DNA of 64,000 nt, taken from positions 2,944,001-3,008,000 of the forward strand of contig OY760937.1 of the NCBI GenBank assembly GCA_963664225.1, in the 5' to 3' direction. Of the stretch, positions 1 through 64,000 are shown piece after piece. This DNA comes from Verrucomicrobiia bacterium. Its GTDB lineage: Bacteria > Verrucomicrobiota > Verrucomicrobiia > Limisphaerales > UBA1319. The notes beneath the pieces are model-generated. The model was given only the letters and a program-made list of their open reading frames with translations, was not told the DNA's origin and searched no databases. The translations under genes were made by a program, and so were the position numbers. Each line of letters opens with the position of its first letter. The stretch's first letter is position 1.

Positions 1-23
1 AGGAGTCACGTCTGAACTATGGT

Positions 24-2018
24 TTAAGTATCCCCGTCGGCTCCCGGTCCCGTGCATTCCTTCACATCGTCGCGGTCAGACAGCGGCGGTGGCTTCGCAA
101 AATGTTCGATGAATTGGCGGTGGACCAGTTGCGAGGAGAGAATCCCCGCCAGCGCCATGTCGTCGGTTTCCCCAATGGCCGAGCCCTGCTGGAGTTTGCG
201 CACGAGTTGATCCACCGCCGCGGATTTAAACAGGCCTGCGCGGGAGATGCTTTCATGCGAGAGCAGTTCGAGCACGTAATCGGGCGTGTTGTTATTGAAG
301 AAACTGCGATGGATGGGCGCGCGATACGGGCGCTTGGGCCTTTTCCAGATTTCCTCCGGCAGCCAGTTGCGCGCGATTTTCTTAAGCAGAAACTTCTCCG
401 TAAGGCCGCGCAATTTCAACCGGGCCGGAAGGCGGTTGCAATATTCGATCACCCGGTAATCCAGAAACGGAAAGCGGCCTTCCACCGCGTGGGCCATCGC
501 CGGACGATCGCCTTGGGAGGAGAGCAGGTATTGCGGCAGGAAAATCGTGGCCTCGAGGTATTGCGCCTGGCCCAGGCGACCCCAACTTTGAAAGCCCGGA
601 GGATACCAGGGACCGTCTTCGCTCCGGGCGGCAACCGCCAGATCGTCCGTAAAGAAACGCCGTGCCCGACGCGTGTTCTGCCAGCGAATCGCGTGCGAAA
701 ATCCGGGCTCAGCGGCCTTATCCAAATCCTTGCCGAAAAAGGCCGTGAGGAACGACGCCGGATTTTGACCCAGCCCGCGAATGTCGGGATAGAGTTTTTG
801 AAAGAGCAGCGGGCGTCTCTTGGACTCCGGCTGGCGTGCGCAGAATTGCCGCACCATCGCTTCCTTGAAAATGTCGTAGCCCGCGAGAAATTCGTCCGCG
901 CCCTCCCCGGTGAGCACGACTTTATAACCATGGTCGTGGACCAACTTGGAGAGCAAAAACATCGGGGCTGGCGCGGTGCGCATCAGCGGTGTTTCGGTGT
1001 GCCAGATGACCTCTGGAAAGACCTTGCCAATGTCGGCATACGTTGCTTGCACCACATGATGTTGCGTTCCGAGGTTCCCGGCCATTCGGCGCTGAAACTG
1101 GCTTTCGTCGAAGCCGGGATCATCGAACGCGATGGAAAATGTGTCGAGCTTTGCACCGGTAAAATGGCGGACCATGTAGGCGATGAGCGATGAATCCAGA
1201 CCGCCGCTCAGATACGCGCCCACGGGCACATCCGCGCGCAGCCGGATGCGTGTGGCGTCGATCAGTTTCTCGCTCAATTCCTCGATGTAGTGTTCCAGAG
1301 GCAGGCCATTGCATGCCGGGCCTTCAGTCAATCCGGCTGCGGGAAAACGGATTTCCCAATAGCGCTTAATTGTCAATCCGCTGGCGTCCGCCTGCAAATA
1401 ATGTCCCGGTGGAAGTTCGTAGATGTCCTTGAACGCGGTTCGCGGCGACAGCGCGCTCCAATAGGTGAAGACCTGGTCCAGTGCCACGGGATCCAGCGCC
1501 GCGGTCACTCCGCGGTCCGAGAGCAACACCTTGATCTCCGAGCCGAAAAGGAAGCGCCCCCGGTTAAGCGTGTAAAACACAGGTCGCACTCCGACCCGGT
1601 CGCGAGCGAGAAACAGACTTTTGTTTTTCGAGTCCCAGATCGCGATGGCAAACTGGCCGTTCAAGTGGTCCAGACAGCCCGGTCCCTGTTCCTCGAATAA
1701 ATGAAGGATGACCTCCGTGTCCGTGTTGGTGGAAAAACGATGCCCCCGGGCCTCCAGTCCCGGACGCAAATCCACATAGTTGAATATCTCCCCGTTGAAC
1801 ACGATCCACAGCGTGCCGTCTTCGTTGCAGATCGGTTGCTGCCCCGCGCTCAGATCGATGATGCTCAAGCGCGCGTTGCCCAGTCCGGCGTGGGCATCGC
1901 GGTATATGCCGAACTGATCCGGACCCCGGTGACGGATCATCGCCAGCATCTGCCGCAGATCCGCCGCCGCCGGAGGCGGTCCCGCATCCATATTGACAAT
2001 CCCTGCTATCCCACACAT
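24..2018 (-). CDS. asnB: Asparagine synthase (glutamine-hydrolysing)-like amidotransferase
   Basis: N-terminal MCGIAG (Ntn Cys), HRGPD, NGEIFN, LSGGLDSS, GEGADE and RFPFLD motifs. Confidence 0.9.
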   Translation of the reverse strand: MCGIAGIVNMDAGPPPAAADLRQMLAMIRHRGPDQFGIYRDAHAGLGNARLSIIDLSAGQQPICNEDGTLWIVFNGEIFNYVDLRPGLEARGHRFSTNTDTEVILHLFEEQGPGCLDHLNGQFAIAIWDSKNKSLFLARDRVGVRPVFYTLNRGRFLFGSEIKVLLSDRGVTAALDPVALDQVFTYWSALSPRTAFKDIYELPPGHYLQADASGLTIKRYWEIRFPAAGLTEGPACNGLPLEHYIEELSEKLIDATRIRLRADVPVGAYLSGGLDSSLIAYMVRHFTGAKLDTFSIAFDDPGFDESQFQRRMAGNLGTQHHVVQATYADIGKVFPEVIWHTETPLMRTAPAPMFLLSKLVHDHGYKVVLTGEGADEFLAGYDIFKEAMVRQFCARQPESKRRPLLFQKLYPDIRGLGQNPASFLTAFFGKDLDKAAEPGFSHAIRWQNTRRARRFFTDDLAVAARSEDGPWYPPGFQSWGRLGQAQYLEATIFLPQYLLSSQGDRPAMAHAVEGRFPFLDYRVIEYCNRLPARLKLRGLTEKFLLKKIARNWLPEEIWKRPKRPYRAPIHRSFFNNNTPDYVLELLSHESISRAGLFKSAAVDQLVRKLQQGSAIGETDDMALAGILSSQLVHRQFIEHFAKPPPLSDRDDVKECTGPGADGDT

Positions 2019-2145
2019 ACGATGTTATGACTTGACCGCGATAAATAATGCTCCTGACAGGCGGCGCGCTTGCGCGGACCGGTCGGGCCTGAAATAAATG
2101 CACGCACCAAAACTGGGGAGTCAGTCGGTGTGTATGGCGCAACTT

Positions 2146-3684
2146 TCACAAGGGCGTTTCGACCAGTTCGGAACGTTTGATTTTCCCATTGATCGTCCGC
2201 GGCAATTCCGCGCGGAACTCGACAAACTTGGGCACCAGCAACTCCTCGAGACACGCCCTGCAATGCGCCCGCACCTGCGTGGCGGTCACTGATGAATCAT
2301 CAACCACCAGCACCGCCTTGATCGCCTGGCCAAGAATCGGATCCGGCACACCCACCACGGCCACCTCGCGCACCCCCGCGAGTTTCATCAACGCGTTTTC
2401 AATCTCCTTCGGCGCGACCTTCTCTCCACGGCATTTGATGATGTCGTCCTTGCGCGCCACAAAATAAAAGTAGCCTTCGTCGTCCTGGCGAAAAAGATCG
2501 CCCGAGCGAAAGACCCGCTCGCCGTCATGCCGGCCTGGTTGAAACCGCACCGCGCTCGTTTCGGGAGCGTTCCAATAACCCCTCATCACATGACCTCCGC
2601 GCACGATGAGTTCTCCTGTACGTCCGGCGGGCACCCGACATCCCTCCTCATCCTCGATCCAAGCCTCCGTACCGGGAATGGGCACGCCCACGGAATCGGG
2701 CCTGCGCGCGATTTGATCCGGCGGCAGATACAAGGTGCGCACGACTTCCGTCTGCCCATACATGGAATAGAAACGGGCATTGGGAAAACGCTCCTTCACA
2801 GCCAGGACATGGTGGCCGGGCATACCGGCGGCCGCATTGGTCAGGTAGCGCAAGTTGGATAAATCGTAGGCCGAAAGATCCATGGTCAGCAGCATGTTAA
2901 ATATCGTGGGCACCCCGGCAAATCCGGTGGCCCGCGTTTTTTGCATGCTCTCAAGCAGCAGATTTGGAAAAGTGAACGATTTCTCCAATACCAGACAAGC
3001 GCCCGTAAAAAAGGTTGCCATTAGCTGGTATATGCCATAACTGAATGCCAGTGGAAGCACGCTCAGAATGACGTCCTCCTCGTTGTTTTCCAGATACTCG
3101 ACGATGGCATTGGTCGCGAAGACCATTCCCCCGTGGTGACACATGACGCCCTTGGGATTGCCGGTGGTGCCGGAGGTATAAATCAGGCAGGCCAGGTCGG
3201 ATGCATCGCCAGCGACAGGTAGGTCCTCCATTGACGCGGCAGATTGGGCGAGGCCGGGAACCGTTCGCGCACCGTTCAAACCTCCTGCGTCCATGATGAA
3301 CTTCAGGCTGGGGGCGGCCTCCCGCAAAACTTCGAAGCCGGGCATGTTACGCAGGCGCCGATCCATGAAAAGGCCCGTGGCCCGGCAATCGTTGAGAATG
3401 AAGGTCAGCTTGTCTGTCCTGGTGGATGGGCTGACCGAGACAAACACCGCACCCGCCTTGAGCACGGCAAAGATCCCGACCACCAGGTCCACTGTATTCG
3501 GCAGCCAGAGCGCGACCCGTTCCCCGCGTTGCAGTCCGCAGGCCACCATTTCCGTCGCCAGGGAATCCGCCAGCGCGTTGATTTCGCCGTAGCAAAGTCT
3601 TCGTCCATCGCAAACCAACCCCAATTTGTCAGGACTGCGGCGGGCCGAATTCTCCAGAAAATGTTGTACGAATATTCCGGCCAT
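2146..3684 (-). CDS. AMP-binding (adenylate-forming) acyl-CoA/acyl-ACP ligase
   Basis: YTSGTTGNPKG, YGQTE, RSGDL and RTINGKIKR motifs. Confidence 0.9.
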   Translation of the reverse strand: MAGIFVQHFLENSARRSPDKLGLVCDGRRLCYGEINALADSLATEMVACGLQRGERVALWLPNTVDLVVGIFAVLKAGAVFVSVSPSTRTDKLTFILNDCRATGLFMDRRLRNMPGFEVLREAAPSLKFIMDAGGLNGARTVPGLAQSAASMEDLPVAGDASDLACLIYTSGTTGNPKGVMCHHGGMVFATNAIVEYLENNEEDVILSVLPLAFSYGIYQLMATFFTGACLVLEKSFTFPNLLLESMQKTRATGFAGVPTIFNMLLTMDLSAYDLSNLRYLTNAAAGMPGHHVLAVKERFPNARFYSMYGQTEVVRTLYLPPDQIARRPDSVGVPIPGTEAWIEDEEGCRVPAGRTGELIVRGGHVMRGYWNAPETSAVRFQPGRHDGERVFRSGDLFRQDDEGYFYFVARKDDIIKCRGEKVAPKEIENALMKLAGVREVAVVGVPDPILGQAIKAVLVVDDSSVTATQVRAHCRACLEELLVPKFVEFRAELPRTINGKIKRSELVETPL

Positions 3685-3734
3685 GATTGCCGGGGGCCTG
3701 ATTTACAGGCGCGTTGGTGGTTGTTTTCTTTTTC

Positions 3735-4001
3735 CTAGGCCGGTTTGGCTTCCACGGTCGCCAGTTTGCGACGCACGTATTCGGACAGCTTGTTGACCGA
3801 ATCGAAATTATCCGGGGTCACATCCTGCGGATCCACTTGAATGCCAAATTCGGTATTTACAAAGGTCGCCAATTCCATGACGCCCATCGAGTCGATGATT
3901 CCCTCTTGAATAAAAGAGGCATTGTTGCTGAAACGATATCCCTGGTCGCTAAAGAGCAAATTCTGAGCGACGAATTGCTGTATCTGCGCTTCGAGTTCCA
4001 T
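3735..4001 (-). CDS. Acyl carrier protein
   Basis: 88 aa acidic protein with GIIDSMG phosphopantetheine Ser motif; directly upstream of the ligase. Confidence 0.9.
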   Translation of the reverse strand: MELEAQIQQFVAQNLLFSDQGYRFSNNASFIQEGIIDSMGVMELATFVNTEFGIQVDPQDVTPDNFDSVNKLSEYVRRKLATVEAKPA

Positions 4002-4392
4002 GTGTGATTATTGTTAATGCACCCCTGTTAACGCCAACAACATACCGATTTAACCTCTGAAAGCAAGCGACCCACCACGAAACCGATGGATTGCGGCGAA
4101 ACGAAGGAATGTTCCAGGAATCATATATTCAAACTCATGACAAAACGATGGAGAAGGATTCCTTTCAAGACAGTAGAGATAATAAATATGAAGTAAACTA
4201 AAGCAATGAAAAAGAAAATAAAGAATATTCAAGGCAAACAGACTTTGAAACTATTCGATATAATATCACCATTAACACATCAATAAAAAATAGAACGGAT
4301 CTTCAGCCCTATTCAATAAACTACACAGACCCATTCTGTTCCCTGATTTTCGATTGCCGGGCGGCCTCCACAGGGGCAGACTGACCTTCATT

Positions 4393-5196
4393 ATGAATCA
4401 ACGTGATTTGGCAAAGGCATTGAAGGTGGCGGTCGAAGCCGCACGCGGCGCAGGCGCATTAATGCGCAAGAACCTGCGGGCCGTGAAAAAGGCGAATCTC
4501 GTTGTGCAGCATGATATTAAACTGGAACTCGATGTCCGGTGCCAGAAGCTCATTGAAAAGATCCTGCTCAAGAGTTTCCCCGGTATTTCGGTGTTGGGTG
4601 AGGAAGGCGTGGCCGGCGATCCAAATTCCCAATACCGTTGGGTGATCGATCCGATCGATGGCACAGTGAATTTTGCCTACGGTATCCCTCACGCCTGTGT
4701 TTCCATTGCGTTGCAGGAGTTTAAAGGTCCATCACGAAGCGATGCGGGCTACCAATCGGTCGTCGGCGTGGTTTACGATCCGTTCTGCGACGAGCTTTGG
4801 ACCGCTATTCGGGGAAAAACCGCCCTTTTGAATAATAAAGCCATTCATGTCAGCAACCGTTCCAAGCTTGCCGAGGCCGTGATCAGCCTTGGTTTTTCAA
4901 AACATGACGCAGGTTTGAACAAAATGCTGCCCAAATTGCAGGATCTGGCCCATCGCGTGCGCAAAATTCGCATCATGGGGGCTGCGGCCCTGGATTTAGT
5001 GTATGTGGCGTCCGGTCGCTATGATGGCTTCATGGAATCCGGTTTGCGCCTCTGGGATATCGCGGCGGGCGGACTGATTCTGGAGTGCGCCGGTGGCGAA
5101 TTCTGGAATGAAGCGCTCCCGGGCGATCATTCCTTCCATATTGCCGCCACCAACGGACTGTTGCGCAAGAAACTTACCGCCCCCTTGCGCGGATAG
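4393..5196 (+). CDS. suhB: Inositol monophosphatase family protein
   Basis: GEE, WVIDPIDGTVNF and WDIAAG motifs; start moved to ATG 4393. Confidence 0.85.
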   Translation: MNQRDLAKALKVAVEAARGAGALMRKNLRAVKKANLVVQHDIKLELDVRCQKLIEKILLKSFPGISVLGEEGVAGDPNSQYRWVIDPIDGTVNFAYGIPHACVSIALQEFKGPSRSDAGYQSVVGVVYDPFCDELWTAIRGKTALLNNKAIHVSNRSKLAEAVISLGFSKHDAGLNKMLPKLQDLAHRVRKIRIMGAAALDLVYVASGRYDGFMESGLRLWDIAAGGLILECAGGEFWNEALPGDHSFHIAATNGLLRKKLTAPLRG

Positions 5197-5238
5197 ACCA
5201 GCGTTGGATGGTAACCGGATGTTTTCGCAACGAGGAAA

Positions 5239-5254
5239 TGTTCCACGTGGAACA
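5239..5254. promoter_or_regulatory. parS: parS centromere site
   Basis: Perfect palindrome TGTTCCACGTGGAACA (extends to AAA...TTT, 5236-5257); matches the widespread parS consensus. Confidence 0.9.
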
Positions 5255-5359
5255 TTTGCACTGCATGGCAGTTCAGGACGGGCGAACTGAGGTAAGGCGA
5301 GTCTGCCGAGCAGAACTCTGCGGATCCGCTCCGCGCCCACCCGGTTCTTGACGCTCATA

Positions 5360-5445
5360 GGAGGGCGGGCAGTCCTCTGCACGCCGTTGCATAATCCCGC
5401 GCTTGGGATCAACACGACGGCGCGCAACGGAGTGCGCGCCCAACC
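5360..5445. repeat. Pair of inverted REP-like palindromes (BIME-like)
   Basis: AGGGCGGGCAGTCCTCTGCACGCCGTT (5362-5388) recurs identically at 61728-61754; an inverted related arm GGCGCGCAACGGAGTGCGCGCCCAACC ends at 5445. Confidence 0.7.
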
Positions 5446-5564
5446 TTGAACGCCATGGCCGTTCCTGCGGTTCTGCGTCAATCCTCAACTCTAAGTCCAC
5501 GGTCAATCCAAAACCCACTCGCGCCTATTGCGCTTGGGCCCATATCGCCTACAATAACCTCTGC

Positions 5565-7481
5565 ATGTTCGTTTATCCGAAGAAGTATGACGTGATCGTG
5601 GTTGGCGCAGGTCACGCCGGTATTGAGGCCGCGCTGGCGGCGGCGCGCATGGGATGTCAGACGTTGATGCTCACCATCAATGCCGACACCATCGGCCAGA
5701 TGTCCTGCAATCCCGCCATTGGCGGACTGGCCAAGGGACATCTCGCGCGCGAAATCGATGCCCTGGGCGGCGACATGGGAAAAGCCACCGACATGACGGG
5801 TCTCCAGTTCCGCATGTTGAACACGCGCAAGGGACCTTCCGTCTGGGCCCCCCGAGCGCAGTGCGATAAGAAAGCCTACCAATTTCGTCTGAAGTGGATT
5901 CTCGAACGCGAGCCCCGTCTCGATCTCAAACAGGGCCAGGCCATCCGCCTTCTGCACAAAGATGGCCAGGTGACTGGATTGGAAACCTCCCTGGGAACCC
6001 AATATCTGGGAATCACCGTCATTTTGACCACCGGAACCTTCCTCCGGGGTTTGATGCATATTGGGTTTAACAAGATCCCCGGCGGACGTTCCGGCGAGGC
6101 TCCGTCACTGGGTATATCGGAATCCTTGAAGGAACTGGGTTTTGAACTGGGTCGCCTCAAGACAGGAACGCCACCCCGGTTGTTGCGTCGCAGCATCGAT
6201 TTCTCCCGGACGGAGGTCCAGGGTGGGGATGAGCCGGTGCCTTATTTCACCTATTGGAAAGACGATTTGTTCCACGTGGAACATTCCGGCATCCAACCCA
6301 ACGATATCGGCCAGTCCCAAGGCAAGTATCCGCCGGGATCCATTCTCGACCGCTTGAACGGCCAGTTGCCCTGTCATATTACCTACTCCACCGAGGAAAC
6401 GGCCAAAATCGTTCGGGCGAACCTGGACAAGTCGCCTCTGTATTCCGGCGTGATTGAAGGGATCGGTCCCCGCTATTGCCCCTCCATCGAGGATAAAATC
6501 GTCAAATTCCCCGACAAGGAACGCCACCAGTTGTTTCTGGAACCCGAGGGGATTCACACGGATGAGATCTATGTGAACGGCTTTTCCACAAGTCTGCCGC
6601 TGGAGGTTCAATATGCCATGGTGCATTCGATCATCGGTTGCGAGCATGCGGAAATCCTCCGCCCGGCCTACGCTGTCGAATACGATTTCGCGCCGCCGAC
6701 ACAACTCCATCCCTCGCTCGAAACCAAGCTCTGTCGCAATCTTTATCACGCCGGACAGATCAACGGAACCTCGGGTTACGAGGAAGCCGCCGCCCAGGGA
6801 TTGATGGCGGGCATCAATGCCGCCCGGCGTGTCCGATCCCTGGAACCGCTGGTGCTGCGTCGGGATCAGGCCTATATCGGGGTGTTGATCGATGACCTGG
6901 TGACCAAAGGCACGGCCGAGCCTTACCGGATGTTCACCTCCCGCGCAGAGTATCGCCTCCTGCTCCGCCAGGATAATGCGGATGCCCGGCTCTCACCCAT
7001 CGGTCATGAAATGGGGTTGCTACCGCTGCGAAACTACGAGCAATTCGTCGCCAAGCGGGCCTCCATCGATCTGGAATTGGAGCGATTGGCCAAGACCCGT
7101 TCGGGCGCCAATACCCTGGCGCAACTCCTGCGACGCCCCGAAATATGCTATGCGGATTTGCCCGACAAGAATTCTGCTTTAAGTCCCGAAGCCGTGCAGC
7201 AGGTTGAATTCATCCTCAAGTTCGCCGGTTATGTGGCCCGGCAACAGGAGGAGGTGGAGAAATTCAAGACCCTGGAGGATAAGCGGATTCCCGATTGGCT
7301 GGATTATAAAACCGTTCCCAGCCTGCGGACGGAGGCCAGGGTGAAACTCGATAAGATCCGCCCCACCACCCTTGGCCAGGCCTCGCGCATCTCGGGCGTT
7401 TCCCCCGCAGACATCAGCCTGCTCATGGTCTGGATGAAACGCGGCCCCCAGAAAGAGTTGGAAACGACAGAAAGCGTTTGA
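5565..7481 (+). CDS. mnmG: tRNA uridine-5-carboxymethylaminomethyl modification enzyme MnmG (GidA)
   Basis: [57 protein letters not shown]; true start ATG 5565. Confidence 0.97.
6268..6283. promoter_or_regulatory. parS: parS site inside the mnmG coding sequence
   Basis: Second perfect TGTTCCACGTGGAACA, read in frame as (L)FHVEH. Confidence 0.85.
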
Positions 7482-7524
7482 AGAATAGTTCGTTACGAAC
7501 GCGCCCCAATCGCGATTTCAATGA

Positions 7525-7553
7525 AAATGGCGGACCTCTTGAGTCCGCCATTT
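7525..7553. terminator. Likely bidirectional intrinsic terminator
   Basis: AAATGGCGGAC-ctcttga-GTCCGCCATTT between convergent mnmG and the CmcI-like gene. Confidence 0.75.
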
Positions 7554-7581
7554 GTCCGTCTGTCTTTAAGTGGGCTCCGGT

Positions 7582-8388
7582 TTAGCCAACCCTTTGCAAG
7601 AATCCGTCCGGCGCGACCGTGACGAGCAATTTGTTTTCAATCACCTTGTCGATTTCAAACTTGAGAGGCTCTCCGTCCGCAGCCTTGCGGCCCACTTCCT
7701 TCAAACGGCGCAGGTATTCCCAAACGGCGGATTTTGGATTGTTTCCCTTGCCCCACGGGCGATCGTTGTAAGTATCGTCAGGCAGATCTTCGACCACGGT
7801 GTCGAACACGACACAGTAACACTCCTTGCTGGTCAGCGGGGCATAGGCTTCCAGTTCGCCAAGCACATGCTCATGGGTATGATTTGAATCGAGGCAGATA
7901 AGGATTTTCTTATATCCTTTGGCGATTTCATGCACCTGTGCAACGATCTCTGGCGCAACGGAAGAGCCCTGGATCATATCGATGCGATGGGACATGGGGT
8001 GCGCTTCGATGGCCGCGCGGTTGTGGGCGCGGATGTCGATATCCAGTCCCAATACACGGCGATGCGTGGCACGGGGATCGAGCGTTACTCCCGCTTCCAC
8101 CGCGTCGCAATAATCCAGAAGGGCGAGCATGGACGCGCTCATGATGAGCGAGCCGCCATGAGCGATGCCGGTCTCGATAATGAGATCGGGCTTGGTTTTC
8201 CAGATCAACTCCTGTATCGCCACGATATCCTGCGGGTATTGGATGATGGGCCTCGAGAGCCAGGAGAAATTGTAGGAATACTGCGCGGCAATGGAGGATA
8301 ACAACAGGGCCCTTGCATCCCGCTTCAAGAGTTCGTTGCCATTGTTTGCTGCGATACGCGCCTGAACTTCCTGATCAAATTTATTCAT
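7582..8388 (-). CDS. CmcI (cephalosporin hydroxylase-family) methyltransferase-like protein
   Basis: YNFSWLSRPIIQYPQD, KPDLIIETGIAHGGS, LDSNHTHEHV, WGKGNNP; start ATG 8388 overlaps the upstream stop. Confidence 0.88.
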   Translation of the reverse strand: MNKFDQEVQARIAANNGNELLKRDARALLLSSIAAQYSYNFSWLSRPIIQYPQDIVAIQELIWKTKPDLIIETGIAHGGSLIMSASMLALLDYCDAVEAGVTLDPRATHRRVLGLDIDIRAHNRAAIEAHPMSHRIDMIQGSSVAPEIVAQVHEIAKGYKKILICLDSNHTHEHVLGELEAYAPLTSKECYCVVFDTVVEDLPDDTYNDRPWGKGNNPKSAVWEYLRRLKEVGRKAADGEPLKFEIDKVIENKLLVTVAPDGFLQRVG

Positions 8389-9442
8389 GGTCCACCTTGT
8401 AGTATTGGTATTGGTTTCCGGATTGAGCAACGATCTCATCCAGATAATTCGAATTCATTACGAAAATGGTGTCTTTGGGTTGCAATATTTGCATCGCTTC
8501 ATTGGGCGATTTAACGCACAAACCACTACATGCCAGGTATTTGCCTTGTTTTGCCGGGTTAATGTCGATGACCAGATCGATCCCGATGCCCATTCGCTGC
8601 ATGTAGATCGAAAAAATGACGCCTTTTGAAGCCCCGCCCCAGATGGCTTTGCGTTGATTTCGTTTTACAACCGAAGCAATGTTTTGAATGTCATTAAGAA
8701 AATCACCAGGAAAGTCCAGAGGTTTCGATTTGTCGATGCTGGGTTTTCGCAGACTTGCCAAATCGGCCACGACGTAAATGTATTGCCCGTTAAAACAGTG
8801 GCCGCTTTCCAGAACGCGAGCAAACATCTGGTGAAAGTCATTGACGCGGAAGTAGTTAACGTGTTCGTAGAAAACATCGAACCAGGCGCGATGATGGCAT
8901 ATCCAGTCGAAGCAAGGCACTTCGATGTAAATAATCCCTTTGCCTCCGTTCGCGTGCGCAATGCTCGAGAGAAAAGCAAAAGGATCCGGGATATGCTCCA
9001 AGACGTGCCGCAAAACAATGCCTTCGGCTGACAAGCCCAGTTCCCGCTCAAAGAGGGCCTTGATCACCCGGGGATTTCCGCCTTCATAAGCAGGGTCTAT
9101 CCCGGTGATGTCGAAACCAAGCGCATGGAGGTGGTCGAGGAAATAGCCCTTGCCACAGCCTACTTCGATCAAGGTTTTCCCTTCAAAATGTCGGCGAATG
9201 ATTTGCGTGACCGTATTCAGGTGGCTCTGAAACACAGTCGAGCAGGCCTGTTCATTCTGGTAGCTCTTGTCATAGACGAGCTTTTTGGGATCAAACGCGG
9301 CGTTAAAAACCAGCCCTGTCCCGGTATCCTGAACCAGCACAATGTCCCCAGTGGGGCTGTTCAACGCTTCCTGAGCCGTATTAAACATCCGATTTTGCAG
9401 GACAGGGAGTTTTTCCGCTCTAAAGATTTCGCGCTGGCTCAT
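8381..9442 (-). CDS. Class I SAM-dependent methyltransferase, NDP-sugar C-methyltransferase-like
   Basis: IEVGCGKG, RHVLEH, EVP...YEHVNYF, WGGASKG, DINPAKQG. Confidence 0.8.
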   Translation of the reverse strand: MSQREIFRAEKLPVLQNRMFNTAQEALNSPTGDIVLVQDTGTGLVFNAAFDPKKLVYDKSYQNEQACSTVFQSHLNTVTQIIRRHFEGKTLIEVGCGKGYFLDHLHALGFDITGIDPAYEGGNPRVIKALFERELGLSAEGIVLRHVLEHIPDPFAFLSSIAHANGGKGIIYIEVPCFDWICHHRAWFDVFYEHVNYFRVNDFHQMFARVLESGHCFNGQYIYVVADLASLRKPSIDKSKPLDFPGDFLNDIQNIASVVKRNQRKAIWGGASKGVIFSIYMQRMGIGIDLVIDINPAKQGKYLACSGLCVKSPNEAMQILQPKDTIFVMNSNYLDEIVAQSGNQYQYYKVDHE

Positions 9443-9798
9443 AAGTATTGGCAACCATTCAGGTCTTTGCAGTTAACTTGGAAACAGAATGACCACTTAG
9501 AGAGCGGGCGGCAAGCAGAAGTATGTTCCTTTTCCTCCAAAGGGCGCCCGACAAAATTCTTCAGTTTGAGTGGGAACACCCCGCAAGGAGCCTGTTCATC
9601 AGGCACGCCCAGTTCAAAAACAATTGCTATTTATCTTGCAGTCAGCCCTAAAATGTGTTCTAAAGGTTACTAATTGCCACTTGCGTAACAAAGTGACGTC
9701 TGCCTGCGTCTGCAATTCTGGTCTGTCAATTTTGGTGTTCAGCTGTTAATGCGGGGATTCACGAATACTCGTGCGTCAATATTACTTTGGGAGTTTCT

Positions 9799-12700
9799 AT
9801 GAAAATAATAATGCGACAATTATCCCGGTATGCTTCTTCCGCGCTTCTCGTTCTTGCCAGCCTCTGCCTGTGGCATTGCGCCTCCAGCGCGTGGGCGGCT
9901 GATGCGATTGGCAATTCAACAAACCCGCCGCTGGCAACCATTCAGGCGCCGCAAGGTCTGATCGGCTGGTGGAAGGGCGAGGGTAATGTGATGGACTCGG
10001 CGGGCAGCGCGAACGGCTATGTGACAAATGGTGCAAGCTTTGGCATCGGCGAAGTTGGGGTCGGCTTCAGCCTCGACGGCACGAATAATCGGGTGGTTAT
10101 TCCCAGTTCTCCAGCGTTGAATTTTGGATCCAACCAAAACTACACAGTCGAAGCTTGGATCCAAGCCTATCCCACCCCCGATAATTATCAAGGGATTGCC
10201 GTCATCGTGGGCAAGTCTTACACACCTGATCCCAGCAGCTGCGTTGGATGGTTCTTATACATCGACAAAGGCAAGCTCGGCATTCTGATTTCGCAAGCGC
10301 CCATGAGCGCCGGCAATTCCTCTTTCTATGTCGCATCGGATGGGCCAAATGTTCAAGACGGGATGTTTCATCATGTGGCAGTCACCATGAATCGGAACTC
10401 CAGTACCGGCGGCAAGCTATACGTGGATGGCAATGTGGTTTTGGCCTTTGACCCGAGCTTGGAGTCAGGTGACCTTTCAACGACCACGCCTCTGTACGTC
10501 GGAAGTCATGATAATCCCAGCCTCAAGTGCAATTTCAAAGGCATTATCGATGATTTGTCCATCTATAACCGGGATTTGGTTTTAACGGAAATCTCTTCAA
10601 TTTATATGGCCGGCAGAGCTGGTAAAGTTTCCTCCTCCCAATCCTCGACCATGCCTCTTGGGATCGTCGGTTGGTGGAAGGGAGAGGGCAATGTGGTGGA
10701 CGGCATCAACGGCGCAAATGGTTACACGACCAACGGCGCAAGCTATGGGCCGGGAAAGGTGGGAACCGGCTTTAGCCTCGTTGGCACGAATAACAGGGTG
10801 ATCGTTCCCAACGCCCCGATGCTGAATTTGGGAGCCAGCCAGAACTTTTCCATTGAGCTTTGGATGCAGGCCCAACCCACTCCAGGCAATTACAACGGAA
10901 TTGCTGTCATCGCGGATAAGGCGGTCAGGCCTGATTCAAGCACGTCAACAGGTTGGCAGCTCTATTTGGAATACGGCCAGATCGGTTTCCAATTGTTGCC
11001 AGGCCCCATAAGCAGTCAAAGCCGTTGGACTGCCCCAGGCATCAATCTGCAGGACGGCCTGTTCCATCATGTGGCGGTGACCGTGAATCGCACTTCACAA
11101 TCTGGAGGCAGGTTATTCGTGGATGGAAATGTGGTTTTGACCTTCGACCCGACGCTCACATCGCAGGGTCTTTCGACAAACGGGATTCTCTACATTGGCA
11201 GCCATGGCAGTCCCGATATCAATGCCTTTTTTAAAGGCATAATTGACGAAGTTTCTGTCTATAATCGCGATTTAACCGCCACAGAGATCAATACGATCTA
11301 CAAGGCCGCCGGCGTCGGGAAAAGCACGGAATCCATCGCTCCATTTATTTATACGCAACCTGCAGGCGGGCAGGTAGTGAAGGGAAGAAGCGTAACTCTC
11401 GACGTCGGAAACGGAGGCACGCCGCCGTTGGCCTATCAATGGAAATTTAATGGAATCAATATTAGCGGAGCGACGAACAATACCCTGCTGGTGGAGAGTT
11501 TCCAACCCGACAATGCCGGCAACTACACAGTGGAAATAAGTAACGCAATGGGTTCCATCACCAGTTCAAATGCCGCGCTGACTGTCAAATTGCCGCTGCC
11601 GGCGCCACAGGGACTGGTGGGCTGGTGGAAAGGGGAAAGCAATGTAATGGATTCGGCCAGTATTGCGAATGGTTACGAAACAAACGGGGCTGGTTATGGT
11701 TCGGGCAGGGTGGGAACCGGCTTTAATTTCGACGGTGTGGATGATCGCGTGGTGGTTCCCAATAATCCAACACTGAATTTTGGCACCAATCAGAACTTTT
11801 CAATTGAGGCTTGGATTCAAGCCCAGCCCACTCCTGATAATCTGTCAGGTTACACCGTCATTGCAGACAAGGCTCTGCCGCGTGATGCCGGCAGTGTGGT
11901 GGGATGGATGTTCTATATGGAATACGGTCGGCTCGGTTTCCTGATGTCCCAGGCGCCCATGACTTATGCTGGCGCCTCGTATTGGGAGGCCCCGGGTCCT
12001 GATCTTCAAGATGGCCTGTTCCATCATGTGGCGGTCACTGTGGATCGAACTTCAAGCACGGGCGGCAAACTATACGTGGATGGAAGCGAGGTGATGACAT
12101 TTAATCCCACCGGGGAAAACGGCGATCTTTCGAGTGTGGCGCCGCTGAGGATCGGTAACCATAATAATCCCGATTTGGCCTGCAATTTCAAAGGCATCAT
12201 CGACGAGCTTTCCGTGTATAACCGTCAGCTGACGGCGGCGGATATCAGAGCCATTTACGAAACGGACAGCGCCGGGAAGAGCATGGAAGCAATCGCCCCA
12301 AGTATTATCGCTCAACCGGCAGGTCAATCAGTTGCACAGGGTAGTAGCGTCACCATTGATATTGGCTTCATCGGCACGCAGCCGCTGACTTACCAATGGA
12401 ATATTAATGGAACCAATATTTCGGCAGCGACCAACTCCTCGCTTGTCCTGACTAATTTTCAAACATCCGACGCAGGCGCCTATGCCGTGGTGATCAGCAA
12501 CGCCGTCGGATCCATAACAAGCTCCAACGCGCTATTGACATTCAAACCACCGATGCCTTCGCCCCAGGGTCTGGTGGGATGGTGGAAAGGGGAAGGCAAT
12601 GTGGCGGACTCCGCCGGCAATGCGAATGGTTATGTGACCAATGGAGCTGGTTATGGGCCCGGCGAAGTGGGAACAGGTTTCAGCCTTGACGGTGTTGATG

Positions 12701-15700
12701 ATCGGGTGATTATTTCAAATACTTCGGCACTGAACTTTGACAGCAACCGGAACTTCACGATTGAAGCGTGGATTCAAGCCCAACCCACCCCTGGAAATTA
12801 TAATGGGATCACCGTCATCGCGGATAAGGCGGTCAGGCCCGATTCCAGCACGTCAACGGGTTGGCAGCTTTACTTGGAATACGGCCAGCTCGGCTTTCAA
12901 TTGTTGCCGGGTCCCTTAAGTAGTCAAAATCGCTGGACCGCCCCGGGCATCAATCTGCAGGACGGCCTGTTCCATCATGTGGCGGCCACCGTGGATCGTA
13001 CTTCACATTCTGGCGGCAAGCTATTCGTGGATGGACGTGTGGTTTTGAGCTTTGACCCGACGCTCACTGCGCAGGGTCTTTCGACAAACGGCGTTCTCTA
13101 TATTGGCAGCCATGGCAGTCCGGACATCAATGCCTTTTTCAAAGGTATTATCGACGAGGTTTCGATCTATAATCGCGAGTTGACCACCAACGAAATCTAC
13201 GCGCTCTACAGAATAGCGGACGCGGGCAAGACCACGGCGCCATCAGCCCCGGCCATCATAGCGCAGCTTGCAAGCCAGCAAGTCGTGCAGGGAAGAAATG
13301 TGACCTTGGATATTGGAGTCGTTGGCACCCAGCCATTTGCTTTTCAATGGAGCTATAACGGGACCAATATTGATGGAGCCACCAACAAGGCATTCTCAGT
13401 GAGTAATTTCAACTCAGCCAATGAAGGCGCTTATGCAGTCACCGTCAGCAACGCACTCGGCTCGGTAACGAGTTCCAATGCCGTGCTGACTTTGAAACTG
13501 CCGATCACGGCGCCAGAAGGCCTGGTGGGTTGGTGGAGTGCCGAGGGCAACGTTTTGGACAATTATGGCAAGTCCATCGGTTACACAACCAATGGCGCGG
13601 GATATGGGCAGGGCGAGGTGGGAACCGGATTCAGCCTGGACGGCAAGGAAGGCCGGGTCATTGTGCCCAATGCGTCCCTGCTGGATTTTGGAACCAACCA
13701 GAACTTCTCGGTCGAGGCCTGGATTCAGGTCTCAAACGTTACCGCACCATACTACGGCGCCCTTGTTCCCATCGCGGCAAAAACCATCGGCACCTCCTCG
13801 AGCGGTTCGGTGGGATGGGCGCTTTGCATGCAAAATGGTTGCCTTGGTTTGCAGATGTCGCAAGCGCCTCTTGCACCAGGAAATATTTCAAAATGGATTT
13901 CGGGAAGCCCGAATTTGCAGGATGGCAAATTCCATCATATCGCGGCCACGGTGAATCGAACTTCAATCACCGGCGGTCGGCTTTATGTGGATGGAAAGGT
14001 GGTTCGGAGCTTTGATCCCACAATTGAAAAGGGAGACCTTTCAACATCGGGTCCATTGTATATTGGCGGCTACGACAACGCCACCAATACGGCTTCGTTT
14101 AAGGGCATTCTTGACGAATTGTCGGTTTATAATCGCGCCATGGCTTCCAACGAGATTGCTGCAATCTATCAGTCGGCCGATGCCGGCAAGTTCTTGAAAC
14201 CATTCGCCCCGATTATTATAACGCAACCTTCCATCCAACAAATTGCTCAGGGAGGGAATGTAAAGCTTGAGTTTACGATCGCAGGTACCGAGCCGTTGAC
14301 TTATCAATGGTTTTTCAATGGCGCGAATATTGCCAGCGCCACAAACAAGTCGCTGGTGTTGACCAATGTCCAACTTGGCGACGCGGGTGCTTACGCGGTC
14401 AGCGTTACAAATGCATTGGGATCGGCAACAAGCTCCAACGCCGTGCTGACCGTGGTATTGCCGATAACGGCGCCGCAGGGTCTGATCGGCTGGTGGCGCG
14501 GGGAGAGCAATGTGGTGGACGAATTCACCGGATCGATCGGTTACGAAACGAACGGTGCTGGTTTTGCCACAGGTGAAGTGGGAACTGGCTTCAGTTTCGA
14601 TGGCACGAACAGCCAGGTTGTGATACCCGATTCGCCGACCCTGAATTTTGGGTCCAACCAAAACTTCTCGGTCGAGGCCTGGATTCAAGCGCAGCCGTTC
14701 GCCCAGCCCACTTATCCCAATTATGGACGCTATAGCCAGAATGTCTCGATAGCGGCTAAATCGTTTTATTCCATGGATCTCATGCAGGAAGTGGGCTGGA
14801 AGTTTTCTTTGGATAATGGCTCGCTCCTGTTCATGATGACGGAGGGAATTGCCAATAATATCAATCCCACGGCTTGGATGACAACGAACACCGTTATCAC
14901 GGATTCGAATTTCCATCATGTGGCCGCCACGGTGGACCGCACATCCAAAACAGGCGGCAAGTTATATGTGGACGGAAACTTGGTTCTCACATTTGATCCA
15001 TCCTCGCAGAACGGCGATTTGTCGAATACAAGTCCGCTGCTGGTTGGGACCAAATTAAACATGGTTTTGATGCCAGGCCCCATGGCTACCTTTAATTACT
15101 TCAAAGGCATCATCGATGAAGTGACGGTTTATAATAGGGCACTTTCGTCCAACGAAATTGCCGTAATCACGCAAGTTGGCATTGGCGGAAAGTTCATGCA
15201 GCCAACCGCCCCCATCATCGCGACGCAACCCGCAAGCCAGAGAATTGTGCAGGGTAATGACATGACCCTGGTGGTCGGAGCCGGAGGAACGCAACCTTTG
15301 ACCTACCAGTGGCAGTTTAATGGAAGCGATATGGCGAGTCGCACGAACTCATCGCTGGTACTGACCAACATCCAGTTTATTCAGGCCGGCGCATACTCCG
15401 TCAAGGTGTCGAATGCCCTTGGTTCCGTTACCAGCAGCAACGCCCTAATCCGGGTGGACTTCCCGCCCGCCACAGTACTTGTGGCTAATGCCAGCGGTTC
15501 GGCAAGCGCGCCCATCACCGTGCCTGTCGTGTTATTGGCCAATGGCAATGAAAACGCCGTCAGCTTCAGTGTGAACTTCGATCCGGCAATTCTCACATTT
15601 GCCAAAGTGGTTAAGGGTTCTGGAGCGATTGACGGATCGTTATTGCCCAACACCAACCTTGTCGGCACCGGAAAACTTGGCCTGATTCTGGCTTTGGATC

Positions 15701-17028
15701 CAGGCACGGTGTTCAGCGCAGGCACGCAGGAAGTCGTCAAAGTGAGCTTCAATGTGGCCACCACTCAGGCAGGCTCAACGTTGGTCACCTTTGGGAACCA
15801 GCCGACCTTGTCTCAACTCTCGGATGTTGACGCGATTACCCTGGCCGCAAACTATGAGGACGGCACGGTAAGCATTGCCGCTGCTGACTTCGAGGGCGAT
15901 GTCACTCCGCGCCCGAGTGGCGATAGGCAGGTCACCCTGACTGATTGGGTGCAGGAGGGACGCTATGTCGCGCGGTTGGATAATCCTGCAGGTCCGGGCG
16001 AATATCAACGCGCCGATTGCGCGCCGCAAGCCACCCGTGGCGACGGGGCCATTACCGTGATCGATTGGGTGCAAGCGGGGCGCTATGCAGTTGGATTGGA
16101 TCCGCTCTTGCCGGTGGGCGGTCCATCGGCAGAGATTCTGCCGATCATTCCCCTGGACAATGTTTCCTCACGCATCACCGAGACCACCGCGGGTTGCGAG
16201 GTGAAAATAGTGGAGTTAAACCTTGTTCAAGGCCAGTCAGGAACTGTGAGCGTGGTTTTGGAGGCGCAGGGCACTGAGAATGCCTTGGGCTTCAGCCTGG
16301 CCTTCGATCCAACGGCCATCCGTCTTATCAAGGCGAGCAGGGGAAGCGATGCCACCGATTCTTTTCTCAACGTGAATACCAATGACGCCGCCTCAGGCCG
16401 CGTCGGTGTTGCGCTCTCGCTTTCGCCGGGCCAGACCTTTGGAACGGGCGCCAAAGAAATACTGAAATTGAGTGTTCAAGTCGCCGCTTCCGCGGCCACG
16501 GGACAATCCACATTCACATTCACGGATGTGCCCGTGACCCGGGTGGTGTCTGACGTCACCGCCATTGCGTTAATCGCAACCTTCACGCAAGGAGTCGTGG
16601 ATGTCGATTCATCGATCCCCACGCTGCGAATCAACCGGCTTAACGATCAAGTGGTTCTGTCATGGCCGGATTGGGCGACCAATTACGTGCTGCAGGTCAC
16701 CGGAAATTCCGGCACTAACATGACCTGGACCAATTCGGCGGCCGCATCGATCCTGACCAACGGCGCAAGCGTGGTGACCTTGCCCGCATCCGCACAAACT
16801 GAATTGTATCGTTTGATTCAAATTGGTTCGCAAGGGGGCAACGGTTCTGCCGCCCTGCAAGCGAAAGCAATCCTGAGAGGCGCCACGCGAACGGCTACGC
16901 CAATTCCGGGAACCACACTAATACTACCGGGACCGATCAGGGGCGTACCCTATCCGGGCTCGACATATCCGAATTCACCGTCGCCCGTGCGATATAGACC
17001 TGCGCCAGAGCAACTCCTGGTCCCTTGA
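9799..17028 (+). CDS. Giant secreted protein: 6 LamG-like + 5 Ig-like + cohesin-dockerin-cohesin + C-terminal domain
   Basis: Signal peptide; six GL(I/V)GWW...FHHVA...DG...FKGIIDE...YNR modules; five P.I..Q...YQW..NG...Y.V..SN modules; ENA(V/L).FS..FDP cohesin-like modules. Confidence 0.85.
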   Translation: MKIIMRQLSRYASSALLVLASLCLWHCASSAWAADAIGNSTNPPLATIQAPQGLIGWWKGEGNVMDSAGSANGYVTNGASFGIGEVGVGFSLDGTNNRVVIPSSPALNFGSNQNYTVEAWIQAYPTPDNYQGIAVIVGKSYTPDPSSCVGWFLYIDKGKLGILISQAPMSAGNSSFYVASDGPNVQDGMFHHVAVTMNRNSSTGGKLYVDGNVVLAFDPSLESGDLSTTTPLYVGSHDNPSLKCNFKGIIDDLSIYNRDLVLTEISSIYMAGRAGKVSSSQSSTMPLGIVGWWKGEGNVVDGINGANGYTTNGASYGPGKVGTGFSLVGTNNRVIVPNAPMLNLGASQNFSIELWMQAQPTPGNYNGIAVIADKAVRPDSSTSTGWQLYLEYGQIGFQLLPGPISSQSRWTAPGINLQDGLFHHVAVTVNRTSQSGGRLFVDGNVVLTFDPTLTSQGLSTNGILYIGSHGSPDINAFFKGIIDEVSVYNRDLTATEINTIYKAAGVGKSTESIAPFIYTQPAGGQVVKGRSVTLDVGNGGTPPLAYQWKFNGINISGATNNTLLVESFQPDNAGNYTVEISNAMGSITSSNAALTVKLPLPAPQGLVGWWKGESNVMDSASIANGYETNGAGYGSGRVGTGFNFDGVDDRVVVPNNPTLNFGTNQNFSIEAWIQAQPTPDNLSGYTVIADKALPRDAGSVVGWMFYMEYGRLGFLMSQAPMTYAGASYWEAPGPDLQDGLFHHVAVTVDRTSSTGGKLYVDGSEVMTFNPTGENGDLSSVAPLRIGNHNNPDLACNFKGIIDELSVYNRQLTAADIRAIYETDSAGKSMEAIAPSIIAQPAGQSVAQGSSVTIDIGFIGTQPLTYQWNINGTNISAATNSSLVLTNFQTSDAGAYAVVISNAVGSITSSNALLTFKPPMPSPQGLVGWWKGEGNVADSAGNANGYVTNGAGYGPGEVGTGFSLDGVDDRVIISNTSALNFDSNRNFTIEAWIQAQPTPGNYNGITVIADKAVRPDSSTSTGWQLYLEYGQLGFQLLPGPLSSQNRWTAPGINLQDGLFHHVAATVDRTSHSGGKLFVDGRVVLSFDPTLTAQGLSTNGVLYIGSHGSPDINAFFKGIIDEVSIYNRELTTNEIYALYRIADAGKTTAPSAPAIIAQLASQQVVQGRNVTLDIGVVGTQPFAFQWSYNGTNIDGATNKAFSVSNFNSANEGAYAVTVSNALGSVTSSNAVLTLKLPITAPEGLVGWWSAEGNVLDNYGKSIGYTTNGAGYGQGEVGTGFSLDGKEGRVIVPNASLLDFGTNQNFSVEAWIQVSNVTAPYYGALVPIAAKTIGTSSSGSVGWALCMQNGCLGLQMSQAPLAPGNISKWISGSPNLQDGKFHHIAATVNRTSITGGRLYVDGKVVRSFDPTIEKGDLSTSGPLYIGGYDNATNTASFKGILDELSVYNRAMASNEIAAIYQSADAGKFLKPFAPIIITQPSIQQIAQGGNVKLEFTIAGTEPLTYQWFFNGANIASATNKSLVLTNVQLGDAGAYAVSVTNALGSATSSNAVLTVVLPITAPQGLIGWWRGESNVVDEFTGSIGYETNGAGFATGEVGTGFSFDGTNSQVVIPDSPTLNFGSNQNFSVEAWIQAQPFAQPTYPNYGRYSQNVSIAAKSFYSMDLMQEVGWKFSLDNGSLLFMMTEGIANNINPTAWMTTNTVITDSNFHHVAATVDRTSKTGGKLYVDGNLVLTFDPSSQNGDLSNTSPLLVGTKLNMVLMPGPMATFNYFKGIIDEVTVYNRALSSNEIAVITQVGIGGKFMQPTAPIIATQPASQRIVQGNDMTLVVGAGGTQPLTYQWQFNGSDMASRTNSSLVLTNIQFIQAGAYSVKVSNALGSVTSSNALIRVDFPPATVLVANASGSASAPITVPVVLLANGNENAVSFSVNFDPAILTFAKVVKGSGAIDGSLLPNTNLVGTGKLGLILALDPGTVFSAGTQEVVKVSFNVATTQAGSTLVTFGNQPTLSQLSDVDAITLAANYEDGTVSIAAADFEGDVTPRPSGDRQVTLTDWVQEGRYVARLDNPAGPGEYQRADCAPQATRGDGAITVIDWVQAGRYAVGLDPLLPVGGPSAEILPIIPLDNVSSRITETTAGCEVKIVELNLVQGQSGTVSVVLEAQGTENALGFSLAFDPTAIRLIKASRGSDATDSFLNVNTNDAASGRVGVALSLSPGQTFGTGAKEILKLSVQVAASAATGQSTFTFTDVPVTRVVSDVTAIALIATFTQGVVDVDSSIPTLRINRLNDQVVLSWPDWATNYVLQVTGNSGTNMTWTNSAAASILTNGASVVTLPASAQTELYRLIQIGSQGGNGSAALQAKAILRGATRTATPIPGTTLILPGPIRGVPYPGSTYPNSPSPVRYRPAPEQLLVP

Positions 17029-17151
17029 CGTCAATGTTGAAGAGCACTCTTATTTAAGAGCAGATCGGCTCAGGAGCATTGAATCATGCCGATCATATGG
17101 TTGCCCGAGCCGTGAGTGACTCCAGGGCAGGTTACAGGATTGAACAGCATT

Positions 17152-17194
17152 ACTCAGCGGGTACATCCAGCCGGGATGCCCCCGCTGAGTTTTT
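17152..17194 (+). terminator. Intrinsic terminator
   Basis: ACTCAGCGGG...CCCGCTGAGT stem followed by a T-run, downstream of the giant gene. Confidence 0.7.
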
Positions 17195-17266
17195 GTCTTG
17201 CCCCCTGCACGTTCCATTCTCCGGGCTTGTCAAATCATGATTTCCGCTGTTTATAGGCATTGATTT

Positions 17267-18151
17267 ATGAAACCAATTACGCTCTTTTTTGCAGGCGGCG
17301 TCCTGGCGGTCGGCTCCGTCATCATTTCCGCTCAAAACACCAATCTCACCACGCCTTCGCCCTGGTCCTCGGACCTCAAGGCCGACTATTCCTATGTGGG
17401 GGACGCGCAAACCCATTTCAACGGCCAAAAATGGGGCGATCTCTCGGAGAATTCCGGGCGGTTGCGCTATGATTTAACCCGTAAAATGAGCGACACCTAT
17501 GGCTGGCGGGTGGGCATTGGCGTTGATGAATACGCATTTGACGTGCCTGCGGGAGTCCCGGTTCCCGACCGCGCCGAGGCCATCAGCCTGCGTTTGGGCG
17601 ACCAATGGAAATTTGCGGACAAGTGGACGTTTCGCGCGGGAATTGAGCCTGGGATCTACCATGACGGCAAAGACGTGAAGTGGCGGGATGTGAACGTGCC
17701 GTTTTACGCGGGGGTTTCTTACGAGGCCAATCCCGATCTGACGTGGATGTTTGGCTTGCGGGTCGATGTTTGGTCGGACGTTCCCGTGCTGCCTGGCGCG
17801 GGTGTGCGGTGGAAATTCACCGATGACTGGACTCTGAACCTGATGTTTCCCAGGCCCCAGTTGCAATACGCGGTCAACGATCGCGTCACGGCGTATGTGG
17901 GCGGGGATTATCGCGGGGGATCCTTTCGGACCGCCAGGAATTTCAAGGTCAACGGACTCAACGACGAAGTCATGGACCATCGGGAAATTCGCGCGGGCGC
18001 GGGTGTGGATTGGAATTTGACCAGTTGCCTCACGGGTGAATTCGAGGCGGGATATGTCTGCTACCATCGGTTCGAATTCGATAACAAGGACGTCACCGTG
18101 AAGGCGGATCCCGCTCCCTATTTGAGCGCCTCGCTGCGGTTCAAATTCTGA
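17267..18151 (+). CDS. Outer-membrane beta-barrel protein (DUF6268-like)
   Basis: Signal peptide, alternating aromatic beta-strands, LNLMFPRP, C-terminal LRFKF. Confidence 0.7.
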   Translation: MKPITLFFAGGVLAVGSVIISAQNTNLTTPSPWSSDLKADYSYVGDAQTHFNGQKWGDLSENSGRLRYDLTRKMSDTYGWRVGIGVDEYAFDVPAGVPVPDRAEAISLRLGDQWKFADKWTFRAGIEPGIYHDGKDVKWRDVNVPFYAGVSYEANPDLTWMFGLRVDVWSDVPVLPGAGVRWKFTDDWTLNLMFPRPQLQYAVNDRVTAYVGGDYRGGSFRTARNFKVNGLNDEVMDHREIRAGAGVDWNLTSCLTGEFEAGYVCYHRFEFDNKDVTVKADPAPYLSASLRFKF

Positions 18152-18217
18152 TCGCCCGTTCCACGGTCAATGCGAGGGGAAAACCTCGCGCCCTGCCCTG
18201 CGTTGACTATTAGTTGA

Positions 18218-19618
18218 CTATTGGTTCTTGAAACCAAAATAGCCGCGTTCCTTGATGAGCTTGACCACAGGGGCGGGCACCTGGCTTTCCCAGTCGGGCT
18301 GCCCGGTCTGGATCATGGCCAGCACATCCTGCGAATGGATCTTGAGTAGAGCCTCATCGAAGCCTTTGATGAAGGCCAGATGGTTGTTTTCGAGCAGATG
18401 CGCGTAGAGGTGCTGCAGATGCGGAGCCACGCGGAGCGTGTTTGCGGTGATCAATTCGCCGGAGGTCTCGCGCAGGGGGTGAATGTAGAGTTTGACGGCG
18501 TTCTTGAATAACCGGCCGAAGGACTCAAGAATGCCGCCCTCCAGATCGGAATAGTACTTCTCGTTAAAAATCTCCACCAGCGTGGGGATGCCCATGGCGA
18601 TGCCAATACGACGTTTGCTGTTGCGGGCGAGGTAGGCGGACAAGGGATAGAACCGCGAGTAATTCGAGATCATCACGTTCCGGCCCAGCGCCCCAAGCAA
18701 ATCGACACGCGCGAGAAAATCGCTGTGATCGATCGTGCCGGTCGCGAGCAGGTTGCGCATGGTGATTTCCATCAGCTCCACCACCGGCTCATTCTCCAAT
18801 TTCTCCTCCTCGATGAACTGGGCTCTGGCACACTCGATCATGTCGATATTCAGGAGGTTGATGGGCCGAAAACTGCCGCGCTCGACAATCAGCGGTTTGT
18901 TGTGAAGGATTTCCGAGGCCTGCATGACCTCGCCATCGGGCGTGAACATCACTGCGGTGGTCAGATTTTGATGCACCAGTTGCAGGTTCATCAGGCGGTT
19001 GTCCACCCCTGTAAATGCAGGGCCTGAGAATTTGATCAAATCGACCTCGATGCGCGCAGCGGTCAGGCTGTCGAGCAGCGAGGCGATCAACCATTCAGGC
19101 TTCTCGTGGTGATAATAGGCGCCGTAAATAAGGTTCACGCCAATGGCGCCCAGGGCCTCCTGTTCCAGCACATTCTCATGATCGAGCATCCGCACATGAA
19201 TCACCACCTGGGAGGGTGCGCCGCCTGGCTGGGTTTGGAATTTCATGCCCAGCCAGCCGTGGGCGTCGTCGGGACGCGAGAAACTCCGCGCGGTCACCGT
19301 GTCCGCAAAAACAAAGAAACAGGTTTCCGCACCGCGCTTGGCCGCAAGGCGCTCCAGCAGCAGCGCGAACTCATAATCCAGCATTGTCTGGAGCCGTTGG
19401 CGGCTCACATAACGATCCGCCGGGCCATAGATCGCGTCGCTGAAGGTCATGTCATAGGCCGAAATGGTCTTGGCCACCGTTCCTGCGGCCCCGCTCACCC
19501 GAAAAAAAGCACGCCCCACTTCCTGGCCCGCGCCAATCTCGGCAAATGTGCCGTATTTGGCCAGATCCATGTTGAGCTGAAATGCCTTCTGATTTGTATC
19601 CAAAACCTCGCGAATCAT
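18218..19618 (-). CDS. Conserved protein with CinA-like N-terminus and degenerate nucleotidyltransferase-like C-terminus
   Basis: YGTFAEIGAGQEV...AKTISAYD, RGSFRP..., C-terminal WESQVP..V..LIKER; function uncertain. Confidence 0.55.
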   Translation of the reverse strand: MIREVLDTNQKAFQLNMDLAKYGTFAEIGAGQEVGRAFFRVSGAAGTVAKTISAYDMTFSDAIYGPADRYVSRQRLQTMLDYEFALLLERLAAKRGAETCFFVFADTVTARSFSRPDDAHGWLGMKFQTQPGGAPSQVVIHVRMLDHENVLEQEALGAIGVNLIYGAYYHHEKPEWLIASLLDSLTAARIEVDLIKFSGPAFTGVDNRLMNLQLVHQNLTTAVMFTPDGEVMQASEILHNKPLIVERGSFRPINLLNIDMIECARAQFIEEEKLENEPVVELMEITMRNLLATGTIDHSDFLARVDLLGALGRNVMISNYSRFYPLSAYLARNSKRRIGIAMGIPTLVEIFNEKYYSDLEGGILESFGRLFKNAVKLYIHPLRETSGELITANTLRVAPHLQHLYAHLLENNHLAFIKGFDEALLKIHSQDVLAMIQTGQPDWESQVPAPVVKLIKERGYFGFKNQ

Positions 19619-19827
19619 GCGGCTGTAACATTCACCACCCGCGGCATTTCGGCCAGTGAATAATCAGATCGTGATTCCATGGATGGGTTCGTTCCACACC
19701 AAAACCAGGTGTTGCCCGGGATCTCTCACGAGGGCGGCGTGTAAATGCTCGACATGCAAAATGAAAGCGTCAAATTGACTCTTAAATAGTAACGAAAAGC
19801 TCGCAAAAGGCCTCTGGCCGGTGTAAG

Positions 19828-20538
19828 ATGAAGGGTAAAGATGAACATTCGGACAACAGCAAAGTATCCATGGCCCAGATTGAAGGATCGCTTGAATCAG
19901 CGGCCCGTTTCACGCGTGGAGGCGCTCCGGCAGCTCCAGACCATGATGCCACTGAGCGCGAGCGCTTTGCTCGAATTGAAGCGGAACGGCCACGACTCAT
20001 CCAATGGGCCAAAGCCAACGGCAAACTAGGCGGCACGATTCCTCCCGAAGATTCCAGAGGCGGTGAGCACCGCGTCTTTTATTGCAAAAAAACCGACCGG
20101 TATCTCAAGTCCACCATTCCCGAAAAACACAAAGGCTTCGGCATCGCACTGGGATCCCACACTCACGGGGCAACCCCTTCTGAGTATCTGGACCGGTTGG
20201 CCCTCCAAAATAAAATCTTCAACGACGATATCCGCCTTGAGTGGGTGGTAGTCAAAGAGGGCATGCCAGTTATCATTACTTCTCAACCTTTCATTTCAGG
20301 ATCACACCCGTCTCAAGAACACATTGACGAAATGATGATCGAGCACGGTTTTGAAAAAATTATTGCCGGGGCGTTTTACGATCGAGATGAGGGTTTATTG
20401 GTGTTTGACCTGTTTCCGAAAAATGCAAAAACGAATGCCGCAGGGGTGATCTGTCCATTCGATCCGGTTGTGCAACGCATTACGTCCGAATTTGCAGAAT
20501 TCTTGCGCGATTTTCCTGACCGTATTCATGACCGGTGA
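19828..20538 (+). CDS. Stand-alone polyvalent-protein-type kinase domain (Kinase-PolyVal-like)
   Basis: GGEHRVF, ATPSEYLDRL..QN.IF.DDI.LE, ITSQPFI.G, DLFPKN, FDP. Confidence 0.65.
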   Translation: MKGKDEHSDNSKVSMAQIEGSLESAARFTRGGAPAAPDHDATERERFARIEAERPRLIQWAKANGKLGGTIPPEDSRGGEHRVFYCKKTDRYLKSTIPEKHKGFGIALGSHTHGATPSEYLDRLALQNKIFNDDIRLEWVVVKEGMPVIITSQPFISGSHPSQEHIDEMMIEHGFEKIIAGAFYDRDEGLLVFDLFPKNAKTNAAGVICPFDPVVQRITSEFAEFLRDFPDRIHDR

Positions 20539-20741
20539 TGTAAGAGGTCGCAGATACTGCCTGTGTTATTTCGTCCTTGGCCAATCACGACCTCCCAATG
20601 CGGATTCTTCCGCGTGGAAAAGTCATTTGTTCCGCACCCCTGATACGGTTTCCACAGGTAATCATCCGTTGGCGAGGAGAGCCCCGGGAAGCTCCCCGCA
20701 GCTAACGGTGAATAACTGTGCCGCCGCCAAAAAATCGAGCG

Positions 20742-20770
20742 GTGAAAAACTTTTGTCGCCGGAGTATAAT
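20742..20770 (+). promoter_or_regulatory. Sigma70-like promoter for the bridge RNA/transposase
   Basis: GTGAAA (20742-47), 17-nt spacer, TATAAT (20765-70). Confidence 0.5.
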
Positions 20771-20775
20771 GCTTC

Positions 20776-20940
20776 TGGCGGCATCGCCCCGGATGGATCA
20801 CGGTCATACACCCCTTGTCTTAAGAAGACTGAGGAGAGTTTACCGGCCCGTCCGACGGCGCCTGTCAAAAAGTCTGAGAGAACTATTGCCCGCGAGGCTT
20901 CCTGTATCAGGTTGACTGACGACAGCGCTCCGATGCCCCG
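20776..20940 (+). ncRNA. IS110 bridge RNA (predicted)
   Basis: Basal stem GGCATCG/CGATGCC closes two stem/internal-loop/hairpin arms carrying target and donor guides. Confidence 0.7.
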
Positions 20941-20953
20941 TAACGGAGGATCT

Positions 20954-22204
20954 ATGAAATCATGGTTGGAGATATCCTGTTTTGCCGGATTGGATTGGGC
21001 CCGGGATCATCACGATGTGGTCATCGTCGATCGAGAGGGCAAGATCGTGGAACAGTTCCGCTTCGAGCATTCCCAGGAGGGCTGGGAGCAATGGCGGAAA
21101 AAGACGGCGCCCTTCGCCCCTTTGGCGGTGGCCATTGAGACGAGCTTCGGCACGGCTGTGGACCAGCTCCTGAGGGGGGAGGCAACGGTCTATCCGGTCA
21201 ATCCCAAGAGCGCCCAGCGGTATCGGGATCGCAAGGTGCCCAGCGGCAGCAAGACCGATTTTCTGGATGCCTGGTCTCTGGCCGATGCCTTGCGGATCGA
21301 CGGGCACGGTTGGAAAGCGCTGGTCCCAACGGACGCGCTGACCAGCCAGTTGCAGATGCTCTGCCGGGATGAGGTTCATCTCATCGGTCAGCGCACGCTG
21401 TTCGTAAATCAATTGCAACAAGCTCTCTTGGAATACTATCCGGCGGCCCTGGAGGCCTTTGAGGATTGGACCATGGCCTCGGCGTGGGATTTCATCATTG
21501 AGTTTCCAACGCCTCGTGCGCTGGTCAAAGCCGGCAAGCGACGGTGGGAAAAGTTCCTGCACGTTCATAAGCTCTGGCGGCCGGAAACCGCTGAAAAACG
21601 GATGGGCATTTTTGCACGGGCCGATCAGTTTTGCGGCTCGGCGGCCCTGACGGCGGCCAAGGGCACCCTGGCGGTGAGCCTGGCCAAAATGTTACGCACG
21701 TTGCAGCAGCAACTGGATGTTTATCACGCGCAAATCCAGGCCTTGTTTGCACAGCACCCCGACCATGACTTGTTCGGTTCGCTGCCCGGAGCGGGCTCGT
21801 TTTTGGCTCCACGGCTGCTGGGAGAAATCGGCGGCGGGTCGGGCCGGTTTGAAAGCGCACAGCATCTGCAGGGCATTGCGGGCACGGCTCCTGTGAGTTA
21901 TCAATCGGGACAAATCGACAAGGTCCGCATCCGCCACCACTGCGACAAGTTCCTCCGCCATGCCGTGCATCTGTGGAGCGATTGCAGTCGCAAGAAATGT
22001 CTTTGGGCACAGGTTTACTACCAGAAAAAACGGGAAGAGGGCAAAAGCCACGCTTGCGCTTTGCGGTGTCTGGGCCAGCGGTGGCTCAAAATCATCTGGA
22101 AAATGCTCCAAACCCACGCGCCCTACGATCCGGAAATACATGCCAAAAACCAGCAGCTGCATGGTTCGTGGGTGCTGAGTCTGCAGACCAAAACCGCCAG
22201 GTAA
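20954..22204 (+). CDS. IS110-family (DEDD) recombinase/transposase
   Basis: GGAGGA RBS; GLDWA, AIET, KTDFLDA (DEDD), SLPGAG, YQSG catalytic Ser region. Confidence 0.93.
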   Translation: MKSWLEISCFAGLDWARDHHDVVIVDREGKIVEQFRFEHSQEGWEQWRKKTAPFAPLAVAIETSFGTAVDQLLRGEATVYPVNPKSAQRYRDRKVPSGSKTDFLDAWSLADALRIDGHGWKALVPTDALTSQLQMLCRDEVHLIGQRTLFVNQLQQALLEYYPAALEAFEDWTMASAWDFIIEFPTPRALVKAGKRRWEKFLHVHKLWRPETAEKRMGIFARADQFCGSAALTAAKGTLAVSLAKMLRTLQQQLDVYHAQIQALFAQHPDHDLFGSLPGAGSFLAPRLLGEIGGGSGRFESAQHLQGIAGTAPVSYQSGQIDKVRIRHHCDKFLRHAVHLWSDCSRKKCLWAQVYYQKKREEGKSHACALRCLGQRWLKIIWKMLQTHAPYDPEIHAKNQQLHGSWVLSLQTKTAR

Positions 22205-22265
22205 TTTTGGTGAATAACTTTTATGAAAAACCATTTTACAACACAGAGAACAACTCGCCTTGCCC

Positions 22266-22637
22266 CTATTGGACGGCGTGGCGGTGTCGAACGCTTCTGA
22301 CCAATTCGAAAATGAGGCTCACGATGCCCACAACCCAGCCAATGGGATAAGGAAGGATCAGCATTCCCCACCACATGGAGTGTTTGCTCGCCCCGCCAAG
22401 TCCCCCCCACGCGCTCAGTCCGAAAAGCGCGCCGACCCCGACCGCGATCATCAGGAAAATGCACAACCATTGAACGCGCAGGTCGCGTCCGCTGTTGCCC
22501 AGGTAAATGCCGAGAGCCACCAGGCCGCTGCCGGGAAGGATGACGAGAGAGCCCTCCAGCGGATCGACGGCGCCAATCAACATGGCGATACCACCGACAA
22601 TGACGAGAATTCGGGACCAGAGCTTGCGTGTATTCAT
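22266..22637 (-). CDS. Small multi-pass membrane protein
   Basis: About four hydrophobic segments. Confidence 0.65.
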   Translation of the reverse strand: MNTRKLWSRILVIVGGIAMLIGAVDPLEGSLVILPGSGLVALGIYLGNSGRDLRVQWLCIFLMIAVGVGALFGLSAWGGLGGASKHSMWWGMLILPYPIGWVVGIVSLIFELVRSVRHRHAVQ

Positions 22638-22756
22638 GGAGTAAAGGCCGCCTGCGGCAGGATCAATTGAACTTGCACACTCCTTAAGTTGGTGATGCGC
22701 TTAATATAGTGTATAGAATCTATTATGTCAATAATAATAACATGCATAATAAATCC

Positions 22757-24010
22757 CTACTCGCTCCGGATGGCGGTGGCGGGGTCGAGACGGGCGGCGC
22801 GGATGGCGGGGAGCATGCTGGCGGCCATGCCGACGACGACCAGGACCAGACTGGAAACGATCAACGCGGACAGGGAGATGGAGAGGTGAATGTCGCTCTG
22901 CCCGGAGGTGTCCTCAAACAGCGGTCCCAATAGTGGGAGCGAGCCGATGATGCGCACGCTCAGCGCGGCCAGAACGCATCCCAGCACGCCACCGCCGATG
23001 GTCAGCGCCAGGCCTTCCACGAGGATCTGCCCCAGGATGTCCTTGCTGCGCGCGCCAATGGCTTTGAGCACGCCAATCTCGCGTATCCGCTCGGTCACGG
23101 ACACAAGCATGATGTTCAGCACACCAACAGCCCCGATGCTCAGGGTCAGTGCCCCGATGATGGACAGTAATATCTGCAGTCCCATGCTCAGGTTCGTGAC
23201 CAGAGAGCGAAATTGGTTCCAATCCAGGATGGTCACGGCCCGTTCGTCGCGTGCGTTGAAACGATGCTCGCGAGCGAGGGAGGCCCGAAGTTCGGCGATG
23301 AACCGGGTCCGGAACTGGTTGTTCACCGGCAATACCACAATATTGTTCAGGTAACGCGCGTTGGTCATGGTCGCCATGGTCGTGTAGGGAATCAGGGCGG
23401 TGACATCGTCGGGCGCGCTGTAGTTGCTGATCTGGGTTTTCTTTTTCAGCACGCCGACCACTGTGAAGCGAAGGCCGTTGATTTTAATGTCGCGACCCAG
23501 GGCTGGAAGACCGCTGAAGAGCTGGGTCTTCACATCGGCTCCGATGACCACCACCCTGCGGCGTTGCAGGATATCGTCCCCGGATAGAAAGCGCCCGGTT
23601 TCCATATCCATATGCCGGATCCGCTGAAACGACTGATAAACCCCGGCGACATTGTAACTGCGCGTGCGATACGCAAAATTCACCGGGAAGAAGCGCCTGA
23701 CCTCGGGGGAAATCGCTTCAATCGTGGGGACACCATCCGTAAGGGCCTTGATGTCACTGAATTCCAGACCGATCCCCCGCCCGGAGCGTTCGCCGCCTGC
23801 CTGCAGGCTGGTCTGTCCGGGGAAAATCACAATCAGATCCTTGCCGATCTGGTCGAACGCCTGGGTAAGCGCGAGCCCGAATCCCTGCCCATAGGAGAAC
23901 AGCAGCATCAGCGAGGCCACACCCCAGGTGACACTCAGCATCGTGAGCGCCGACCGCAGCCGGTAATGCCACAGCGCCTGGAACGCCTCACCTATGACAT
24001 GCCGCATCAT
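22757..24010 (-). CDS. MacB/FtsX-type ABC transporter permease
   Basis: LRSALTML, GVLNIMLVSVTERIREIGVLKAIGA, PAIRAARLDP; start 24010 or 24007, coupled to the upstream stop. Confidence 0.92.
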   Translation of the reverse strand: MMRHVIGEAFQALWHYRLRSALTMLSVTWGVASLMLLFSYGQGFGLALTQAFDQIGKDLIVIFPGQTSLQAGGERSGRGIGLEFSDIKALTDGVPTIEAISPEVRRFFPVNFAYRTRSYNVAGVYQSFQRIRHMDMETGRFLSGDDILQRRRVVVIGADVKTQLFSGLPALGRDIKINGLRFTVVGVLKKKTQISNYSAPDDVTALIPYTTMATMTNARYLNNIVVLPVNNQFRTRFIAELRASLAREHRFNARDERAVTILDWNQFRSLVTNLSMGLQILLSIIGALTLSIGAVGVLNIMLVSVTERIREIGVLKAIGARSKDILGQILVEGLALTIGGGVLGCVLAALSVRIIGSLPLLGPLFEDTSGQSDIHLSISLSALIVSSLVLVVVGMAASMLPAIRAARLDPATAIRSE

Positions 24011-25260
24011 TCGTGACGCAATGCCTCCACTGGCGCGAGCGCGGCGGCACGTCGCGCCGGATACACGCCGGAAATCAAACCAATGCCCACCAGGGTGCCA
24101 AAGGCGAGCCATGTGGTGGTGGCGGTGATGGGGAGTCCGGCAAACAGCGTGGGCAGTGGCAGCCGGCCCACGAGGTTGCAGACGATATGCGCGAATATAA
24201 TTCCCAGGGCCCCGCTGATGAAGGTCAGAGCGAGGGCTTCGAGGAAGAACTCGAGCAGGATGCGGCGTGACTTGGCGCCGATGGCTTTCTTCACCCCAAT
24301 CTCCCGGGTGCGCTCCGCCACAGAGATCAACATGATGTTCATCACACCCAGCCCGCCCAGGGCCAGCGTGACCACGGCGATCACACTCAGGAAGATCTGC
24401 ATGGAATCGTAGATTTTGGTGACCATGATGGCCTGGCGGACCGTGTCGTAAATCCAAAGCGAACCTTCATCGGTGGCCTTGAATCCGTGGTTGCGTCCCA
24501 GAGCCGCCCGCACCTGTTTCACGGCTTGCTCGTGATCCAGTGCCGTGCGTGGCGTGAAAATGATGTTATCGATGGCATCCACCCCCACGAAGGAACGACC
24601 ATCCGGGAAATACCGCGACATCGTGGAAAACGGAATGAGCACCTTGTCGTCGTCCTGACCGTTGTAACTATTATTCTGGTCCTTCTTCTTGAGCACGCCA
24701 ATGACCCGGAATGGAATGTCCTGAATCCGAACCTCGGCATCGAGCACGGGGCGGTCCGCAAACAACTGCTTTTTCACATCCGCACCGATCACGCAGACCT
24801 TCTGTTCGTTCTGCAAATCACCCAGACTTATGTGCCGACCCTGGCCGAGGTCCATGGAGCGGATGGTTTGATAGACGGGTTCGATGCCGTGGGTGGAAAA
24901 CCGGCCGGAATTGAACGGGCTGACCAGTTTCATAAAACGATCCAACTCGGGGGAAACCGCATCGACCAGGGGGCATTCCTTGCGGATGCGCTGCACATCC
25001 TCGTTCTTGAGAATGATCTGCCGCCCCGCCCGCTGGTCCCCGGCCTGCAGAGTTGTCCGGCCGCCCCACACGATGACGATGTCCCGGCCCATGACATACA
25101 GCATGTTCCGGTAGCCCTGGGCGAAACCGTCGCCAATCGCCATCATGAAGATGATCGAAGCCACGCCCCAGCCGATGCCGAACATGGTGAGGAAGCTTCG
25201 GAGTTTGTGCGCCCACACATCCCGAAAAGTCTGGGATAATATTTCAACCGCCCACGTCAT
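24007..25260 (-). CDS. MacB/FtsX-type ABC transporter permease
   Basis: KLRSFLTMFGI, GVMNIMLISVAERTREIGVKKAIGA. Confidence 0.92.
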   Translation of the reverse strand: MTWAVEILSQTFRDVWAHKLRSFLTMFGIGWGVASIIFMMAIGDGFAQGYRNMLYVMGRDIVIVWGGRTTLQAGDQRAGRQIILKNEDVQRIRKECPLVDAVSPELDRFMKLVSPFNSGRFSTHGIEPVYQTIRSMDLGQGRHISLGDLQNEQKVCVIGADVKKQLFADRPVLDAEVRIQDIPFRVIGVLKKKDQNNSYNGQDDDKVLIPFSTMSRYFPDGRSFVGVDAIDNIIFTPRTALDHEQAVKQVRAALGRNHGFKATDEGSLWIYDTVRQAIMVTKIYDSMQIFLSVIAVVTLALGGLGVMNIMLISVAERTREIGVKKAIGAKSRRILLEFFLEALALTFISGALGIIFAHIVCNLVGRLPLPTLFAGLPITATTTWLAFGTLVGIGLISGVYPARRAAALAPVEALRHE

Positions 25261-26456
25261 GGCAGCACCAGCTCAACGCCATCTCCCACACCCTCCACCA
25301 GCTCTGTTTTCTGCCCGTTGGAAATCCCGGTCTTGATGGGTATTTTCACAAATCCCAGCTTGGCGGCGGAGTCATGCTTTTGCACGGAAGGCTTGCCATC
25401 GCGGTCATAGACAATGGCGGATTCGGGAATCAGCAACACACCTTTCTTTTCCTCGAGAACCACCTCGGCATTGGCGCTCATGTTGATTTTCAATTTCCCC
25501 TCGGGATTCGCGATCCCCACGCGAACCTCGAATGTGCGGACGTTGTCCCGTTCCCGGCCCATCGGTGCGATTCGCGTGACCTCGCCCTTGAACGATTCGC
25601 CGGAGAAGGATTCCACTTTGATCCGCACCGGCATGTTGGTGTGGATCTTGCCCACATCCGCCTCGTCCACCTCGCCTTTGACATAGACGCTGCTCATGTC
25701 GCCCAGGGTCATGATCAGGGTGGCGGCGCTGCCGAGATTCAGAATGGACGAGACCGCGTCGCCAACCTCTGTATCTCGCGTCAGAACAATCCCTTCGATG
25801 GGCGAGCGGATCGTGGCATTTCTCAGGTTTTCCTCCGCCCGATCCAGCGCCGCCCTGGCTGCGGCAATGCGCGCCTGGGCCTGGGCGACCTGGGCTTCAG
25901 AGCCGATGACCGCCGCCTCCAGCATCTGCTTCCGGTTGGCGGCCACCTCGAGAGTCTTTTCCACGTCGTCCACCACCTGCTGGGAGGCAATTTTCTGAGC
26001 GAAGAGTTTCTGGGTGCGCTCAAAATCCCGGCGTGCAAAGCTCAATTCCGGATTCACCACCTCGATTTTGGCTTTTTCCTGCGCGGCAACCGCCATTTTC
26101 AAATTCGCCTCCTCACCGTCCAGGACCGCCTTGGCCTCGCGCAACTGGGCACGAGGGTTATCCTTATCCAGTTCCGCGAGAATCTGCCCCTCCTTCACCT
26201 TGTCGCCCACGTCCACCTGCAACTCCTGGATGATACCGTTGGCCTTGGATTTGACCGCCACCTTTGAGAGCGCCTCGATATGCCCGATGGCGACCACCGA
26301 GCGTGCAATGTCCCCCCGCTCCACACGGACCAGTTTTTCGGGTGGAATCGGCTTTGGCTTGTTTAAAAAGAGCCACATCAGGAGCCCCGCGACAATGGCA
26401 ATGCCCGCCAGCGCAAGCGCCAGTAATCCCCATCGAAAAGACTGCTTCTTCCTCAT
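25257..26456 (-). CDS. MacA/HlyD-type periplasmic adaptor (membrane fusion protein)
   Basis: N-terminal TM, VDVGDKVKEGQILAELD, coiled coil, IRSPIEG, VDEADVG. Confidence 0.9.
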   Translation of the reverse strand: MRKKQSFRWGLLALALAGIAIVAGLLMWLFLNKPKPIPPEKLVRVERGDIARSVVAIGHIEALSKVAVKSKANGIIQELQVDVGDKVKEGQILAELDKDNPRAQLREAKAVLDGEEANLKMAVAAQEKAKIEVVNPELSFARRDFERTQKLFAQKIASQQVVDDVEKTLEVAANRKQMLEAAVIGSEAQVAQAQARIAAARAALDRAEENLRNATIRSPIEGIVLTRDTEVGDAVSSILNLGSAATLIMTLGDMSSVYVKGEVDEADVGKIHTNMPVRIKVESFSGESFKGEVTRIAPMGRERDNVRTFEVRVGIANPEGKLKINMSANAEVVLEEKKGVLLIPESAIVYDRDGKPSVQKHDSAAKLGFVKIPIKTGISNGQKTELVEGVGDGVELVLP

Positions 26457-26716
26457 GGCTCTATGTCATCTGTAAATGGTGTGGTGCATGCTGAGACTCC
26501 CCGCAGGATTCCCCCGATCTGTTCCTTTTGGAACAAGACACAATCATCCAACGGGCGCTCAGTCACCAATAAAACACAGGATACCTGAAAAAAGTTGCAA
26601 CGAAATTGACAAGGCAGTTCAACGGCGCGCCACGCGATAACCCTGAATGCCGTGGATCGGATGAACCCCAATTCCCGGGAACACGCACTGCGTCCCGGGG
26701 TTCTCAACCAAGCCTC

Positions 26717-29700
26717 TTACGGATGAACTTTGATCCTGAACAGTTGCGGCGCGCCGGAGGGTTCCGCAGGTTCGGTGGCGTTCATGGTGCCGCCGCTTGC
26801 CCGTGTCCAATCCATCCGCGTGGCCCAATCCATGCCGTTGGTGCTGGATTCCAGCAGGTAGGCGCGTCCGGACGACGAGGTCCAGCCCAGATGCACCGCG
26901 CCATTGGTCTCGCGCACGGGCATGTTAAAGTGGAAGTAAGACTGGGCATTCGTGGGATTTGTGCCCGCGAGAAATTCCGAGAGATCGGTCTGGCCATCGC
27001 CATCCGTATCCAGATCGCCGGGATGACTGGCTTGCACGGAGCCGAAGTACTGCTGCTCCCAGACATCCGGAATGCCATTCTGGTTCACATCGACGAACTT
27101 GTAATCGCCAATTAACACCAGCTTCTGACCGACCACCAGGGTATTGGTTTGCGCCGCCGGGGTATCATAGAAGATCACCGGCTTGTATGTGATGACATAC
27201 TCGCCCACGGGGGCATTGGTCAGCGTCTGGCCCATTCCCTGACCGGCAATGCTGACGGGGCCTGAGAGGGTGTATCCCGCCTGGGCGAGGTTGTTCGTGA
27301 TGACGACCTCACCCAGAGGGGTGTTTGTGACGGTGATGGAGACATCGTCCAAAAGCCATCCCGGGCGGGCGAACTCGTCGAAGGAAAGCAGCCCGTAATA
27401 GAAGGCCACATTGACGATCTGGCCAATGTAGGGTGTGAGATCCAGTTCGGCCTGCTCCCAGCCGGCGGATACTTCATCCGAGTATTCGGCGAGTTGAATC
27501 CACGAGGCGCCGTTGTTTGTCGTGATATGGATCTGGCCATATTGGTAGATGTCCATGTCCGAAAGGCTTGAAAAATCATAGCTCTGCCAGAAGCTCAGCG
27601 TGGCCTTGTTGCCACCGGTCAAATCAATGGCGGGACTGATCAAGTAGGTGTCCGCCGTGTCGATGGCGGCTCCATTGATGCAGCTACCCCAGGCGTCCGG
27701 AGGCGAATGCGCCTCGGTTTCCATCCCGTTTTGCGGCACTCCCAATGTCCATGTCGTCTGCGTATAGCCCCCTTCCCCATCCAACACCGTCCAATTGGTC
27801 CCACCGGTGTCCATGTTATCCGTCCACGGGGGAACCACTGGGATGAGTGTGCGGAAGGTGTAAAGCTGGTTGTTGTTGTCGTCCACAGCCGTATTCCCCG
27901 CCGCGTCGCGGCTCACCACCTGATAATAGTATAAACGGTCGGGCACCAACCCGTAAATGGTCAGGTCATGCGTCGGAGTAAACTCGGCCGCATAAGCGGT
28001 GCGACCAAGGAATCTGGATTCGCCAAATTGCACCAGCGCATCGGTGTCCTTGGTGGTTTCCCAGGTGATGGTGGCCTGTTGATAGTCCGGTTCCACGGCG
28101 ACGGATGAGATGGTTGGCGCGACGGTGTCCACCAGTGCGGTGGCTCGGATGCGCGCGTTGCCGGAGGTGTCGTAGTATTCCGCCCAGACGCTGTCCCCGC
28201 TGTTGGCGCGCAGGAGATTTGCCGCCGGGGCATTGGTTGCGGAGGCCAGGGTGATGGATCCGCGGAAGAGTCCGGAACGCGTCGTTTCATGCAGTGTCAG
28301 AGTCGTGCCTTTGGAATCCGTGGTGCTGAACATCTGAACGTCCAGACTACCCTGACCCTCGAAGTCCGAGTCCGCCACTTCCACTGTAATCTTGGAGGGC
28401 AGTGTGTAGGCGAGGCTGTCCAGCGCGATGGTGGCGATGCCGTTGACGCCCGGCGCGAGGAAACTCAGGATGTTGCGCAGCAGGTTGGCGCGGTTGTTGG
28501 GCGCGGGATCGGTCATTGAGATGGCATCGAGCGGGAAGGAAAGGAACACCACGCGTCCCGTGCTATCCTGTCCGGTGCGGGGATAACGCAGCCCGGCGAT
28601 CTTGCCCGACGCGCCGTCCAGAAAGATCGGGGCGGCATTGGTGGTGGGGGTGATGGTGTCGGAGACATCCGGCCCCAGGTCGATGTATTCGACGGAAGGA
28701 TAAATGGAATAATCGAGATTGATCGCCATTCCCGAGGTGATCGGATCCTGTTCGATGCCATCCACCGATGGCACCATGACATCTTCCGCGAAGGTCTGCA
28801 CCTGCAATACATTGGTCATGAAGGCGCTCGTCGGTGTGGAGCCGCCATTGAGCCGGCTGAGCAGCTCCATCGAGGCAATCAACAGCGAACCGCCGCTGTC
28901 GAGATAAGTCGCCAGGGTGGCCTGCTGGGAATTATCCAGCGAGGTATCGCTCCAAAAACTGTCGTTGATCCGCCAGACCACCGCCCGGAATGCCCGCAGT
29001 TCATTGGTGTTAGGCGTCCTGCCCTCGGTGGCAACGTCCCACACTTCGTAGCTGACACCGGTTTCATCCAGAGCCGAGGTGAAATTACTCACCGGAATCG
29101 TGTCGGTGAAGCCATCGTCAAAATAGTCGTTCACGAGTAGCACGACCGCTGCGGGCGGCACTACGAATGAGTAGTATGCCCCATTATTATTGTTGGTGGA
29201 GGTGTTGCCAGCCGCATCTGTCGATACTACATAAAACCAGTTGGTCGAGTTGACCGGCAGGTTCGGCAGCACCACCTGGTGGTTCTGGCTCAATGCGCTG
29301 CCACCGGCAGAAAAGCCAAACGCGAGGTTCGTTCCATAATACACCAGGCTGCCGGCCGATTCGTCTGTGATCCAGGAAATGGTGGTGCGGCCGAATTGAT
29401 TGGTGAAGCTCACTGCGGAAATGACCGGTTTCACGAGGTCCGCGATCGCGGTGGCCACGCGAGTCCCGGCAGGCGAGGCGTCCTGATAGGTTGCCTCGAT
29501 GACATCTGCATTGGCGATATGCAGCCGTCCATCCGCCGTGATCGGCAGACTCGCCGTATCGACCCGACCAGTGAACACGCCGTTCGCCCCCGAAGCCTTC
29601 AGCGTTAAAACCATGTCATTGGTTTGCGAAGTAGAATGAATTTTCACCGGCACGGAAGGCTGGCCGGACAAATCGTAGTCGATCACCCGCACCTGGATTG

Positions 29701-31837
29701 TCGAGGGAATCGTGTAGGCGGAACGGTTGAACGCGATCAGCCCCACTCCCGGCAGCGGCAGATCCCCGGATATGACCAGGGCAAAATCCTGATCGATGGC
29801 GCTGGTATCCACACGGGCATCTTCAACCACATTGCGGGCGTTGACGCGCACCAGGTATTCGCCCGCCTGCGGATGGGCCAGATGCACCGCTTCGACATTG
29901 TTGATGTTGTCCAATGTGGTGGCGTCCGGGATCGATTCTCCGCTTTGGAACTGATTTCCGCGATAGACCACGCCGTCCGGCCCGGTGACTTCGAGGTCCA
30001 GATCGTTGACCAGGGCGGGAATGGCGGCGGGCAGGCCCGGCACATCCGTATAGGCCAGGGTTATTTTCAAGGGCTCGTCCGTGATCCCCACGACGACGCG
30101 GTGTTCGTAGGTCTGGCCGGTGGTCAGGAGCACCGTCTGATCCAGAAAATCGTAACGCCGGTCCGTGCCAATGACCGCAGTCAGGTCCACTCGGCCCCAA
30201 CCCTCGTCCATGTTGGGCACCGGCAGGTTCCCGAAAGACTCGTCGAGCGGGGTCGCCGAGTTGATAAGCGTGGCTTTGACCAGCGCCGGTGACGGGGTGG
30301 CGTTGGTGTGCGTATCCCGGTAATACTGAACGAACACGGCGGCCGCGCCGGAAACGTGCGGCCCGGCCTGACTGGTGCCGCCCTGGTATTGGTAATTGGG
30401 AGAAATGCCCATCCAGGCGTATTGGTCCGTGGCGGCGGAGGATTGCAGGGACGAAATCCAGGTGCCAGGTGCCACCACATCCGGCTTGATGCGACCATCT
30501 TCGCACGGGCCGCGGCTGGAGAAATCCGCCATGACATCGGGGCCATCCGTATAGATATACAGATCGGTGCGGTCGTTTTCAGATGCGCCGGTCGCAATCA
30601 CGTTTTTCGCAACCGCCGGGCTTCCAACTGTTTGCACCCCTGGACCCGCGTTTCCAGCCGAAAACTCGAGGATGTAGGATTGATCCCCCGGCGTCTCAGC
30701 GTCCGCGTCCCGAACCAAGGCGTCAAATTCCGCAGAATTCAAGTCATACCGTCCCTGGGTGTCGTCCCCCCAGCTATTCGAGCCCACCACGGCTCCGGCG
30801 CGCTTGGCGTCGTGCGTGAGGGTTTCATTGCTGGGTGGGGCGAAAAAATTGCCGGATCCATCGAAAATGCGCTGGGCGATGAGATGCGCGCCGGGGGCCA
30901 CGCCCAGTCCATAAAGCGCCCCGTTTTCGTCCACTTCGCCGGTGGCGCCGTTGCCAGCAACAATTCCAGCAACGTGGGTTCCGTGGCTGTGCTCATCCGA
31001 TGCGTCGGTCAAACCGCCGTAGAAGAACAGGGCGTCCACACGCCCCGAGATGTCCGGGTGCATTTGCGTGACATCGCCGCTATCCAACCCGCTATCTGCC
31101 ACGGCAACCGTCACGCCTTTACCGTTATACCCAAGCTCATGCACATAAGCCGGATGGCCCCCATCGGTGCTTTCGCCCGCCACAATCTTGGTCGCCACTT
31201 CGTCATACAGTTTGGGGTGCGCGACCGGTTCGATCCACAAAACAGATTGGGATTGGATCAGGTTGTTTAATTGATTGGCGGGAACGCTTCCCGTCAGGAT
31301 CGCGCCAAAACGGAGACGGGAGATGCCGTGAAATTCACGCATTTGAGCACGCACAACGGCGGCGTCCTGGGTGGTGGCGTCCGGCGTGAGCAGAACCCGG
31401 ACCTGGGGGGTATTCGTGAGCGAGGCCTGTGCCAAAACGGATTTCAACGCCTGGTGGAGCTTGTGTTCCGGCCGGTATTCGCCCACCCAGCGGACGCCGG
31501 GCAGCCGACGCAGCGCGCTCAGGAGTTGTTGGTTGACGCGCACCACGCAGGTGTCCTCGGGCACAAAGCGCAGCGGATGCGCGCCCAGGGATTCCAGCGC
31601 CTGCCGCGACTCCGCTTGCGGATGGTCCTTGAACTGAACGAGAAACAGGCCGGAAACAGGATGCTCGACGGACTGCGGTTGCAGAACGGCCGCCGCCGGT
31701 TCCGGTGTGGCGATGATTTCGTTTCGCAGCCGGATGAACTTTTGATCCCCGCCTGCCGCCGCCAGACACCAGCCCAACCAGACACAAAACACGCCAGTGC
31801 GCAGCGACTGGGCGAAAACATGGCAATTCATGGCCAT
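26717..31837 (-). CDS. Large secreted S8 (subtilisin-like) serine protease with multiple C-terminal beta domains
   Basis: Catalytic triad ADSG / HGTHVAG / GTSQAGP, AGN oxyanion motif; FN3-like repeats; DTDGDG...EFLAGTNP tail. Confidence 0.92.
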   Translation of the reverse strand: MAMNCHVFAQSLRTGVFCVWLGWCLAAAGGDQKFIRLRNEIIATPEPAAAVLQPQSVEHPVSGLFLVQFKDHPQAESRQALESLGAHPLRFVPEDTCVVRVNQQLLSALRRLPGVRWVGEYRPEHKLHQALKSVLAQASLTNTPQVRVLLTPDATTQDAAVVRAQMREFHGISRLRFGAILTGSVPANQLNNLIQSQSVLWIEPVAHPKLYDEVATKIVAGESTDGGHPAYVHELGYNGKGVTVAVADSGLDSGDVTQMHPDISGRVDALFFYGGLTDASDEHSHGTHVAGIVAGNGATGEVDENGALYGLGVAPGAHLIAQRIFDGSGNFFAPPSNETLTHDAKRAGAVVGSNSWGDDTQGRYDLNSAEFDALVRDADAETPGDQSYILEFSAGNAGPGVQTVGSPAVAKNVIATGASENDRTDLYIYTDGPDVMADFSSRGPCEDGRIKPDVVAPGTWISSLQSSAATDQYAWMGISPNYQYQGGTSQAGPHVSGAAAVFVQYYRDTHTNATPSPALVKATLINSATPLDESFGNLPVPNMDEGWGRVDLTAVIGTDRRYDFLDQTVLLTTGQTYEHRVVVGITDEPLKITLAYTDVPGLPAAIPALVNDLDLEVTGPDGVVYRGNQFQSGESIPDATTLDNINNVEAVHLAHPQAGEYLVRVNARNVVEDARVDTSAIDQDFALVISGDLPLPGVGLIAFNRSAYTIPSTIQVRVIDYDLSGQPSVPVKIHSTSQTNDMVLTLKASGANGVFTGRVDTASLPITADGRLHIANADVIEATYQDASPAGTRVATAIADLVKPVISAVSFTNQFGRTTISWITDESAGSLVYYGTNLAFGFSAGGSALSQNHQVVLPNLPVNSTNWFYVVSTDAAGNTSTNNNNGAYYSFVVPPAAVVLLVNDYFDDGFTDTIPVSNFTSALDETGVSYEVWDVATEGRTPNTNELRAFRAVVWRINDSFWSDTSLDNSQQATLATYLDSGGSLLIASMELLSRLNGGSTPTSAFMTNVLQVQTFAEDVMVPSVDGIEQDPITSGMAINLDYSIYPSVEYIDLGPDVSDTITPTTNAAPIFLDGASGKIAGLRYPRTGQDSTGRVVFLSFPLDAISMTDPAPNNRANLLRNILSFLAPGVNGIATIALDSLAYTLPSKITVEVADSDFEGQGSLDVQMFSTTDSKGTTLTLHETTRSGLFRGSITLASATNAPAANLLRANSGDSVWAEYYDTSGNARIRATALVDTVAPTISSVAVEPDYQQATITWETTKDTDALVQFGESRFLGRTAYAAEFTPTHDLTIYGLVPDRLYYYQVVSRDAAGNTAVDDNNNQLYTFRTLIPVVPPWTDNMDTGGTNWTVLDGEGGYTQTTWTLGVPQNGMETEAHSPPDAWGSCINGAAIDTADTYLISPAIDLTGGNKATLSFWQSYDFSSLSDMDIYQYGQIHITTNNGASWIQLAEYSDEVSAGWEQAELDLTPYIGQIVNVAFYYGLLSFDEFARPGWLLDDVSITVTNTPLGEVVITNNLAQAGYTLSGPVSIAGQGMGQTLTNAPVGEYVITYKPVIFYDTPAAQTNTLVVGQKLVLIGDYKFVDVNQNGIPDVWEQQYFGSVQASHPGDLDTDGDGQTDLSEFLAGTNPTNAQSYFHFNMPVRETNGAVHLGWTSSSGRAYLLESSTNGMDWATRMDWTRASGGTMNATEPAEPSGAPQLFRIKVHP

Positions 31838-32065
31838 AAACGATTCATTTATCTCAAATCAAAAACAATTATCGAAATAATAAGGCAAGATTTGTGCCGC
31901 GCGCGGAAAAAGAATTTTCGGCACGGACGCGGGCGGGAGCCATGACTGAGTTTAAGCACAAAATACCCTTCTGGATGGAGCCGCGAGACCTCAGACCAGC
32001 CTGCGTTTGTCATCCAGGCACGGAAGACGTTGGCGTGCAAAAGACCACAACGTGTGGTCCGTTGC

Positions 32066-32569
32066 CTATGGCTTCGTCGGTTTTGCCGGGCTTGCCGGGA
32101 CCGAATTGGTTGATTTCGAGGGGCTTGGCGTTTTGGCGTCGGCCTTTTTCTCAACGGCCTTGGCGGGAGCGGCTTCCTTGGGCTTGGCCGGCAAATAAAG
32201 TGCGGTCAAATCGTATTTGGCATCGCCAAGGGCCAGTGCCCGCCCTTCCACGGCATCGCCAACTGTAACGGCGCTCATGATTTCCGGCTTTTCACCGGCA
32301 TAAAACCGCGTCTCCGCAGTCACCTGATAGACGGTCTGCTTTTTGCCTTTTTCGAGTATGACGGTTTTAAGGATGGGATTCACGGCGACAACCTTGCCGC
32401 TGATGGAGACAGGTTTCCCGTGGCTCTTTCTGGCGGCAGGCTTCGCAAGTGATTTTGAGGCCGGGATTGTCGGCACGGCGTTGGTGGACGTATCGGCGGC
32501 AGCCACGGAAACGAGCGGCAGGGCGGCCAAAGTCGTTGCCAGGATGAAAGCGGCAAATGTTTTATTCAT
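32066..32569 (-). CDS. Secreted hypothetical protein, Lys/Pro/Ala-rich
   Basis: Signal peptide, small beta domain, low-complexity tail. Confidence 0.65.
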   Translation of the reverse strand: MNKTFAAFILATTLAALPLVSVAAADTSTNAVPTIPASKSLAKPAARKSHGKPVSISGKVVAVNPILKTVILEKGKKQTVYQVTAETRFYAGEKPEIMSAVTVGDAVEGRALALGDAKYDLTALYLPAKPKEAAPAKAVEKKADAKTPSPSKSTNSVPASPAKPTKP

Positions 32570-32723
32570 AAGGCTAAAATTGAACTATTCAGGGACGATT
32601 CAAGCACCTTTATAAATGAGTTTAAGGCGTTTGTTGCATGATTGCAATGAACAATGCCCCACGGAAACAGAATTCCCTGGTGGCGGCCTTCTGGCGAAAG
32701 ACGCTTTTCCCCGTCCTCAATTC

Positions 32724-35700
32724 TTATGGCACGAGGATCGTGCGGTAGAATTGCTGACCGACCGGTTTAGTCACGAGAATCCGCTTTTGGGTGGTCGTGG
32801 CGGAGACGTTGGTTTGGGTCTGCCAGGCGCCACCCATCGCACCCACACTCTGGATTTCGTAACTCCTGCCCGGCACGGTCTGCAAGTACAGCGCGTTTTG
32901 ATCCGTGCCAATGGCGGTTTTGTCATCGTCGGACAGGTCAGCGAGTCGGGGTGCGCGCTCAAATTCCAGCACAGAAGCGGCCGTGGTTGGATCCGTGCCC
33001 GCCCGCATTTCGGCCATGTTGCTCATGCCGTCCCGGTCGGCATCGTCCGTTTCCGCACTGGCCTCAGGAAACTTGTCCAGCAACCCGGACGATTGCGCCC
33101 ATGCCTGATAAGCAGACTCGTCGATCCATAGTGCAGTCCGCCGTCCCCCAAACGTGGGTCCCCAGCCCGTGGTGCCCGCGCGATAATAGACGACCATATT
33201 TGTGGCTGTATTGGCGGGCTCAATGGCGCCGACTAGTGCAGGTGCATTCCCTTCATAATAAATCCCCGTCAGGCGGGTGCAGCGGGTGAAAGCCTCAACA
33301 TTGATGACGGTGACACTTGCAGGAATTACAATGCTGACAAGGTTGCTGCAAAATCCGAATGACCAACTGCCTATGCTGGTGATGCTTCTCGGGAGTGTGA
33401 CATTTGTCAGGCCTGTGCAGAAAGAGAAAGCCATGTCATCGATTTTTGGAAAGTTGTCTGGAAAATTGATGTTCGTCAGACTGGAACAGGTGCTAAAAGC
33501 GAAATGACCCAACCGGATGACGCTTCCTGGAATGGTGAGATTCGTCAGACTGGTGCATTGATCGAACACACGCATGCCTATCGAGCTAACGCTGTTACCA
33601 ATATTTACGCTTTTCAAGCCGGAACATCCATAGAACGCAAAATCTCTTATATCAGTCACGCTATCAGGGATCGTAATACTCGTCAGGGCGGTGCATTCGT
33701 AAAACATATCGAGTTCGATTGTCTTGAGGCTGTTGCTGAGTTTCGCACTTATCAGTTTAGGGCATTTGTAAAACATCGCTAAGCCGAGTTTTGTGACGCT
33801 GTCCGGAATTTCAATATTCGACAGATTGACACAGTATTGAAAGGCCACTTTTCCAATACTAGTGATGCTGTTTGGTATCGTGATATTTGTGAGGTTTGTA
33901 CAACCATAAAATGCGCCTTCGCCAATGGTGTTGACAAGTCTTCCGAAAAGCGCATTCGGAATGGTCACGGCGCCACCGGGACCGGCGTAGCCGGTTATCG
34001 TGATGGTGGATCCATTTTGCAGGGTTACGAAATCAACGCCCGCGGGATCGATCCACAGCGTGGTCGGCCGTTCGCCGAAAGTGGCGCTCCAGTTCGTCGT
34101 TCCAGCGCGGTAATACACCGTGACGTTGGTGGCATCCAGAAACGGAGCGACCGCACCGGACAATGTTGGCGCGCTGGCTTCGAAATACAGGCCCGTCAGG
34201 CCGGAACATCCCGAGAACACCCCTTCCCCGAGGCTGGTCACCCGGTAGGGGATAATGACACTTGCAATCTGGGCGCAATCGGCAAACGCAAAGCTTCCAA
34301 TGTTGGTCACACTGTCTGGAATCGTAATATTTGCAAGGCCGACACAGCCAGAAAAAGCCCTGTCACCGATGAGGCCCACGCCGCTGGCGAAGGATATGTT
34401 GGTCAGTCCGCTGCAGCCAGCGAATGTCTCCATGGCTATCGTTGTAACCTTATTGGGAGCCGTGAAACTCGCCAGATTGGTGCAGCCCTTAAATGCGGCC
34501 ACTCCAATGTTGGTAATGCTCTCAGGCATTGTGATATTTGTCAGAGTGAGGCCATGACCAAAAGCATCGTCCCCAATACTTGTGACCGGCTCGCCAAATA
34601 TGGTGTCTGGAATGGTCACATTTCCCCCTGTCCCTGTATAACCAGTGATGGTGATGGCCGCGCCATTTTGCTGGTATGTGAAATCCTGAACATCGGTATC
34701 ATACCACACCGCCGTGGGCTGACCGCCAAAGCTTCCACCCCAACCTGTGGCTCCCGCACGATAATACACGATTACATTGGCTGCAGTGTCGAATAAACCA
34801 CCGGGTCCGGGCAATGCGGGCGCATTTCCCTCAAAATAAACCTGTTTCAGGCTGGCACATCCTGAGAAGGCCAATTCCCCAATGGTGGCAATGCTTCCAG
34901 GGATGATAAGCCTCTCCAAATTAGTGCTGGCAAGGAAAGCAGAGGGATCGACGTTGGTGACAGACTCACCAAAGATTGTATCCGGAATGGTTGCAGATCC
35001 GCCTGAACCCGTGTAGGCAGTAATGGCCATCGTGGATCCGTTCTGCCGATAGGTATAATCCTGGACATCGGGATCATACCAGATGGCTGTGGGGAATCCG
35101 CCAAAGCTATTGCCCCAACCGGTTGTTCCATTGCGGTAATAGACAGTCACCATATTGCCTCCAATTAAAAGTGTCTTGTGAGTGGATAAGGATGGCAAAT
35201 TACCCTCGAATAACAAGCGTGTCAGATTTGTGCAGCCAGTGAAGGCATGAACATAAATGTAACCGGTGCTGGCTGGAAGTGTGATGTCTGTCAAGCTGGT
35301 GCAACCGGCGAATGTAGATTCTTCAATTACATAAAGGTCGTTTGGAAGTGCGACGTTCGTAAGCGCAGTACAATTAAAAAAGGAATTGCTGCCGATTCTA
35401 TTCAGACCATTTGGAATGGAAATACCGGTCAACCCACGGCAGTCAGAAAAGGCATAGGGTGTAATTTCATAGGAGGCATTGGTGATCGCATAACTGCCGA
35501 TCCTTCCGCCAGGATAGGCGATCAGTTTTTTCTTATACTGGTCCCACAAAACACCATCAATGCTGTTATAGGATAAGCTAAGGCTGTTCACATTTGTGTC
35601 CGTGTTGATGGCCGTCAACCCACTACAGCCGGAGATCGCCGCCGTCCCAATCTTGGTGACGGTGCGGGGAATCGTGTAGTTTCCAACTCTGGCTGGTGGA

Positions 35701-36599
35701 TACTGAACTAGCAGCGACTTGGTCTTGTTGAGCAGGGCGCCGTCCAACATGCAGTAGGCGCTGTTAAGGGGGTCCAGCGTAAAACCCATCAGGTTGCCGC
35801 ACCCAAGGAACGCCATGTCACCGATGGTGGTCACACTTGCCGGGATCGCGATATTTGTCAGGTTACCGCAAAAAGCGAACGCAGTGGATGCAATATTGGT
35901 GACCCCACTGGGGATTGAAAAACCACCGGATGTCTCTCCTGGTAACTGAACAAGTGTAGTTGCGTTCTTATCGAACAATACGCCGTCCTTGCTTGAAAAG
36001 AACTTGTTTAAAGGATCCACTATGAACGCCGTTAAACCGGTGCATCCAGAAAATGCAAAAAGTCCCACGCTGGTGACGCTGCCTGGAATCGTGACTTCTT
36101 TAAGACCAAGACAATCCGAAAATGCCAGAGACCCGATCTTTAGAAGTCCATCTGGAAGTGTGAGACTCCGCAAGCCTGTGCAGCCAAAAAATGCTCTGGT
36201 TCCGATGCTTTTTACCCCTGGCATCATAATATTTGCGAGGCTGTTACAGCCGAAAAACGCATCATCGTTGATGTTTGTGACACTGTTTGGGATCGAGATG
36301 CTTGTCAGATTTGTGCATCTATTGAACGTCAACCCAATCCCGGTCACTGGGCGATTATCGATGACGGATGGGATGACCACGTCTCCGCCTGGACCATTGT
36401 ATTTTGTAATGATTATGTAATTGATGTCCGCGAAATATGTGAAATCACCATAAGTCTGCGCCCGCCCCGAGGTCATCGTTCCAATGAGTGCGACCAATAG
36501 GAGGCAAAGGCTCCAGCGCGATTTGGCGGGGGATCGGAACACATTAAGGCAGCCCAACCGTAAAACGGCCCGCAGTATAACCCGGGATATTCGGTTCAT
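32724..36599 (-). CDS. BspA-type leucine-rich-repeat (LRR_5) surface protein
   Basis: Many IP.SVT.IG..AF..C..LT repeats; signal peptide from ATG 36599; DADRDG...AGTDP tail. Confidence 0.9.
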   Translation of the reverse strand: MNRISRVILRAVLRLGCLNVFRSPAKSRWSLCLLLVALIGTMTSGRAQTYGDFTYFADINYIIITKYNGPGGDVVIPSVIDNRPVTGIGLTFNRCTNLTSISIPNSVTNINDDAFFGCNSLANIMMPGVKSIGTRAFFGCTGLRSLTLPDGLLKIGSLAFSDCLGLKEVTIPGSVTSVGLFAFSGCTGLTAFIVDPLNKFFSSKDGVLFDKNATTLVQLPGETSGGFSIPSGVTNIASTAFAFCGNLTNIAIPASVTTIGDMAFLGCGNLMGFTLDPLNSAYCMLDGALLNKTKSLLVQYPPARVGNYTIPRTVTKIGTAAISGCSGLTAINTDTNVNSLSLSYNSIDGVLWDQYKKKLIAYPGGRIGSYAITNASYEITPYAFSDCRGLTGISIPNGLNRIGSNSFFNCTALTNVALPNDLYVIEESTFAGCTSLTDITLPASTGYIYVHAFTGCTNLTRLLFEGNLPSLSTHKTLLIGGNMVTVYYRNGTTGWGNSFGGFPTAIWYDPDVQDYTYRQNGSTMAITAYTGSGGSATIPDTIFGESVTNVDPSAFLASTNLERLIIPGSIATIGELAFSGCASLKQVYFEGNAPALPGPGGLFDTAANVIVYYRAGATGWGGSFGGQPTAVWYDTDVQDFTYQQNGAAITITGYTGTGGNVTIPDTIFGEPVTSIGDDAFGHGLTLTNITMPESITNIGVAAFKGCTNLASFTAPNKVTTIAMETFAGCSGLTNISFASGVGLIGDRAFSGCVGLANITIPDSVTNIGSFAFADCAQIASVIIPYRVTSLGEGVFSGCSGLTGLYFEASAPTLSGAVAPFLDATNVTVYYRAGTTNWSATFGERPTTLWIDPAGVDFVTLQNGSTITITGYAGPGGAVTIPNALFGRLVNTIGEGAFYGCTNLTNITIPNSITSIGKVAFQYCVNLSNIEIPDSVTKLGLAMFYKCPKLISAKLSNSLKTIELDMFYECTALTSITIPDSVTDIRDFAFYGCSGLKSVNIGNSVSSIGMRVFDQCTSLTNLTIPGSVIRLGHFAFSTCSSLTNINFPDNFPKIDDMAFSFCTGLTNVTLPRSITSIGSWSFGFCSNLVSIVIPASVTVINVEAFTRCTRLTGIYYEGNAPALVGAIEPANTATNMVVYYRAGTTGWGPTFGGRRTALWIDESAYQAWAQSSGLLDKFPEASAETDDADRDGMSNMAEMRAGTDPTTAASVLEFERAPRLADLSDDDKTAIGTDQNALYLQTVPGRSYEIQSVGAMGGAWQTQTNVSATTTQKRILVTKPVGQQFYRTILVP

Positions 36600-36792
36600 G
36601 ATGAACCAGTAATGTCTTACAGGGAATGGAATGCAAGCGGCAAAATAACTGGGAGCCGGCCATCCATTCACCTCACGCCATGTTCCCAGTGAATCCCACA
36701 GCGCTGGCCGGATCGCCACGCATTCCAGCCAGTCCTGTCGAGCCCGTCCTTGTGCGACGGCGGCGGCGAGGTTATTCTGGCAAGATATTGTT

Positions 36793-37479
36793 ATGATACA
36801 TCAAGAAGAGCATTTCCAGGGCAATGACATGGTCAGGGACGTGGTGATCGGCATGGCCGATGGGCTGACCGTTCCCTTCGCGCTGGCGGCGGGCATTTCC
36901 GGCGCGGTGAACGCGGTGCATATCGTGGTGACGGCGGGCATCGCGGAGATCGCGGCGGGATCGGTGGCGATGGGCCTGGGCGGCTACCTGGCGGCGCGCA
37001 GCGAAATGGAGCACTACCACAGCGAGCTTAAACGGGAGGAGCGGGAAATTGTGGAGCTGCCGGATGTGGAGGAACGGGAAATCGCCGATTTGTTCAAGGC
37101 CTATGGATTGACGGATGAAGAAGTGGCGCCCGCGGTGGCAGGCCTGAAGCGCAATCCGGTGGCATGGCGCGATTTCATGATGAAATTCGAACTGGGTCTC
37201 GAGGAACCCGATCCCAAGCGCGCGCTTCAATGCGCGGCAACGATTGCCATCTCGTATGTGGTGGGCGGTCTGGTCCCCCTGGCGCCTTACATGATTCTCA
37301 ACGATTCGAGTACGGCCCTGGGCTGGTCGGTGGTGGTCACGCTCATAGCCCTGGCGGTGTTCGGATTTGTGAAGGGGCATTTTACGGGGGTGTCGCGCAT
37401 TCGCAGTGGCCTGCAAACGGTGGTGGTGGGCGGTTTGGCGGCGGCTGTGGCCTTTTATCTGGCGCGCCTTTTTTCATAG
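36793..37479 (+). CDS. VIT1/CCC1-family Fe/Mn transporter
   Basis: RDVVIGMADGLTVPFAL, AEIAAGSVAMGLGGYLA, FMMKFELG. Confidence 0.92.
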   Translation: MIHQEEHFQGNDMVRDVVIGMADGLTVPFALAAGISGAVNAVHIVVTAGIAEIAAGSVAMGLGGYLAARSEMEHYHSELKREEREIVELPDVEEREIADLFKAYGLTDEEVAPAVAGLKRNPVAWRDFMMKFELGLEEPDPKRALQCAATIAISYVVGGLVPLAPYMILNDSSTALGWSVVVTLIALAVFGFVKGHFTGVSRIRSGLQTVVVGGLAAAVAFYLARLFS

Positions 37480-37591
37480 AAAACGCGCGGATGGATGGGC
37501 TTGATGCGGACGACAAAAGCGCCCTGCACTTTTTCGCGTTGAATTAAGCCGTCCATTTATATATGCTGGTGTCACAAAAATTAAGGACTCA

Positions 37592-38425
37592 ATGAAAAAA
37601 GCATTCATTTCGATCGTGTTGTTGGCTTTGGCGGTCCCGGCCTTCGCGGAAGATGCGGCGGTGACGCTCAAGGATGCCAAGCAAACAAACAGTTACAGCA
37701 TTGGCATGAGCCTGGGCAATATCTGGAAGACTCAGGAATTGGATGTGGACCTGGACGTCATGCGCAAGGGTATCACCGACGCGATGAGCGGCGGCAAAAC
37801 CATCCTGACGGAGACTGAGGCGCGCGCCGCGCTCAATCAGATGCAGCAGGAAGTGCGCACCAAGATGGAGGCCAAACGCAAGGTCCAGGGCGAGAAAAAC
37901 AAGACCGAAGGCGAGGCCTTTCTGAAGGAAAACGCCGCCAAGCCCGGCGTGGTCACACTGCCCAGCGGTTTGCAGTATAAAATCACCGCCGAAGGCACCG
38001 GCGCCAAACCCACGAGCAACGACACCGTTACCGTCAACTATCGCGGAAAGCTCATCGACGGCACCGAGTTCGATAGTTCCTACTCTCGCAATCAGCCCGC
38101 CACATTCGCCCTTAATCGCGTCATCAAGGGCTGGACCGAAGGCATTCAGCAGATGAAGACCGGTTCCAAATGCGAACTCTACATCCCCTCCAACCTCGCT
38201 TACGGCGAGGCCGGTTCGGGCATGAAAATTTCGCCCAATGCGACGTTGATCTTCGAGGTGGAACTTCTGGCCATCAAAGCCGCAGCAACACCCACAAACC
38301 AGCCCGTCACCAGCGACATCATCAAGGTGCCTTCATCCGAGGAAATGAAGAAGGGCGCCCAGATCGAGGTGATCAAGAAGGACGACCCCCGCGTAAAGGA
38401 AGCGGAACCCAAGAAGGCGGAGTAA
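37592..38425 (+). CDS. FKBP-type peptidyl-prolyl isomerase (Mip/FkpA-like)
   Basis: Signal peptide, SYSIG, LPSGLQY, GTEFDSSY, VIKGWTEG, LIFEVEL. Confidence 0.95.
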   Translation: MKKAFISIVLLALAVPAFAEDAAVTLKDAKQTNSYSIGMSLGNIWKTQELDVDLDVMRKGITDAMSGGKTILTETEARAALNQMQQEVRTKMEAKRKVQGEKNKTEGEAFLKENAAKPGVVTLPSGLQYKITAEGTGAKPTSNDTVTVNYRGKLIDGTEFDSSYSRNQPATFALNRVIKGWTEGIQQMKTGSKCELYIPSNLAYGEAGSGMKISPNATLIFEVELLAIKAAATPTNQPVTSDIIKVPSSEEMKKGAQIEVIKKDDPRVKEAEPKKAE

Positions 38426-38443
38426 TTTACGACTTTTTAATGC

Positions 38444-38479
38444 AAAGACCGGCGGGTCACAAGCCCGACGGTTTTTTTT
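38444..38479. terminator. Intrinsic terminator
   Basis: ACCGGCGGG...CCCGACGGT plus T-run between convergent genes. Confidence 0.75.
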
Positions 38480-38492
38480 ATGCCCGCGTTTC

Positions 38493-39284
38493 TTAGGCTT
38501 TGCTGACGCCGGTTGAGGGGCCTGGTTCGGCCCGGATGATGCGGTCGTCGAAACTGGGTTGGACGATATGTTCGCGCGGCACGGTGAGGAATTCGGCCTC
38601 GTTCCATGGGCCGTCTAGCCACCGCTGCAAGAGGCCGCTGTCCCCGGCGATCTCCTTCATCTTCCATCCATTGCGCCCGCAAATCTCAGCCACCTGTTCC
38701 TGAAGGCGCATGGCCTGATCGAAATCGAACCGGATCAACAAGCCCTGGTGGTAGCTCTGCATCCATTGCTCGGTGAGACTGGCCAGGTAACGGGCGTTGT
38801 CCTCGCCGTATTTGGCCACCAACTCCGCAAAATTCCGCCCCTGCGTGATGGCGGGGATTTGCGTGGCCATGTCCTCGGAGGGCGCGGCGAGGCCCTTGGC
38901 GCGGGCACGGCGATGCGGGAATTCGATCCAGCCCGCCGTGAAGAAATAGGTGCCGGAGTTTTCGTTGAACACGGTTTGGTAGCGTTCCCTGGAGCCGAGG
39001 AAGAACGTGAGGCAATCGTGCGCCCGGGGAACAATCAGCGGCGTGTGACGGGCTTCCAGTCCATTGAGAATCTGGTTGCAGATGCCGTAACCGACCAGAA
39101 TGGCGTCGTAGCGGCCTGCGGGCACGGCATCGATGCGGCTCTGCAGATCGACATGGCCCTTTTTGGGCTCGTCGTGGTTGCCCACGGGCAGGAATTCCAG
39201 ATCGGCCACGCTCGGCGAATGGGCCACCGCCCAGCCGATCTCCCGGCAGGCAACCTCGCAGGCGATGATTTTTAAATGCTGCAT
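38493..39284 (-). CDS. DUF1638-like protein
   Basis: IIACEV, YGIC, PRAHDCL, YFFTAGW, KYGEDNA; start ATG 39284. Confidence 0.75.
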   Translation of the reverse strand: MQHLKIIACEVACREIGWAVAHSPSVADLEFLPVGNHDEPKKGHVDLQSRIDAVPAGRYDAILVGYGICNQILNGLEARHTPLIVPRAHDCLTFFLGSRERYQTVFNENSGTYFFTAGWIEFPHRRARAKGLAAPSEDMATQIPAITQGRNFAELVAKYGEDNARYLASLTEQWMQSYHQGLLIRFDFDQAMRLQEQVAEICGRNGWKMKEIAGDSGLLQRWLDGPWNEAEFLTVPREHIVQPSFDDRIIRAEPGPSTGVSKA

Positions 39285-39320
39285 ATTGTATGCTTGTGTT
39301 CCCGGCGCTCTCCTTTGTCC

Positions 39321-39350
39321 TGTAGGCCGGGTGCCCTCACCCGGCGCTCC
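39321..39350. repeat. GTAG-type REP-like palindrome
   Basis: TGTAGGCCGGGTG-ccct-CACCCGGC. Confidence 0.6.
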
Positions 39351-39356
39351 CAATGC

Positions 39357-40472
39357 TCACGCCTTGCATCCCAGGCCGAGCACCTCTTTGCAGTATTTGA
39401 TGCTGCGCTCCAATTCGGCCTTTTGGTAATTCTGCTCCGCAATTTTTTTGTCCACGCCTTCCGGGGCTTTGTAGGGTTCGCGCTTGGTTCCACGACGGGA
39501 CATGGCCACAAAGGCCGCGAGATCGGCGGCATGGGCCTTGGGAAAGGCCTTCCAAAATTCATCCTTCAAATAGGGGAACGACACTGAAAAGCCCGAGATG
39601 ATTTCCAGAATGAAGGGTGTTTGCGGGCAGAGTTGCGCGAACCGGCGCGCGTAGGCCTTGAAGTCCATCTGGCCCTCCCCAATGGCCGTCCACTGCACCA
39701 TGGAGCCATCCGGGTAATCCCAGATGGCCGAATCGCGCAGGCCGGTGGTGACGGCGTAAGGCCCCAGGGCCTCCAGGTTGCGCATCGGATCTTCCAGTGT
39801 CCAGGTGGCATTGCCGCAGTCCATGGTGGCCCCCACGTAATCGCGCCCGGCTTCCTCGATCAAATTCACCAGCTCCCATCCCTGCATGTCGCCGGCGTGG
39901 TTTTCGATGGCGATTTTCACCCCCGCATCCAGCGCCTGCGTGCGCGCCGCTTTGAGCACCTGGATCGTATCCCGAATGCGCGCCTCGATGCCCCCCTCGG
40001 TCTGCCTATCTTCCCGTGTGCCCTGCACGCAGCGGGCCACGGGCGATCCCAGCGCATGGGCGGTGCGGATCAGCAGGGACAGGTATTCCCCCGCCGTGCC
40101 GCGATTTTTGCGAAACGCCTTGGACGTGGGACAGATGCTCCAGCCGCCCACATGGATTTGCAGGCCCAAATCGTCCGCCTTCTTCTTCAAGTCCTTCAAC
40201 TTGTCCTCTTCCAGGCTCTCGAAGACGTCGAGATCCGAGAAGAACATCACATCGAGCTTTTGTTCCGCGGCGTAATCCAGGAATTGCGGCGCCTTCCAGC
40301 CCAGGGCGCGCAGTGAAAAATTATCGAAACCAAGTTTGGTTTTTGTGGCGGCAGAGGCGGATTCCGCACCGATGACGGGCAGGGCTGCGGCCAGTCCGAT
40401 GCTGGCGGCGCCGAGGGTTTTGACAAAGTTCCGACGGGAAAACTGTGGGGCGCTTTTTTCGAGGGGCGTCAT
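39357..40472 (-). CDS. Tat-exported sugar-phosphate isomerase/epimerase (xylose-isomerase-like TIM barrel)
   Basis: SRRNFVK twin-arginine signal, IAIENH, MDCGN; start about 40472. Confidence 0.8.
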   Translation of the reverse strand: MTPLEKSAPQFSRRNFVKTLGAASIGLAAALPVIGAESASAATKTKLGFDNFSLRALGWKAPQFLDYAAEQKLDVMFFSDLDVFESLEEDKLKDLKKKADDLGLQIHVGGWSICPTSKAFRKNRGTAGEYLSLLIRTAHALGSPVARCVQGTREDRQTEGGIEARIRDTIQVLKAARTQALDAGVKIAIENHAGDMQGWELVNLIEEAGRDYVGATMDCGNATWTLEDPMRNLEALGPYAVTTGLRDSAIWDYPDGSMVQWTAIGEGQMDFKAYARRFAQLCPQTPFILEIISGFSVSFPYLKDEFWKAFPKAHAADLAAFVAMSRRGTKREPYKAPEGVDKKIAEQNYQKAELERSIKYCKEVLGLGCKA

Positions 40473-40736
40473 AGACATTGCTTTCGATCGCATTTCATTT
40501 ACGGGCTTGTTTCTGGCGATCAATTTAAGGGGTTCGCCGCGGTTTGCGACAAAAAAGGAGGCGGGGAAAAAAGTCCCGTCCTGAAACAGGTTGTCACAGA
40601 TGAGACAATAAACGGTGTCAGAAGGGTGGGAATAAGGTCCAGTGATTCGTTTAACCCGAAATCCGAAATACGAATGGTCAAGATGATGCAATGCTTTGAG
40701 GCAGCCATGATTTGCAATCGGCGAGGGTGTATTAAA

Positions 40737-42268
40737 CCCGAACTCCGAGATAGAAAAAGAGGTCGCAATGCGCAACCTTCTGAGGCAATAGGGTTTGATG
40801 CTAAACAAGCCCGCTTCAGACTCGCACAAAACGACCCCAGTCGAAATTAGCGCTCTTTTCGGCCAAGCCAAGCTCTATCTGGATGAGACTCCCAAGGCCA
40901 TAACCCCCTTCGGCGGTCTGGCTTCATTCATAACCTTTTTGGGTCAGATCGGCTATGCGCAGGCGGTGCAGCGGTGCTTGCCGTTTGCCGCGCCCACTTC
41001 ACCTAATGCCATTCCTCTAGCCCATACGCTGACCAGTTTTATCGTATCTGTGGTGGCGGGAGCACGCCGCTTTGCCCACTGTCAGTGGCTGCGTGCCGAT
41101 CATGTTCTGCACGCCATGCTGGGGATGGAACGTTTCCCGGGCGATGACACCATCCGCAACTTCTTCCTGCACTTTGGCCAGGGCCACATCGAAGCGTTCT
41201 GGCGACCGCTCTGGCGATGGCTGCTCAATCTGCTGGCCTGCCCCAAGGCAGGCTTCTCGTTGGATCTGGATTCGACCGTGTTCTGCCGGGAGGGTTCGCA
41301 GGAGGGGGCTGCCAAGGGGTACAATCCACGCCGCAAGGGGCGCAAGAGCCATCATCCGCTCCTGGCGGTGCTGGCCGAAGCGCCGTTTATCCTGCATGGA
41401 TGGTTGCGCAGCGGCAACACCGGAGCCGCGCGCGGGGTGGTGCCGTTTTTGCAGGAGGCATTGGCCCTGTTGCCCGAGGGAACGTGGATTCGGTGCGTGC
41501 GTGCCGACAGCGGGTTCTTCGATGAGGCGTTAGTGACGTTTTTGGAAATGCGCAAATTAACCTACATTGTGGTGGCGCGCATGACCTCCACGATCAAATA
41601 CCATTGCGTGGGAATCCAGAACTGGAAAGCCATCGATGAAAATCATGCCGTGGGGGAGTTTAGAGCCCAACTCTTTGGCTGGTCCACTGCCCGGCGATTC
41701 GTGGTGCTGCGGGAGCGGATCAGGGAAGACAAGGAGGCTCTGGGTCGCAAGCTCATTGATGTGCCCGGTTACACCTTTCGAGTGTGCGTCACCAACCGAA
41801 GTGAAGGCGCGCTGGAACTGTGGAGGGACTACAACGGAAGGGCCACCATCGAGCAGCGGATCGAGGAGCTGAAGAATGATCTGGCTGCCAACGGTTTTTG
41901 CCTGAAATCGTTTTTCGCCACCGAGTCGGCGTTTCTGGCGGTGCTCTTCACATTCAACCTGCTGAGTCTTTACCAGCATCAGACCACTCCAACCCAGCCA
42001 TACCGCCAGCCAGGAACATTGCGGACGACGGTTTTTCTGGCGGGAGCCCTCTTGGGAACGATGGGGCGTGATGTGGTGGTGAGGCTCTCGGCGGCCTGGG
42101 GTGGACTGGCTAAACACAAGCCGTTGATAGAAACCACGTTGAACTGGTTGAAAAGCGCGTCGCCGAAGTTGGTGCCACCGGAAGCCCGGCAAGCTTTCGG
42201 AGGGGGCGGAATATGACCGGAGGGGTTAGCGGTTCCCTAAAAAAACCGACCTAACTTCGGAGTTCGGG
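40737..42268 (+). mobile_element. IS1380-family insertion sequence
   Basis: 12-bp perfect TIR CCCGAACTCCGA; TSD TTAAA (40732-40736; the right copy is 42269 + 44245-44248, split by the intron). Confidence 0.88.
40798..42216 (+). CDS. IS1380-family DDE transposase
   Basis: TPFGGL, LDLDST, GYNP...SHHPLL, LRSGN, RADSGF, YNGRATIEQRIEELK. Confidence 0.92.
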   Translation: MLNKPASDSHKTTPVEISALFGQAKLYLDETPKAITPFGGLASFITFLGQIGYAQAVQRCLPFAAPTSPNAIPLAHTLTSFIVSVVAGARRFAHCQWLRADHVLHAMLGMERFPGDDTIRNFFLHFGQGHIEAFWRPLWRWLLNLLACPKAGFSLDLDSTVFCREGSQEGAAKGYNPRRKGRKSHHPLLAVLAEAPFILHGWLRSGNTGAARGVVPFLQEALALLPEGTWIRCVRADSGFFDEALVTFLEMRKLTYIVVARMTSTIKYHCVGIQNWKAIDENHAVGEFRAQLFGWSTARRFVVLRERIREDKEALGRKLIDVPGYTFRVCVTNRSEGALELWRDYNGRATIEQRIEELKNDLAANGFCLKSFFATESAFLAVLFTFNLLSLYQHQTTPTQPYRQPGTLRTTVFLAGALLGTMGRDVVVRLSAAWGGLAKHKPLIETTLNWLKSASPKLVPPEARQAFGGGGI

Positions 42269-42269
42269 T

Positions 42270-44244
42270 GTGCGCCAGTGAAATTGGTAGCCTCGTGGGT
42301 GAAAGTCCCGCCGGTCGAATTAGACGGTTCACGACCGAAATGCAGCGTCCGGGACGAGGCCGTGAGGCCGAACCACAAGCGGGACGCTGAAAGAACTGTC
42401 GGGTCGTAACGAAAGTAAACCTCATCAAATGAGCTCCGAAACCGAAATAACCGGTAAGCCGAGCCGCTACCCGAACGGCGAAGGCAGAAACGCGGCGTCA
42501 TCAAATCGTCAAATGGGCGCTGTTGATTCCGGCGGAGTCAGCGAGGGCGACACGACAGGAAGGGAAACCAAGGTAAGCTGGGAGATCTCTGGAGGCGGGG
42601 CGATAAAGCCTCAACCGCCGGTGCAAGGAGGAACACCCTCCGAGGCCGCACGGGCAGCCAGAGAAGTCGGAGTCTTCCATAGTAGCGAAGAAGCTGGGGC
42701 GACCAAAACCCCGGCGGAGCCAAGGGAAGGCACTTGGATCGAAGCGAATCAAAACAGCGAGGGACAGGGAGATGGCCTTGAGGGAGTGGAAACACTTTTT
42801 CAACGGATAACAACCCCGATAAAAGTTCAAAAGCTGCAGCGAGCGCTATATTGCAAAGCCAAGGCTGAGCCGAAGTATCGGTTTTACAGCCTCTACGGAG
42901 AACTGCTGCGGAAGGACGTGCTGGAAACGGCAATGGCCTCCGTGGCGCACAACAATGGCGCGGCTGGGATCGACGGGCAGACATGCGACGTCTATCTTGC
43001 CAGCGACGAAGCCTGGGACCAATGGCGGAACCAACTGCTGGAGGAGTTACGCACGAAGAAGTATCGGCCAAGCCCGGTGAAGCGTGTGTATATACCAAAA
43101 GGAGACGGGAAGCTGCGACCCCTGGGCATCCCGACAGTGAAAGACCGGGTGGTGCAGACAGCGGTGGTGATTGTATTGCTGCCGATTCTGGAAGCCGATA
43201 GTCATCCGAACAGTTACGCCTATCATCCCAAACGCAATGCCCACCAAGCAATGGAGGCGATCAAGAAGGCTACGCTGACAGGACGCGTCGAAGTTATAGA
43301 CGCGGACTTAAGCGGGTATTTTGACAGCATTCCCCACAGGCGTTTGTTGCGCATAGTGGCCAAGCGGGTCAGCGATGGAACAATTCTCAAGCTGATCGCA
43401 GGATGGCTGCGCGCGCCCGTGAATGAACCGCAAAGCGACACAGGGAAAGGCGGGACAAAGGGGGGGCAAGGTCAGAATCGACGGGGGACTCCGCAAGGCG
43501 GGGTTGTATCGCCGATTTTAGCCAATGCATACCTCAACCAGTTGGATTGGGAAGTCAACGAACGCTGCGAACTCAAACCCGTGATGGTGAGATACGCGGA
43601 TGATTTCGTGATACTCGGACAGCCGGGGCAGGGACGGGAACTGATGGAACGACTGGAACGATGGCTGAAGCAACGCGAGTTAGTGCTCAACGAGAAGAAG
43701 ACCCGCTTGGTGGACCTCCGCCAGGATGGCATCAAATTCTTGGGATTCGCGCTAACAATGCGACAGGGGAAGGGGAAATGGAAATATCCGCATGTGGAAC
43801 CCCATCCCAAGAGCCAGAAGAAGTTTCGAGACGGGATTCGGGAGAAACTCAACCGAAGCACGCTATGGCGTGATATCGGAGAGGTGATTCCCGAGCTCAA
43901 CAAGAAACTCAAAGGTTGGAAGGGTTACTTTCACTACGGGAACAGCACCAAGGTGATGGGCCAGATGAACGAATACGTCAGCAGCAAGTTACAACGATGG
44001 TTGTGGCGCAAACACGGATGTAGTCGGGCGCAATGGTCCACATACCCCAAGGAGGATCTCTATGAGCGTTATGGTTTATACCAAATGCCGGAATATGCGG
44101 CATGGAAACGATGACGTCGAAGCGATGCAACGTATGATCCCCGGAGAGCCGGATGCGGGAAAACCGCCTGTCCGGTTCGATGAGGGGCGAAATGCGACGG
44201 TCATTGGCCACGGCCATTCAATCCGTCCATTTCGCCTACTCTAC
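42270..44244 (+). mobile_element. Group II intron (IIB-like, EBS1 + EBS2)
   Basis: 5' GTGCG at 42270; domain V 44146-44178 with AGC triad; domain VI with bulged A ending CTCTAC at 44244; removal restores the IS TSD. Confidence 0.92.
42786..44114 (+). CDS. ltrA: Group II intron reverse transcriptase/maturase, no endonuclease domain
   Basis: RPLGIPTVKDR, DADLSGYFDSI, GTPQGGVVSP, YADD, X domain GWKGYF; start uncertain (GTG 42786 chosen, since the longer ORF runs through ribozyme domains). Confidence 0.92.
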   Translation: METLFQRITTPIKVQKLQRALYCKAKAEPKYRFYSLYGELLRKDVLETAMASVAHNNGAAGIDGQTCDVYLASDEAWDQWRNQLLEELRTKKYRPSPVKRVYIPKGDGKLRPLGIPTVKDRVVQTAVVIVLLPILEADSHPNSYAYHPKRNAHQAMEAIKKATLTGRVEVIDADLSGYFDSIPHRRLLRIVAKRVSDGTILKLIAGWLRAPVNEPQSDTGKGGTKGGQGQNRRGTPQGGVVSPILANAYLNQLDWEVNERCELKPVMVRYADDFVILGQPGQGRELMERLERWLKQRELVLNEKKTRLVDLRQDGIKFLGFALTMRQGKGKWKYPHVEPHPKSQKKFRDGIREKLNRSTLWRDIGEVIPELNKKLKGWKGYFHYGNSTKVMGQMNEYVSSKLQRWLWRKHGCSRAQWSTYPKEDLYERYGLYQMPEYAAWKR

Positions 44245-44491
44245 TAAATCAATACTCCACAGCCGGTTTCAAACCATGGATGGCCAAATGATTGCGTCAG
44301 ATGGGCCGTTCCTATTTCGGATTTCGGGTTTAAAGCGGCTGCGGTGAGGGAGCTGGAAGAGGGCGAAATGTCCTTTGATGCGATGTGGCGCAAGAAAGCG
44401 TTGAGGTGCTTGCGCACGGCCACCATGGGGAGCGCAGTCAATTTGCGAGGGCGCATTCGTTCTTGAATGCGTCCTTTTGCATAATGCCGTG

Positions 44492-45904
44492 TTACGGTTT
44501 TTCCGGCCCAAAATGCAGGTCTTTGACGTGCTTGCCGATTTGCATGCGGGGAGATTCCCTTGTCAAAGGCTGGTCCAGGATGACGACGTTATCAAAGGTG
44601 ACATTCTGAACATTGTGCTCCGGGGTTGCTCCCTCCAGTTGGACAAGGTAGTCGCCGGAACCGCCCGAGATCGATACATTCTTGAAAACCACATTACTCA
44701 CAAAACCCGGCGTTTGGGTGCGCATGTATTGGTTGATGGTCGGTTTGAGCCGGATGAACTCGTGCTGGCCCTCGCCATGCAGCCGGACGTCCTGCACGCG
44801 GACCTGTTCAAGGTGCATGTCCTCCCCCGGCTCAAAGAGAAAACAGGTCATGGTGAAATGAATGATGTCCACATTCCGGATTTCAATCTGCCGCATGAAC
44901 GCCGCGCGGCTTTCGTGGCCCAGCAGGAATATCCTTGCCCGGTCGCACCAAAGCACGGAGTTTTCAACCGTGATCTGTTCCACATTGCTGTTGGGACCGG
45001 TCTTTTCGAGTCCTTTCAATGCAACGCAGTCATCGTCCGTGCGAAAGAAGCAGTTGGAGACGAGGACATCCTGCGAGTTGCAGGGATCAATGCCATCGTC
45101 GTTTTGCACCCGCGACCCGCAGAGTTTGACGTCACGCACCACCACATGCGAGCTGTCCCGGGGAACAATGGTCCACCCGTAGGCCCCGCGCATGGTGATG
45201 CCGGACACCTCGACATTGGTGCCGCGAATATCCACCAGGTTGCCGTTGGGGCCCTTGGTCCATTCCCAATCCGAGCCATCCAGAATTCCGCGGCCCGTGA
45301 TCCGAATGTTGTTTCCATGGGCGATGACAGCGCCTTTGACGACCGCGCCCGCGGCGATGTAAAGTGTCTGATCATTCGTCAACTCAATGCGCGTCGGCTT
45401 GTGGATGCCGGGTCCAAAATAAACCACACCCGGGGCATTCGTTGCGGGCTTGTTTTCTTCCATTGGATTGGCAAAAAGCAAAAGCGGCCCCTTCTTGCCA
45501 TCCGGTTCCACACTGACTTTGGCCGGTTTGTCGAAGGTCAGAACCAACGTGTGGTCGTCTTCATGAACGACCTTTGCCACAGCAGTCGATGGGCGCACCA
45601 CAGCCTGGTTTAAGGAACGTTTCGAGGTGATGCGGACGGTGACTTTCCCAGTCATGTCAAAGTTGGCAAACGAATAGGGGCCGCCGTAATCCATTCCCTT
45701 GTTGGCAAAAGGCGGGTCGAGCACGCGGGCTCCATAAACAGCCACGTTCCGGCCCATCGCGGAGACTTCGTAATCGGTGGGGAGGGGCTCGCCCGCGGGC
45801 GCCGGGGCGGTGACAACGGCCGGTGTCTCCGCATGGCTGAGGCCCGTTGAACATCCGATCAGCGCGCCAACGAGTAGTAAAACGACCTGATTCAATACGT
45901 GCAT
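44492..45904 (-). CDS. Secreted right-handed beta-helix glycoside hydrolase (GH28/GH49-like)
   Basis: Signal peptide from ATG 45904, YFGPGIH, GRGILDG, NDDGID, DDDCVALK. Confidence 0.75.
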   Translation of the reverse strand: MHVLNQVVLLLVGALIGCSTGLSHAETPAVVTAPAPAGEPLPTDYEVSAMGRNVAVYGARVLDPPFANKGMDYGGPYSFANFDMTGKVTVRITSKRSLNQAVVRPSTAVAKVVHEDDHTLVLTFDKPAKVSVEPDGKKGPLLLFANPMEENKPATNAPGVVYFGPGIHKPTRIELTNDQTLYIAAGAVVKGAVIAHGNNIRITGRGILDGSDWEWTKGPNGNLVDIRGTNVEVSGITMRGAYGWTIVPRDSSHVVVRDVKLCGSRVQNDDGIDPCNSQDVLVSNCFFRTDDDCVALKGLEKTGPNSNVEQITVENSVLWCDRARIFLLGHESRAAFMRQIEIRNVDIIHFTMTCFLFEPGEDMHLEQVRVQDVRLHGEGQHEFIRLKPTINQYMRTQTPGFVSNVVFKNVSISGGSGDYLVQLEGATPEHNVQNVTFDNVVILDQPLTRESPRMQIGKHVKDLHFGPEKP

Positions 45905-46058
45905 AAAATGTTTGCCGAAGGCATCTGCAGGGCCGGCATCATCCATCTTCCTGAATCCTGTGCCGCGCCCGGAAGCGCCGGTTTTTCCCCGTCCCGGGAA
46001 ACAGGAAAAAACAGAGCTGGAATGGGAAGCCCAAGATCCCTCCGGCTCTGGAGAAAAA

Positions 46059-47420
46059 TCAGCGGGCCAGTTGCTTTTCCAGGTAATTGACTGCCTGGCG
46101 CACGCTTTCATCCACTTCCATGCGATCTTTGACCAGCTTGCAGGCGTGCAGCACCGTCCCGTGATCGCGGCCACCGAACGCCTCGCCGATCGCACTCAGC
46201 GAATTTTCGGTCATTTGCCGGGAGAGAAACATGGCGATTTGACGGGGAAACGCGATGTTTTCGGGCCTGCGTTTGCTGACCATGTCGGTCATGCGAATAT
46301 CGAAATGCTCGGCCACCCGTTTTTGGATGATGGTGATGTTGATGGTAAAGCGCCCTTCCTCGTGAAGTAATTCCCGCAGAAGTTCTTCCGCCAGTTCGAG
46401 CGTCGGTTTCTTATTCGTCAACGTGATGTACGAGGTCAGGCGGATCAGGGCGCCCTCGAGGCGACGGATATTCGTGCGAATCCGGTCCGCGATAAAATGA
46501 ATGACTTCGCTCGGCAAATGAACGCCGATCATGGCCTCTTTTTTCAGGAGAATGGCCACGCGGGTCTCGACATCCGGCGGCTGGAGATCGGCCACCAGAC
46601 CCCATTCGAGGCGGGACATGAGCCGCTGCTCCAGGTTCTGCATCTCGGCCGGAGGACGGTCGCAGGTGAGCACGATTTGCTTGTGGCTCTCGTGCAAGGC
46701 GTTGAACGTATGGAAAAACTCCTCCTGAATGCGTTCCTTGCCCGCGAGGAATTGAATGTCATCGATCAACAGCAGGTCGGTCTGGCGGTATTTCTTGCGG
46801 AACTTGACCAACTGGCTGTTTTGAATGGCGTCGATGTATTCGTTGGTGAATTTCTCGGAGGACAAATAGGCGACGCGCGCGCCCTTTTTCTGGCTTAGCA
46901 GTTGCTGGCCAATGGCATGGAGCAGATGCGTTTTTCCCAGACCCACACCGGCATACAAGAAAAGCGGGTTATAGGATTTGCCGGGAGATTGTGCCACGGC
47001 CATGGCCGCCGCATGGGAGAAACTGTTGGTGCTGCCCACGACAAACGTGTCAAAAGTGTATTTGGGATTGAATCCCAGGTCTGCCGGGGAGCTGTAATCC
47101 AGCGTTGCACCGCCGCTTTTGGCCTTTTTGGGCTGAACCTCGGGTGCGGGCAATGAAGCCGCTGGAGCGGTCGCCGCAATGTGGAAATCAACCTTGATCT
47201 GTTGGCCGGATTCGTGCGAAAGGACGTTCTGGAGCAAATCCAGATAGTTGTCCTTGAGCCAGACCTCGCAAAAATCGTTGGCCACTTCCAGAGTGACGAC
47301 GTCGGCGACCTGGTTGACGGCTCGCAGTGGGGCAAACCACAGATTATAAAGATCAGTGTTTAGCATGGTGCGCAGGCGCTCTTGCGCCTTCCCCCAAATG
47401 CCTTCAACTGATGTTTGCAT
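46059..47420 (-). CDS. dnaA: Chromosomal replication initiator DnaA
   Basis: NPKYTFDTFV, YNPLFLY.GVGLGKTHL, LLIDDIQF, QEEFFHTFN, FGGRDHGTV. Confidence 0.97.
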   Translation of the reverse strand: MQTSVEGIWGKAQERLRTMLNTDLYNLWFAPLRAVNQVADVVTLEVANDFCEVWLKDNYLDLLQNVLSHESGQQIKVDFHIAATAPAASLPAPEVQPKKAKSGGATLDYSSPADLGFNPKYTFDTFVVGSTNSFSHAAAMAVAQSPGKSYNPLFLYAGVGLGKTHLLHAIGQQLLSQKKGARVAYLSSEKFTNEYIDAIQNSQLVKFRKKYRQTDLLLIDDIQFLAGKERIQEEFFHTFNALHESHKQIVLTCDRPPAEMQNLEQRLMSRLEWGLVADLQPPDVETRVAILLKKEAMIGVHLPSEVIHFIADRIRTNIRRLEGALIRLTSYITLTNKKPTLELAEELLRELLHEEGRFTINITIIQKRVAEHFDIRMTDMVSKRRPENIAFPRQIAMFLSRQMTENSLSAIGEAFGGRDHGTVLHACKLVKDRMEVDESVRQAVNYLEKQLAR

Positions 47421-47429
47421 ATTCAATTC

Positions 47430-48130
47430 TCCGCCCCTCGCTGGAGCAAATTATTCACGCGGCTTTGTGACGGTTTGGTTACGCCGCTTTTTGTGTGGCT
47501 CTCCACCGCCGGACGGCGTCGAGAACCTCACCACAAAAAACACAGGGCCTCAATGGAAAAAAATAACAAAAAAGCGCATAACGCAACCTTTTGATTATAA
47601 ACTGTTTGAGTAAAGCCCAGGGTTGTCTTACCGAGCTGCTTTCCATCATCCACTCCGGCAGCCATCGCAGCCCGGTTTAATGTCGTCATGTTTTAGAGCA
47701 TCCAAAGTCTTCTGCATAGGACAACCTTCAAATTCTTGTTCACCAGTTATTCACAGGAGGATTTTGCCTTTGTTTTATGCCGAAATATCCACAAATTCGG
47801 GCCTCAATTTCGTTGAAATGCCCGAATCCCTAGCCTGCCGCCCGGTGAATAACTCTTGCACCCCTGTGCCCCAAAGGCGGAGTCAATGTTCTGAAACAGA
47901 CACTCCGCGTCCCGCCATTTGTAAAAACCGCGTAAAATTCATGCAAAAAGCGCGAAAAAGCGCCCAAATAACCTGCCAAAATGTTATTTTGTTAAATCCA
48001 TATGCTGCTTATGGAGAGCAGTTTGCGTCCATGCAGGGCAGGGCATTGCCCCCAAACTCGCCCTCGCATCCCCCCATAATCCTTGAATTCTTTCCGGTCC
48101 TCACCAAATTAGCAGCCGTATCATTGACTC
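47430..48130. promoter_or_regulatory. DnaA-box cluster, candidate oriC / dnaA autoregulatory region
   Basis: TTATTCACG 47451, TTGTTCACC 47736, TTATTCACA 47747, ATATCCACA 47785, reverse TTATTCACC 47844-47852; AT-richer non-coding interval. Confidence 0.65.
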
Positions 48131-48131
48131 T

Positions 48132-48485
48132 ATGAAACGCCAAAAGATTTCGGAAATGGTCGTGGATTTAGCCGGGGACTACATCGGCCAGGGGGCTTCT
48201 TTGGAAGAACGACAGTGCCGTCTTAAACTCGCTTGCACCTGTTGGAATTACGCATGCGCTCCGGAAAAAACCGGCAAGGCGCAACTGGACATCTACATGA
48301 CCGAATACCGCAAGTGGAATCCCGAAGCCACGGATGAAGACTGCCAGAAGAAAAAACGAATGCTCGAATCTTTGATGCGGGAGAAGCGCAAAAAATATCC
48401 GAACGTCAATTCACAGATTGTCTCCTGCGATTTGATGTCGGGAGTTAATGAGGAAAGACTTGTAATCGCAGTAGCCCCTCAATGA
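48132..48485 (+). CDS. Hypothetical protein
   Basis: 117-aa ORF with no competing long ORF. Confidence 0.6.
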   Translation: MKRQKISEMVVDLAGDYIGQGASLEERQCRLKLACTCWNYACAPEKTGKAQLDIYMTEYRKWNPEATDEDCQKKKRMLESLMREKRKKYPNVNSQIVSCDLMSGVNEERLVIAVAPQ

Positions 48486-48558
48486 TCCGGGCACTGGTTT
48501 GTCGGAACGACCATTCTTAAGGCTGGCAGAACGAGCCGCCCGGAGTTTCCCCCCAGAC

Positions 48559-49509
48559 TCATTGCCCGCAACACTTCTTGTATTTCAGGCCGCTGCCGCA
48601 GGGACAAGGTTCGTTGCGGCCGATTTTGGGCTCCCGCACAAACGGGACCGAGAGGTCGTATTGGGGCTCCTCATCAATCGGTTCGCGAGGGCGGAAATTG
48701 TGCTCCATTGATGGTAGAACCGGATGAGGCACCGCTCGTAGTCGGGCTTCCTGATCCTGGAAACCGTCCGGCTCCTCGTCCTCAGGATGAAAGGACGCCC
48801 ACCACTCCATTTCGCCAATGGCATCGGTGATGACGCAGTATTTGTCGCTGTCTGCCAGATTATATTCGAGAAGATCCTCCTCAAAATTTTCCAGCTCAAT
48901 ATAACAGGGATCGATCAGGCCTCTGCTGAAGGCTAGCCGCACATCCTCCACCAATTCCGGCGCGGGCATATTCACCACGGCATCAACCAGCCCGCACCAT
49001 GCATACGAACCGTCATGAGGGAGACGGCCATCGAACAGACTCTTAAAATAGCCGACCACCTGCGCGCGAGGCATCTGTCCGGTGTGCTCCAGCACCAGGA
49101 AGGCCTCGATGGCCGAGTTGCGAACGAACTCGTCCACCTTCTTGTCCTCAATCAGTCGCTCCAAAAGAGTCGGATCGCCATTATAAACGGATCCGAGTAT
49201 CTGACCCAGCGATTCGGTCACCGTGTCGCCGAACAGATCATACAACGTGTCCTCAGGCGCGCTGAAGAGTTTTTCCATCAACGGATAGGCCCGCTTCTCG
49301 CGGAATTGCGCCAGTAGAAAAAGCGCATATTCATGGAGCATGCAATCCGTGCGGCGGGCCCACGCGGCAGGATCCCCGGCCACCATCTCCAGCACATGCA
49401 GCAACTCCGGCGTGATGGCCTCCTGTTGCTCGATGGCCGCCTGCATGGCCTCCAGGGGGAAACGGCCCCTGTGAAGCTCCAGTTCCTTAAGGATTTCGGG
49501 TATCGTCAT
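48559..49509 (-). CDS. DUF1186-like protein with C-terminal SEC-C motif
   Basis: [43 protein letters not shown]. Confidence 0.85.
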
Positions 49510-49645
49510 ATCTCAAAACCGTTTTCTTGAATATCATTCTACCAGCGGGTCCCCATCCCGTCATCCATGAATTGTGTCTCCCATGTCGCTTGTCTGCCCC
49601 CGTTCTTGATTTGGCCCGCGCAATTGCCGATAGTGGGATTCGATT

Positions 49646-49990
49646 ATGAGCAAAACCTTGTTTGAAAAACTCATCGCGCGCGAGATTCCCGCCGATGTGG
49701 TGTATGAGGATGATTCCGTGTTCGCATTCAGGGACATCAAGCCGCAGGCGCCGGTGCATGTGCTCATCGTTCCCAAAAAGCCAATCCCGCGCATTGCGGA
49801 GGCCATGTCGGCCGACCATGCCGTTCTGGGCCACCTGATGCTCAAGGCTGCCGAGGTGGCGCGCAAACTGGGGTTGGAGGAATCCGGGTATCGCCTCGTG
49901 TTTAATAATGGGCGCGATGGCGGGGAGGCCGTGCCGCATCTGCATTGCCACATCCTGGGCGGGCGCCCCATGGCCTGGCCCCCAGGGTGA
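49646..49990 (+). CDS. Histidine triad (HIT/HinT) nucleotide-binding protein
   Basis: FRDIKPQAPVHVL, HLHCHILGGR. Confidence 0.95.
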   Translation: MSKTLFEKLIAREIPADVVYEDDSVFAFRDIKPQAPVHVLIVPKKPIPRIAEAMSADHAVLGHLMLKAAEVARKLGLEESGYRLVFNNGRDGGEAVPHLHCHILGGRPMAWPPG

Positions 49991-50071
49991 GGCTTGCGCT
50001 GCAGAATCCCGCCCCATTATTAACCCGGCTCTTGGGTTGAAAGGTGTGAATGCGTGGGTTATAAAAAGCCC

Positions 50072-53000
50072 ATGCGATCATTGCGCCTCTTTTATGCGGC
50101 TTTTGTGGTGTGCCTGTTTACGGGTCTGGCTTCGGGAGCAGGGGACGAGGCCCGGCTGCTGAGGTTTCCGGCCATTCACGGCGATCAAATCGTTTTTTCC
50201 TACGCGGGCGATCTCTATACGGTGCCCTCCAAGGGCGGCGTGGCCCGGCGTTTGACCAGCGATGTCGGCTACGAAATGTTCCCCAGGTTCTCGCCGGATG
50301 GGCGCCAGCTTGCCTTTACCGCGCAATATGACGGGAACACCGAGGTTTACCTGATGCCCGCGGAGGGCGGCGTCCCCAAACGCCTGACCTACACCGCCAC
50401 GCTGGGCCGCGACGATGTCTCGGATCGCATGGGGCCCAACAATGTCGTGATGGGCTGGCGGGACGACGGCCATGTGGTGTATCGCACGCGTCGCGCCTCG
50501 CTCAACGACTGGCTCGGACAGCTCTACAGCGTTCCGGTGGAGGGGGGAATGTCCGTTCAATTGCCCTTGTCGCGCGGCGCCTGGTGCTCTTTCTCGCCCG
50601 ATGGCAAAAAGATGGCCTACAACCGGGTCTTCCGTGAATTCCGCACCTGGAAACGCTATCGCGGCGGTCAGGCCGACGACATCTGGATCTACGATTTTGC
50701 CAGCGGCCAGACCACCAACATCACCCAGAATCCGGCCCATGACGTTTTCCCCATGTGGCACGGCAACACGGTCTATTTCAATTCGGACCGTGACGCCCTC
50801 AAGCGTTTCAACCTCTACGCCTTCAACCTCGACACGCAGGAGACCCGGCAATTAACCCATTTCGAGGATTACGATGTCAAATTCCCGTCGCTGGGCGACG
50901 AGGCGATTGTTTTTGAAAACGGCGGTTACATCTACCGGCTGGATTTGAACAACGACACCGCGCCGGAAAAGGTGTCCATCCGCATTCAGGAGGATCTGGT
51001 GTCGGGCCGCAACAAACGTCTGGACGTCTCGAAGCACGTCAGTTCCTTCGATGTCTCGCCGGACGGCAACCGGGCCTTGTTCGGCGCGCGTGGGGATGTC
51101 TTCACGGTTCCCGCCAAATATGGCAACACGCGCAACCTGACCGCCACGCCGGGCGTGCATGAGCGCGACGCGCAGTGGTCGCCGGACGGACGCACCATAG
51201 CGTATATCTCCGACGCCACCGGTGAGGATGAGATTTACATCCGGCCGCAGGACGGCAGCGGCGAACCGCTGCAACTCACCCATGATGGCCATGTTTACAA
51301 GTATCATCCGGAGTGGTCGCCCAACAGCCGGAAGATCCTCTGGTCCGACCGCGAGCAGAAGCTCCACTATGTGGATGTGCAGACGCGCCAGGTGACGGAA
51401 GTGACGCGTTCGGATGTGTGGGAAATCACTCAGTATGTCTGGTCGCCCGATTCCTTGTGGATTGCCTTTGTCAAACCGGAGGTGGAAAGTCATGCGACGC
51501 TTCAACTCTATTCCGTGGCTTCCACTCTGATCACGCCCGTGACCGACGGCTGGTTTTCAATCTCGGATCCGGCCTTCAGCGCGGATGGCAAATACCTGTT
51601 TTTCGAATCCAAGCGCAGCTTCGAACCCGCCTCCAGCGAGATCGAGTTCAACTACGCCTACTTTGACATGGGTCGGATTTACTTTGTGACCCTCGCGAAG
51701 GATGTGAAGTCCCCATTCGAGCCTAGAAGTGACGAGGTCAAAATCGCCACAGCTTCCAAGACCGATGCCAAGGCGGACGCAAAACCAGACGCAAAGACAA
51801 CCGACGAGGCGGCCAAGGATGAGAAGAAGGATATCAAGAAGGAAGACAAGGCCGACAAGCCCGTTGTGACCGTCAAAGTGGATTTGGAGGGGATCGTCGA
51901 GCGCATTGCGGCGTTGCCGATCGGCAGTTCGGATTACTCGGGAATCACCGCGCTGGAGAACAAAGTTTACTACATGCGCCACGGCAGAAAAGAGGACAAG
52001 GCGAAACTCCTTTTCTACGACCTGGAGAAACAGAAGGAAACCGAATTGGGCGAAGTGGGCGGCTATGCCATTTCCGCTGACCACAAAAAGATGCTAGTCA
52101 ATATCGAGAACGCTTATGCCATCATGGACACCCCCACGGGCCGGATCGAGATGAAGGACAAACTCAACCTCGGCGATCTGGAGATCCAGCTCGATCGTCA
52201 GGCGGAGTGGCATCAAATCTTCGCCGAGTGCTGGCGGCAGATGCGCGACTTTCTCTTCGATCCCCACATGCGCGGAGTGGATTGGGCGGCGATGCGCGCG
52301 CGCTACGAGCCCCTGGTGTCCTCGGTTCAGCACCGCGCGGATTTGACCTATATCATCGGTGAAATGATCGGGGAGCTGAACATCGGCCACACCTACGTCG
52401 GCGGCGGGGACTATCCCAAACCGGAGCGGATCAAGACCGGGTTGCTGGGCGCGCAGATCGTGAAGGATCCGGCCTCGAAATATTTCCGCATCGTAAAAAT
52501 ACTGAAGGGCCAGAACTGGGAGCCGGGCGTCCGCTCGCCATTGACGGAGATCGGCGTGGAAGCCGCCGAGGGCGATTACATCACCGCGGTCAACGGCGTG
52601 CCGGCCGACCGCATTGCGGACATTTACGAGGCGCTGGTCGGTAAGGTGGGACGCCAGGTGCGCCTGCAAATCAATGCCAAGCCGTCGTCCGAGGGCGGCC
52701 ATGAAACCGTGGTCCTGCCCATTGGCGATGAGCGCCCGCTTTACTATTACACCTGGGTGCAGGAGAATATCGCGAAAGTCACGAAGGCGAGCCACGGCAA
52801 GATCGGTTATGTTCACATTCCCGACATGGGTGTGGAAGGCATGAACGAGTTTGTGAAGTATTATTATCCGCAGTTGCGCCGGGAGGGATTGATCGTGGAC
52901 GTCCGTGGCAATGGCGGTGGGAACGTTTCCCCTCAGATCATCGAGCGGCTGCATCGCGAACTGGCCATGATCACGATCGCGCGCAATTCGATTCCGCACG

Positions 53001-53404
53001 CCAATCCGGATGCCATGCAGTACGGGCCCAAGGCCTGCCTGCTCGATGAATTCTCCGCCTCGGATGGCGACATCTTTCCGTATCGGTTCCGCACCTACAA
53101 AATGGGGCCGCTCATCGGTAAACGCTCCTGGGGCGGTGTCGTGGGCATTCGCGGCTCGCTGCCCTTGCTGGACGGCGGGTTCCTGAACAAACCTGAGTTT
53201 TCGCGATACGATATCGAGGGCAAAGAATGGATCATGGAAGGTCACGGCGTGGACCCGGACATCGTGGTCGAGAACGATCCGGCCCGCGAGTTCGAGGGGG
53301 TCGACGCGCAGTTGGACAAGGCGGTGCAGGTGGTGCTCGAGCAGATTCAGGCCCATCCCCCGCGCCTGGCGCCTCCTCCGCCGTATCCTGACAGAAGTCG
53401 TTAA
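50072..53404 (+). CDS. Tricorn protease-like S41 peptidase (PD40 propellers, PDZ)
   Basis: Signal peptide, WSPD repeats, ELNIGH, DVRGNGGG, SASDGD, EGHGVDPD. Confidence 0.92.
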   Translation: MRSLRLFYAAFVVCLFTGLASGAGDEARLLRFPAIHGDQIVFSYAGDLYTVPSKGGVARRLTSDVGYEMFPRFSPDGRQLAFTAQYDGNTEVYLMPAEGGVPKRLTYTATLGRDDVSDRMGPNNVVMGWRDDGHVVYRTRRASLNDWLGQLYSVPVEGGMSVQLPLSRGAWCSFSPDGKKMAYNRVFREFRTWKRYRGGQADDIWIYDFASGQTTNITQNPAHDVFPMWHGNTVYFNSDRDALKRFNLYAFNLDTQETRQLTHFEDYDVKFPSLGDEAIVFENGGYIYRLDLNNDTAPEKVSIRIQEDLVSGRNKRLDVSKHVSSFDVSPDGNRALFGARGDVFTVPAKYGNTRNLTATPGVHERDAQWSPDGRTIAYISDATGEDEIYIRPQDGSGEPLQLTHDGHVYKYHPEWSPNSRKILWSDREQKLHYVDVQTRQVTEVTRSDVWEITQYVWSPDSLWIAFVKPEVESHATLQLYSVASTLITPVTDGWFSISDPAFSADGKYLFFESKRSFEPASSEIEFNYAYFDMGRIYFVTLAKDVKSPFEPRSDEVKIATASKTDAKADAKPDAKTTDEAAKDEKKDIKKEDKADKPVVTVKVDLEGIVERIAALPIGSSDYSGITALENKVYYMRHGRKEDKAKLLFYDLEKQKETELGEVGGYAISADHKKMLVNIENAYAIMDTPTGRIEMKDKLNLGDLEIQLDRQAEWHQIFAECWRQMRDFLFDPHMRGVDWAAMRARYEPLVSSVQHRADLTYIIGEMIGELNIGHTYVGGGDYPKPERIKTGLLGAQIVKDPASKYFRIVKILKGQNWEPGVRSPLTEIGVEAAEGDYITAVNGVPADRIADIYEALVGKVGRQVRLQINAKPSSEGGHETVVLPIGDERPLYYYTWVQENIAKVTKASHGKIGYVHIPDMGVEGMNEFVKYYYPQLRREGLIVDVRGNGGGNVSPQIIERLHRELAMITIARNSIPHANPDAMQYGPKACLLDEFSASDGDIFPYRFRTYKMGPLIGKRSWGGVVGIRGSLPLLDGGFLNKPEFSRYDIEGKEWIMEGHGVDPDIVVENDPAREFEGVDAQLDKAVQVVLEQIQAHPPRLAPPPPYPDRSR

Positions 53405-53446
53405 GTCTCCGGTTTAAAGACAGCGTTGTAACGGTTGACACTGATT

Positions 53447-56400
53447 ATGGATGAACTGGTGATGACGCCCGCGACGGGCGCGCGGCTGCTTCGGTTTGTG
53501 GGCGATACGCTGCGTTTCGGCCTGAAACCGGCGCGGCCGCAGCCGCTGCCCGAGGGTTGCCGCGCCTTTCTGCGCACCAACCTGGGCCGTGCGGGCGCGC
53601 AACGCGAGGAAATCGTCAAGGCCCACGCCGGCGGCCTGCCGCTGGCCGGAGCCTCCTGGCGGGACATCCCGTTGAAGGCGGGCGCGGACGAATGGTTCGC
53701 GGAATTTCCCGTGGTGGAGGTCGGCTATTTCAAGGCCAAGGCCTATGTCGTCGATGCGACCGGCCGTCAATATTGGCCCCATGGCGCGGACGTCGGAGTC
53801 AGCGTGCATCCCAACGATTGCCGCACCGGGAACACCCTTTATTGCGCGTTCACCCGCATGTTTGGCGCATCCAAAAGCCTGTCCGCCACTTTCGACGCCA
53901 GACGCGAAGACGAATATCGAAAATTTGACGCCGCCGGTTTCACCCTGATCCCCCCCTCCGGAACGCTGCGCGATCTGGCGGCTCAGACTCCCCATATTTT
54001 TGGCACGCTCGGCTGCCGCATCCTGCATCTGCTCCCCATCAATCCCACGCCCACGACCTACGCCCGTTTTGGCCGGTTCGGAAGCCCCTACGCCAGCCTG
54101 GACTTTACCGCGATCGATCCCGCGCTCGTTGAATTCGACCGCAAGACCACAGCTGTGGACCAGTTTCGGGAACTCGCCCGCGCGGTCCATGGACACGGCG
54201 GCCGCCTCTTTCTGGACCTGGCCATCAACCACACAGGCTGGGGTTCGACCCTGCTCAACACGCATCCCGAATGGTTTTTGAAAAATGACAGGGGCGACTT
54301 TGAAAGCCCCGGCGCCTGGGGCACCGTCTGGGAGGATCTCGTCGAATTGGCCCATCGCACCCCCGATTTGTGGGACCAACTGGCCGGGGTCTTTCTGGTC
54401 TGGTGCCGTCGCGGCGTGGATGGTTTCCGTTGCGATGCCGGATACAAGGTTCCCACGGCGGCCTGGCAGTTCATCATTGCGCGGGTGCGGCAGGAATTCC
54501 CCGAAACCATCTTTTTGCTCGAGGGCTTGGGCGGCTCCTGGGAGGCCACCGAGACCCTCCTGACCGAGGGCGGCATGCAATGGGCCTATTCGGAACTCTT
54601 CCAGAATTATCAGGGCCGGGATGTGGCCGCGTATCTGGACTACAGCCTCCGCCAGGCGGAACGCGTCGGGTGCTATGTCCATTACAGCGAGACCCACGAC
54701 AATCCGCGCCTCGCGGCGCAACCCCTGGGCCGCGCCTGGTCGCTGCTGCGCAACCGCCTCTGCGCCCTGACCAGTGTCAGCGGCGGGTATGGATTCACCT
54801 GCGGCGTGGAATGGCTGGCTGCGGAGAAGGTGGATGTCCACCTCTGCAGCGGCATGTCATGGAACAGCGCGCAGAACATCGTCGGCGAACTGGCCACGCT
54901 CAACCGGCTCCTTGCGGGCCATCCCTGTTTCTTCGATGGCGCCCGGCTGACCCGGCTCAGCGGGGATGCGGCCCCGGTTTATGTGCTGCGCCGCGAAGCG
55001 GCGGAAGGCGGCGCGCTGGTGCTCGTGCTGGTGAACACCAATGTCACGGAGTCGGGGGAGGCCATCGTGAAGATCGACGGCTGCCCGATCCTCGAGCGCC
55101 CCTTGTTTGATTTGCTGGGCCAGCCTCTGCCGCCCATGGAATCGCGCTCCGAGCGCATGGTCCGCTTCACTCTGCGGCCCGGCGCCTGCCATTGTCTCGC
55201 GGACGCTCCAATGCCCGATCCGGCGGTGGGCGACGCCTACCGGATGGCTCGCGCGCAGGCGGCCCGCGCATTGCAGGCGATTTGCCGATACCTGCCCGCC
55301 GAAAACATCGGAACCTTTTCATGGCGTTCCCTGGCCGGCTTTTTGGTGAAGGCGGGCCCCGAGAAGTTCCTGGCCTCGCTGTCCGTGCTGGAGGCGTCGG
55401 CCGTTTCCGAAAACTTTGGATCCGCTCTTGAGGCCGCGCTGGCCCGCGACGTTTACCCCCGCGTGGTCGTGTGGGAATGGCCGGATCAACGGCGCGTCAC
55501 GCTCGTGCCGCCGGATCACTGGCTTCTCATTCGCGATTCCGGGCCTTTTCAAGCCACGGTCCGCAGTGCCAGCCGCGAGGAAATCCGGCACCTCTTTTCG
55601 TTTCGCATCGGCGATGTCCATGTGTCCGCCGTGCCGCCCAATCTATTCGACCATGACACCCTCCTCGTCGTCGAGCGCCACGCCGCGGGAGACGCCGTGG
55701 CCAGGGCAAAAATCCGTTTCCTGGCCGCGGCGCCCGTCTGGCCGTTTGAAGCTGCGGCCACCGGCCCGGTGGAGCGTTTTCTCTCCCGGGAATCCCTCGC
55801 GTCCCGGACCGCCCTCCTGACCAATGGCCGCGGGGGCATGGCCCGCCTTTGTCTGGACCTGGGCCGCGTCAATTCCAAATACGACTGTCTCCTGGCCGCC
55901 AATTTGCACCCCACCGTTCCCGTGGACCGCCATGTCTTCGCCAAACGGGTCCGCGTCTGGATTCTCGCCGATGGTTTTCAATCACCCCTGGACGCTCAGA
56001 ATCTCGCCGGCTTCGATCCGGGTCCGCCCGCAGTCTGGCGGTTTCAGGCCAGCGCGGGGGATGGCCGCCGCGTCGAAATCCATTTGATCGCCGACATGCT
56101 GGACCACGCCAACACCACCGTGCTCCGCTTCGTGCGTCCTCCGCATGGTTCCGCGATCGGACGCGAATTGCCCGATGAATGCCCGGTGCGTTTGATCGTG
56201 CGCGTCGATATCGAGGACCGAAGTTACCATTCGGAAACGCATCGCAATCCGGCCGCCGATTTTCATTTCATGAGCCACTCCCGCCCGCTTGAAGAGCGCG
56301 TCGGCTTCGAGTTCACCCCGGCCTCGGACCGGTCTTTGCGCGTCTGGGCGGATGGCGGTCGCTATCACCACGAGGCCGAGTGGTGTAGTCAAATTTCCCA

Positions 56401-57862
56401 TCCCGTGGAACAAAGCAGGGGCCAGCCAGGCTCAGGCGATGCCTATAGCCCGGGTTGGTTTGAGCTTCCCATGAGCAGGGGCGGCGCTTTCATCTTGGCC
56501 GTCAGCGCCGAAGCGCAATGGCCCGCCCCTTCTCAAATTGCGGACTTTGAGACCCGCCGCGTGCAGGCAAACCAACGGGCTGTGGAACGCGCCGCCTTGA
56601 ACGATCTGGATCCCTTTGGCCGTCAACTCACACGCGCCCTGCAGGCCTTCATCGTCGATCGGGACGCCGGCAAGACCGTCATCGCCGGCTATCCCTGGTT
56701 TTTGGACTGGGGACGCGACTCGCTCATCTGCGCCCGTGGCGCCCTTGCGGCCGGCTTGGACCAGGAAGTGGTGGCGCTGCTGGTGGTCTTTGGCCGGTTC
56801 GCCGCCGCCGGCACCCTCCCCAATTCCATTTTTGGCAATGACGCCTCGAACCGCGACACCTCCGACGCCCCGCTCTGGTATGGCGTCGTCTGCGAGGAGG
56901 TCGCGTCAAAAACGGGCATGGACATCTATTCCACCGCCGTGGACAAACAGGGACGCACCATTGCCGAAGTGCTCCTTGAGATTGCCGACGGTTATGCCCG
57001 GGGCGCATCCAACGGCGTGCGCATGGACCCGGCTTCAGGACTCATCTGGAGTCCCCCGCATTTTACCTGGATGGATACCAACTTCCCGGCGGCCACCCCG
57101 CGCGAAGGCTACCCCGTGGAAATCCAGGCGCTCTGGATTCGCCTGTTGCGTCAGTTGGAGCGCCTTGAGGCCGCAGGTTATTGGAGCCGCCGGGAACGGC
57201 CTTCCCTCCCGGACGGAGCCACCTTCGGCGCACTTGCGGACAAAGCCAGCGCATCGTTCCAGAAATTGTTCTGGCTCGAGGATAAAAGCTGGTTCTCCGA
57301 TGTGCTCCTTGCGGCTGCCGGCGTCCCCGCGGCTCAGGCCGTGCCCGACAATGCGCTCCGCGGCAACGGCCTCATCGCCGTGAGCCTGGGCATTGTGACA
57401 GGCGAACGAGCCCGCCGAACCGTCGAGGCCGCGCGTCGTTATTTGGTCATACCGGGGGCCTTGCGCTCCCTGGCCCCATTGCCCGTCTCCCCGCCGCTCC
57501 CTGTGAGGGACGGGGAAGGTCATCTGCTCAACGACCCCGTCAATCCTTATTTCGGACGTTACGAGGGCGACGAGGATACCCGGCGCAAACCCGCTTATCA
57601 CAACGGCACCGCGTGGACATGGACCTTCCCGATCTTCTGCGAAGCCCTGGCGGCCGCCTGGGACCATGCGCCCGAGGCGGTGGCCGCCGCGCGCGCCTAC
57701 CTGGGCAGCATGGACCAGACGATGCTGGAAGGTTGCGTGGGCCAGATTCCCGAAATCCTGGATGGCGACGCTCCCCACGCCCAGCGCGGCTGCGACGCCC
57801 AAGCCTGGGGCGTGACCGAGGCCCTGCGTGTCTGGAAATCCCTTTCAGCGCCACCGCGTTAA
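53447..57862 (+). CDS. Glycogen debranching enzyme: GH13 domain fused to amylo-alpha-1,6-glucosidase (GH133-like)
   Basis: GSPYA, DLAINH, DGFRCDAG, ETHD; IAGYPWFLDWGRD, TWMD, YHNGTAW, AQAWGV. Confidence 0.88.
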   Translation: MDELVMTPATGARLLRFVGDTLRFGLKPARPQPLPEGCRAFLRTNLGRAGAQREEIVKAHAGGLPLAGASWRDIPLKAGADEWFAEFPVVEVGYFKAKAYVVDATGRQYWPHGADVGVSVHPNDCRTGNTLYCAFTRMFGASKSLSATFDARREDEYRKFDAAGFTLIPPSGTLRDLAAQTPHIFGTLGCRILHLLPINPTPTTYARFGRFGSPYASLDFTAIDPALVEFDRKTTAVDQFRELARAVHGHGGRLFLDLAINHTGWGSTLLNTHPEWFLKNDRGDFESPGAWGTVWEDLVELAHRTPDLWDQLAGVFLVWCRRGVDGFRCDAGYKVPTAAWQFIIARVRQEFPETIFLLEGLGGSWEATETLLTEGGMQWAYSELFQNYQGRDVAAYLDYSLRQAERVGCYVHYSETHDNPRLAAQPLGRAWSLLRNRLCALTSVSGGYGFTCGVEWLAAEKVDVHLCSGMSWNSAQNIVGELATLNRLLAGHPCFFDGARLTRLSGDAAPVYVLRREAAEGGALVLVLVNTNVTESGEAIVKIDGCPILERPLFDLLGQPLPPMESRSERMVRFTLRPGACHCLADAPMPDPAVGDAYRMARAQAARALQAICRYLPAENIGTFSWRSLAGFLVKAGPEKFLASLSVLEASAVSENFGSALEAALARDVYPRVVVWEWPDQRRVTLVPPDHWLLIRDSGPFQATVRSASREEIRHLFSFRIGDVHVSAVPPNLFDHDTLLVVERHAAGDAVARAKIRFLAAAPVWPFEAAATGPVERFLSRESLASRTALLTNGRGGMARLCLDLGRVNSKYDCLLAANLHPTVPVDRHVFAKRVRVWILADGFQSPLDAQNLAGFDPGPPAVWRFQASAGDGRRVEIHLIADMLDHANTTVLRFVRPPHGSAIGRELPDECPVRLIVRVDIEDRSYHSETHRNPAADFHFMSHSRPLEERVGFEFTPASDRSLRVWADGGRYHHEAEWCSQISHPVEQSRGQPGSGDAYSPGWFELPMSRGGAFILAVSAEAQWPAPSQIADFETRRVQANQRAVERAALNDLDPFGRQLTRALQAFIVDRDAGKTVIAGYPWFLDWGRDSLICARGALAAGLDQEVVALLVVFGRFAAAGTLPNSIFGNDASNRDTSDAPLWYGVVCEEVASKTGMDIYSTAVDKQGRTIAEVLLEIADGYARGASNGVRMDPASGLIWSPPHFTWMDTNFPAATPREGYPVEIQALWIRLLRQLERLEAAGYWSRRERPSLPDGATFGALADKASASFQKLFWLEDKSWFSDVLLAAAGVPAAQAVPDNALRGNGLIAVSLGIVTGERARRTVEAARRYLVIPGALRSLAPLPVSPPLPVRDGEGHLLNDPVNPYFGRYEGDEDTRRKPAYHNGTAWTWTFPIFCEALAAAWDHAPEAVAAARAYLGSMDQTMLEGCVGQIPEILDGDAPHAQRGCDAQAWGVTEALRVWKSLSAPPR

Positions 57863-58165
57863 ATCTCCGCTGGCTCCGGGCGGAAGCGCGGGCGTTCTCG
57901 CCTGCGGGTTCAAGCGGCGTCTCGCGAAGTTCGCGGCTTTTGTATGGAGTCCCGTCTTTGGACGGCATGGCGTTCAAATCGAGGGGCGCATCCATATTTT
58001 TAACCCTCTCCAACGACGGGGTCACCATACCTTTACACTTTTGCACGTGCGAGACCTTGGAGGGATGGTTTCAATCGGGACTTTGATCCACCGCATTTGT
58101 TCCAGAGGCAGCGTGTCCTGCGCCCGAAGCGCGGCGTCGGTTTTCAGCCACCTTTACGGGAGCGG

Positions 58166-58828
58166 ATGGTTACATTAAACTGTGGCGTGGTTACAACAAT
58201 CGTTTTCGATTTGGACAGTTGCCTGAGCGCCGCTGATGAGCCGGGCGTTCACCTGTTTCAACCCGCCTTCGACGCCATCACGAAGGCCAATCATGGCTCC
58301 CACACGCCCGACATGCTTCGGCAGGCCTTTATCGAAATGTGGCGCGTGCCTTTCGATGCGGTGGCTCAAAAGTATTGCTTCACTCCGGCCATGCGCGACG
58401 CGGGCTGGCAGGTGTTGCTCCCCCTGGAAGTCACCACTCCGATGTCCGGTTACGGCGACATCTCCGTGCTCAAGGAGCTGCCCGTGAAGCGATTTCTGGT
58501 CACCTCGGGCTTTCGCCGCCTCCAGGAAAGCAAGATTCGCGCCCTGGGAATCACTCCTCTGTTCACGGCGATTTTCGTCAATGCCATCGACGAACCAGAG
58601 CGCCACGGCAAGCAGGGCATCATCGAAGCCATCCTTCGCGATCATCGACTCCAGCCCGCGGAAGTGCTCATCGTCGGCGACAATCCCGATTCCGAACTGG
58701 CCGTCGGCCGCCGTCTCGGCATTCGCACCGTCCAAACGCTTCGACCGGGCGTGCCCTTTTCGGACGCGGAAACCCACCATATTCACAGTCTCCACGAACT
58801 CAAAGGCCTCATCGCTCAGGCGCGTTGA
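58166..58828 (+). CDS. HAD-superfamily hydrolase
   Basis: FDLD, LVTSG, K, VGDNPDSE; start uncertain. Confidence 0.8.
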   Translation: MVTLNCGVVTTIVFDLDSCLSAADEPGVHLFQPAFDAITKANHGSHTPDMLRQAFIEMWRVPFDAVAQKYCFTPAMRDAGWQVLLPLEVTTPMSGYGDISVLKELPVKRFLVTSGFRRLQESKIRALGITPLFTAIFVNAIDEPERHGKQGIIEAILRDHRLQPAEVLIVGDNPDSELAVGRRLGIRTVQTLRPGVPFSDAETHHIHSLHELKGLIAQAR

Positions 58829-58990
58829 TGTCTGAAGTGCTTCCTTCGCACCGGCCTTCCACAGCCTGCCGTCCCCGTCAAAACTCCCGGTGGAGTTTGC
58901 CATGTTTGTGCATTAGCTTTGGGCGCGGCGTGGATGAGATTGCTTCATGAGCTCGTGAATGCCCCCAGCGTGCGCCGGATGAATTTTGTT

Positions 58991-60046
58991 ATGAGTGCGA
59001 ACATGGATTTACCGCAGGGCGCTGCCCTGCCGGATTTTGCCGACTGGAAGAAGATTGTGGCCAAATACCAGAGGCCCTCGGTGCCAAGGGCGGTCTATCA
59101 AATGGCAAACACACTGATCCCGTATGTGGCCCTGTGGGTCTTGATGTATCTGAGCCTGGGAGTGTCCTGGTGGCTCACCGTTCCGCTGGCGGTTCTCGCG
59201 GGGGCATTCATGGTGCGCGCCTTCATCATCTTTCACGATTGCGGTCACGGCTCGTTCTTCAAATCGCAGATGGCCAATCACATTGTCGGAGCCATCACCG
59301 GCGTGCTGACGTTCACGCCCTATTACCATTGGCGCTGGCAGCATGCCGCCCATCACTCCAGCTCGGGCGATCTGGACCGCCGCGGCATGGGCGATATCTG
59401 GACGCTGACCGTGCAGGAATACCTGGAATCGTCGCGCTGGAAACGTTTCGCCTACCGCCTCGCGCGCAATCCCGTGGTGCTGTTCGTGCTCGCGCCGCTG
59501 TTTCTGCTGGTCTTGAAGCAGCGTCTGCCCGATCTCAAGGCCCCGACCCGTGAGCGTTACTCGGTTTATTGGACCAATCTCGCCATTGGGGCAATGGCGG
59601 CGGGCCTGATCTGGATTTTCGGTCTCGAGGCCTACCTCATCATTCAGTTGACCATTCTGCTTGTGGCCGGCTCGGCGGGAATCTGGCTGTTCTATGTCCA
59701 GCACCAGTTCGAGGGCGTGTATTGGGAGAGGCGCAACGAATGGGATTACGCGGAGGCGGCCTTGCAGGGGAGTTCCTTCTATAAACTGCCCAGGGTCCTC
59801 CAATGGTTCTCGGGGAACATCGGCTTTCACCACATCCATCATCTCAGTCCAAGGATTCCCAATTACCACCTCGAGAAATGCCAGAAGGCCGAGCCCCTGT
59901 TCCAGACGGTGAAGCCCGTGACCTTTTTCGCCAGCTTCAAGTCGCTCACGTTCCGGCTCTGGGACGAGCAACGCCAGAAGCTGGTCGGCTACCGCCGCTT
60001 GAAGGAGCTTCGAAAGGCCCGGCGGCCGGCGTCTGGTCCGCTTTGA
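58991..60046 (+). CDS. Membrane fatty-acid desaturase
   Basis: His boxes HDCGH, HAAHH and HHIHH. Confidence 0.92.
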   Translation: MSANMDLPQGAALPDFADWKKIVAKYQRPSVPRAVYQMANTLIPYVALWVLMYLSLGVSWWLTVPLAVLAGAFMVRAFIIFHDCGHGSFFKSQMANHIVGAITGVLTFTPYYHWRWQHAAHHSSSGDLDRRGMGDIWTLTVQEYLESSRWKRFAYRLARNPVVLFVLAPLFLLVLKQRLPDLKAPTRERYSVYWTNLAIGAMAAGLIWIFGLEAYLIIQLTILLVAGSAGIWLFYVQHQFEGVYWERRNEWDYAEAALQGSSFYKLPRVLQWFSGNIGFHHIHHLSPRIPNYHLEKCQKAEPLFQTVKPVTFFASFKSLTFRLWDEQRQKLVGYRRLKELRKARRPASGPL

Positions 60047-60144
60047 ACCTTTGCGACTTTGCTGTAATATTGAAGGAGAGGGGTGCGGCGAAACGGCGTC
60101 CCCACAAGATTATTGTCACGAATAATAATAATTGAATAAACGTC

Positions 60145-61230
60145 ATGAAAGCGACACAAGCTCTGCACGATCTGGGCCAGAGTCTCTGGCTGGATAACAT
60201 CACCCGCGACCTGCTCAACAGCGGCACTCTCAAGCGTTACATCGAGGAGTGGTCGGTGACGGGCCTGACCTCGAACCCGACGATTTTCGACCAGGCCATC
60301 AAGAACAGCGCCTCCTACGACACCGCGATCCACAAAGGCACCACGGATGGCAAGACTTCAGAGAACATTTTCTTCGACCTGGCCCTTGAGGACCTGACCC
60401 GCGCCGCGGATTTGTTCCGGCCGGTTCATCACCGCACCAATGGGATGGACGGCTGGGTGTCTCTGGAGGTCTCGCCCCTGCTGGCTTATGACACCGCCAG
60501 CACCATTGCCGCCGCGAAGGAACTTTCCGGGCGGGCCGACCGCCACAACCTGTTCATCAAGATACCCGGCACCAGGGAGGGCCTGCCCGCCATCGAGGAG
60601 GCCATCTTTGCCGGGGTGCCCGTCAACGTCACGCTCCTGTTCTCGCGCGGCCAATACGCGGCGGCGGCGGAGGCCTACATGCGCGGCATCGAGCGGCGCA
60701 TTGCAGCCGGGCTTAATCCCCATGTCTGCTCGGTGGCCTCGGTCTTCATCAGCCGCTGGGACGCCGCCGTGGCAGGCAAGGTTCCAACCGAATTGACCAA
60801 CCAGCTCGGCATCACCATCGCGAACCGCATTTACAAGACCTACCATGATTTGCTGGGCTCGCCTCGCTGGAATCGCGCCTACAATTCCGGCGCCCGGCCT
60901 CAGCGCTTGCTCTGGGCCAGCACCGGCACCAAGGATCCCAAGGCCTCCGACGTCCTCTACATCACAGCACTGGCCGCGCCGTTCACCGTGAACACCATGC
61001 CCGAGGCCACTTTAAAGGCCCTGGCCGACCACGGGAAGATTGGCGCCAGCATGCCGATGAATGGGGGCAATTGTGAAGAAGTCCTGACCCGGTTTGCAAA
61101 GGCGGGAATCGATGTGGATGCGCTGGCCGCACAGCTTCAGGAGGACGGCGCGAAATCGTTTGTGAAATCCTGGAACGACCTGATGGCCGTGATTGCGTCC
61201 AAGAGCGAAGCACTCAGGCAGACCGCATAG
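60145..61230 (+). CDS. tal: Transaldolase
   Basis: GQSLWLD, GLTSNPTIF, VSLEVSP, FIKIPGT, NVTLLFS, LWASTG.K. Confidence 0.95.
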   Translation: MKATQALHDLGQSLWLDNITRDLLNSGTLKRYIEEWSVTGLTSNPTIFDQAIKNSASYDTAIHKGTTDGKTSENIFFDLALEDLTRAADLFRPVHHRTNGMDGWVSLEVSPLLAYDTASTIAAAKELSGRADRHNLFIKIPGTREGLPAIEEAIFAGVPVNVTLLFSRGQYAAAAEAYMRGIERRIAAGLNPHVCSVASVFISRWDAAVAGKVPTELTNQLGITIANRIYKTYHDLLGSPRWNRAYNSGARPQRLLWASTGTKDPKASDVLYITALAAPFTVNTMPEATLKALADHGKIGASMPMNGGNCEEVLTRFAKAGIDVDALAAQLQEDGAKSFVKSWNDLMAVIASKSEALRQTA

Positions 61231-61261
61231 TCGCGCGATTGCACCCATAAACTTAAATCAC

Positions 61262-61729
61262 ATGCGCATGGGAATCGCCGCCGATCATGGCGGGTTTGAG
61301 CTCAAGGAAACGCTGGCCGCCCAACTGCGCGCGGCGGGTCATGAAGTCCTCGATTTCGGCGCTCACATGCTGGCCCCTGAGGACGACTATCCCGACTTCG
61401 TCATCCCGCTGGCGCAGGCGGTGGCGGCCGGGAAACTGGAGCGCGGTGTCGCCGTTTGCGGCAGCGGCGTCGGGGCTTCCGTGTGCGCCAATAAGATCAA
61501 AGGGGTTCGCGCCTGTCTGATCGAAGACCACTTTTCGGCAAGGCAGGGCGTCGAGGACGATCACATAAACCTCCTGTGTCTGGGTGGCCGCACGGTGGGG
61601 CCGTCCGTGGCGTGGGATTTGGTCCAGACCTTTCTCGCCGCCGAATTCAGCCAGGCCGACCGTCACCTCCGCCGCCTCCGTAAAGTATCCGCCCTCGAGG
61701 ATGAACATAGGCCGATCAATTTGGGGTAG
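61262..61729 (+). CDS. rpiB: Ribose-5-phosphate isomerase B
   Basis: AADHGG, DDYPD, CGSGVG, ANKIKGVRA, RHLRR. Confidence 0.93.
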   Translation: MRMGIAADHGGFELKETLAAQLRAAGHEVLDFGAHMLAPEDDYPDFVIPLAQAVAAGKLERGVAVCGSGVGASVCANKIKGVRACLIEDHFSARQGVEDDHINLLCLGGRTVGPSVAWDLVQTFLAAEFSQADRHLRRLRKVSALEDEHRPINLG

Positions 61730-61754
61730 GGCGGGCAGTCCTCTGCACGCCGTT
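61724..61754. repeat. GTAG-type REP-like element
   Basis: GGTAGGGCGGGCAGTCCTCTGCACGCCGTT; 27 bp identical to 5362-5388. Confidence 0.7.
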
Positions 61755-62053
61755 CTATTTGTCCCGCACCCTGGGTATTTTTGAAGCCGCGATGTTTCTT
61801 GATCGGACGGGGCCTGGTCTGCTATGAATAAGCCTCATGCCCTGCAAACCATGGTCGCTCAATAAGGGTTTTCGATTTACCCGTGTAATCCCGATCAGTG
61901 TGCGTACCCTCGATGGCATCACGAACATACCAGAGGCCAAACCCCACAGCCACGCGAACTCAAGCCAACCCCTTAACGCGATAATAAATCGACCATCATC
62001 GACGGTTGGCCCCGGTCAGTGAGTTATTATTTCAAATTCGATTTACTCTGCTT

Positions 62054-62587
62054 ATGAATACGCATTCGGACATGAAGATCTGCAAGATGTGTTGCATGGA
62101 GATTCCTGAGAAGGCGCGGAAATGTCCCCACTGCCACCATTTTCAAGACCGGCTATCCCTGGTCCTCTACCATCCTGGGTTCGGCGTCACGCTTGCGACG
62201 CTTCCGGTGATTGTCATGATGATTTTCGTCAGCCGCATGTTTGATACGGGCAAGGACTTCGAGCTTTATAAAGACCAGATTGTTATCACAGACAGCCAAA
62301 TGGCCTTTGGACGGTCTGGCTCAAATACGACTGTTGCCGTTTTGGGGACGATCAAGAATAACAGCCCAGTCCCGTGGAGGGATATTCAGTTCCACGTCGA
62401 TATTTTTGACGCTCAAGGCAAGCGCGTGGATGTTGCGGAGCAGCAACGCTATGGCGATAGATTGTCAACAAACTCATCATCCTCTTTCAAAGTATCGTTT
62501 CGGAGGGAGTTCCCCGAGACGAATTACGTGAAGCACGCTATTCGAGTGGTGGGAGCACGGGACGCGAGGGCGCGCGGTGGTGATTAG
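62054..62587 (+). CDS. Zinc-ribbon, TM and FxLYD-like beta-sandwich protein
   Basis: CKMC...CPHC, one TM segment, GTIKNN...FDAQGK. Confidence 0.6.
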   Translation: MNTHSDMKICKMCCMEIPEKARKCPHCHHFQDRLSLVLYHPGFGVTLATLPVIVMMIFVSRMFDTGKDFELYKDQIVITDSQMAFGRSGSNTTVAVLGTIKNNSPVPWRDIQFHVDIFDAQGKRVDVAEQQRYGDRLSTNSSSSFKVSFRREFPETNYVKHAIRVVGARDARARGGD

Positions 62588-62604
62588 TCTGGACAGGAGT
62601 TTTC

Positions 62605-63243
62605 ATGAAATCAACACACATACTCATTGCTGCGGTACTTCTGGCGGGATCTGTGTTCCTGATGGCGCAGGAGACCAATCAGACCGGCAACCTGACCAAC
62701 ATTGTGACCCAGTTCGATTCTCTCAAGGAGCCTAAAATAACGACCAGGCCGAACGAGAAGGTCATCGTGGTGGAGGCCAGGGGCGATCCGAGTGTCATCG
62801 GTTCAAAGGCGTTCGGTTTGTTGTTTCAAATTTACGGCTCCATCAAGGAAACGCCCAAGGGCCCCATGCAGATCGTTCCGCGCGCGCGCTGGCCGGTCTA
62901 TCTGGACAGGCCGAAATCGGTCTGGATTGGCATGTATGCCCTGCCTGTTCCTGAAAGTGTCACCTCGCTTCCGCAGTTCAAGGCGGATCCAGATTTGAAG
63001 GTCACGCTCACGCAATGGCAATACGGTCTGGTGGCCGAGATGCTGTATGTCGGGCCGTATGATAAAGAGGAATCCACGCTCAAATACCTGAACGATTTCA
63101 TTGTGCGCCAGGGGTATCGGACCTTCGGCGGCCATGAGGAGGAGTATATCGTCGGTCCGGGGATGAACGGCCAGAGCGATCCGGAAAAGTATGTCACGAT
63201 CCTCCGCTATCGCCTGCGTAAAACCGGCACCACCACCGATTGA
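62605..63243 (+). CDS. Secreted GyrI-like ligand-binding domain protein
   Basis: Signal peptide, VAEMLYVGPYDKE, HEEEY, TILRYRL. Confidence 0.75.
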   Translation: MKSTHILIAAVLLAGSVFLMAQETNQTGNLTNIVTQFDSLKEPKITTRPNEKVIVVEARGDPSVIGSKAFGLLFQIYGSIKETPKGPMQIVPRARWPVYLDRPKSVWIGMYALPVPESVTSLPQFKADPDLKVTLTQWQYGLVAEMLYVGPYDKEESTLKYLNDFIVRQGYRTFGGHEEEYIVGPGMNGQSDPEKYVTILRYRLRKTGTTTD

Positions 63244-63338
63244 CCGATTGACGCATTGACTTTACGGTCTCGAATAAAGGAACATCACCTGCAACGCGCA
63301 CAACAAATCACCTGCGGAAAGTTCCAACCAATTAAACT

Positions 63339-63680
63339 ATGAACAAACTAATTCACGGCCTGATCGCGGCGTTCTTCGCCTTTGCCTGCTTTTGCCTGTG
63401 GGGCATGCTGAATCTTACTTCGCATGTCATGTTTCGCGTGTCCGATAACCCGCCGGCGTTCACCCAGTTTTGCATCAGCCTCAAGCCGCTCTATGTGGTG
63501 CTGCCGATCGTTGCCGTGGCCTACTGTTTCTACGTCTGGATTCGGAAGGCCGACACGCGCCGCTCCTGGGTCTCCTTTTTTGCCGCCACGATGGGTAGCC
63601 TCGTCGTGGTCATGCTGCCGACCCTGCTCGCAGTCTGGCTCCCGGTGATCCAGTTCATGGACATTGCGACGAAGAAGTAA
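63339..63680 (+). CDS. Small membrane protein
   Basis: Three hydrophobic segments. Confidence 0.6.
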   Translation: MNKLIHGLIAAFFAFACFCLWGMLNLTSHVMFRVSDNPPAFTQFCISLKPLYVVLPIVAVAYCFYVWIRKADTRRSWVSFFAATMGSLVVVMLPTLLAVWLPVIQFMDIATKK

Positions 63681-64000
63681 TGCGACGGCAACGCCGGGGT
63701 GCAGGACAAAATTCAGGAAGCTGGTAAAAGCCTAAACCTTACGAACCCAGCCAGAACGCCAGTCGGCGGTGTGGGGCATATAATCCGGCGCGGTGGTATC
63801 CTCCAAACCGTGCAATAAACCCAGGGCTCGCAATACTTCTCCTTCTCCTGGGGGAGAAGGAAGGGATGAGGGCGGTCGTCCTTTCAGATCTGACTTTTGC
63901 CGGACCCTCAATCGGCCCCCCGGCCATTCCCGAAGCTTTAGCTATATTTGTTTCGTATACACTCACATGCCCTTTTAAAGGTCTTTTTCGCTTGCCGAAG

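Follow-up and report, generated by a model that had tools for sequence, protein, structure and literature searches.

An IS110-family element (IS110 group) of 1,614 bp lies in the 64,000-nt window analysed here (OY760937.1, positions 2,944,001 to 3,008,000, forward strand; coordinates below are positions within the window), and it very probably carries, beside the gene for a DEDD/Ser recombinase, a bridge RNA whose guides read both the target and the element's own ends. The covariation of the RNA stems, the tracking of the flanks by the loops, the tracking of the partner DNA by the handshake nucleotides and the DEDD/Ser residues of the recombinase together make it a genuine and ordinary IS110 bridge-RNA element. 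As such it is of a known kind and holds no surprise. The part that a specialist would not expect is a constraint on the reading frame of its left end. The features are collected in Table 1, and the comparisons below rest on up to 27 relatives with 53-68% protein identity to the recombinase.

Table 1. Features of the element, as positions within the window
Feature	Coordinates	Strand	Remarks
Left target half-site CACCC and core CT	20635-39 and 20640-41	+	(C/A)ACCC-CT precedes the shared GATACGG in four copies; equals LTG 20809-15
Left end (LE)	20642..20953	+	312 nt (long end); annotated non-coding; stop-free in the recombinase frame
Leader hairpin (long, imperfect)	20653..20720	+	Outer 12 bp: CACAGGTAATCA (20653-64) with TGAATAACTGTG (20709-20)
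Sigma-70-like promoter GTGAAA-17-TATAAT	20742..20770	+	Directly 5' of the bridge RNA; predicted start near 20777
Bridge RNA core	20780..20937	+	Closing stem GGCATCG 20780-86/CGATGCC 20931-37 around the target and donor arms
Target-binding arm (arm 1)	20790..20854	+	Stems CGGATGG 20790-96/CCGTCCG 20848-54 (one G-T) and CGGT 20801-04/ACCG 20842-45; inner hairpin GTCTT-aag-AAGAC 20817-29
Left target guide (LTG) CACCC+CU	20809..20815	+	Equals top strand of left flank and core
Right target guide (RTG) GAGGAGAG	20831..20838	+	Complementary to core and right flank (CT-CTCCTC)
Target-loop handshake guide UU	20839..20840	+	Complementary to the last two right-end bases (AA)
Donor-binding arm (arm 2)	20862..20925	+	Stems CTGTC 20862-66/GACAG 20921-25 and AGTC 20871-74/GACT 20914-17; inner hairpin 20888-98 (GCC 20888-90/GGC 20896-98)
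Left donor guide (LDG) AGAGAACUAUU	20877..20887	+	Matches right end and core, AGAGAACAA-CT
Right donor guide (RDG) GUAUCAG	20904..20910	+	Complementary to core and left end, CT-GATAC, 7/7
Donor-loop handshake guide G	20911..20911	+	Complementary to the left-flank base adjoining the core
Recombinase gene	20954..22204	+	416 aa; ribosome-binding site GGAGG 20945-49
Right end (RE)	22205..22253	+	49 nt (short end); in-frame ATG 22223-25; donor block AGAGAAC 22245-51
Core CT (22254-55) and right target half-site CGCCTT	22254..22261	+	Copies diverge past CT-C

The element occupies 20642-22253 together with one CT core. Four full copies are present in the genome; they are 99-100% identical and, counted against the window copy, carry 0, 0, 1 and 9 substitutions, which points to recent activity. 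A tblastn search with the recombinase protein found these four copies only. Their identity begins at 20642. On the right they share ...AGAGAACAA and the CT after it (22245-22255) and diverge beyond, so that the junctions read (C/A)ACCC-CT followed by GATACGG... and ...AGAGAACAA followed by CT-C..., in unrelated flanks. In all four copies the two junctions have only the dinucleotide CT in common; no target duplication extends beyond it, and there are no terminal inverted repeats. For two of the insertion sites the genome also contains a paralogous site without the element; it reads AACCC-CT-CTCCTC and has CT only once. A search of 20 further genomes, drawn from the same genus, family or order, with the left flank (20050-20639) gave no match and hence no orthologous empty site, and no circle-junction or empty-site joint was seen over 20300-22600 in the contigs of runs X1, X2, X4 and X5, although contigs cannot show absence. 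Three truncated solo left-end remnants elsewhere in the genome also begin CT-GATA(C/G)GG. They were considered as sister elements with a recombinase of their own and dropped, no recombinase ORF being present downstream. Two copies (L003 and L004) and one unoccupied site sit on the 5' margin of repeats that belong to a dispersed family containing a hairpin; the two others, including the window copy, lie outside it. Insertion of IS110-type elements into repetitive extragenic palindromes was reportedly described by Tobes and Pareja in 2006.

The right end had been placed elsewhere. In the initial annotation the element stopped at GGTGAATAA-CT (22219, with an end coordinate of 22225), the RTG paired with CT-TTTAT by wobbles only, and GAGAGAACT, present at 20876-84 as claimed, served as left donor guide, its CT lying over the core. 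Such an arrangement draws on a partial resemblance between TGAATAACT-CT at 22211-19 and 20876-84, and on the recurrence of the same 11-mer at 20708-18. Comparison with the other copies, named beforehand as a check on the boundaries, shows a different right boundary: the identity of the four copies extends 36 bases further and is lost only past 22255-56, which makes TGAATAACT-CT internal. The loose contig ends listed for four public runs, 11 others aside, fall at 20635-39 and 22256-60, and none of those listed falls at 22219. In relatives, too, the right end reads ...A(G/T)AGAAC-NN-CT, and it is the flank beyond this CT that the RTG fits. An end at 22219 is thus refuted by the copy comparison and retains next to no probability. 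Since the copies diverge only after 22254-55, the circle junction GGTGAATAA-CT-GATACGG, the empty site GCACCC-CT-TTTATG, the coordinate 22225 and the right-side target prediction that went with it were also wrong, the flank actually following the CT at 22254-55. An internal repeat, GGTGAATAACT (20708 and 22209), had been taken for the right end, and the left donor guide was therefore read three bases out of register; it occupies 20877-87. With the true right end in place the matches that had appeared partial become good, among them that of the RTG, previously described as poor and wobble-only. The statement that the guides define the element ends accordingly fails on the right side.

The recombinase gives a Pfam match to PF01548, the N-terminal RuvC-like DEDD domain (E 4e-30, positions 1-155 of 155), and one to PF02371, the C-terminal Tnp domain (E 6.5e-14). 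PDB sequence matches are to the ISCro4 and IS621 transposases (E about 2e-6). Its KTDxxDA motif aligns with IS621, and S318-G319 aligns to the Ser-Gly loop of IS621 and ISCro4. The catalytic residues given for IS621 in the text of PMC11208158 (D11/E60/D102/D105/S241) have their counterparts here in D14, E62, D102, D105 and S318, hence the DEDD and Ser residues are retained. Across 14 relatives no variation occurs at D14, E62, D102, D105 or G319, and conservation of S318 is 90% or more.

Direct reading of the sequence confirmed TATAAT at 20765-70, together with the closing stem and the arm stems and inner pairings of Table 1, all of which had been proposed from the first inspection. The minimum-free-energy fold of 20772-20950 reproduced the outer stem and both arms; its stability relative to shuffled sequence was not unusual (z = -1.37). 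In a 175-nt context the closing stem was absent from the window's own minimum-free-energy fold. In favour of the bridge RNA core, such folds did pair the 5' segment with sequence past the donor arm in 23 of 28 family members. The two-arm fold is real, and its stems covary across relatives. In 28 sequences, 28 of the 36 pairs showed compensatory change, and 80.7% of cells were paired, versus 67.0% in shuffles (0/500 reached the observed value) and 32-50% when the pairing was slid. The donor-arm helices were paired in 90-96% of cells, with compensatory changes. The weaker stems of the MAFFT alignment were the lower target stem, paired in 70% of cells, and the closing stem, paired in only 54%. 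Target-loop sequences are hypervariable among relatives, and the stems are kept.

The leader of the left end also carries structure. Owing to misalignment of the variable middle, RNAalifold gave no consensus structure for the first 105 nt of this end, and we then specified the leader hairpin ourselves and counted its pairs. In 21 sequences its outer 12 pairs were 86.5% paired, versus 30-43% when slid, and six of them showed compensatory change. The promoter of Table 1 agrees with the sigma-70 consensus at 10/12 positions; it is the sole promoter-like site in 20500-22400, and 0/200 shuffles reached its score. At the same position it was the best match in only 9 of 28 family members. An Rfam scan of 20400-22400 with E up to 10 returned only a chance snoRNA match, and Rfam 15 may hold no bridge-RNA family.

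Guide-flank and guide-end matches occur far beyond chance in tests on the relatives. CACCCCT at 20809-15 is identical to 20635-41, as was first noted, and the LTG matches the left flank at 7/7 positions in two copies and at 6/7 in the other two. Over 21 loci the cognate mean is 7.76/9, against 3.86 for non-cognate flanks, a value that 0/10,000 permutations reached; one locus (L035) has a poor match, 3/9. The RTG, found at 20831-38 as claimed, is the exact complement (8/8) of the right flank of copy L004. With the three other copies CTC and 2-3 further positions match, and the window copy's own right flank fits at only 6/8 positions plus one wobble. Across 23 loci the cognate mean for this guide is 6.65/9 versus 4.36 non-cognate (0/10,000 permutations). 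Targets thus track the loop sequences well, in copies and relatives alike.

In the donor loop, the LDG reads AGAGAACTATT at the DNA level (20877-87) and matches the right end AGAGAACAACT with 9 identical positions, 1 wobble-compatible position and 1 mismatch over 11. A 7-nt donor block co-varies between guide and right end: it is AGAGAAC in 15 loci, ATAGAAC in 7 and AGAGGGC in 1, none discordant. The resulting match of donor-guide positions 1-7 in 23/23 loci is partly by construction, since the ends were located by searching those 7-mers. Pairing nearer the core is weak in the family, positions 8-11 matching in 12, 8, 14 and 2 of the 23 loci, and in one subclade none of these positions matches. 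The RDG follows the left end, and a locus with GUACCAG (L019) has CTGGTAC. This guide had originally been drawn longer, as CTGTATCAG (20902-10). That stretch is indeed complementary to CTGATACGG (20640-48) with one wobble, but the extra bases 20902-03 are not paired in relatives (Watson-Crick in 0/23 at the first extra position).

The handshake nucleotides behave likewise. In the target loop, Watson-Crick pairing is found at the first position in 22/23 loci and at both positions in 14/23, and the guide switches from UU to AU to AA as the right end goes from AA to AT to TT. The donor-loop nucleotide pairs in 17/22 loci, with 2 further wobbles, and 0/10,000 permutations reached this; a second position pairs in only 1/22. 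Copy comparison, covariation and guide-flank tracking thus sustain the initial identification of an IS110-family element with a two-loop bridge RNA in its left end, arm 1 being the target loop and arm 2 the donor loop.

We propose that the left end is transcribed into a bridge RNA of ~160 nt (about 20777-20940), with a closing stem holding two arms and a large internal loop in each. The 23 sequencing runs listed include none registered as RNA. The target loop would read the insertion site, its 5' strand CACCC-CU equalling the left flank and core and its 3' strand GAGGAG-AG being complementary to core and right flank; from the two strands the preferred site is about (C/A)ACCC-CT-CTCCTC. The donor loop would read the joined ends of the element, AGAGAAC.. 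matching the last right-end bases and GUAUC-AG being complementary to the left-end CT-GATAC. Once strands have been exchanged, one or two nucleotides 3' of each AG would form pairs with the partner DNA (the handshake). The 416-aa recombinase presumably forms a ribonucleoprotein with this RNA and uses it as IS621 does, recombining an excised circle with the target at the CT core. The junction of that circle would read ...AGAGAACAA-CT-GATACGG....

The structured left end might instead be a mere leader, a regulatory 5' UTR of the recombinase mRNA, with coincidental loop-flank matches and a protein that picks the target. The fold adjoins GGAGG and the start codon and might occlude the ribosome-binding site; in the minimum-free-energy fold 20772-76 indeed pairs with GGAGG 20945-49. 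Yet the loops co-change with the flanks in 21-23 independent loci to an extent reached by 0/10,000 permutations, the handshake positions follow the partner DNA, and it is the target loops that are hypervariable and the stems that are conserved, so that a leader without guide function is very improbable. A different question is how far the RNA extends. It could be longer, starting near the left terminus from a promoter formed at the circle junction (TTTACA in the right end, 17 nt, TACGGT in the left end), with the hairpin 20653-20720 as a large 5' stem-loop preceding the two arms, much as the bridge RNA of IS621 has a 5' stem-loop (PMC11208158). The conservation of the leader hairpin through compensatory changes speaks for such an RNA, as do a hexamer resembling TTG(A/C)AA, which most relatives have at constant spacing from the right end, and the low number of family members (9 of 28) in which the internal promoter is the best match at that position. 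Against it, the internal promoter of the window is strong and sits just 5' of the closing stem, whereas the junction hexamers score only 8/12 and are inseparable from donor-site conservation. On balance we regard the longer RNA as somewhat unlikely, and a start near 20777 is retained in the model proposed above.

The whole left end, including the template of the bridge RNA, is stop-free in the recombinase frame across the clade (99-138 codons in relatives), and this frame is fixed relative to the left terminus in 21/23 loci with 12 different lengths. Over the first 105 nt of the left end, non-conserved in-frame stops number 1, versus 7 and 11 in the other frames. The right end has an in-frame ATG in 19/23 loci, 33-48 nt from the terminus, versus 1 ATG in all in the other two frames. 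Sequence constraint on the left-end frame is therefore a property of the clade. The stop-free left end, the frame-keeping length and the right-end ATG together would allow a longer ORF to be assembled only at the circle junction, of 531 codons instead of 416 in the window. It is possible, though less likely than not, that the recombinase gene is in effect split by the element ends and has a continuous frame, running from the right-end ATG over the CT core and the left end into the recombinase ORF, only when these ends are joined in a circle or a tandem copy. Once a circle had formed, the bridge-RNA region would then come to be translated, and this translation would yield a long recombinase isoform or simply drive ribosomes across the RNA. 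Variability in the bridge-RNA region lacks codon-position periodicity (entropy 1.10, 1.06 and 1.12), hence there is no sign of selection on the peptide sequence.

Stop avoidance may alternatively stem from ribosomes reading in out of upstream host genes, or from an in-frame GTG start at 20708, with no junction ORF at all. The GTG lies within the conserved GTGAATAAC motif, and the public gene calls of 485-568 aa in the clade all start in differing left flanks (19/19 inspected); none of these 19 long proteins begins with the right-end peptide expected of the joined form. Arbitrary read-in from the host, however, needs no frame fixed to the left terminus over 12 lengths, and neither the depletion of stops in the first 105 nt nor the excess of in-frame ATG codons in the right end favours it. 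We consider this alternative, read-in or GTG start, unlikely. Junction-spanning translation, if it occurs, would explain why public gene calls in this clade are often ~100 residues too long. Other IS110 types sampled in the phylum have ordinary open frames. Partridge and Hall (2003) are said to discuss, perhaps, the tnp frame in circular IS4321/IS5075. Literature searches gave no report of a junction-spanning or left-end-spanning ORF in IS110 elements, and passages of PMC11187229 and PMC5001619 do not mention one.

The element appears, from its sequence, to be a well-delimited and active bridge-RNA orthologue very distant from IS621. Its assets are the four near-identical copies, a target of ~13 nt, a naturally long RTG and a closed three-way RNA layout, and with up to 27 relatives for which guides and flanks are paired it offers raw material for comparing and engineering bridge recombinases. 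Should translation cross the circle junction into the bridge-RNA template, this would be a new control layer in the IS110 transposition cycle, tying recombinase output or bridge-RNA folding to the transposition intermediate.

No literature on an IS110 bridge RNA in Verrucomicrobia was found. One of the closest known systems is IS621 of Escherichia coli (Durrant et al. 2024, PMC11208160; Hiraizumi et al. 2024, PMC11208158), and the layout of our element matches the IS621 model as PMC11208160 describes it. In that model each loop uses its 5' strand to pair with 8-9 nt of the bottom strand and its 3' strand to pair with 4-7 nt of the top strand; the core takes part in every one of the four pairings, and some orthologues have longer RTGs. 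Both elements have a DEDD RuvC-like domain and a Tnp domain with Ser-Gly (S241-G242 in IS621; PMC11208158), a CT core, and an RNA located in the long left end upstream of the gene. In both, the first loop reads the target and the second the donor, the 5' strand of a loop equals the top strand of left half and core, the 3' strand complements core and right half, the complement of the core is followed on its 3' side by handshake nucleotides, and the donor loop is far more conserved than the target loop. The protein, however, is very distant (30 bits, E 2.4e-6, with most of the alignment in the Tnp domain) and longer (416 versus 326 aa), and the left end measures 312 nt as against 191 in IS621 (PMC11208160). 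The closing stem encloses both arms here, whereas in IS621, as depicted, the arms are strung after the 5' stem-loop. An RTG of 8 nt, an LDG whose anchoring 7-nt block stops two bases short of the core, a donor handshake of one nucleotide, a strong promoter-like site inside the left end and the stop-free frame of that end further set the element apart.

ISEc21 belongs to a different clade, and the comparison with it covers published descriptions. According to Siddiquee et al. (2024, PMC11187229), its upstream non-coding region (seekRNA) must be supplied, in cis or in trans, for circles to form and transposition to occur, the abutted ends in the circle create a promoter, and the target is not duplicated. 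The abstract of 10.64898/2026.03.19.712850 describes ISPpu10 and other IS110 elements as inserting into repetitive extragenic palindromes. The position of L003, L004 and the unoccupied site at the edge of a hairpin-containing repeat resembles this habit, and that of the two remaining copies does not. With the IS1111 group, as outlined in PMC11208160, the element shares the recombinase family and the guide-RNA principle. Members of that group have their RNA in a long right end and 7-17-bp subterminal inverted repeats, whereas here the RNA resides in the left end and the right end is only 49 nt long.

The source genome holds four full copies of the insertion sequence at 99-100% identity (the other three differ from the window copy by 0, 1 and 9 substitutions), besides three short partial matches. 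When the ends of the four copies were aligned, identity began at GATACGG (20642) and ran through to ...AGAGAACAA-CT, with this CT at 22254-55, and CT was the sole dinucleotide common to both junctions. Therefore, the element is 1,614 bp long, with a left end of 312 nt at 20642-20953 and a right end of 49 nt, which together with the core spans 22205-22255. Position 22219, where the initial annotation had placed the right end, falls in an internal copy of the 11-mer GGTGAATAACT, which is also present at 20708. In the contigs of four public runs, breaks at 20635-39 and 22256-60 were among the loose ends listed, and no joints were observed at the element.

The guides were then read against the corrected ends. 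In two copies the left target guide (LTG) is identical to the left flank plus core; in the other two it is one base off. The right target guide (RTG) had been thought to pair only through wobbles, because the wrong right end was used; it is fully complementary to the right junction of copy L004, and at the remaining three copies CTC and two or three more positions match. Between the left donor guide (LDG) and the right end plus core, nine positions are identical, one is wobble-compatible and one is mismatched. For the right donor guide (RDG), the heptamer pairing with the core plus left end was retained, but the two extra bases first assigned to it are unpaired in relatives.

All of the motifs initially named, including the four loop strings, were found at their reported positions, and the two-arm layout (arm 1, target; arm 2, donor) was reproduced exactly by the minimum-free-energy fold of 20772-20950, whose stability is not unusual (z = -1.37). 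In this fold, CUUCU (20772-20776), just 5′ of the closing stem, pairs with the recombinase ribosome-binding site GGAGG (20945-20949), a predicted pairing that may occlude the translation start on a bridge-RNA-containing transcript.

Positions of the element's features and of related sites (window positions unless a contig or locus is named)
Feature	Position	Detail
Window copy junctions		cgCACCC-CT[IS]CT-CGCCTT
Second copy junctions		atCACCC-CT[IS]CT-CACCCC
Third copy junctions		tgAACCC-CT[IS]CT-CTCTTG
Fourth copy junctions		ggAACCC-CT[IS]CT-CTCCTC
Promoter-like TATAAT	20765-70	
Closing stem	20780-86/20931-37	
Arm 1	20790-96/20848-54 and 20801-04/20842-45	stems; hairpin 20817-29
LTG	20809-15	CACCC-CU
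RTG	20831-38	GAGGAGAG, against CT-CTCCTC
Arm 2	20862-66/20921-25, 20871-74/20914-17, 20888-90/20896-98	stems
LDG	20877-87	AGAGAACUAUU, against AGAGAACAA-CT, 22245-55
RDG	20904-10	GUAUCAG, against CT-GATAC
Recombinase ORF	20954-22204	416 aa; PF01548 and PF02371
Further TGAATAACT occurrences	22211-19; 20743-51; 20656-64	right end; variant; inverted
Solo left ends	L005 1501-1658; L006 1501-1589 (minus strand); L007 1501-1539	80-87% identity
Repeat family members	G000:C1 around 797216, 445694, 755891, 3235939, 4897522, 5572142	cluster 3529538-3531094
Further PF01548 genes (examples)	G000:C1 771347, 1738672, 1762239, 3172571	

A scan of species-representative genomes yielded 36 loci of relatives (L008-L043), mostly in MAGs labelled Verrucomicrobiota or Planctomycetota, and 33 of them share 53-70% identity over the best segment. 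In 27, the gene is preceded by a recognisable bridge-RNA-like region; the nine loci where none was found (L018, L023, L025, L026, L032, L038, L039, L041 and L042) are truncated, degenerate or only 30-34% identical. In the alignment the stems and the donor loop are conserved, whereas the target loops are hypervariable. When the structure that we had specified was scored on 28 sequences, 80.7% of the cells were paired, versus 67.0% in shuffles (0/500 reached the observed value) and 32-50% with slid partners, and compensatory changes were found in 28 of the 36 pairs. Pairing was weakest in the closing stem, at 54% of cells, and in the lower target stem, at 70%, partly because of misalignment. When the 28 sequences were folded singly, pairing of the 5′ segment beyond the donor arm was seen in 23.

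The ends of the relatives were located by their conserved terminal motifs, and the loops were compared with the flanks, allowing one base of shift. The LTG matched its own left flank at 7.76 of 9 positions, versus 3.86 for non-cognate flanks (21 loci, 416 non-cognate pairs), and the RTG matched the right flank at 6.65 versus 4.36 (23 loci, 502 pairs); for either guide, none of 10,000 permutations gave a mean as high as that observed. L035 (3/9) was the clear exception. Donor-guide variants co-vary with the ends (AGAGAAC in 15 loci, ATAGAAC in 7, AGAGGGC in 1, none discordant; the RDG variant GUACCAG accompanies CTGGTAC in the core plus left end), which represents few independent events and is partly circular at guide positions 1-7, since these were also used to find the ends. 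At the handshake positions, pairing between the two bases that follow the RTG and the last right-end bases holds at the first position in 22 of 23 loci and at both in 14; the single base that follows the RDG is paired to the core-adjacent flank base in 17 of 22, plus 2 wobbles (0/10,000 permutations).

Between the left terminus and the internal promoter-like site lies a long imperfect hairpin (20653-20720), which is conserved in 21 sequences (86.5% paired, six compensated pairs). The motif TGAATAACT forms its 3′ arm; this motif or a variant is present in the right end, at two places in the left end, and a further time in inverted orientation close to the terminus. The hairpin and motif may act in protein binding, form a large 5′ stem-loop of the RNA, or belong to the -35 region.

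The ideal predicted 13-mer target is absent from the genome, and seven sites lie within one mismatch of it. One of these, AACCC-CT-CTCCTC (around 797216), is unoccupied, has a single CT and matches the RTG perfectly. It belongs to the same dispersed, hairpin-bearing repeat family as the hosts of full copies L003 and L004, and hence represents a natural empty site. With blastn, the genome yielded 28 further matches to this family. In each repeat a CCCCTCTC-like edge stands before a hairpin (CTCTCCCCGYTCGTGCC...GGGGCGAGAG), and it is at this edge that L003 and L004 are located. Near 1823921 of G000:C1, one repeat member has GCCCCT-GATACG in place of the usual target edge. This amounts to a left junction plus no more than about 7 nt of the left end, and may be either a footprint or a coincidence.

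L005-L007, the three partial matches, are solo left ends that have been truncated; each starts with CT-GATA(C/G)GG, and no recombinase gene was found behind them. Deletions or abortive left-end recombination may have left them behind. At L007, a long tandem array of an AAGAGCC-like 7-nt unit (about 1790-1990) lies ~300 nt downstream of the remnant. Contigs from two public runs (X4, X5) match the left end and bridge RNA until 20952/20953, exactly at the recombinase start codon, and then continue into unrelated sequence, which suggests relatives with the same left end and a divergent gene, or assembly branching.

In the window, the left end contains no stop codon in the recombinase frame. Over a stretch of 330 nt upstream of the start, 6 in-frame stops were counted in 18 loci, versus 104 and 39 in the other frames. 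With stops common to half of the sequences set aside, the bridge-RNA region holds 2 versus 20 and 54, and the first 105 nt of the left end hold 1 versus 7 and 11. Among 23 loci, 20 have a left end free of in-frame stops, and in 21 the first left-end base is a first codon position, over 12 different left-end lengths. The right end contributes a start codon 33-48 nt before its terminus, in the frame that crosses CT into the left end, in 21 of the 23 (ATG in 19, only TTG in 2). ATG occurs 20 times in the continuing frame and once in the other two together, and the last 48 nt of the right end hold 3 stops in that frame versus 26 and 19 in the other two. The loci lacking a right-end start, L037 and L040, are among the three with in-frame left-end stops. 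In the window, the joined frame would run from ATG 22223-25 through 33 nt of right end plus core and 312 nt of left end into the gene (531 codons), so that it is continuous only across joined ends. No codon periodicity in variability was detected, and hence the constraint is on frame and stops rather than on the peptide. We read this pattern as sequence evidence that ribosomes would cross the joined ends.

Counted at matches over the family's cut-off, other IS110-family genes have ordinary open frames: their range is 285-345 aa in this genome and, across 60 other sampled genomes of the phylum, 115-443 aa; the frames at the four copies are 500-747 aa. Those in this genome are ten further PF01548 (IS110-type DEDD) genes of other subfamilies, none of which was detected by tblastn with the window recombinase. 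Public gene calls of the clade are often long (485-568 aa in 58 of the best 120 matches); the 19 long calls inspected all start in left flanks, which differ from call to call, and no start in a joined right end was seen among them.

Taken together, the initial reading of the motifs and arms held and that of the right end did not; the element is a genuine IS110 bridge-RNA element whose ends and guides needed correcting. As a bridge RNA it belongs to an already known kind. The reading-frame constraint is clade-specific, and no description of one for IS110 was found in the literature searched.

The reference was the E. coli element IS621, as modelled in PMC11208160, PMC11208158, PMC13626964 and 10.64898/2026.08.31.748434. 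All defining features of a bridge-RNA element that can be tested on sequence are present here, and the handshake positions act as in IS621. The protein, however, is very distant (30 bits) and longer (416 versus 326 aa), and both arms lie inside the closing stem, whereas IS621 has a 5′ stem-loop followed by two arms. Also unlike IS621, the RTG is 8 nt, the LDG is anchored two bases off the core, the donor handshake is one base, and a strong sigma-70-like site (10/12) lies within the left end just ahead of the RNA; a promoter-like site at this position is the best match in only 9 of 28 family members.

Follow-up and report, generated by a model that had tools for sequence, protein, structure and literature searches.

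A group II intron beside the end of an IS1380-family element, stacked within a MITE and a broken IS3-family end

Architecture of the locus

The window analysed here, a 64-kb stretch of DNA from a Verrucomicrobiia bacterium that forms part of a single 5.78-Mb contig with overlapping ends, contains a stack of four mobile elements, in which the broken left end of an IS3-family element holds a 162-bp MITE, the MITE holds an IS1380-family element, and a group II intron lies beside the right end of the latter. All features of the locus given below by coordinates are on the plus strand, and their verified order is TTTAA, MITE left arm, IS1380, T, intron, TAAA, MITE right arm and TTTAA. A previous sequence-only reading had reported three nested tiers (MITE, IS1380 and intron) with recoverable junctions. 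Every coordinate in it was reproduced and each layer is multicopy in the genome; all three tiers are real and well beyond what chance would yield, but a fourth and outermost one, of the IS3 family, had been overlooked.

This outermost host layer is a truncated left end, split into a left part (40573-40654) and a right part (44334-44394), the latter carrying the start of orfA, the rest of which is lost. Once joined, both parts show 86% identity over 144 nt to intact copies, in which orfB satisfies the NF033516 model, and the remnant is cut off after about 143 nt. Between them, the enclosed unit is bounded by the TTTAA target duplication of the MITE (40650-40654 on the left, 44329-44333 on the right). 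The empty allele anticipated by the sequence-only reading exists, as seven paralogous IS3 stretches of the same genome (83-86% identical) carry TTTAA only once at this point, and single-site loci were also found in three other genomes, together with a partial one in a fourth.

The left arm of the MITE with its TIR (82 bp, 40655-40736) ends in the central TTAAA (40732-40736) that served as the IS target, whereas the right side (44245-44328) starts with the remainder of the IS target duplication, TAAA, followed by the 80-bp right arm proper with its TIR (44249-44328), so that both arms add up to 162 bp. As had been proposed, excision of the intron joins T and TAAA into TTAAA, the same motif as at 40732-40736, and removal of the IS leaves a 162-bp element within a TTTAA duplication. 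Free copies of this element, on which the nested reading depended, are present in the genome: 18 intact and empty ones, three of them identical to the reconstruction and 16 with an exact 5-bp duplication. It is therefore a short, TIR-bounded and multicopy element with target duplications, that is, a MITE. Three further copies are interrupted at their centre, namely the one in the window, a second one with the same IS1380 (G000 828002-831675) and a third one with an unrelated IS1634. The 5-bp AT-rich duplications described for both elements, TTTAA for the outer and TTAAA for the inner one, were confirmed; among the 25 MITE, composite and IS insertions examined, the target was TTTAA in 21, and an exact 5-bp duplication was found in 23.

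The IS1380-family element (1532 bp, 40737-42268) has five identical genomic copies, all of them with a duplicated TTTAA, and inverted ends of 13 perfect bp if one flank base is included. Its open reading frame of 473 aa (40795-42216) encodes a DDE transposase (NF033539, IS1380 transposase, 227 bits for a cut-off of 180; PF13701), which together with the short TIRs and the short AT-rich target duplication assigns it to this family. The adjacent group II intron (1975 nt, 42270-44244), with 19 identical genomic copies, starts with GTGCG and ends with AC, and scores above the gathering thresholds of Rfam RF02005 and RF00029, with domains 1-4 and 5-6 found and a D5/D6 fold at z = -5.3. Its GUGYG...AY ends, domains 5 and 6 and RT/maturase frame are those of an IIB-type intron. 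The open frame (42429-44114) encodes RT and X domains and no endonuclease domain; PF00078 and PF08388 are the only domains found, and TIGR04416 scores 357 bits (searched on 42777-44111). Translation likely starts at a GTG at 42786, judging from the GAGGGA upstream of it. The 19 identical copies suggest that the intron may be active in splicing and retrohoming. A scan for promoters and terminators gave counts at chance level.

The assembly at this locus is backed by junction logic rather than by long reads. No read or contig spanning the whole unit was found among four sequencing runs, and the three inner parts are all multicopy, which would allow three repeat families to have been wrongly joined. 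Pieces from one run (X6) extend over the IS/intron junction by 26 letters and over the intron/MITE junction by 30, which is under the threshold of 31, and were not counted; the joined form of the empty MITE appears in all four runs, although it could come from other MITE copies. Against a mis-assembly, the target duplication of each layer can be reconstructed, as expected from insertions that show exact 5-bp duplications in 23 of 25 cases, the IS3 host sequence stays in register across the unit, and the junctions of the IS within the MITE recur identically in the second composite, which makes such an artefact scarcely credible.

How the intron probably finds its target

All 19 copies of the intron lie one base outside a CGGA.TTCGGG end, which belongs to a MITE in 13 cases, to an IS in four and to a lone end in two, the latter showing no partner end within 3 kb. 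The expectation by chance for such 17-base sites is 0.005 under a Markov model. The base T follows the intron in every copy, and no element with introns at both ends was detected in the genome census. In the window, the 5′ target (IBS2 plus IBS1, 42253-42269) is made up of the right TIR of the IS and of the T with which the duplicated target begins. Of the 19 copies, the window intron alone lies downstream of the transposase gene and in its orientation.

The exon-binding sites were located from an alignment of domain 1 in 13 related introns, the columns of which were tested against exon positions. EBS1 (ACCCGA, 42469-42474) maps to a hairpin loop and its predicted partner spans exon positions -1 to -6, EBS2 (CCGAAATA, 42442-42449) would pair with positions -10 to -17, and EBS3 (A, 42540) with the first base of the 3′ exon. 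At the window site, EBS1 pairs at 6/6 positions and EBS2 at 6/8. Position -1 of EBS1 pairs in 11/11 introns through four pair types, EBS3 in 9/9 through two pair types, and EBS2 covaries at -11 and -12 in 11 introns, with nine Watson-Crick and two G-U pairs at -12. The complementarity of EBS2 reaches 8/8 at MITE ends, as compared to 7/8 and 6/8 at IS ends. A UCCGAA near 42435 had been considered as EBS2, but it forms part of a conserved stem and the covariation indicates 42442-42449 instead. Occupancy also follows the core of EBS2, since among the sites with a full match to EBS1 and EBS3 the intron is present in 19 of 54 with a 4/4 core and in none of the 759 with a weaker core, which include 11 copies of another repeat. 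Together with the covariation in 11 and 9 introns, this supports pairing of the exons with EBS1, EBS2 and EBS3, and it is likely that the intron locates transposon tips by RNA base-pairing. As the duplication supplies, with its first two T, the last base of IBS1 and the IBS3 base, the complete target is present only after transposition, and at both ends of the element.

The introns are also unevenly distributed between the strands. In the clearly G-skewed arc of the chromosome, MITE-type ends are occupied in 10/15 cases on the plus strand and in 0/11 on the minus strand (Fisher p = 7e-4), and in the other arc in 0/6 and 5/8 cases, respectively, this test being restricted to MITE-type ends and thus leaving out the four introns at IS ends, the window copy included. 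Around the circular chromosome, intron orientation switches just twice (p = 7e-4). This pattern matches the homing on the lagging-strand template by endonuclease-less introns (PMC4615759). The window intron and one other are on the plus strand in an arc where six are on the minus strand, a placement that would fit lagging-strand homing only if the replication origin lies to the left of 2.986 Mb. At 2.949 Mb, two parS-like sites, which we take as such from the motif, lie beside a gene presumed from its sequence to be mnmG-like, and their position would allow, and rather favour, such an origin. On the other hand, dnaA maps at about 2.990-2.991 Mb, and an origin just upstream of it would make the window intron irregular, possibly the only one to depart from the strand bias. 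Between about 1.4 and 3.7 Mb, GC skew stays flat, giving no indication of an origin. A cluster of DnaA boxes at 2.8925 Mb was also considered and discarded, most of the boxes being inside a gene.

Close relatives of the intron, gathered from genome and metagenome scans and, within the order, from 20 of the 400 genomes scanned, show a similar preference, whereas five more distant introns do not. For each intron, the 40-nt segment that stops one base short of it was examined for an inverted partner in register no more than 420 nt away, which was found for 14 of the 24 non-redundant close loci with enough flanking sequence, as compared to 74 of 2787 shifted control positions (2.7%) and 0/5 of the more distant introns. 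No p-value is attached to this comparison, as the 24 loci are related and hence non-independent. Loci set aside were two flanked by less than 90 nt, another at 113 nt, two that were duplicates, three lacking a 5′ end and one whose match was doubtful, besides copies that were in tandem or had no flank. A TTCGGG-type end like that of the window intron is seen at five loci in three genomes; the remaining loci have different ends, and EBS1 is altered to match them wherever the loop is readable. A similar motif closes several of the loci for which no partner was detected. By eye, relatives at a greater distance (about 40% identity) seem to use other targets. A protein search of 40 relatives and a scan of 400 genomes taken from the phylum yielded no close relatives of the intron.

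Probable build-up of the stack

Taken together, these data indicate that the stack was probably built by three separate insertions, the intron arriving last through RNA-guided homing and not as cargo. The order proposed by the sequence-only reading, first the MITE, then the IS and finally the intron, is thus maintained. In a first step, the MITE would have entered the TTTAA of the IS3 relic, as the empty paralogues show. In a second step, the IS1380 would have used the same type of target, which is present as a single TTTAA site at the MITE centre and appears duplicated around the IS. Finally, EBS1 and EBS2 would pair with the terminal repeat, and EBS1 and EBS3 with the first two T of the duplication, so that the intron would reverse-splice one base outside the element and leave its TIR intact; position and complementarity are observed in this last step, from which we infer the mechanism. 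Lacking an endonuclease, the intron likely uses the lagging-strand template at the replication fork. Since TTTAA reads TT at its start on either strand, each insertion of a MITE or IS would create two landing sites, one per strand.

The dispersal of the MITE itself would depend on the IS. The resemblance noticed before between the outer TIR and the left end of the IS holds at 14 of 16 bases and, together with the common TTTAA target, makes a shared transposase likely, so that the MITE may have been mobilised in trans by the IS1380 transposase. A query made of the MITE left arm plus the IS left end was run against 400 other genomes of the order, with at most two candidates scored per genome, and only its IS part matched, in 19 genomes. 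Most of the related IS left ends listed have the same end motif, and several of them are closer to the MITE end than is the resident IS, some at 19/20.

A key question is whether the composite has moved as such. Among the elements to be looked for according to the sequence-only reading, one other MITE with the same IS1380 does exist, but it differs from the window copy by four positions in the left arm, by its TSD (TTGAG) and by the side of the intron, which is at the IS left end. Each composite is identical in its MITE to three intact MITEs, a different three in each case. Such differences in haplotype, TSD and intron side suggest that the IS entered the one central target on separate occasions, and the second composite likely arose independently; a third copy has the unrelated IS1634 at this same point. 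Some observations run counter to this. Two of the five IS copies are in MITE centres, an outcome with p of about 9e-5 under equal use of all 7048 TTTAA/TTAAA sites, the IS has the same orientation in both composites, and both composites are in IS3 left ends, 47 nt apart, whereas none of the 23 other insertions is in an IS3 end (a coincidence of 1 in 210, counted post hoc). The IS3 coincidence leaves some limited room for a single origin of the composite.

Such an origin would imply that the MITE::IS1380 arose once and moved via the MITE ends, that one left arm was later converted, and that the introns were added separately. Besides the shared insertion point and orientation, the improbability of two hits under a uniform model and the common IS3 context, it is favoured by the TIRs and target common to MITE and IS, by the lack of any MITE-in-MITE insertion among 23 MITE centres, and by the capture of flanking DNA through alternative ends in IS1380 members (PMC9330008). 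Moreover, all four combinations are seen at MITE arm positions 17 and 21, indicating conversion or recurrent change among MITEs. However, the required conversion tract would have to cover positions 17-71, end 11 nt from a 1.5-kb heterology and restore exactly a resident haplotype, a single origin alone gives no account of the IS3 coincidence, and the IS1634 has also struck the MITE centre, all of which make this history unlikely in comparison with the three separate insertions. It is likewise doubtful that the MITE regained autonomy by taking up its cognate IS at the centre, moved once on its ends with a preference for IS3 left ends, and now encloses a TIR-homing intron as possible cargo.

The sequence-only reading went further and suggested that the transposase could act on the outer ends and move the whole 3.7-kb unit, the intron being carried as cargo. 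The first part is plausible, given the similar TIRs, the TTTAA target in 21/25 insertions and the alternative ends described for IS1380 elements (PMC9330008). The second part found no support. The intron is indeed enclosed by the outer ends, and its orientation would be an exception if the origin were just upstream of dnaA. Nevertheless, no second copy of the whole unit exists in the genome, all five of its junctions occur once, no further locus holds the same unit within a fresh target duplication, as would be expected of a composite transposon, and the intron of the other composite is at the opposite end of the IS. Furthermore, the presumed parS sites beside the mnmG-like gene at 2.949 Mb would render the orientation of the window intron regular. 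With all 19 copies at such ends and an RNA complementary to them, the position of the intron needs no cargo model; even under a single origin of the composites their introns would have been added separately, leaving cargo without direct support. Transposition of the full unit with its intron is therefore very improbable, and the occurrence of 19/19 copies at these ends, the EBS pairing and the covariation in relatives indicate that the intron likely came by its own homing.

The nest itself is an ordinary build-up of mobile DNA in neutral sequence, and a demonstrated movement of the composite would raise its significance. What the locus records is a putative three-way dependency, in which a transposase would spread the MITE and each insertion would offer two fresh sites to the intron, which leaves the ends of its hosts intact. 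The related introns indicate that this habit extends across the lineage, EBS1 being adjusted to element ends of different kinds.

Comparison with known systems

No report of a group II intron at the ends of IS1380 elements or MITEs was found in the open-access literature. The association of an intron with a transposon-derived element is known from the IStrons and from the group I intron-MITE "MITEtron" of Thiomargarita, in which the introns are of group I and the element lies inside them (PMC4853749), whereas here a group II intron lies beside the element and the parts would spread separately. Class C (IIC) introns insert after terminators or attC hairpins, with the hairpin replacing IBS2 (PMC8919778, PMC7923331). 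The present intron resembles them in its insertion next to palindromic elements in neutral DNA (PMC8919778, PMC7923331), but its EBS2 covaries, its occupancy pattern requires EBS2, and it also uses the ends of a 1.5-kb IS and lone ends without a hairpin, which is not the behaviour of a hairpin-targeting IIC intron.

Regarding the IS, the transposable modules of ISEcp1 and ISPme1, also of the IS1380 family, use alternative downstream ends (PMC9330008). The window shares with them the transposase family and a TIR-like sequence 2 kb downstream of the right end of the IS that could act as an alternative end (PMC9330008), but the genome yielded no mobilised module, this alternative end belongs to a MITE as its TIR, and the potential passenger is an intron.

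The closest parallel comes from Sinorhizobium meliloti GR4, where the intron RmInt2 takes the two inverted repeats of ISRm17 as its homing sites (PMC4615759; PMC5894124). Both introns are endonuclease-less and of type IIB, have identical recent copies, rely on EBS1/2/3 for targeting, use both inverted repeats as targets and show a bias for the lagging-strand template (PMC4615759). The intron described here likewise occupies left and right ends with a strand bias, the position of the origin being uncertain. The class D motif LX3AX3PXLF[V/A]HW, in the form given there (PMC4615759), is absent from the C-terminus of its ORF, so that it is not of class D by this motif, and the PDB and plasmid hits bear no class labels; its insertion is one base outside the TIR and inside the target duplication, whereas that of RmInt2 is described within the repeats (PMC4615759). 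Unlike RmInt2, it is hosted mostly by non-autonomous MITEs (13/19), and its EBS2 fits the MITE end better than that of the resident IS. These introns would thus extend a strategy found described solely for RmInt2, and offer natural retargeting pairs for testing the rules of EBS recognition.

IS3-family left ends and interrupted MITEs

Both copies of the composite in which IS1380 occupies the centre of the MITE are hosted by IS3-family left ends (window 40573-44394; G000:C1:827872-831680, on the single contig of the source genome), with 47 nt between the two insertion points and the composites oppositely oriented, and such a host was found for none of the 23 other insertions examined. The second of these deep nests (G000:C1:827872-834495) consists of an IS3 copy split by the MITE, IS1380 and the intron, the latter located at the left end of IS1380, and the same IS3 copy is additionally split by an IS256-family element. 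A third MITE is split at its centre by IS1634 (G000:C1:264554-266580), an element with six full copies and 7-bp duplications, and this MITE lacks a matching outer duplication.

Introns and target-like sites away from paired ends

Two intron copies are carried by lone TIR-like ends (G000:C1:2063462 and 3974269), neither of which has a partner end in the 3 kb around it, and after one of these intron copies the next 10 bases match the MITE centre. An 11-copy repeat (G000:C1:782334 and 10 other places) offers full IBS1 and IBS3 together with a poor IBS2, and none of its copies in G000:C1 is occupied by the intron.

Replication origin and GC skew

Two parS-like palindromes (window 5239-5254 and 6268-6283) map to an mnmG-like gene, and the sole dnaA lies at 46059-47426 of the same window, so that the replication origin is probably nearby. 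The GC skew of the contig, strongly positive over ~3.3 Mb and flat over ~2.3 Mb, suggests rearrangements, and the present replichores may be better marked by intron orientation than by skew.

Other group II introns

The genome contains a second group II intron family (four copies, 42% RT identity) at unrelated sites (G000:C1:1677049, 2330941, 5161928 and 5605581), whose common 5′ boundary reads ...GGAAAGCGCC, as against GTGCG. Among the comparison loci, related introns in L098 (114-2082) and L100 are joined end-to-start with another copy, which would correspond to either a tandem or a circular form; in L098, EBS3 is a C, which fits the first G of the intron itself. Finally, many ~40%-identical introns (L030, L032, L042 and other distant loci) are inserted in the conserved coding motif PPAYVKPY, which we take to belong to an IS110-family transposase.

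Follow-up and report, generated by a model that had tools for sequence, protein, structure and literature searches.

At one locus in the genome of a Verrucomicrobiia bacterium, a group II intron begins a single base beyond the end of an IS1380-family insertion sequence (IS), which itself lies within a MITE. The question that this arrangement raises is what brought the intron to such a position: base pairing between its RNA and the end of the transposon, recognition of the folded inverted repeat, or the movement of the transposon itself. We analyzed the window, the entire stretch of 64,000 nucleotides (GCA_963664225.1, OY760937.1:2944001-3008000), together with the remaining copies of the intron in the genome and its relatives elsewhere. 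The features of the locus are as follows.

40650..40654, no strand: left copy of the MITE target duplication (TTTAA, 5 bp); the same 5-mer stands at 44329-44333 (TSD table)
40655..40731, no strand: left part of the MITE (162 bp), beginning with the terminal inverted repeat (TIR) CCCGAAATCCGAAAT
40732..40736, no strand: left copy of the IS target duplication (TTAAA, 5 bp), within the MITE
40737..42268, + strand: IS1380-family IS of 1532 bp with the TIR CCCGAACTCCGA (from TIR pairs and spans)
40795..42216, + strand: transposase ORF, 473 aa (NCBIfam NF033539; Pfam DDE_Tnp_1_4)
42256..42260, + strand: revised candidate IBS2, TTCGG (exon −14 to −10)
42263..42269, + strand: IBS1, TTCGGGT, the last six TIR bases plus T42269, first base of the split TSD
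42270..44244, + strand: one of 19 identical copies of a class E (IIE) group II intron of 1975 nt
42433..42438, + strand: 5' strand (GCUCCG) of the basal domain Id helix, predicted to pair with 42533-42538 (CGGAGU) (Rfam consensus, RNAalifold)
42442..42450, + strand: unpaired loop CCGAAAUAA, probably the true EBS2
42469..42475, + strand: EBS1, ACCCGAA, in a hairpin loop (Rfam alignment, RNAalifold, covariation)
42540, + strand: EBS3, a bulged A predicted to pair with the first 3'-exon base, T44245
42786..44114, + strand: intron-encoded RT/maturase without an endonuclease domain (Pfam, TIGR04416; YADD present)
44146..44178, + strand: domain V, 33 nt, with AGC triad and 5-nt loop GAAAA (sequence, Rfam alignment)
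44245..44248, + strand: IBS3 (T44245) and the remainder of the split TSD (TAAA)
44249..44328, no strand: right part of the MITE
44329..44333, no strand: right copy of the MITE target duplication (TTTAA)

The motifs quoted in the initial annotation of this locus (GTGCG at 42270, TTCGGGT at 42263-42269, TTCGGAG at 42256-42262, ACCCGAA at 42469-42475 and CTCCGAA at 42434-42440) are all found at these positions. Its span of 42251..44248 correctly holds an intron starting at 42270, but the 3' end falls at 44244, and the TAAA at 44245-44248 is exon. The intron does lie 1 nt past the right TIR of the IS, as described there: the last TIR base is G42268, and T42269 is base 1 of the 5-bp TSD TTAAA, the left copy of which occupies 40732-40736. 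The other three ends of the nest, listed there as vacant candidate sites, are indeed empty, namely the MITE left end (− strand, −1 base 40654, on the unused strand), the IS left end (− strand, −1 base 40736) and the MITE right end (+ strand, −1 base 44329, on the used strand). The transposase matches NF033539 at 227.2 bits (cut-off 180), which places the IS, present in five copies in the genome, in the IS1380 family; members of this family have TSDs of 4-5 bp and CC ends. The joint 40732 to 44245, encountered in the assembled contigs, was rejected as an empty site at this locus, being uninterrupted MITE sequence found elsewhere in the genome. A promoter scan of 40600-44400 returned 2 sites, with 1.7 expected.

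The intron opens with GUGCG, in agreement with the GUGYG start of group II introns, matches the Rfam domain I model RF02005 (54.9 bits, cut-off 49, 42302-42547) and the D5/D6 model RF00029 (49.3 bits, cut-off 40, 44144-44244), and carries its AGC catalytic triad at 44147-44149. In the encoded protein, which scores 357 bits against TIGR04416 (cut-off 300), the Pfam scan identified only RVT_1 (1e-34) and GIIM (7e-14, ending at residue 423 of the 448 scanned) and no D/En domains; the reading frame is open from 42429, and the GTG start at 42786 is a guess. Subtraction of the 1329-nt ORF from the 1975 nt leaves a ribozyme of 646 nt, and the domain V loop (GAAAA, 44159-44163) has 5 nt. The accessible portion of PMC3753933 describes class E (IIE) ribozymes as 450-700 nt without the ORF, with a 5-nt domain V loop, a trait of IIE/IIF; the present intron agrees in size, in loop and in the lack of an endonuclease. 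Plasmid pRmeGR4b has two RT loci, of which the partial one scores 145 bits against RF02005 and the full-length one matches RF01999; because the available text of PMC5894124 gives this plasmid one RmInt1 and S.me.I4, the partial locus likely represents a disrupted class E intron, S.me.I4. The RT of our intron is 45% identical to this presumed S.me.I4 fragment and 35% identical to the RT of the RmInt1-type locus (L188), which matches RF01999, not RF02005, so that class D does not fit. Nor does class C, given the 7-bp, covarying EBS1 and occupied sites that include ones without a local hairpin. The nearest solved RT structures are those of IIC introns (7uim, 6ar1), and the structure comparison did not discriminate between classes; neither did the plasmid tblastn, in which no Sinorhizobium plasmid matched at E <= 1e-76. 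By the sequence criteria of an RF02005 domain I, the domain V loop and pairwise RT identity, the intron is a bacterial class E (IIE) intron, not one of class C or D.

The distribution of copies shows how narrowly the sites are chosen. The genome contains 19 copies with 0 differences over 1975 nt, and the 5' exon of every one reads TCGGA(T/G)TTCGGGT. In each case the insertion point lies one base outside the TIR of the IS1380-family IS or of its 162-bp MITE, and the target duplication of 5 bp is divided by the intron into T|TAAA or T|TTAA. All 19 occupied sites are among the 51 of the genome's 602 TTCGGGT sites that have the TIR motif upstream; of the 551 without it, which include 213 with T at +1 (127 on the used strand), none is occupied. 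Both ends of the IS and both ends of the MITE are used, and on the used strand 4 of 5 IS ends and 13 of 19 MITE ends hold an intron. The suggestion that an endonuclease-less intron has specialized on IS1380-family and MITE ends, landing just outside the element and leaving the TIR intact, is thus borne out genome-wide. All natural sites derive from one TIR family and so do not reveal the minimal target. Of 16 occupied elements with properly paired ends, 15 have an identical 5-bp TSD when it is read across the intron, and insertion therefore came after transposition. Because the TSD (TTAAA/TTTAA) provides T at both −1 and +1, each transposition creates new sites, as had also been anticipated. 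A second RF02005-type family in the same genome, with a poorly defined 5' boundary, has 4 copies at unrelated sites; not every class E-type intron here thus resides at MITE ends. The full-length intron was found in 0 of 30 related genomes, and it may still be present in the same-genus genome G001, the assembly of which is 93% complete and in 230 contigs.

The choice of strand is equally strict. Element ends comprise 19 occupied and 7 empty on one strand and 0 occupied and 24 empty on the other (Fisher p = 2.3e-8), and only one end per element is occupied. The used strand switches near the turn in GC skew (~1.4 Mb) and near dnaA (2.9906 Mb), with the strand boundaries (1.4 and 2.6 Mb) chosen after inspection of the data; the skew changes sign at about 1.3-1.5 Mb and is flat from 1.8 to 3.6 Mb. 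The DnaA-box scan detected no clear cluster beside dnaA, and the highest density, 4 boxes within 600 bp at 2.8925 Mb, is no more than suggestive. The window copy lies 4 kb from dnaA, and its side fits only with oriC to its left; the replichores implied by the strand switches differ greatly in size (about 1.6 and 4.2 Mb). The GC skew and the position of dnaA suggest that lagging-strand synthesis is templated by the used strand, and fork-dependent priming would be expected to give such a pattern. The three empty ends of the nest follow from the strict strand rule.

The identical copies, the strand pattern and the covariation described below are best explained overall, with a probability that we put at about 0.8, by an active class E intron that retrohomes through RNA-DNA pairing into the TIR/TSD junction. 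Under this model, the intron, with its endonuclease-less protein, would insert at the junction of an IS1380-family element or MITE, EBS1 (ACCCGAA) reading the last six TIR bases together with the T that opens the duplication, EBS3 (A42540) reading the next T, and the loop 42442-42450 probably acting as EBS2 and reading the exon from −10 on with 4 to 9 pairs. Through the preference of the transposase for TTAAA/TTTAA, every new IS or MITE insertion would offer one site per strand. Of these two, the intron would use only that on the lagging-strand template, the nascent lagging strand presumably priming cDNA synthesis, and the host element, its TIR kept whole, would remain undamaged. The intron would seem to be active at present. 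In vitro, according to the available part of PMC3753933, the IIE introns tested spliced only by hydrolysis, which weighs against the model in that a form competent for reverse splicing would have to arise.

The pairing of EBS1 carries much of this argument. In both the Rfam alignment and RNAalifold, ACCCGAA occupies the terminal loop of a predicted hairpin formed by GCCG (42463-42466) and CGGC (42476-42479). EBS1 covaries with the 5' exon in 10 relatives: 98% of the cells facing the last 7 exon bases are paired, and 5 of the 7 pairs changed on both sides. Relatives sit in the arms of other repeats, and their EBS1 is altered to match. The comparative sequence evidence confirms the loop assignment of EBS1 and upholds, for EBS1, the covariation check on homologous introns proposed in the initial annotation. 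The predicted EBS3 pair forms in 10 of the 11 introns with the next base known; the column reads A in introns whose 3' exon starts with T, L032 has U facing an exon A, and L106 has C facing G as the next base. The exon-pairing counts exclude L029, in which the contig starts at the intron, the head-to-tail copies L106 and L108, three introns without a domain I match (L033, L109, L111) and two at 57% identity with incomplete domain I matches (L116, L117). The distant relatives, mostly from Bradyrhizobium and with 40-43% RT identity, belong to another domain I family, RF02003, and were left out of the covariation counts.

The relatives of the intron also bear on the alternative that the intron recognizes, in the manner of class C, a hairpin formed by the inverted repeat in single-stranded DNA, with EBS1 merely fine-tuning the choice. 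It draws on the palindromic nature of the elements targeted in this genome and by several relatives, the MITE being 162 bp long, and on the IIC affiliation of the closest solved RT structures. Three relatives (L031, L110, L107) have a significant partner arm that extends to the insertion site, L032 is borderline, and in genome G031 all 16 of the 16 recovered 5' junctions of the relative lie in the arm of one palindromic repeat family. However, four of the 19 copies stand at the ends of the 1532-bp IS, with arms 1.5 kb apart, and IS ends are occupied at 4/5 against 13/19 for MITE ends. At 2.065 Mb, one copy lacks any partner arm within 2.5 kb, the nearest partner arm of one further copy is only found ~1.5 kb away, and no partner arm was detected in the 486 nt upstream of L030 or the 271 nt upstream of L115. 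Moreover, IBS1 lies within the arm, so that the hairpin would mask it, and the fully covarying EBS1 spans 7 nt, as opposed to 3-4 bp in IIC introns (PMC7923331, as far as accessible). We consider hairpin recognition unlikely.

A different question is which segment serves as EBS2 in the retrohoming intron. The initial annotation had named CTCCGAA (42434-42440), which together with EBS1 would give 14 contiguous pairs to the IS end. Its complementarity to TTCGGAG is real, being exact (7/7) at the right IS end of this locus and 6/7 at the other end types; its position is not that of an EBS2, as both the Rfam consensus and RNAalifold pair 42434-42438, which make up five of the seven bases, with 42533-42537. 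This helix is kept in 14 of 14 rows with 100% pairing and a U-A/C-G exchange, and is also kept in the distant Bradyrhizobium-type introns. Among relatives, CUCCGAA averages 2.55 pairs with cognate exons vs 2.43 with non-cognate ones, pairing occurs in 48% of cells, and none of the 7 pairs shows changes on both sides. A match of this kind is expected as a by-product, because the TIR contains TTCGG twice and the helix has the consensus GCYYCG-AAA. That CUCCGAA is EBS2 is thus very improbable, and the 14 contiguous pairs fall with it. The domain I fold, proposed as a check on both heptamers, upheld the position of EBS1 and not that of EBS2.

The loop 42442-42450, beside the basal Id helix, is the better candidate and probably EBS2. 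Its complementarity to MITE exon positions −10 to −18 (TTATTTCGG) is exact, and it pairs with IBS2 through 5 bases in the window copy and 8-9 at MITE ends, with a range of 4 to 9. In register 0, 37 of 44 cells are paired, and eight other registers give at most 25; of 20000 permutations, which ignore sequence relatedness, 1 attains the observed value. Pairing is weak or absent (0 to 4 pairs) in 6 of 10 relatives, and ends with more EBS2 pairs are not occupied more often (4/5 at 4 bp, 5/8 at 8 bp, 8/11 at 9 bp). That the intron does not home independently but was carried by transposition of the MITE or IS, or spread by repeat recombination, is extremely unlikely: intron and element are always adjacent and a MITE::IS composite occurs twice, but no TIR follows the 3' end of the intron, the TSD flanks only the element and is interrupted by the intron, 31 element ends have no intron, the inverted composite at 0.83 Mb has its intron on the other IS end, and DDE transposition offers no basis for a strand rule.

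What this system represents can be stated at two levels. As a natural example it is clear, and the principle is not new, the homing of RmInt2 into the repeats of ISRm17 being the published precedent. A broader reading, on which the odds appear to us even when its parts are taken jointly, is that the class E clade with RTs at least 69% identical is specialized as a hyperparasite on palindromic repeats of transposon origin in several bacterial phyla; that it is retargeted by changes in EBS1, the EBS2 loop and EBS3 that match a new repeat family; that the target preference of the transposase fixes the −1 and +1 bases; and that the two-strand symmetry of inverted repeats guarantees a site on the lagging-strand template. 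If this holds, the orientation of the intron would record the direction of replication at each locus. In the present genome, the orientations of the copies serve to map the replichores, for which the GC skew is uninformative along a third of the genome length. The record of retrohoming is unusually clean, with 19 identical copies, one target family and an exceptionless choice of strand, and the site choice spares the host transposon while being renewed by each transposition. A small IIE ribozyme with a defined natural target of 14-19 bp could also interest builders of gene-targeting introns.

Among known systems, class C introns at terminators and attC sites resemble the present one in having no endonuclease, a small ribozyme and insertion beside inverted repeats, but they rely, according to the accessible parts of PMC4424553 and PMC7923331, on a 3-4 bp EBS1 and stem-loop recognition, with no EBS2, in contrast to the 7-bp covarying EBS1, the different domain I family and the sites without a possible local hairpin found here. 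The IIE introns Cl.be.I2 and S.me.I4 share the small ribozyme, the 5-nt domain V loop, the absence of En, the EBS1 and EBS2 in two domain Id loops and the Rfam domain I model (PMC3753933, PMC5894124, available portions). For IIE, the same portions of these two papers mention neither a preferred target nor a strand bias; the former reports that IIE EBS2 is dispensable for self-splicing and leaves its role open, and our results give it a likely job in homing. A literature search that covered few subscription journals retrieved no published case of group II introns inserted at a TIR/TSD junction or at the ends of a MITE. RmInt1 in ISRm2011-2 likewise has no endonuclease, inhabits a multi-copy IS and relies on priming at the fork, but belongs to class D and has its target inside the transposase gene, with one site per IS (accessible text of PMC4615759 and PMC5894124).

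The closest parallel is RmInt2 of Sinorhizobium meliloti GR4, which homes into the inverted repeats of ISRm17 (available parts of PMC4615759 and PMC5894124) and for which the accessible text of PMC4615759 reports a lagging-strand bias shown experimentally. As far as these sources go, both introns are endonuclease-less, form identical multi-copy insertions all in IS inverted repeats, and use both repeats, so that one site is always on the lagging-strand template; RmInt2 also tolerates as few as four EBS2/IBS2 pairs, as here. They differ in class, D as opposed to E (RF01999 vs RF02005; RT identity 35%), and in position, RmInt2 lying within the repeat and the present intron one base outside an intact TIR, a difference that the positions in Fig. 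S1 of PMC4615759 may narrow. The present intron also occupies MITE ends (13/19 copies) and reaches 19 copies compared to the 7 given for RmInt2 in the accessible text. With 19 of 19 copies at TIR-type ends, both ends used and a strand split of 19/7 vs 0/24 on what appears to be the lagging-strand template, the strategy of RmInt2 extends to class E.

Features of the nest and its surroundings, in window coordinates:
40655-44328 (interrupted): MITE, 162 bp, with target site duplication (TSD) TTTAA at 40650-54 and 44329-33
40737-42268: insertion sequence (IS), 1532 bp, inserted in the MITE at an internal TTAAA
40732-36, and T42269 plus TAAA (44245-48): left and right copies of the IS TSD
42270-44244, + strand: group II intron, 1975 nt, with Rfam domain I and V/VI
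42540 (A), + strand: taken as EBS3, bulged in the basal Id helix
44146-44178, + strand: domain V, with an AGC triad and the five-base loop GAAAA
46590-47069 (genome 2,990,590-2,991,069), - strand: dnaA, the only match in the genome, 2.3 kb to the right of the nest

The IS transposase scores 227 bits against the IS1380 family model (cut-off 180). Because the terminal inverted repeat (TIR) ends at G42268, and T42269 with TAAA forms the right TSD copy, the intron lies one base beyond the TIR, within the duplication. Each string quoted in the initial annotation was found at its coordinates. The MITE::IS composite occurs twice in the genome, in opposite orientations (828002-831676, TSD TTGAG; window 40655-44328, TSD TTTAA); either the MITE transposed with the IS as a unit or the IS struck the same internal TTAAA twice. 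One MITE copy (genome 264554-266580) measures 2027 bp versus 162, with an insert of ~1.87 kb, and its left flank, TCACA, differs from the right TSD. Across window 40600-44400 in coded runs X1 and X2, the contigs of organism B have the IS in another flank and at low depth, while the contig with the intron has high depth in both organisms; strains may thus carry different loads of the IS, although contig depth is not copy number.

The intron matches RF02005 (group II domain I) at 42302-42547 (54.9 bits, cut-off 49) and RF00029 (domains V/VI) at 44144-44244 (49.3 bits, cut-off 40). Its reading frame contains RVT_1 and GIIM, with no further domain found in the domain search; the protein scores 357 bits against TIGR04416 and carries a YADD motif. 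The closest solved reverse transcriptase (RT) structures are those of IIC introns, by a small margin. The Sinorhizobium plasmid pRmeGR4b has two RT loci: one with a partial RT, 45% identical to that of the window, which matches RF02005 at 145 bits, and one with a full-length RT, 35% identical, which matches RF01999. The published description of IIE introns (PMC3753933) gives a small ribozyme, two domain Id loops that hold EBS1 and EBS2, and a loop of five bases in domain V; the window intron is alike in all three, its ribozyme being ~646 nt. On Rfam family, pairwise RT identity and ribozyme traits, we file it under class E.

Nineteen full copies, identical over 1975 nt and all preceded by TCGGA(T/G)TTCGGGT, are present in the genome, a single contig of 5.78 Mb. 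Thirteen copies are at MITE ends (both ends used) and four at those of the IS, three of these on the left and one on the right; of the two copies elsewhere, one has a partner arm ~1.5 kb upstream and the other has none within 2.5 kb. The 3' exon begins with TAAA in 10 copies and TTAA in nine, and the sequences diverge beyond. Of the 602 TTCGGGT sites on both strands, 51 are preceded by the TIR motif, and these include all 19 that are occupied. The remaining 551 are all empty, though 213 have T at +1 (127 of them on the used strand, the one on which occupied element ends lie), so target specificity extends past EBS1 and EBS3. The central proposal of the initial annotation, an intron specialised on IS1380-type ends, was right. 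An alternative is recognition of a hairpin at the target, as in IIC introns; the palindromic contexts fit this, and the evidence against it is the occupancy of IS ends and of the solo site.

Relatives were drawn from collection scans (best 80 of 181 and best 80 of 564 matches), and 13 introns among these best matches align with the window intron over nearly the full length of domain I. Ten entered the exon-pairing set, leaving out one locus without a 5' exon (L029) and two head-to-tail copies (L106, L108). Pairing of EBS1 with the seven final exon bases is perfect in seven relatives, includes one G-U in one and has one mismatch in two; 98% of the helix is paired and five of seven pairs are altered on both sides, which bears out the EBS1 proposed initially. 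In the column of A42540, A accompanies a 3' exon that starts with T, U (L032) an exon A, and C (L106) a next base G; it pairs with the first 3'-exon or next base in 10 of 11 cases, and we take A42540 as EBS3.

The initial annotation also placed EBS2 in the heptamer at 42434-42440, which with EBS1 would make a 14-bp duplex with the IS end. This duplex fails on RNA structure and covariation. Bases 42434-42438 pair with 42533-42537 both in the Rfam consensus and in an independent RNAalifold fold, and every one of 14 rows keeps this helix fully paired, with U-A (window, L112) exchanged for C-G. Against the exons of relatives, 48% of the heptamer's cells are paired, no pair is changed on both sides, and the mean is 2.55 pairs for cognate versus 2.43 for non-cognate exons. 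Next come twelve unpaired bases, within which the loop CCGAAAUAA (42442-42450) complements exon -10 to -18 exactly at one MITE end; it makes eight pairs at the other MITE end, five at the right IS end and four at the left. With loop base 1 set against exon -10, 37 of 44 cells are paired across 11 introns versus at most 25 in eight shifted registers, and permuting exons among introns reached the observed pairing once in 20000, the sequences being related. Loop base 1 and the exon change among C-G, A-U and U-G. Pairing is weak or absent (zero to four pairs) in six of ten relatives, and no rise of occupancy with the number of loop pairs was seen in the genome. These comparisons make the unpaired loop the better candidate for EBS2.

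In the relatives, EBS1 and exons both differ from those of the window intron, and the exon is in many cases one arm of a palindromic repeat. Elements of ~155 bp (L110) and ~197 bp (L107), with imperfect inverted arms, have the intron at their end, as does a 75-bp palindrome in the case of L031. The result for L032 is borderline, and no partner arm was found in the available flank of L030 and L115; these six are the relatives with enough flank for the comparison, four others having too little. The genome that holds L031, G031, serves as a second replicate. Its assembly breaks many times in the intron; all 16 recovered 5' junctions follow the same ...ATCCGTGG, with which a heptamer-repeat arm ends. 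On the 3' side, 16 exons were recovered and form three conserved families (5, 6 and 5), two being exact reverse complements of left flanks and the third only a partial match, from which we infer that this intron probably sits within a longer palindrome, not at its tip. Together with the sites in the window genome, this makes the multi-copy inverted repeat the common theme; there are signs that the whole clade targets repeats alike, and insertion precisely at the TIR/TSD junction is a trait of the window genome.

At the G031 loci L229-L260 there is a family of long palindromic repeats with at least three subfamilies. The repeats are made up of three heptamers of the ATCCGTG type and of conserved outer arms; the arms resemble the L110 and L107 exons (GTGGTT..AA.CGGCGG), which hints at one repeat superfamily across hosts. 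In L106 and L108 (metagenome contigs) the 5' exon is identical to the 3' end of another copy, to which EBS1 is mismatched. On the Bradyrhizobium genosp. P chromosome, L051 and L057 are also head-to-tail, L051 with three domain I matches 1926 nt apart. All four may be tandem arrays or circle-derived DNA.

The same 5-bp TSD (TTAAA or TTTAA) flanks 15 of 16 occupied elements, leaving out two end-pairing rows in which the outer end of a MITE had been matched in error with the inner end of an IS, and the intron splits it after the first T. The intron therefore came later than the element, and passive carriage by the transposon fails on this split and on the strand rule. One mobile element homing onto another is here a tidy and well-supported case.

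None of the occupied elements of the genome has two introns. Copies lie on the + strand at 0.045-0.95 Mb, - at 1.66-2.19 Mb and + at 2.99-5.61 Mb. Ends with T at +1 number 26 on the used strand, 19 occupied and seven empty, and 24 on the opposite strand, all empty (Fisher p = 2.3e-8, with the boundaries, 1.4 and 2.6 Mb, picked after the data were seen). The unused strand thus accounts for two of the nest's three empty ends. The remaining one (-1 base 44329, + strand) is on the used strand and unoccupied, as are six others. As a natural control, the inverted composite at 0.828 Mb has its intron on the left IS end and the window copy on the right. Positive GC skew extends from 3.7 Mb across the record end/start to 1.3 Mb; the skew changes sign near 1.3-1.5 Mb and is flat over 1.8-3.6 Mb, and cumulative skew does not return to zero. 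The intron sense strand is the G-rich strand in all 12 copies within clear-skew regions. No DnaA-box cluster was found next to dnaA, the densest lying at 2.8925 Mb. As independent markers, GC skew and dnaA back the strand rule in part. Taken with the skew, intron orientation implies replichores of very unequal length, ~1.6 and 4.2 Mb. The strand rule and the class are additions to the initial annotation.

The genome has 33 D5/D6 model matches, 32 above cut-off, 19 being copies of the window intron; the rest comprise at least four other families by score, and some of their copies break the strand rule. A second RF02005-type family (L020-L027) has four near-identical copies at unrelated sites (genome 1676.5-1678.5, 2329.5-2331.5, 5161.3-5163.4 and 5604.1-5606.1 kb). 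Identity between them begins at GGAAAGCGCC, without GUGYG there, and their flanks have only a short TTTGAG-like motif in common.

The novelty of this system is moderate. According to the sections of the RmInt2 report used here (PMC4615759), all seven identical copies of this intron in S. meliloti GR4 are inside ISRm17 inverted repeats, which its authors see as doubling the sites and guaranteeing one on the lagging-strand template; four EBS2 pairs are enough, and a strand bias of like kind was demonstrated by experiment for RmInt1 and RmInt2. The principle of homing into IS repeats is therefore already published. Our literature searches on group II introns at MITE ends found no report. The window intron differs from RmInt2 in class, in its use of MITE ends, in how large and complete its strand pattern is, and in the signs that a whole clade targets likewise. 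Moreover, RmInt2 lies within the ISRm17 repeats, whereas the window intron sits beyond the TIR, in the duplication, where its -1 and +1 bases are provided by the target preference of the transposase.
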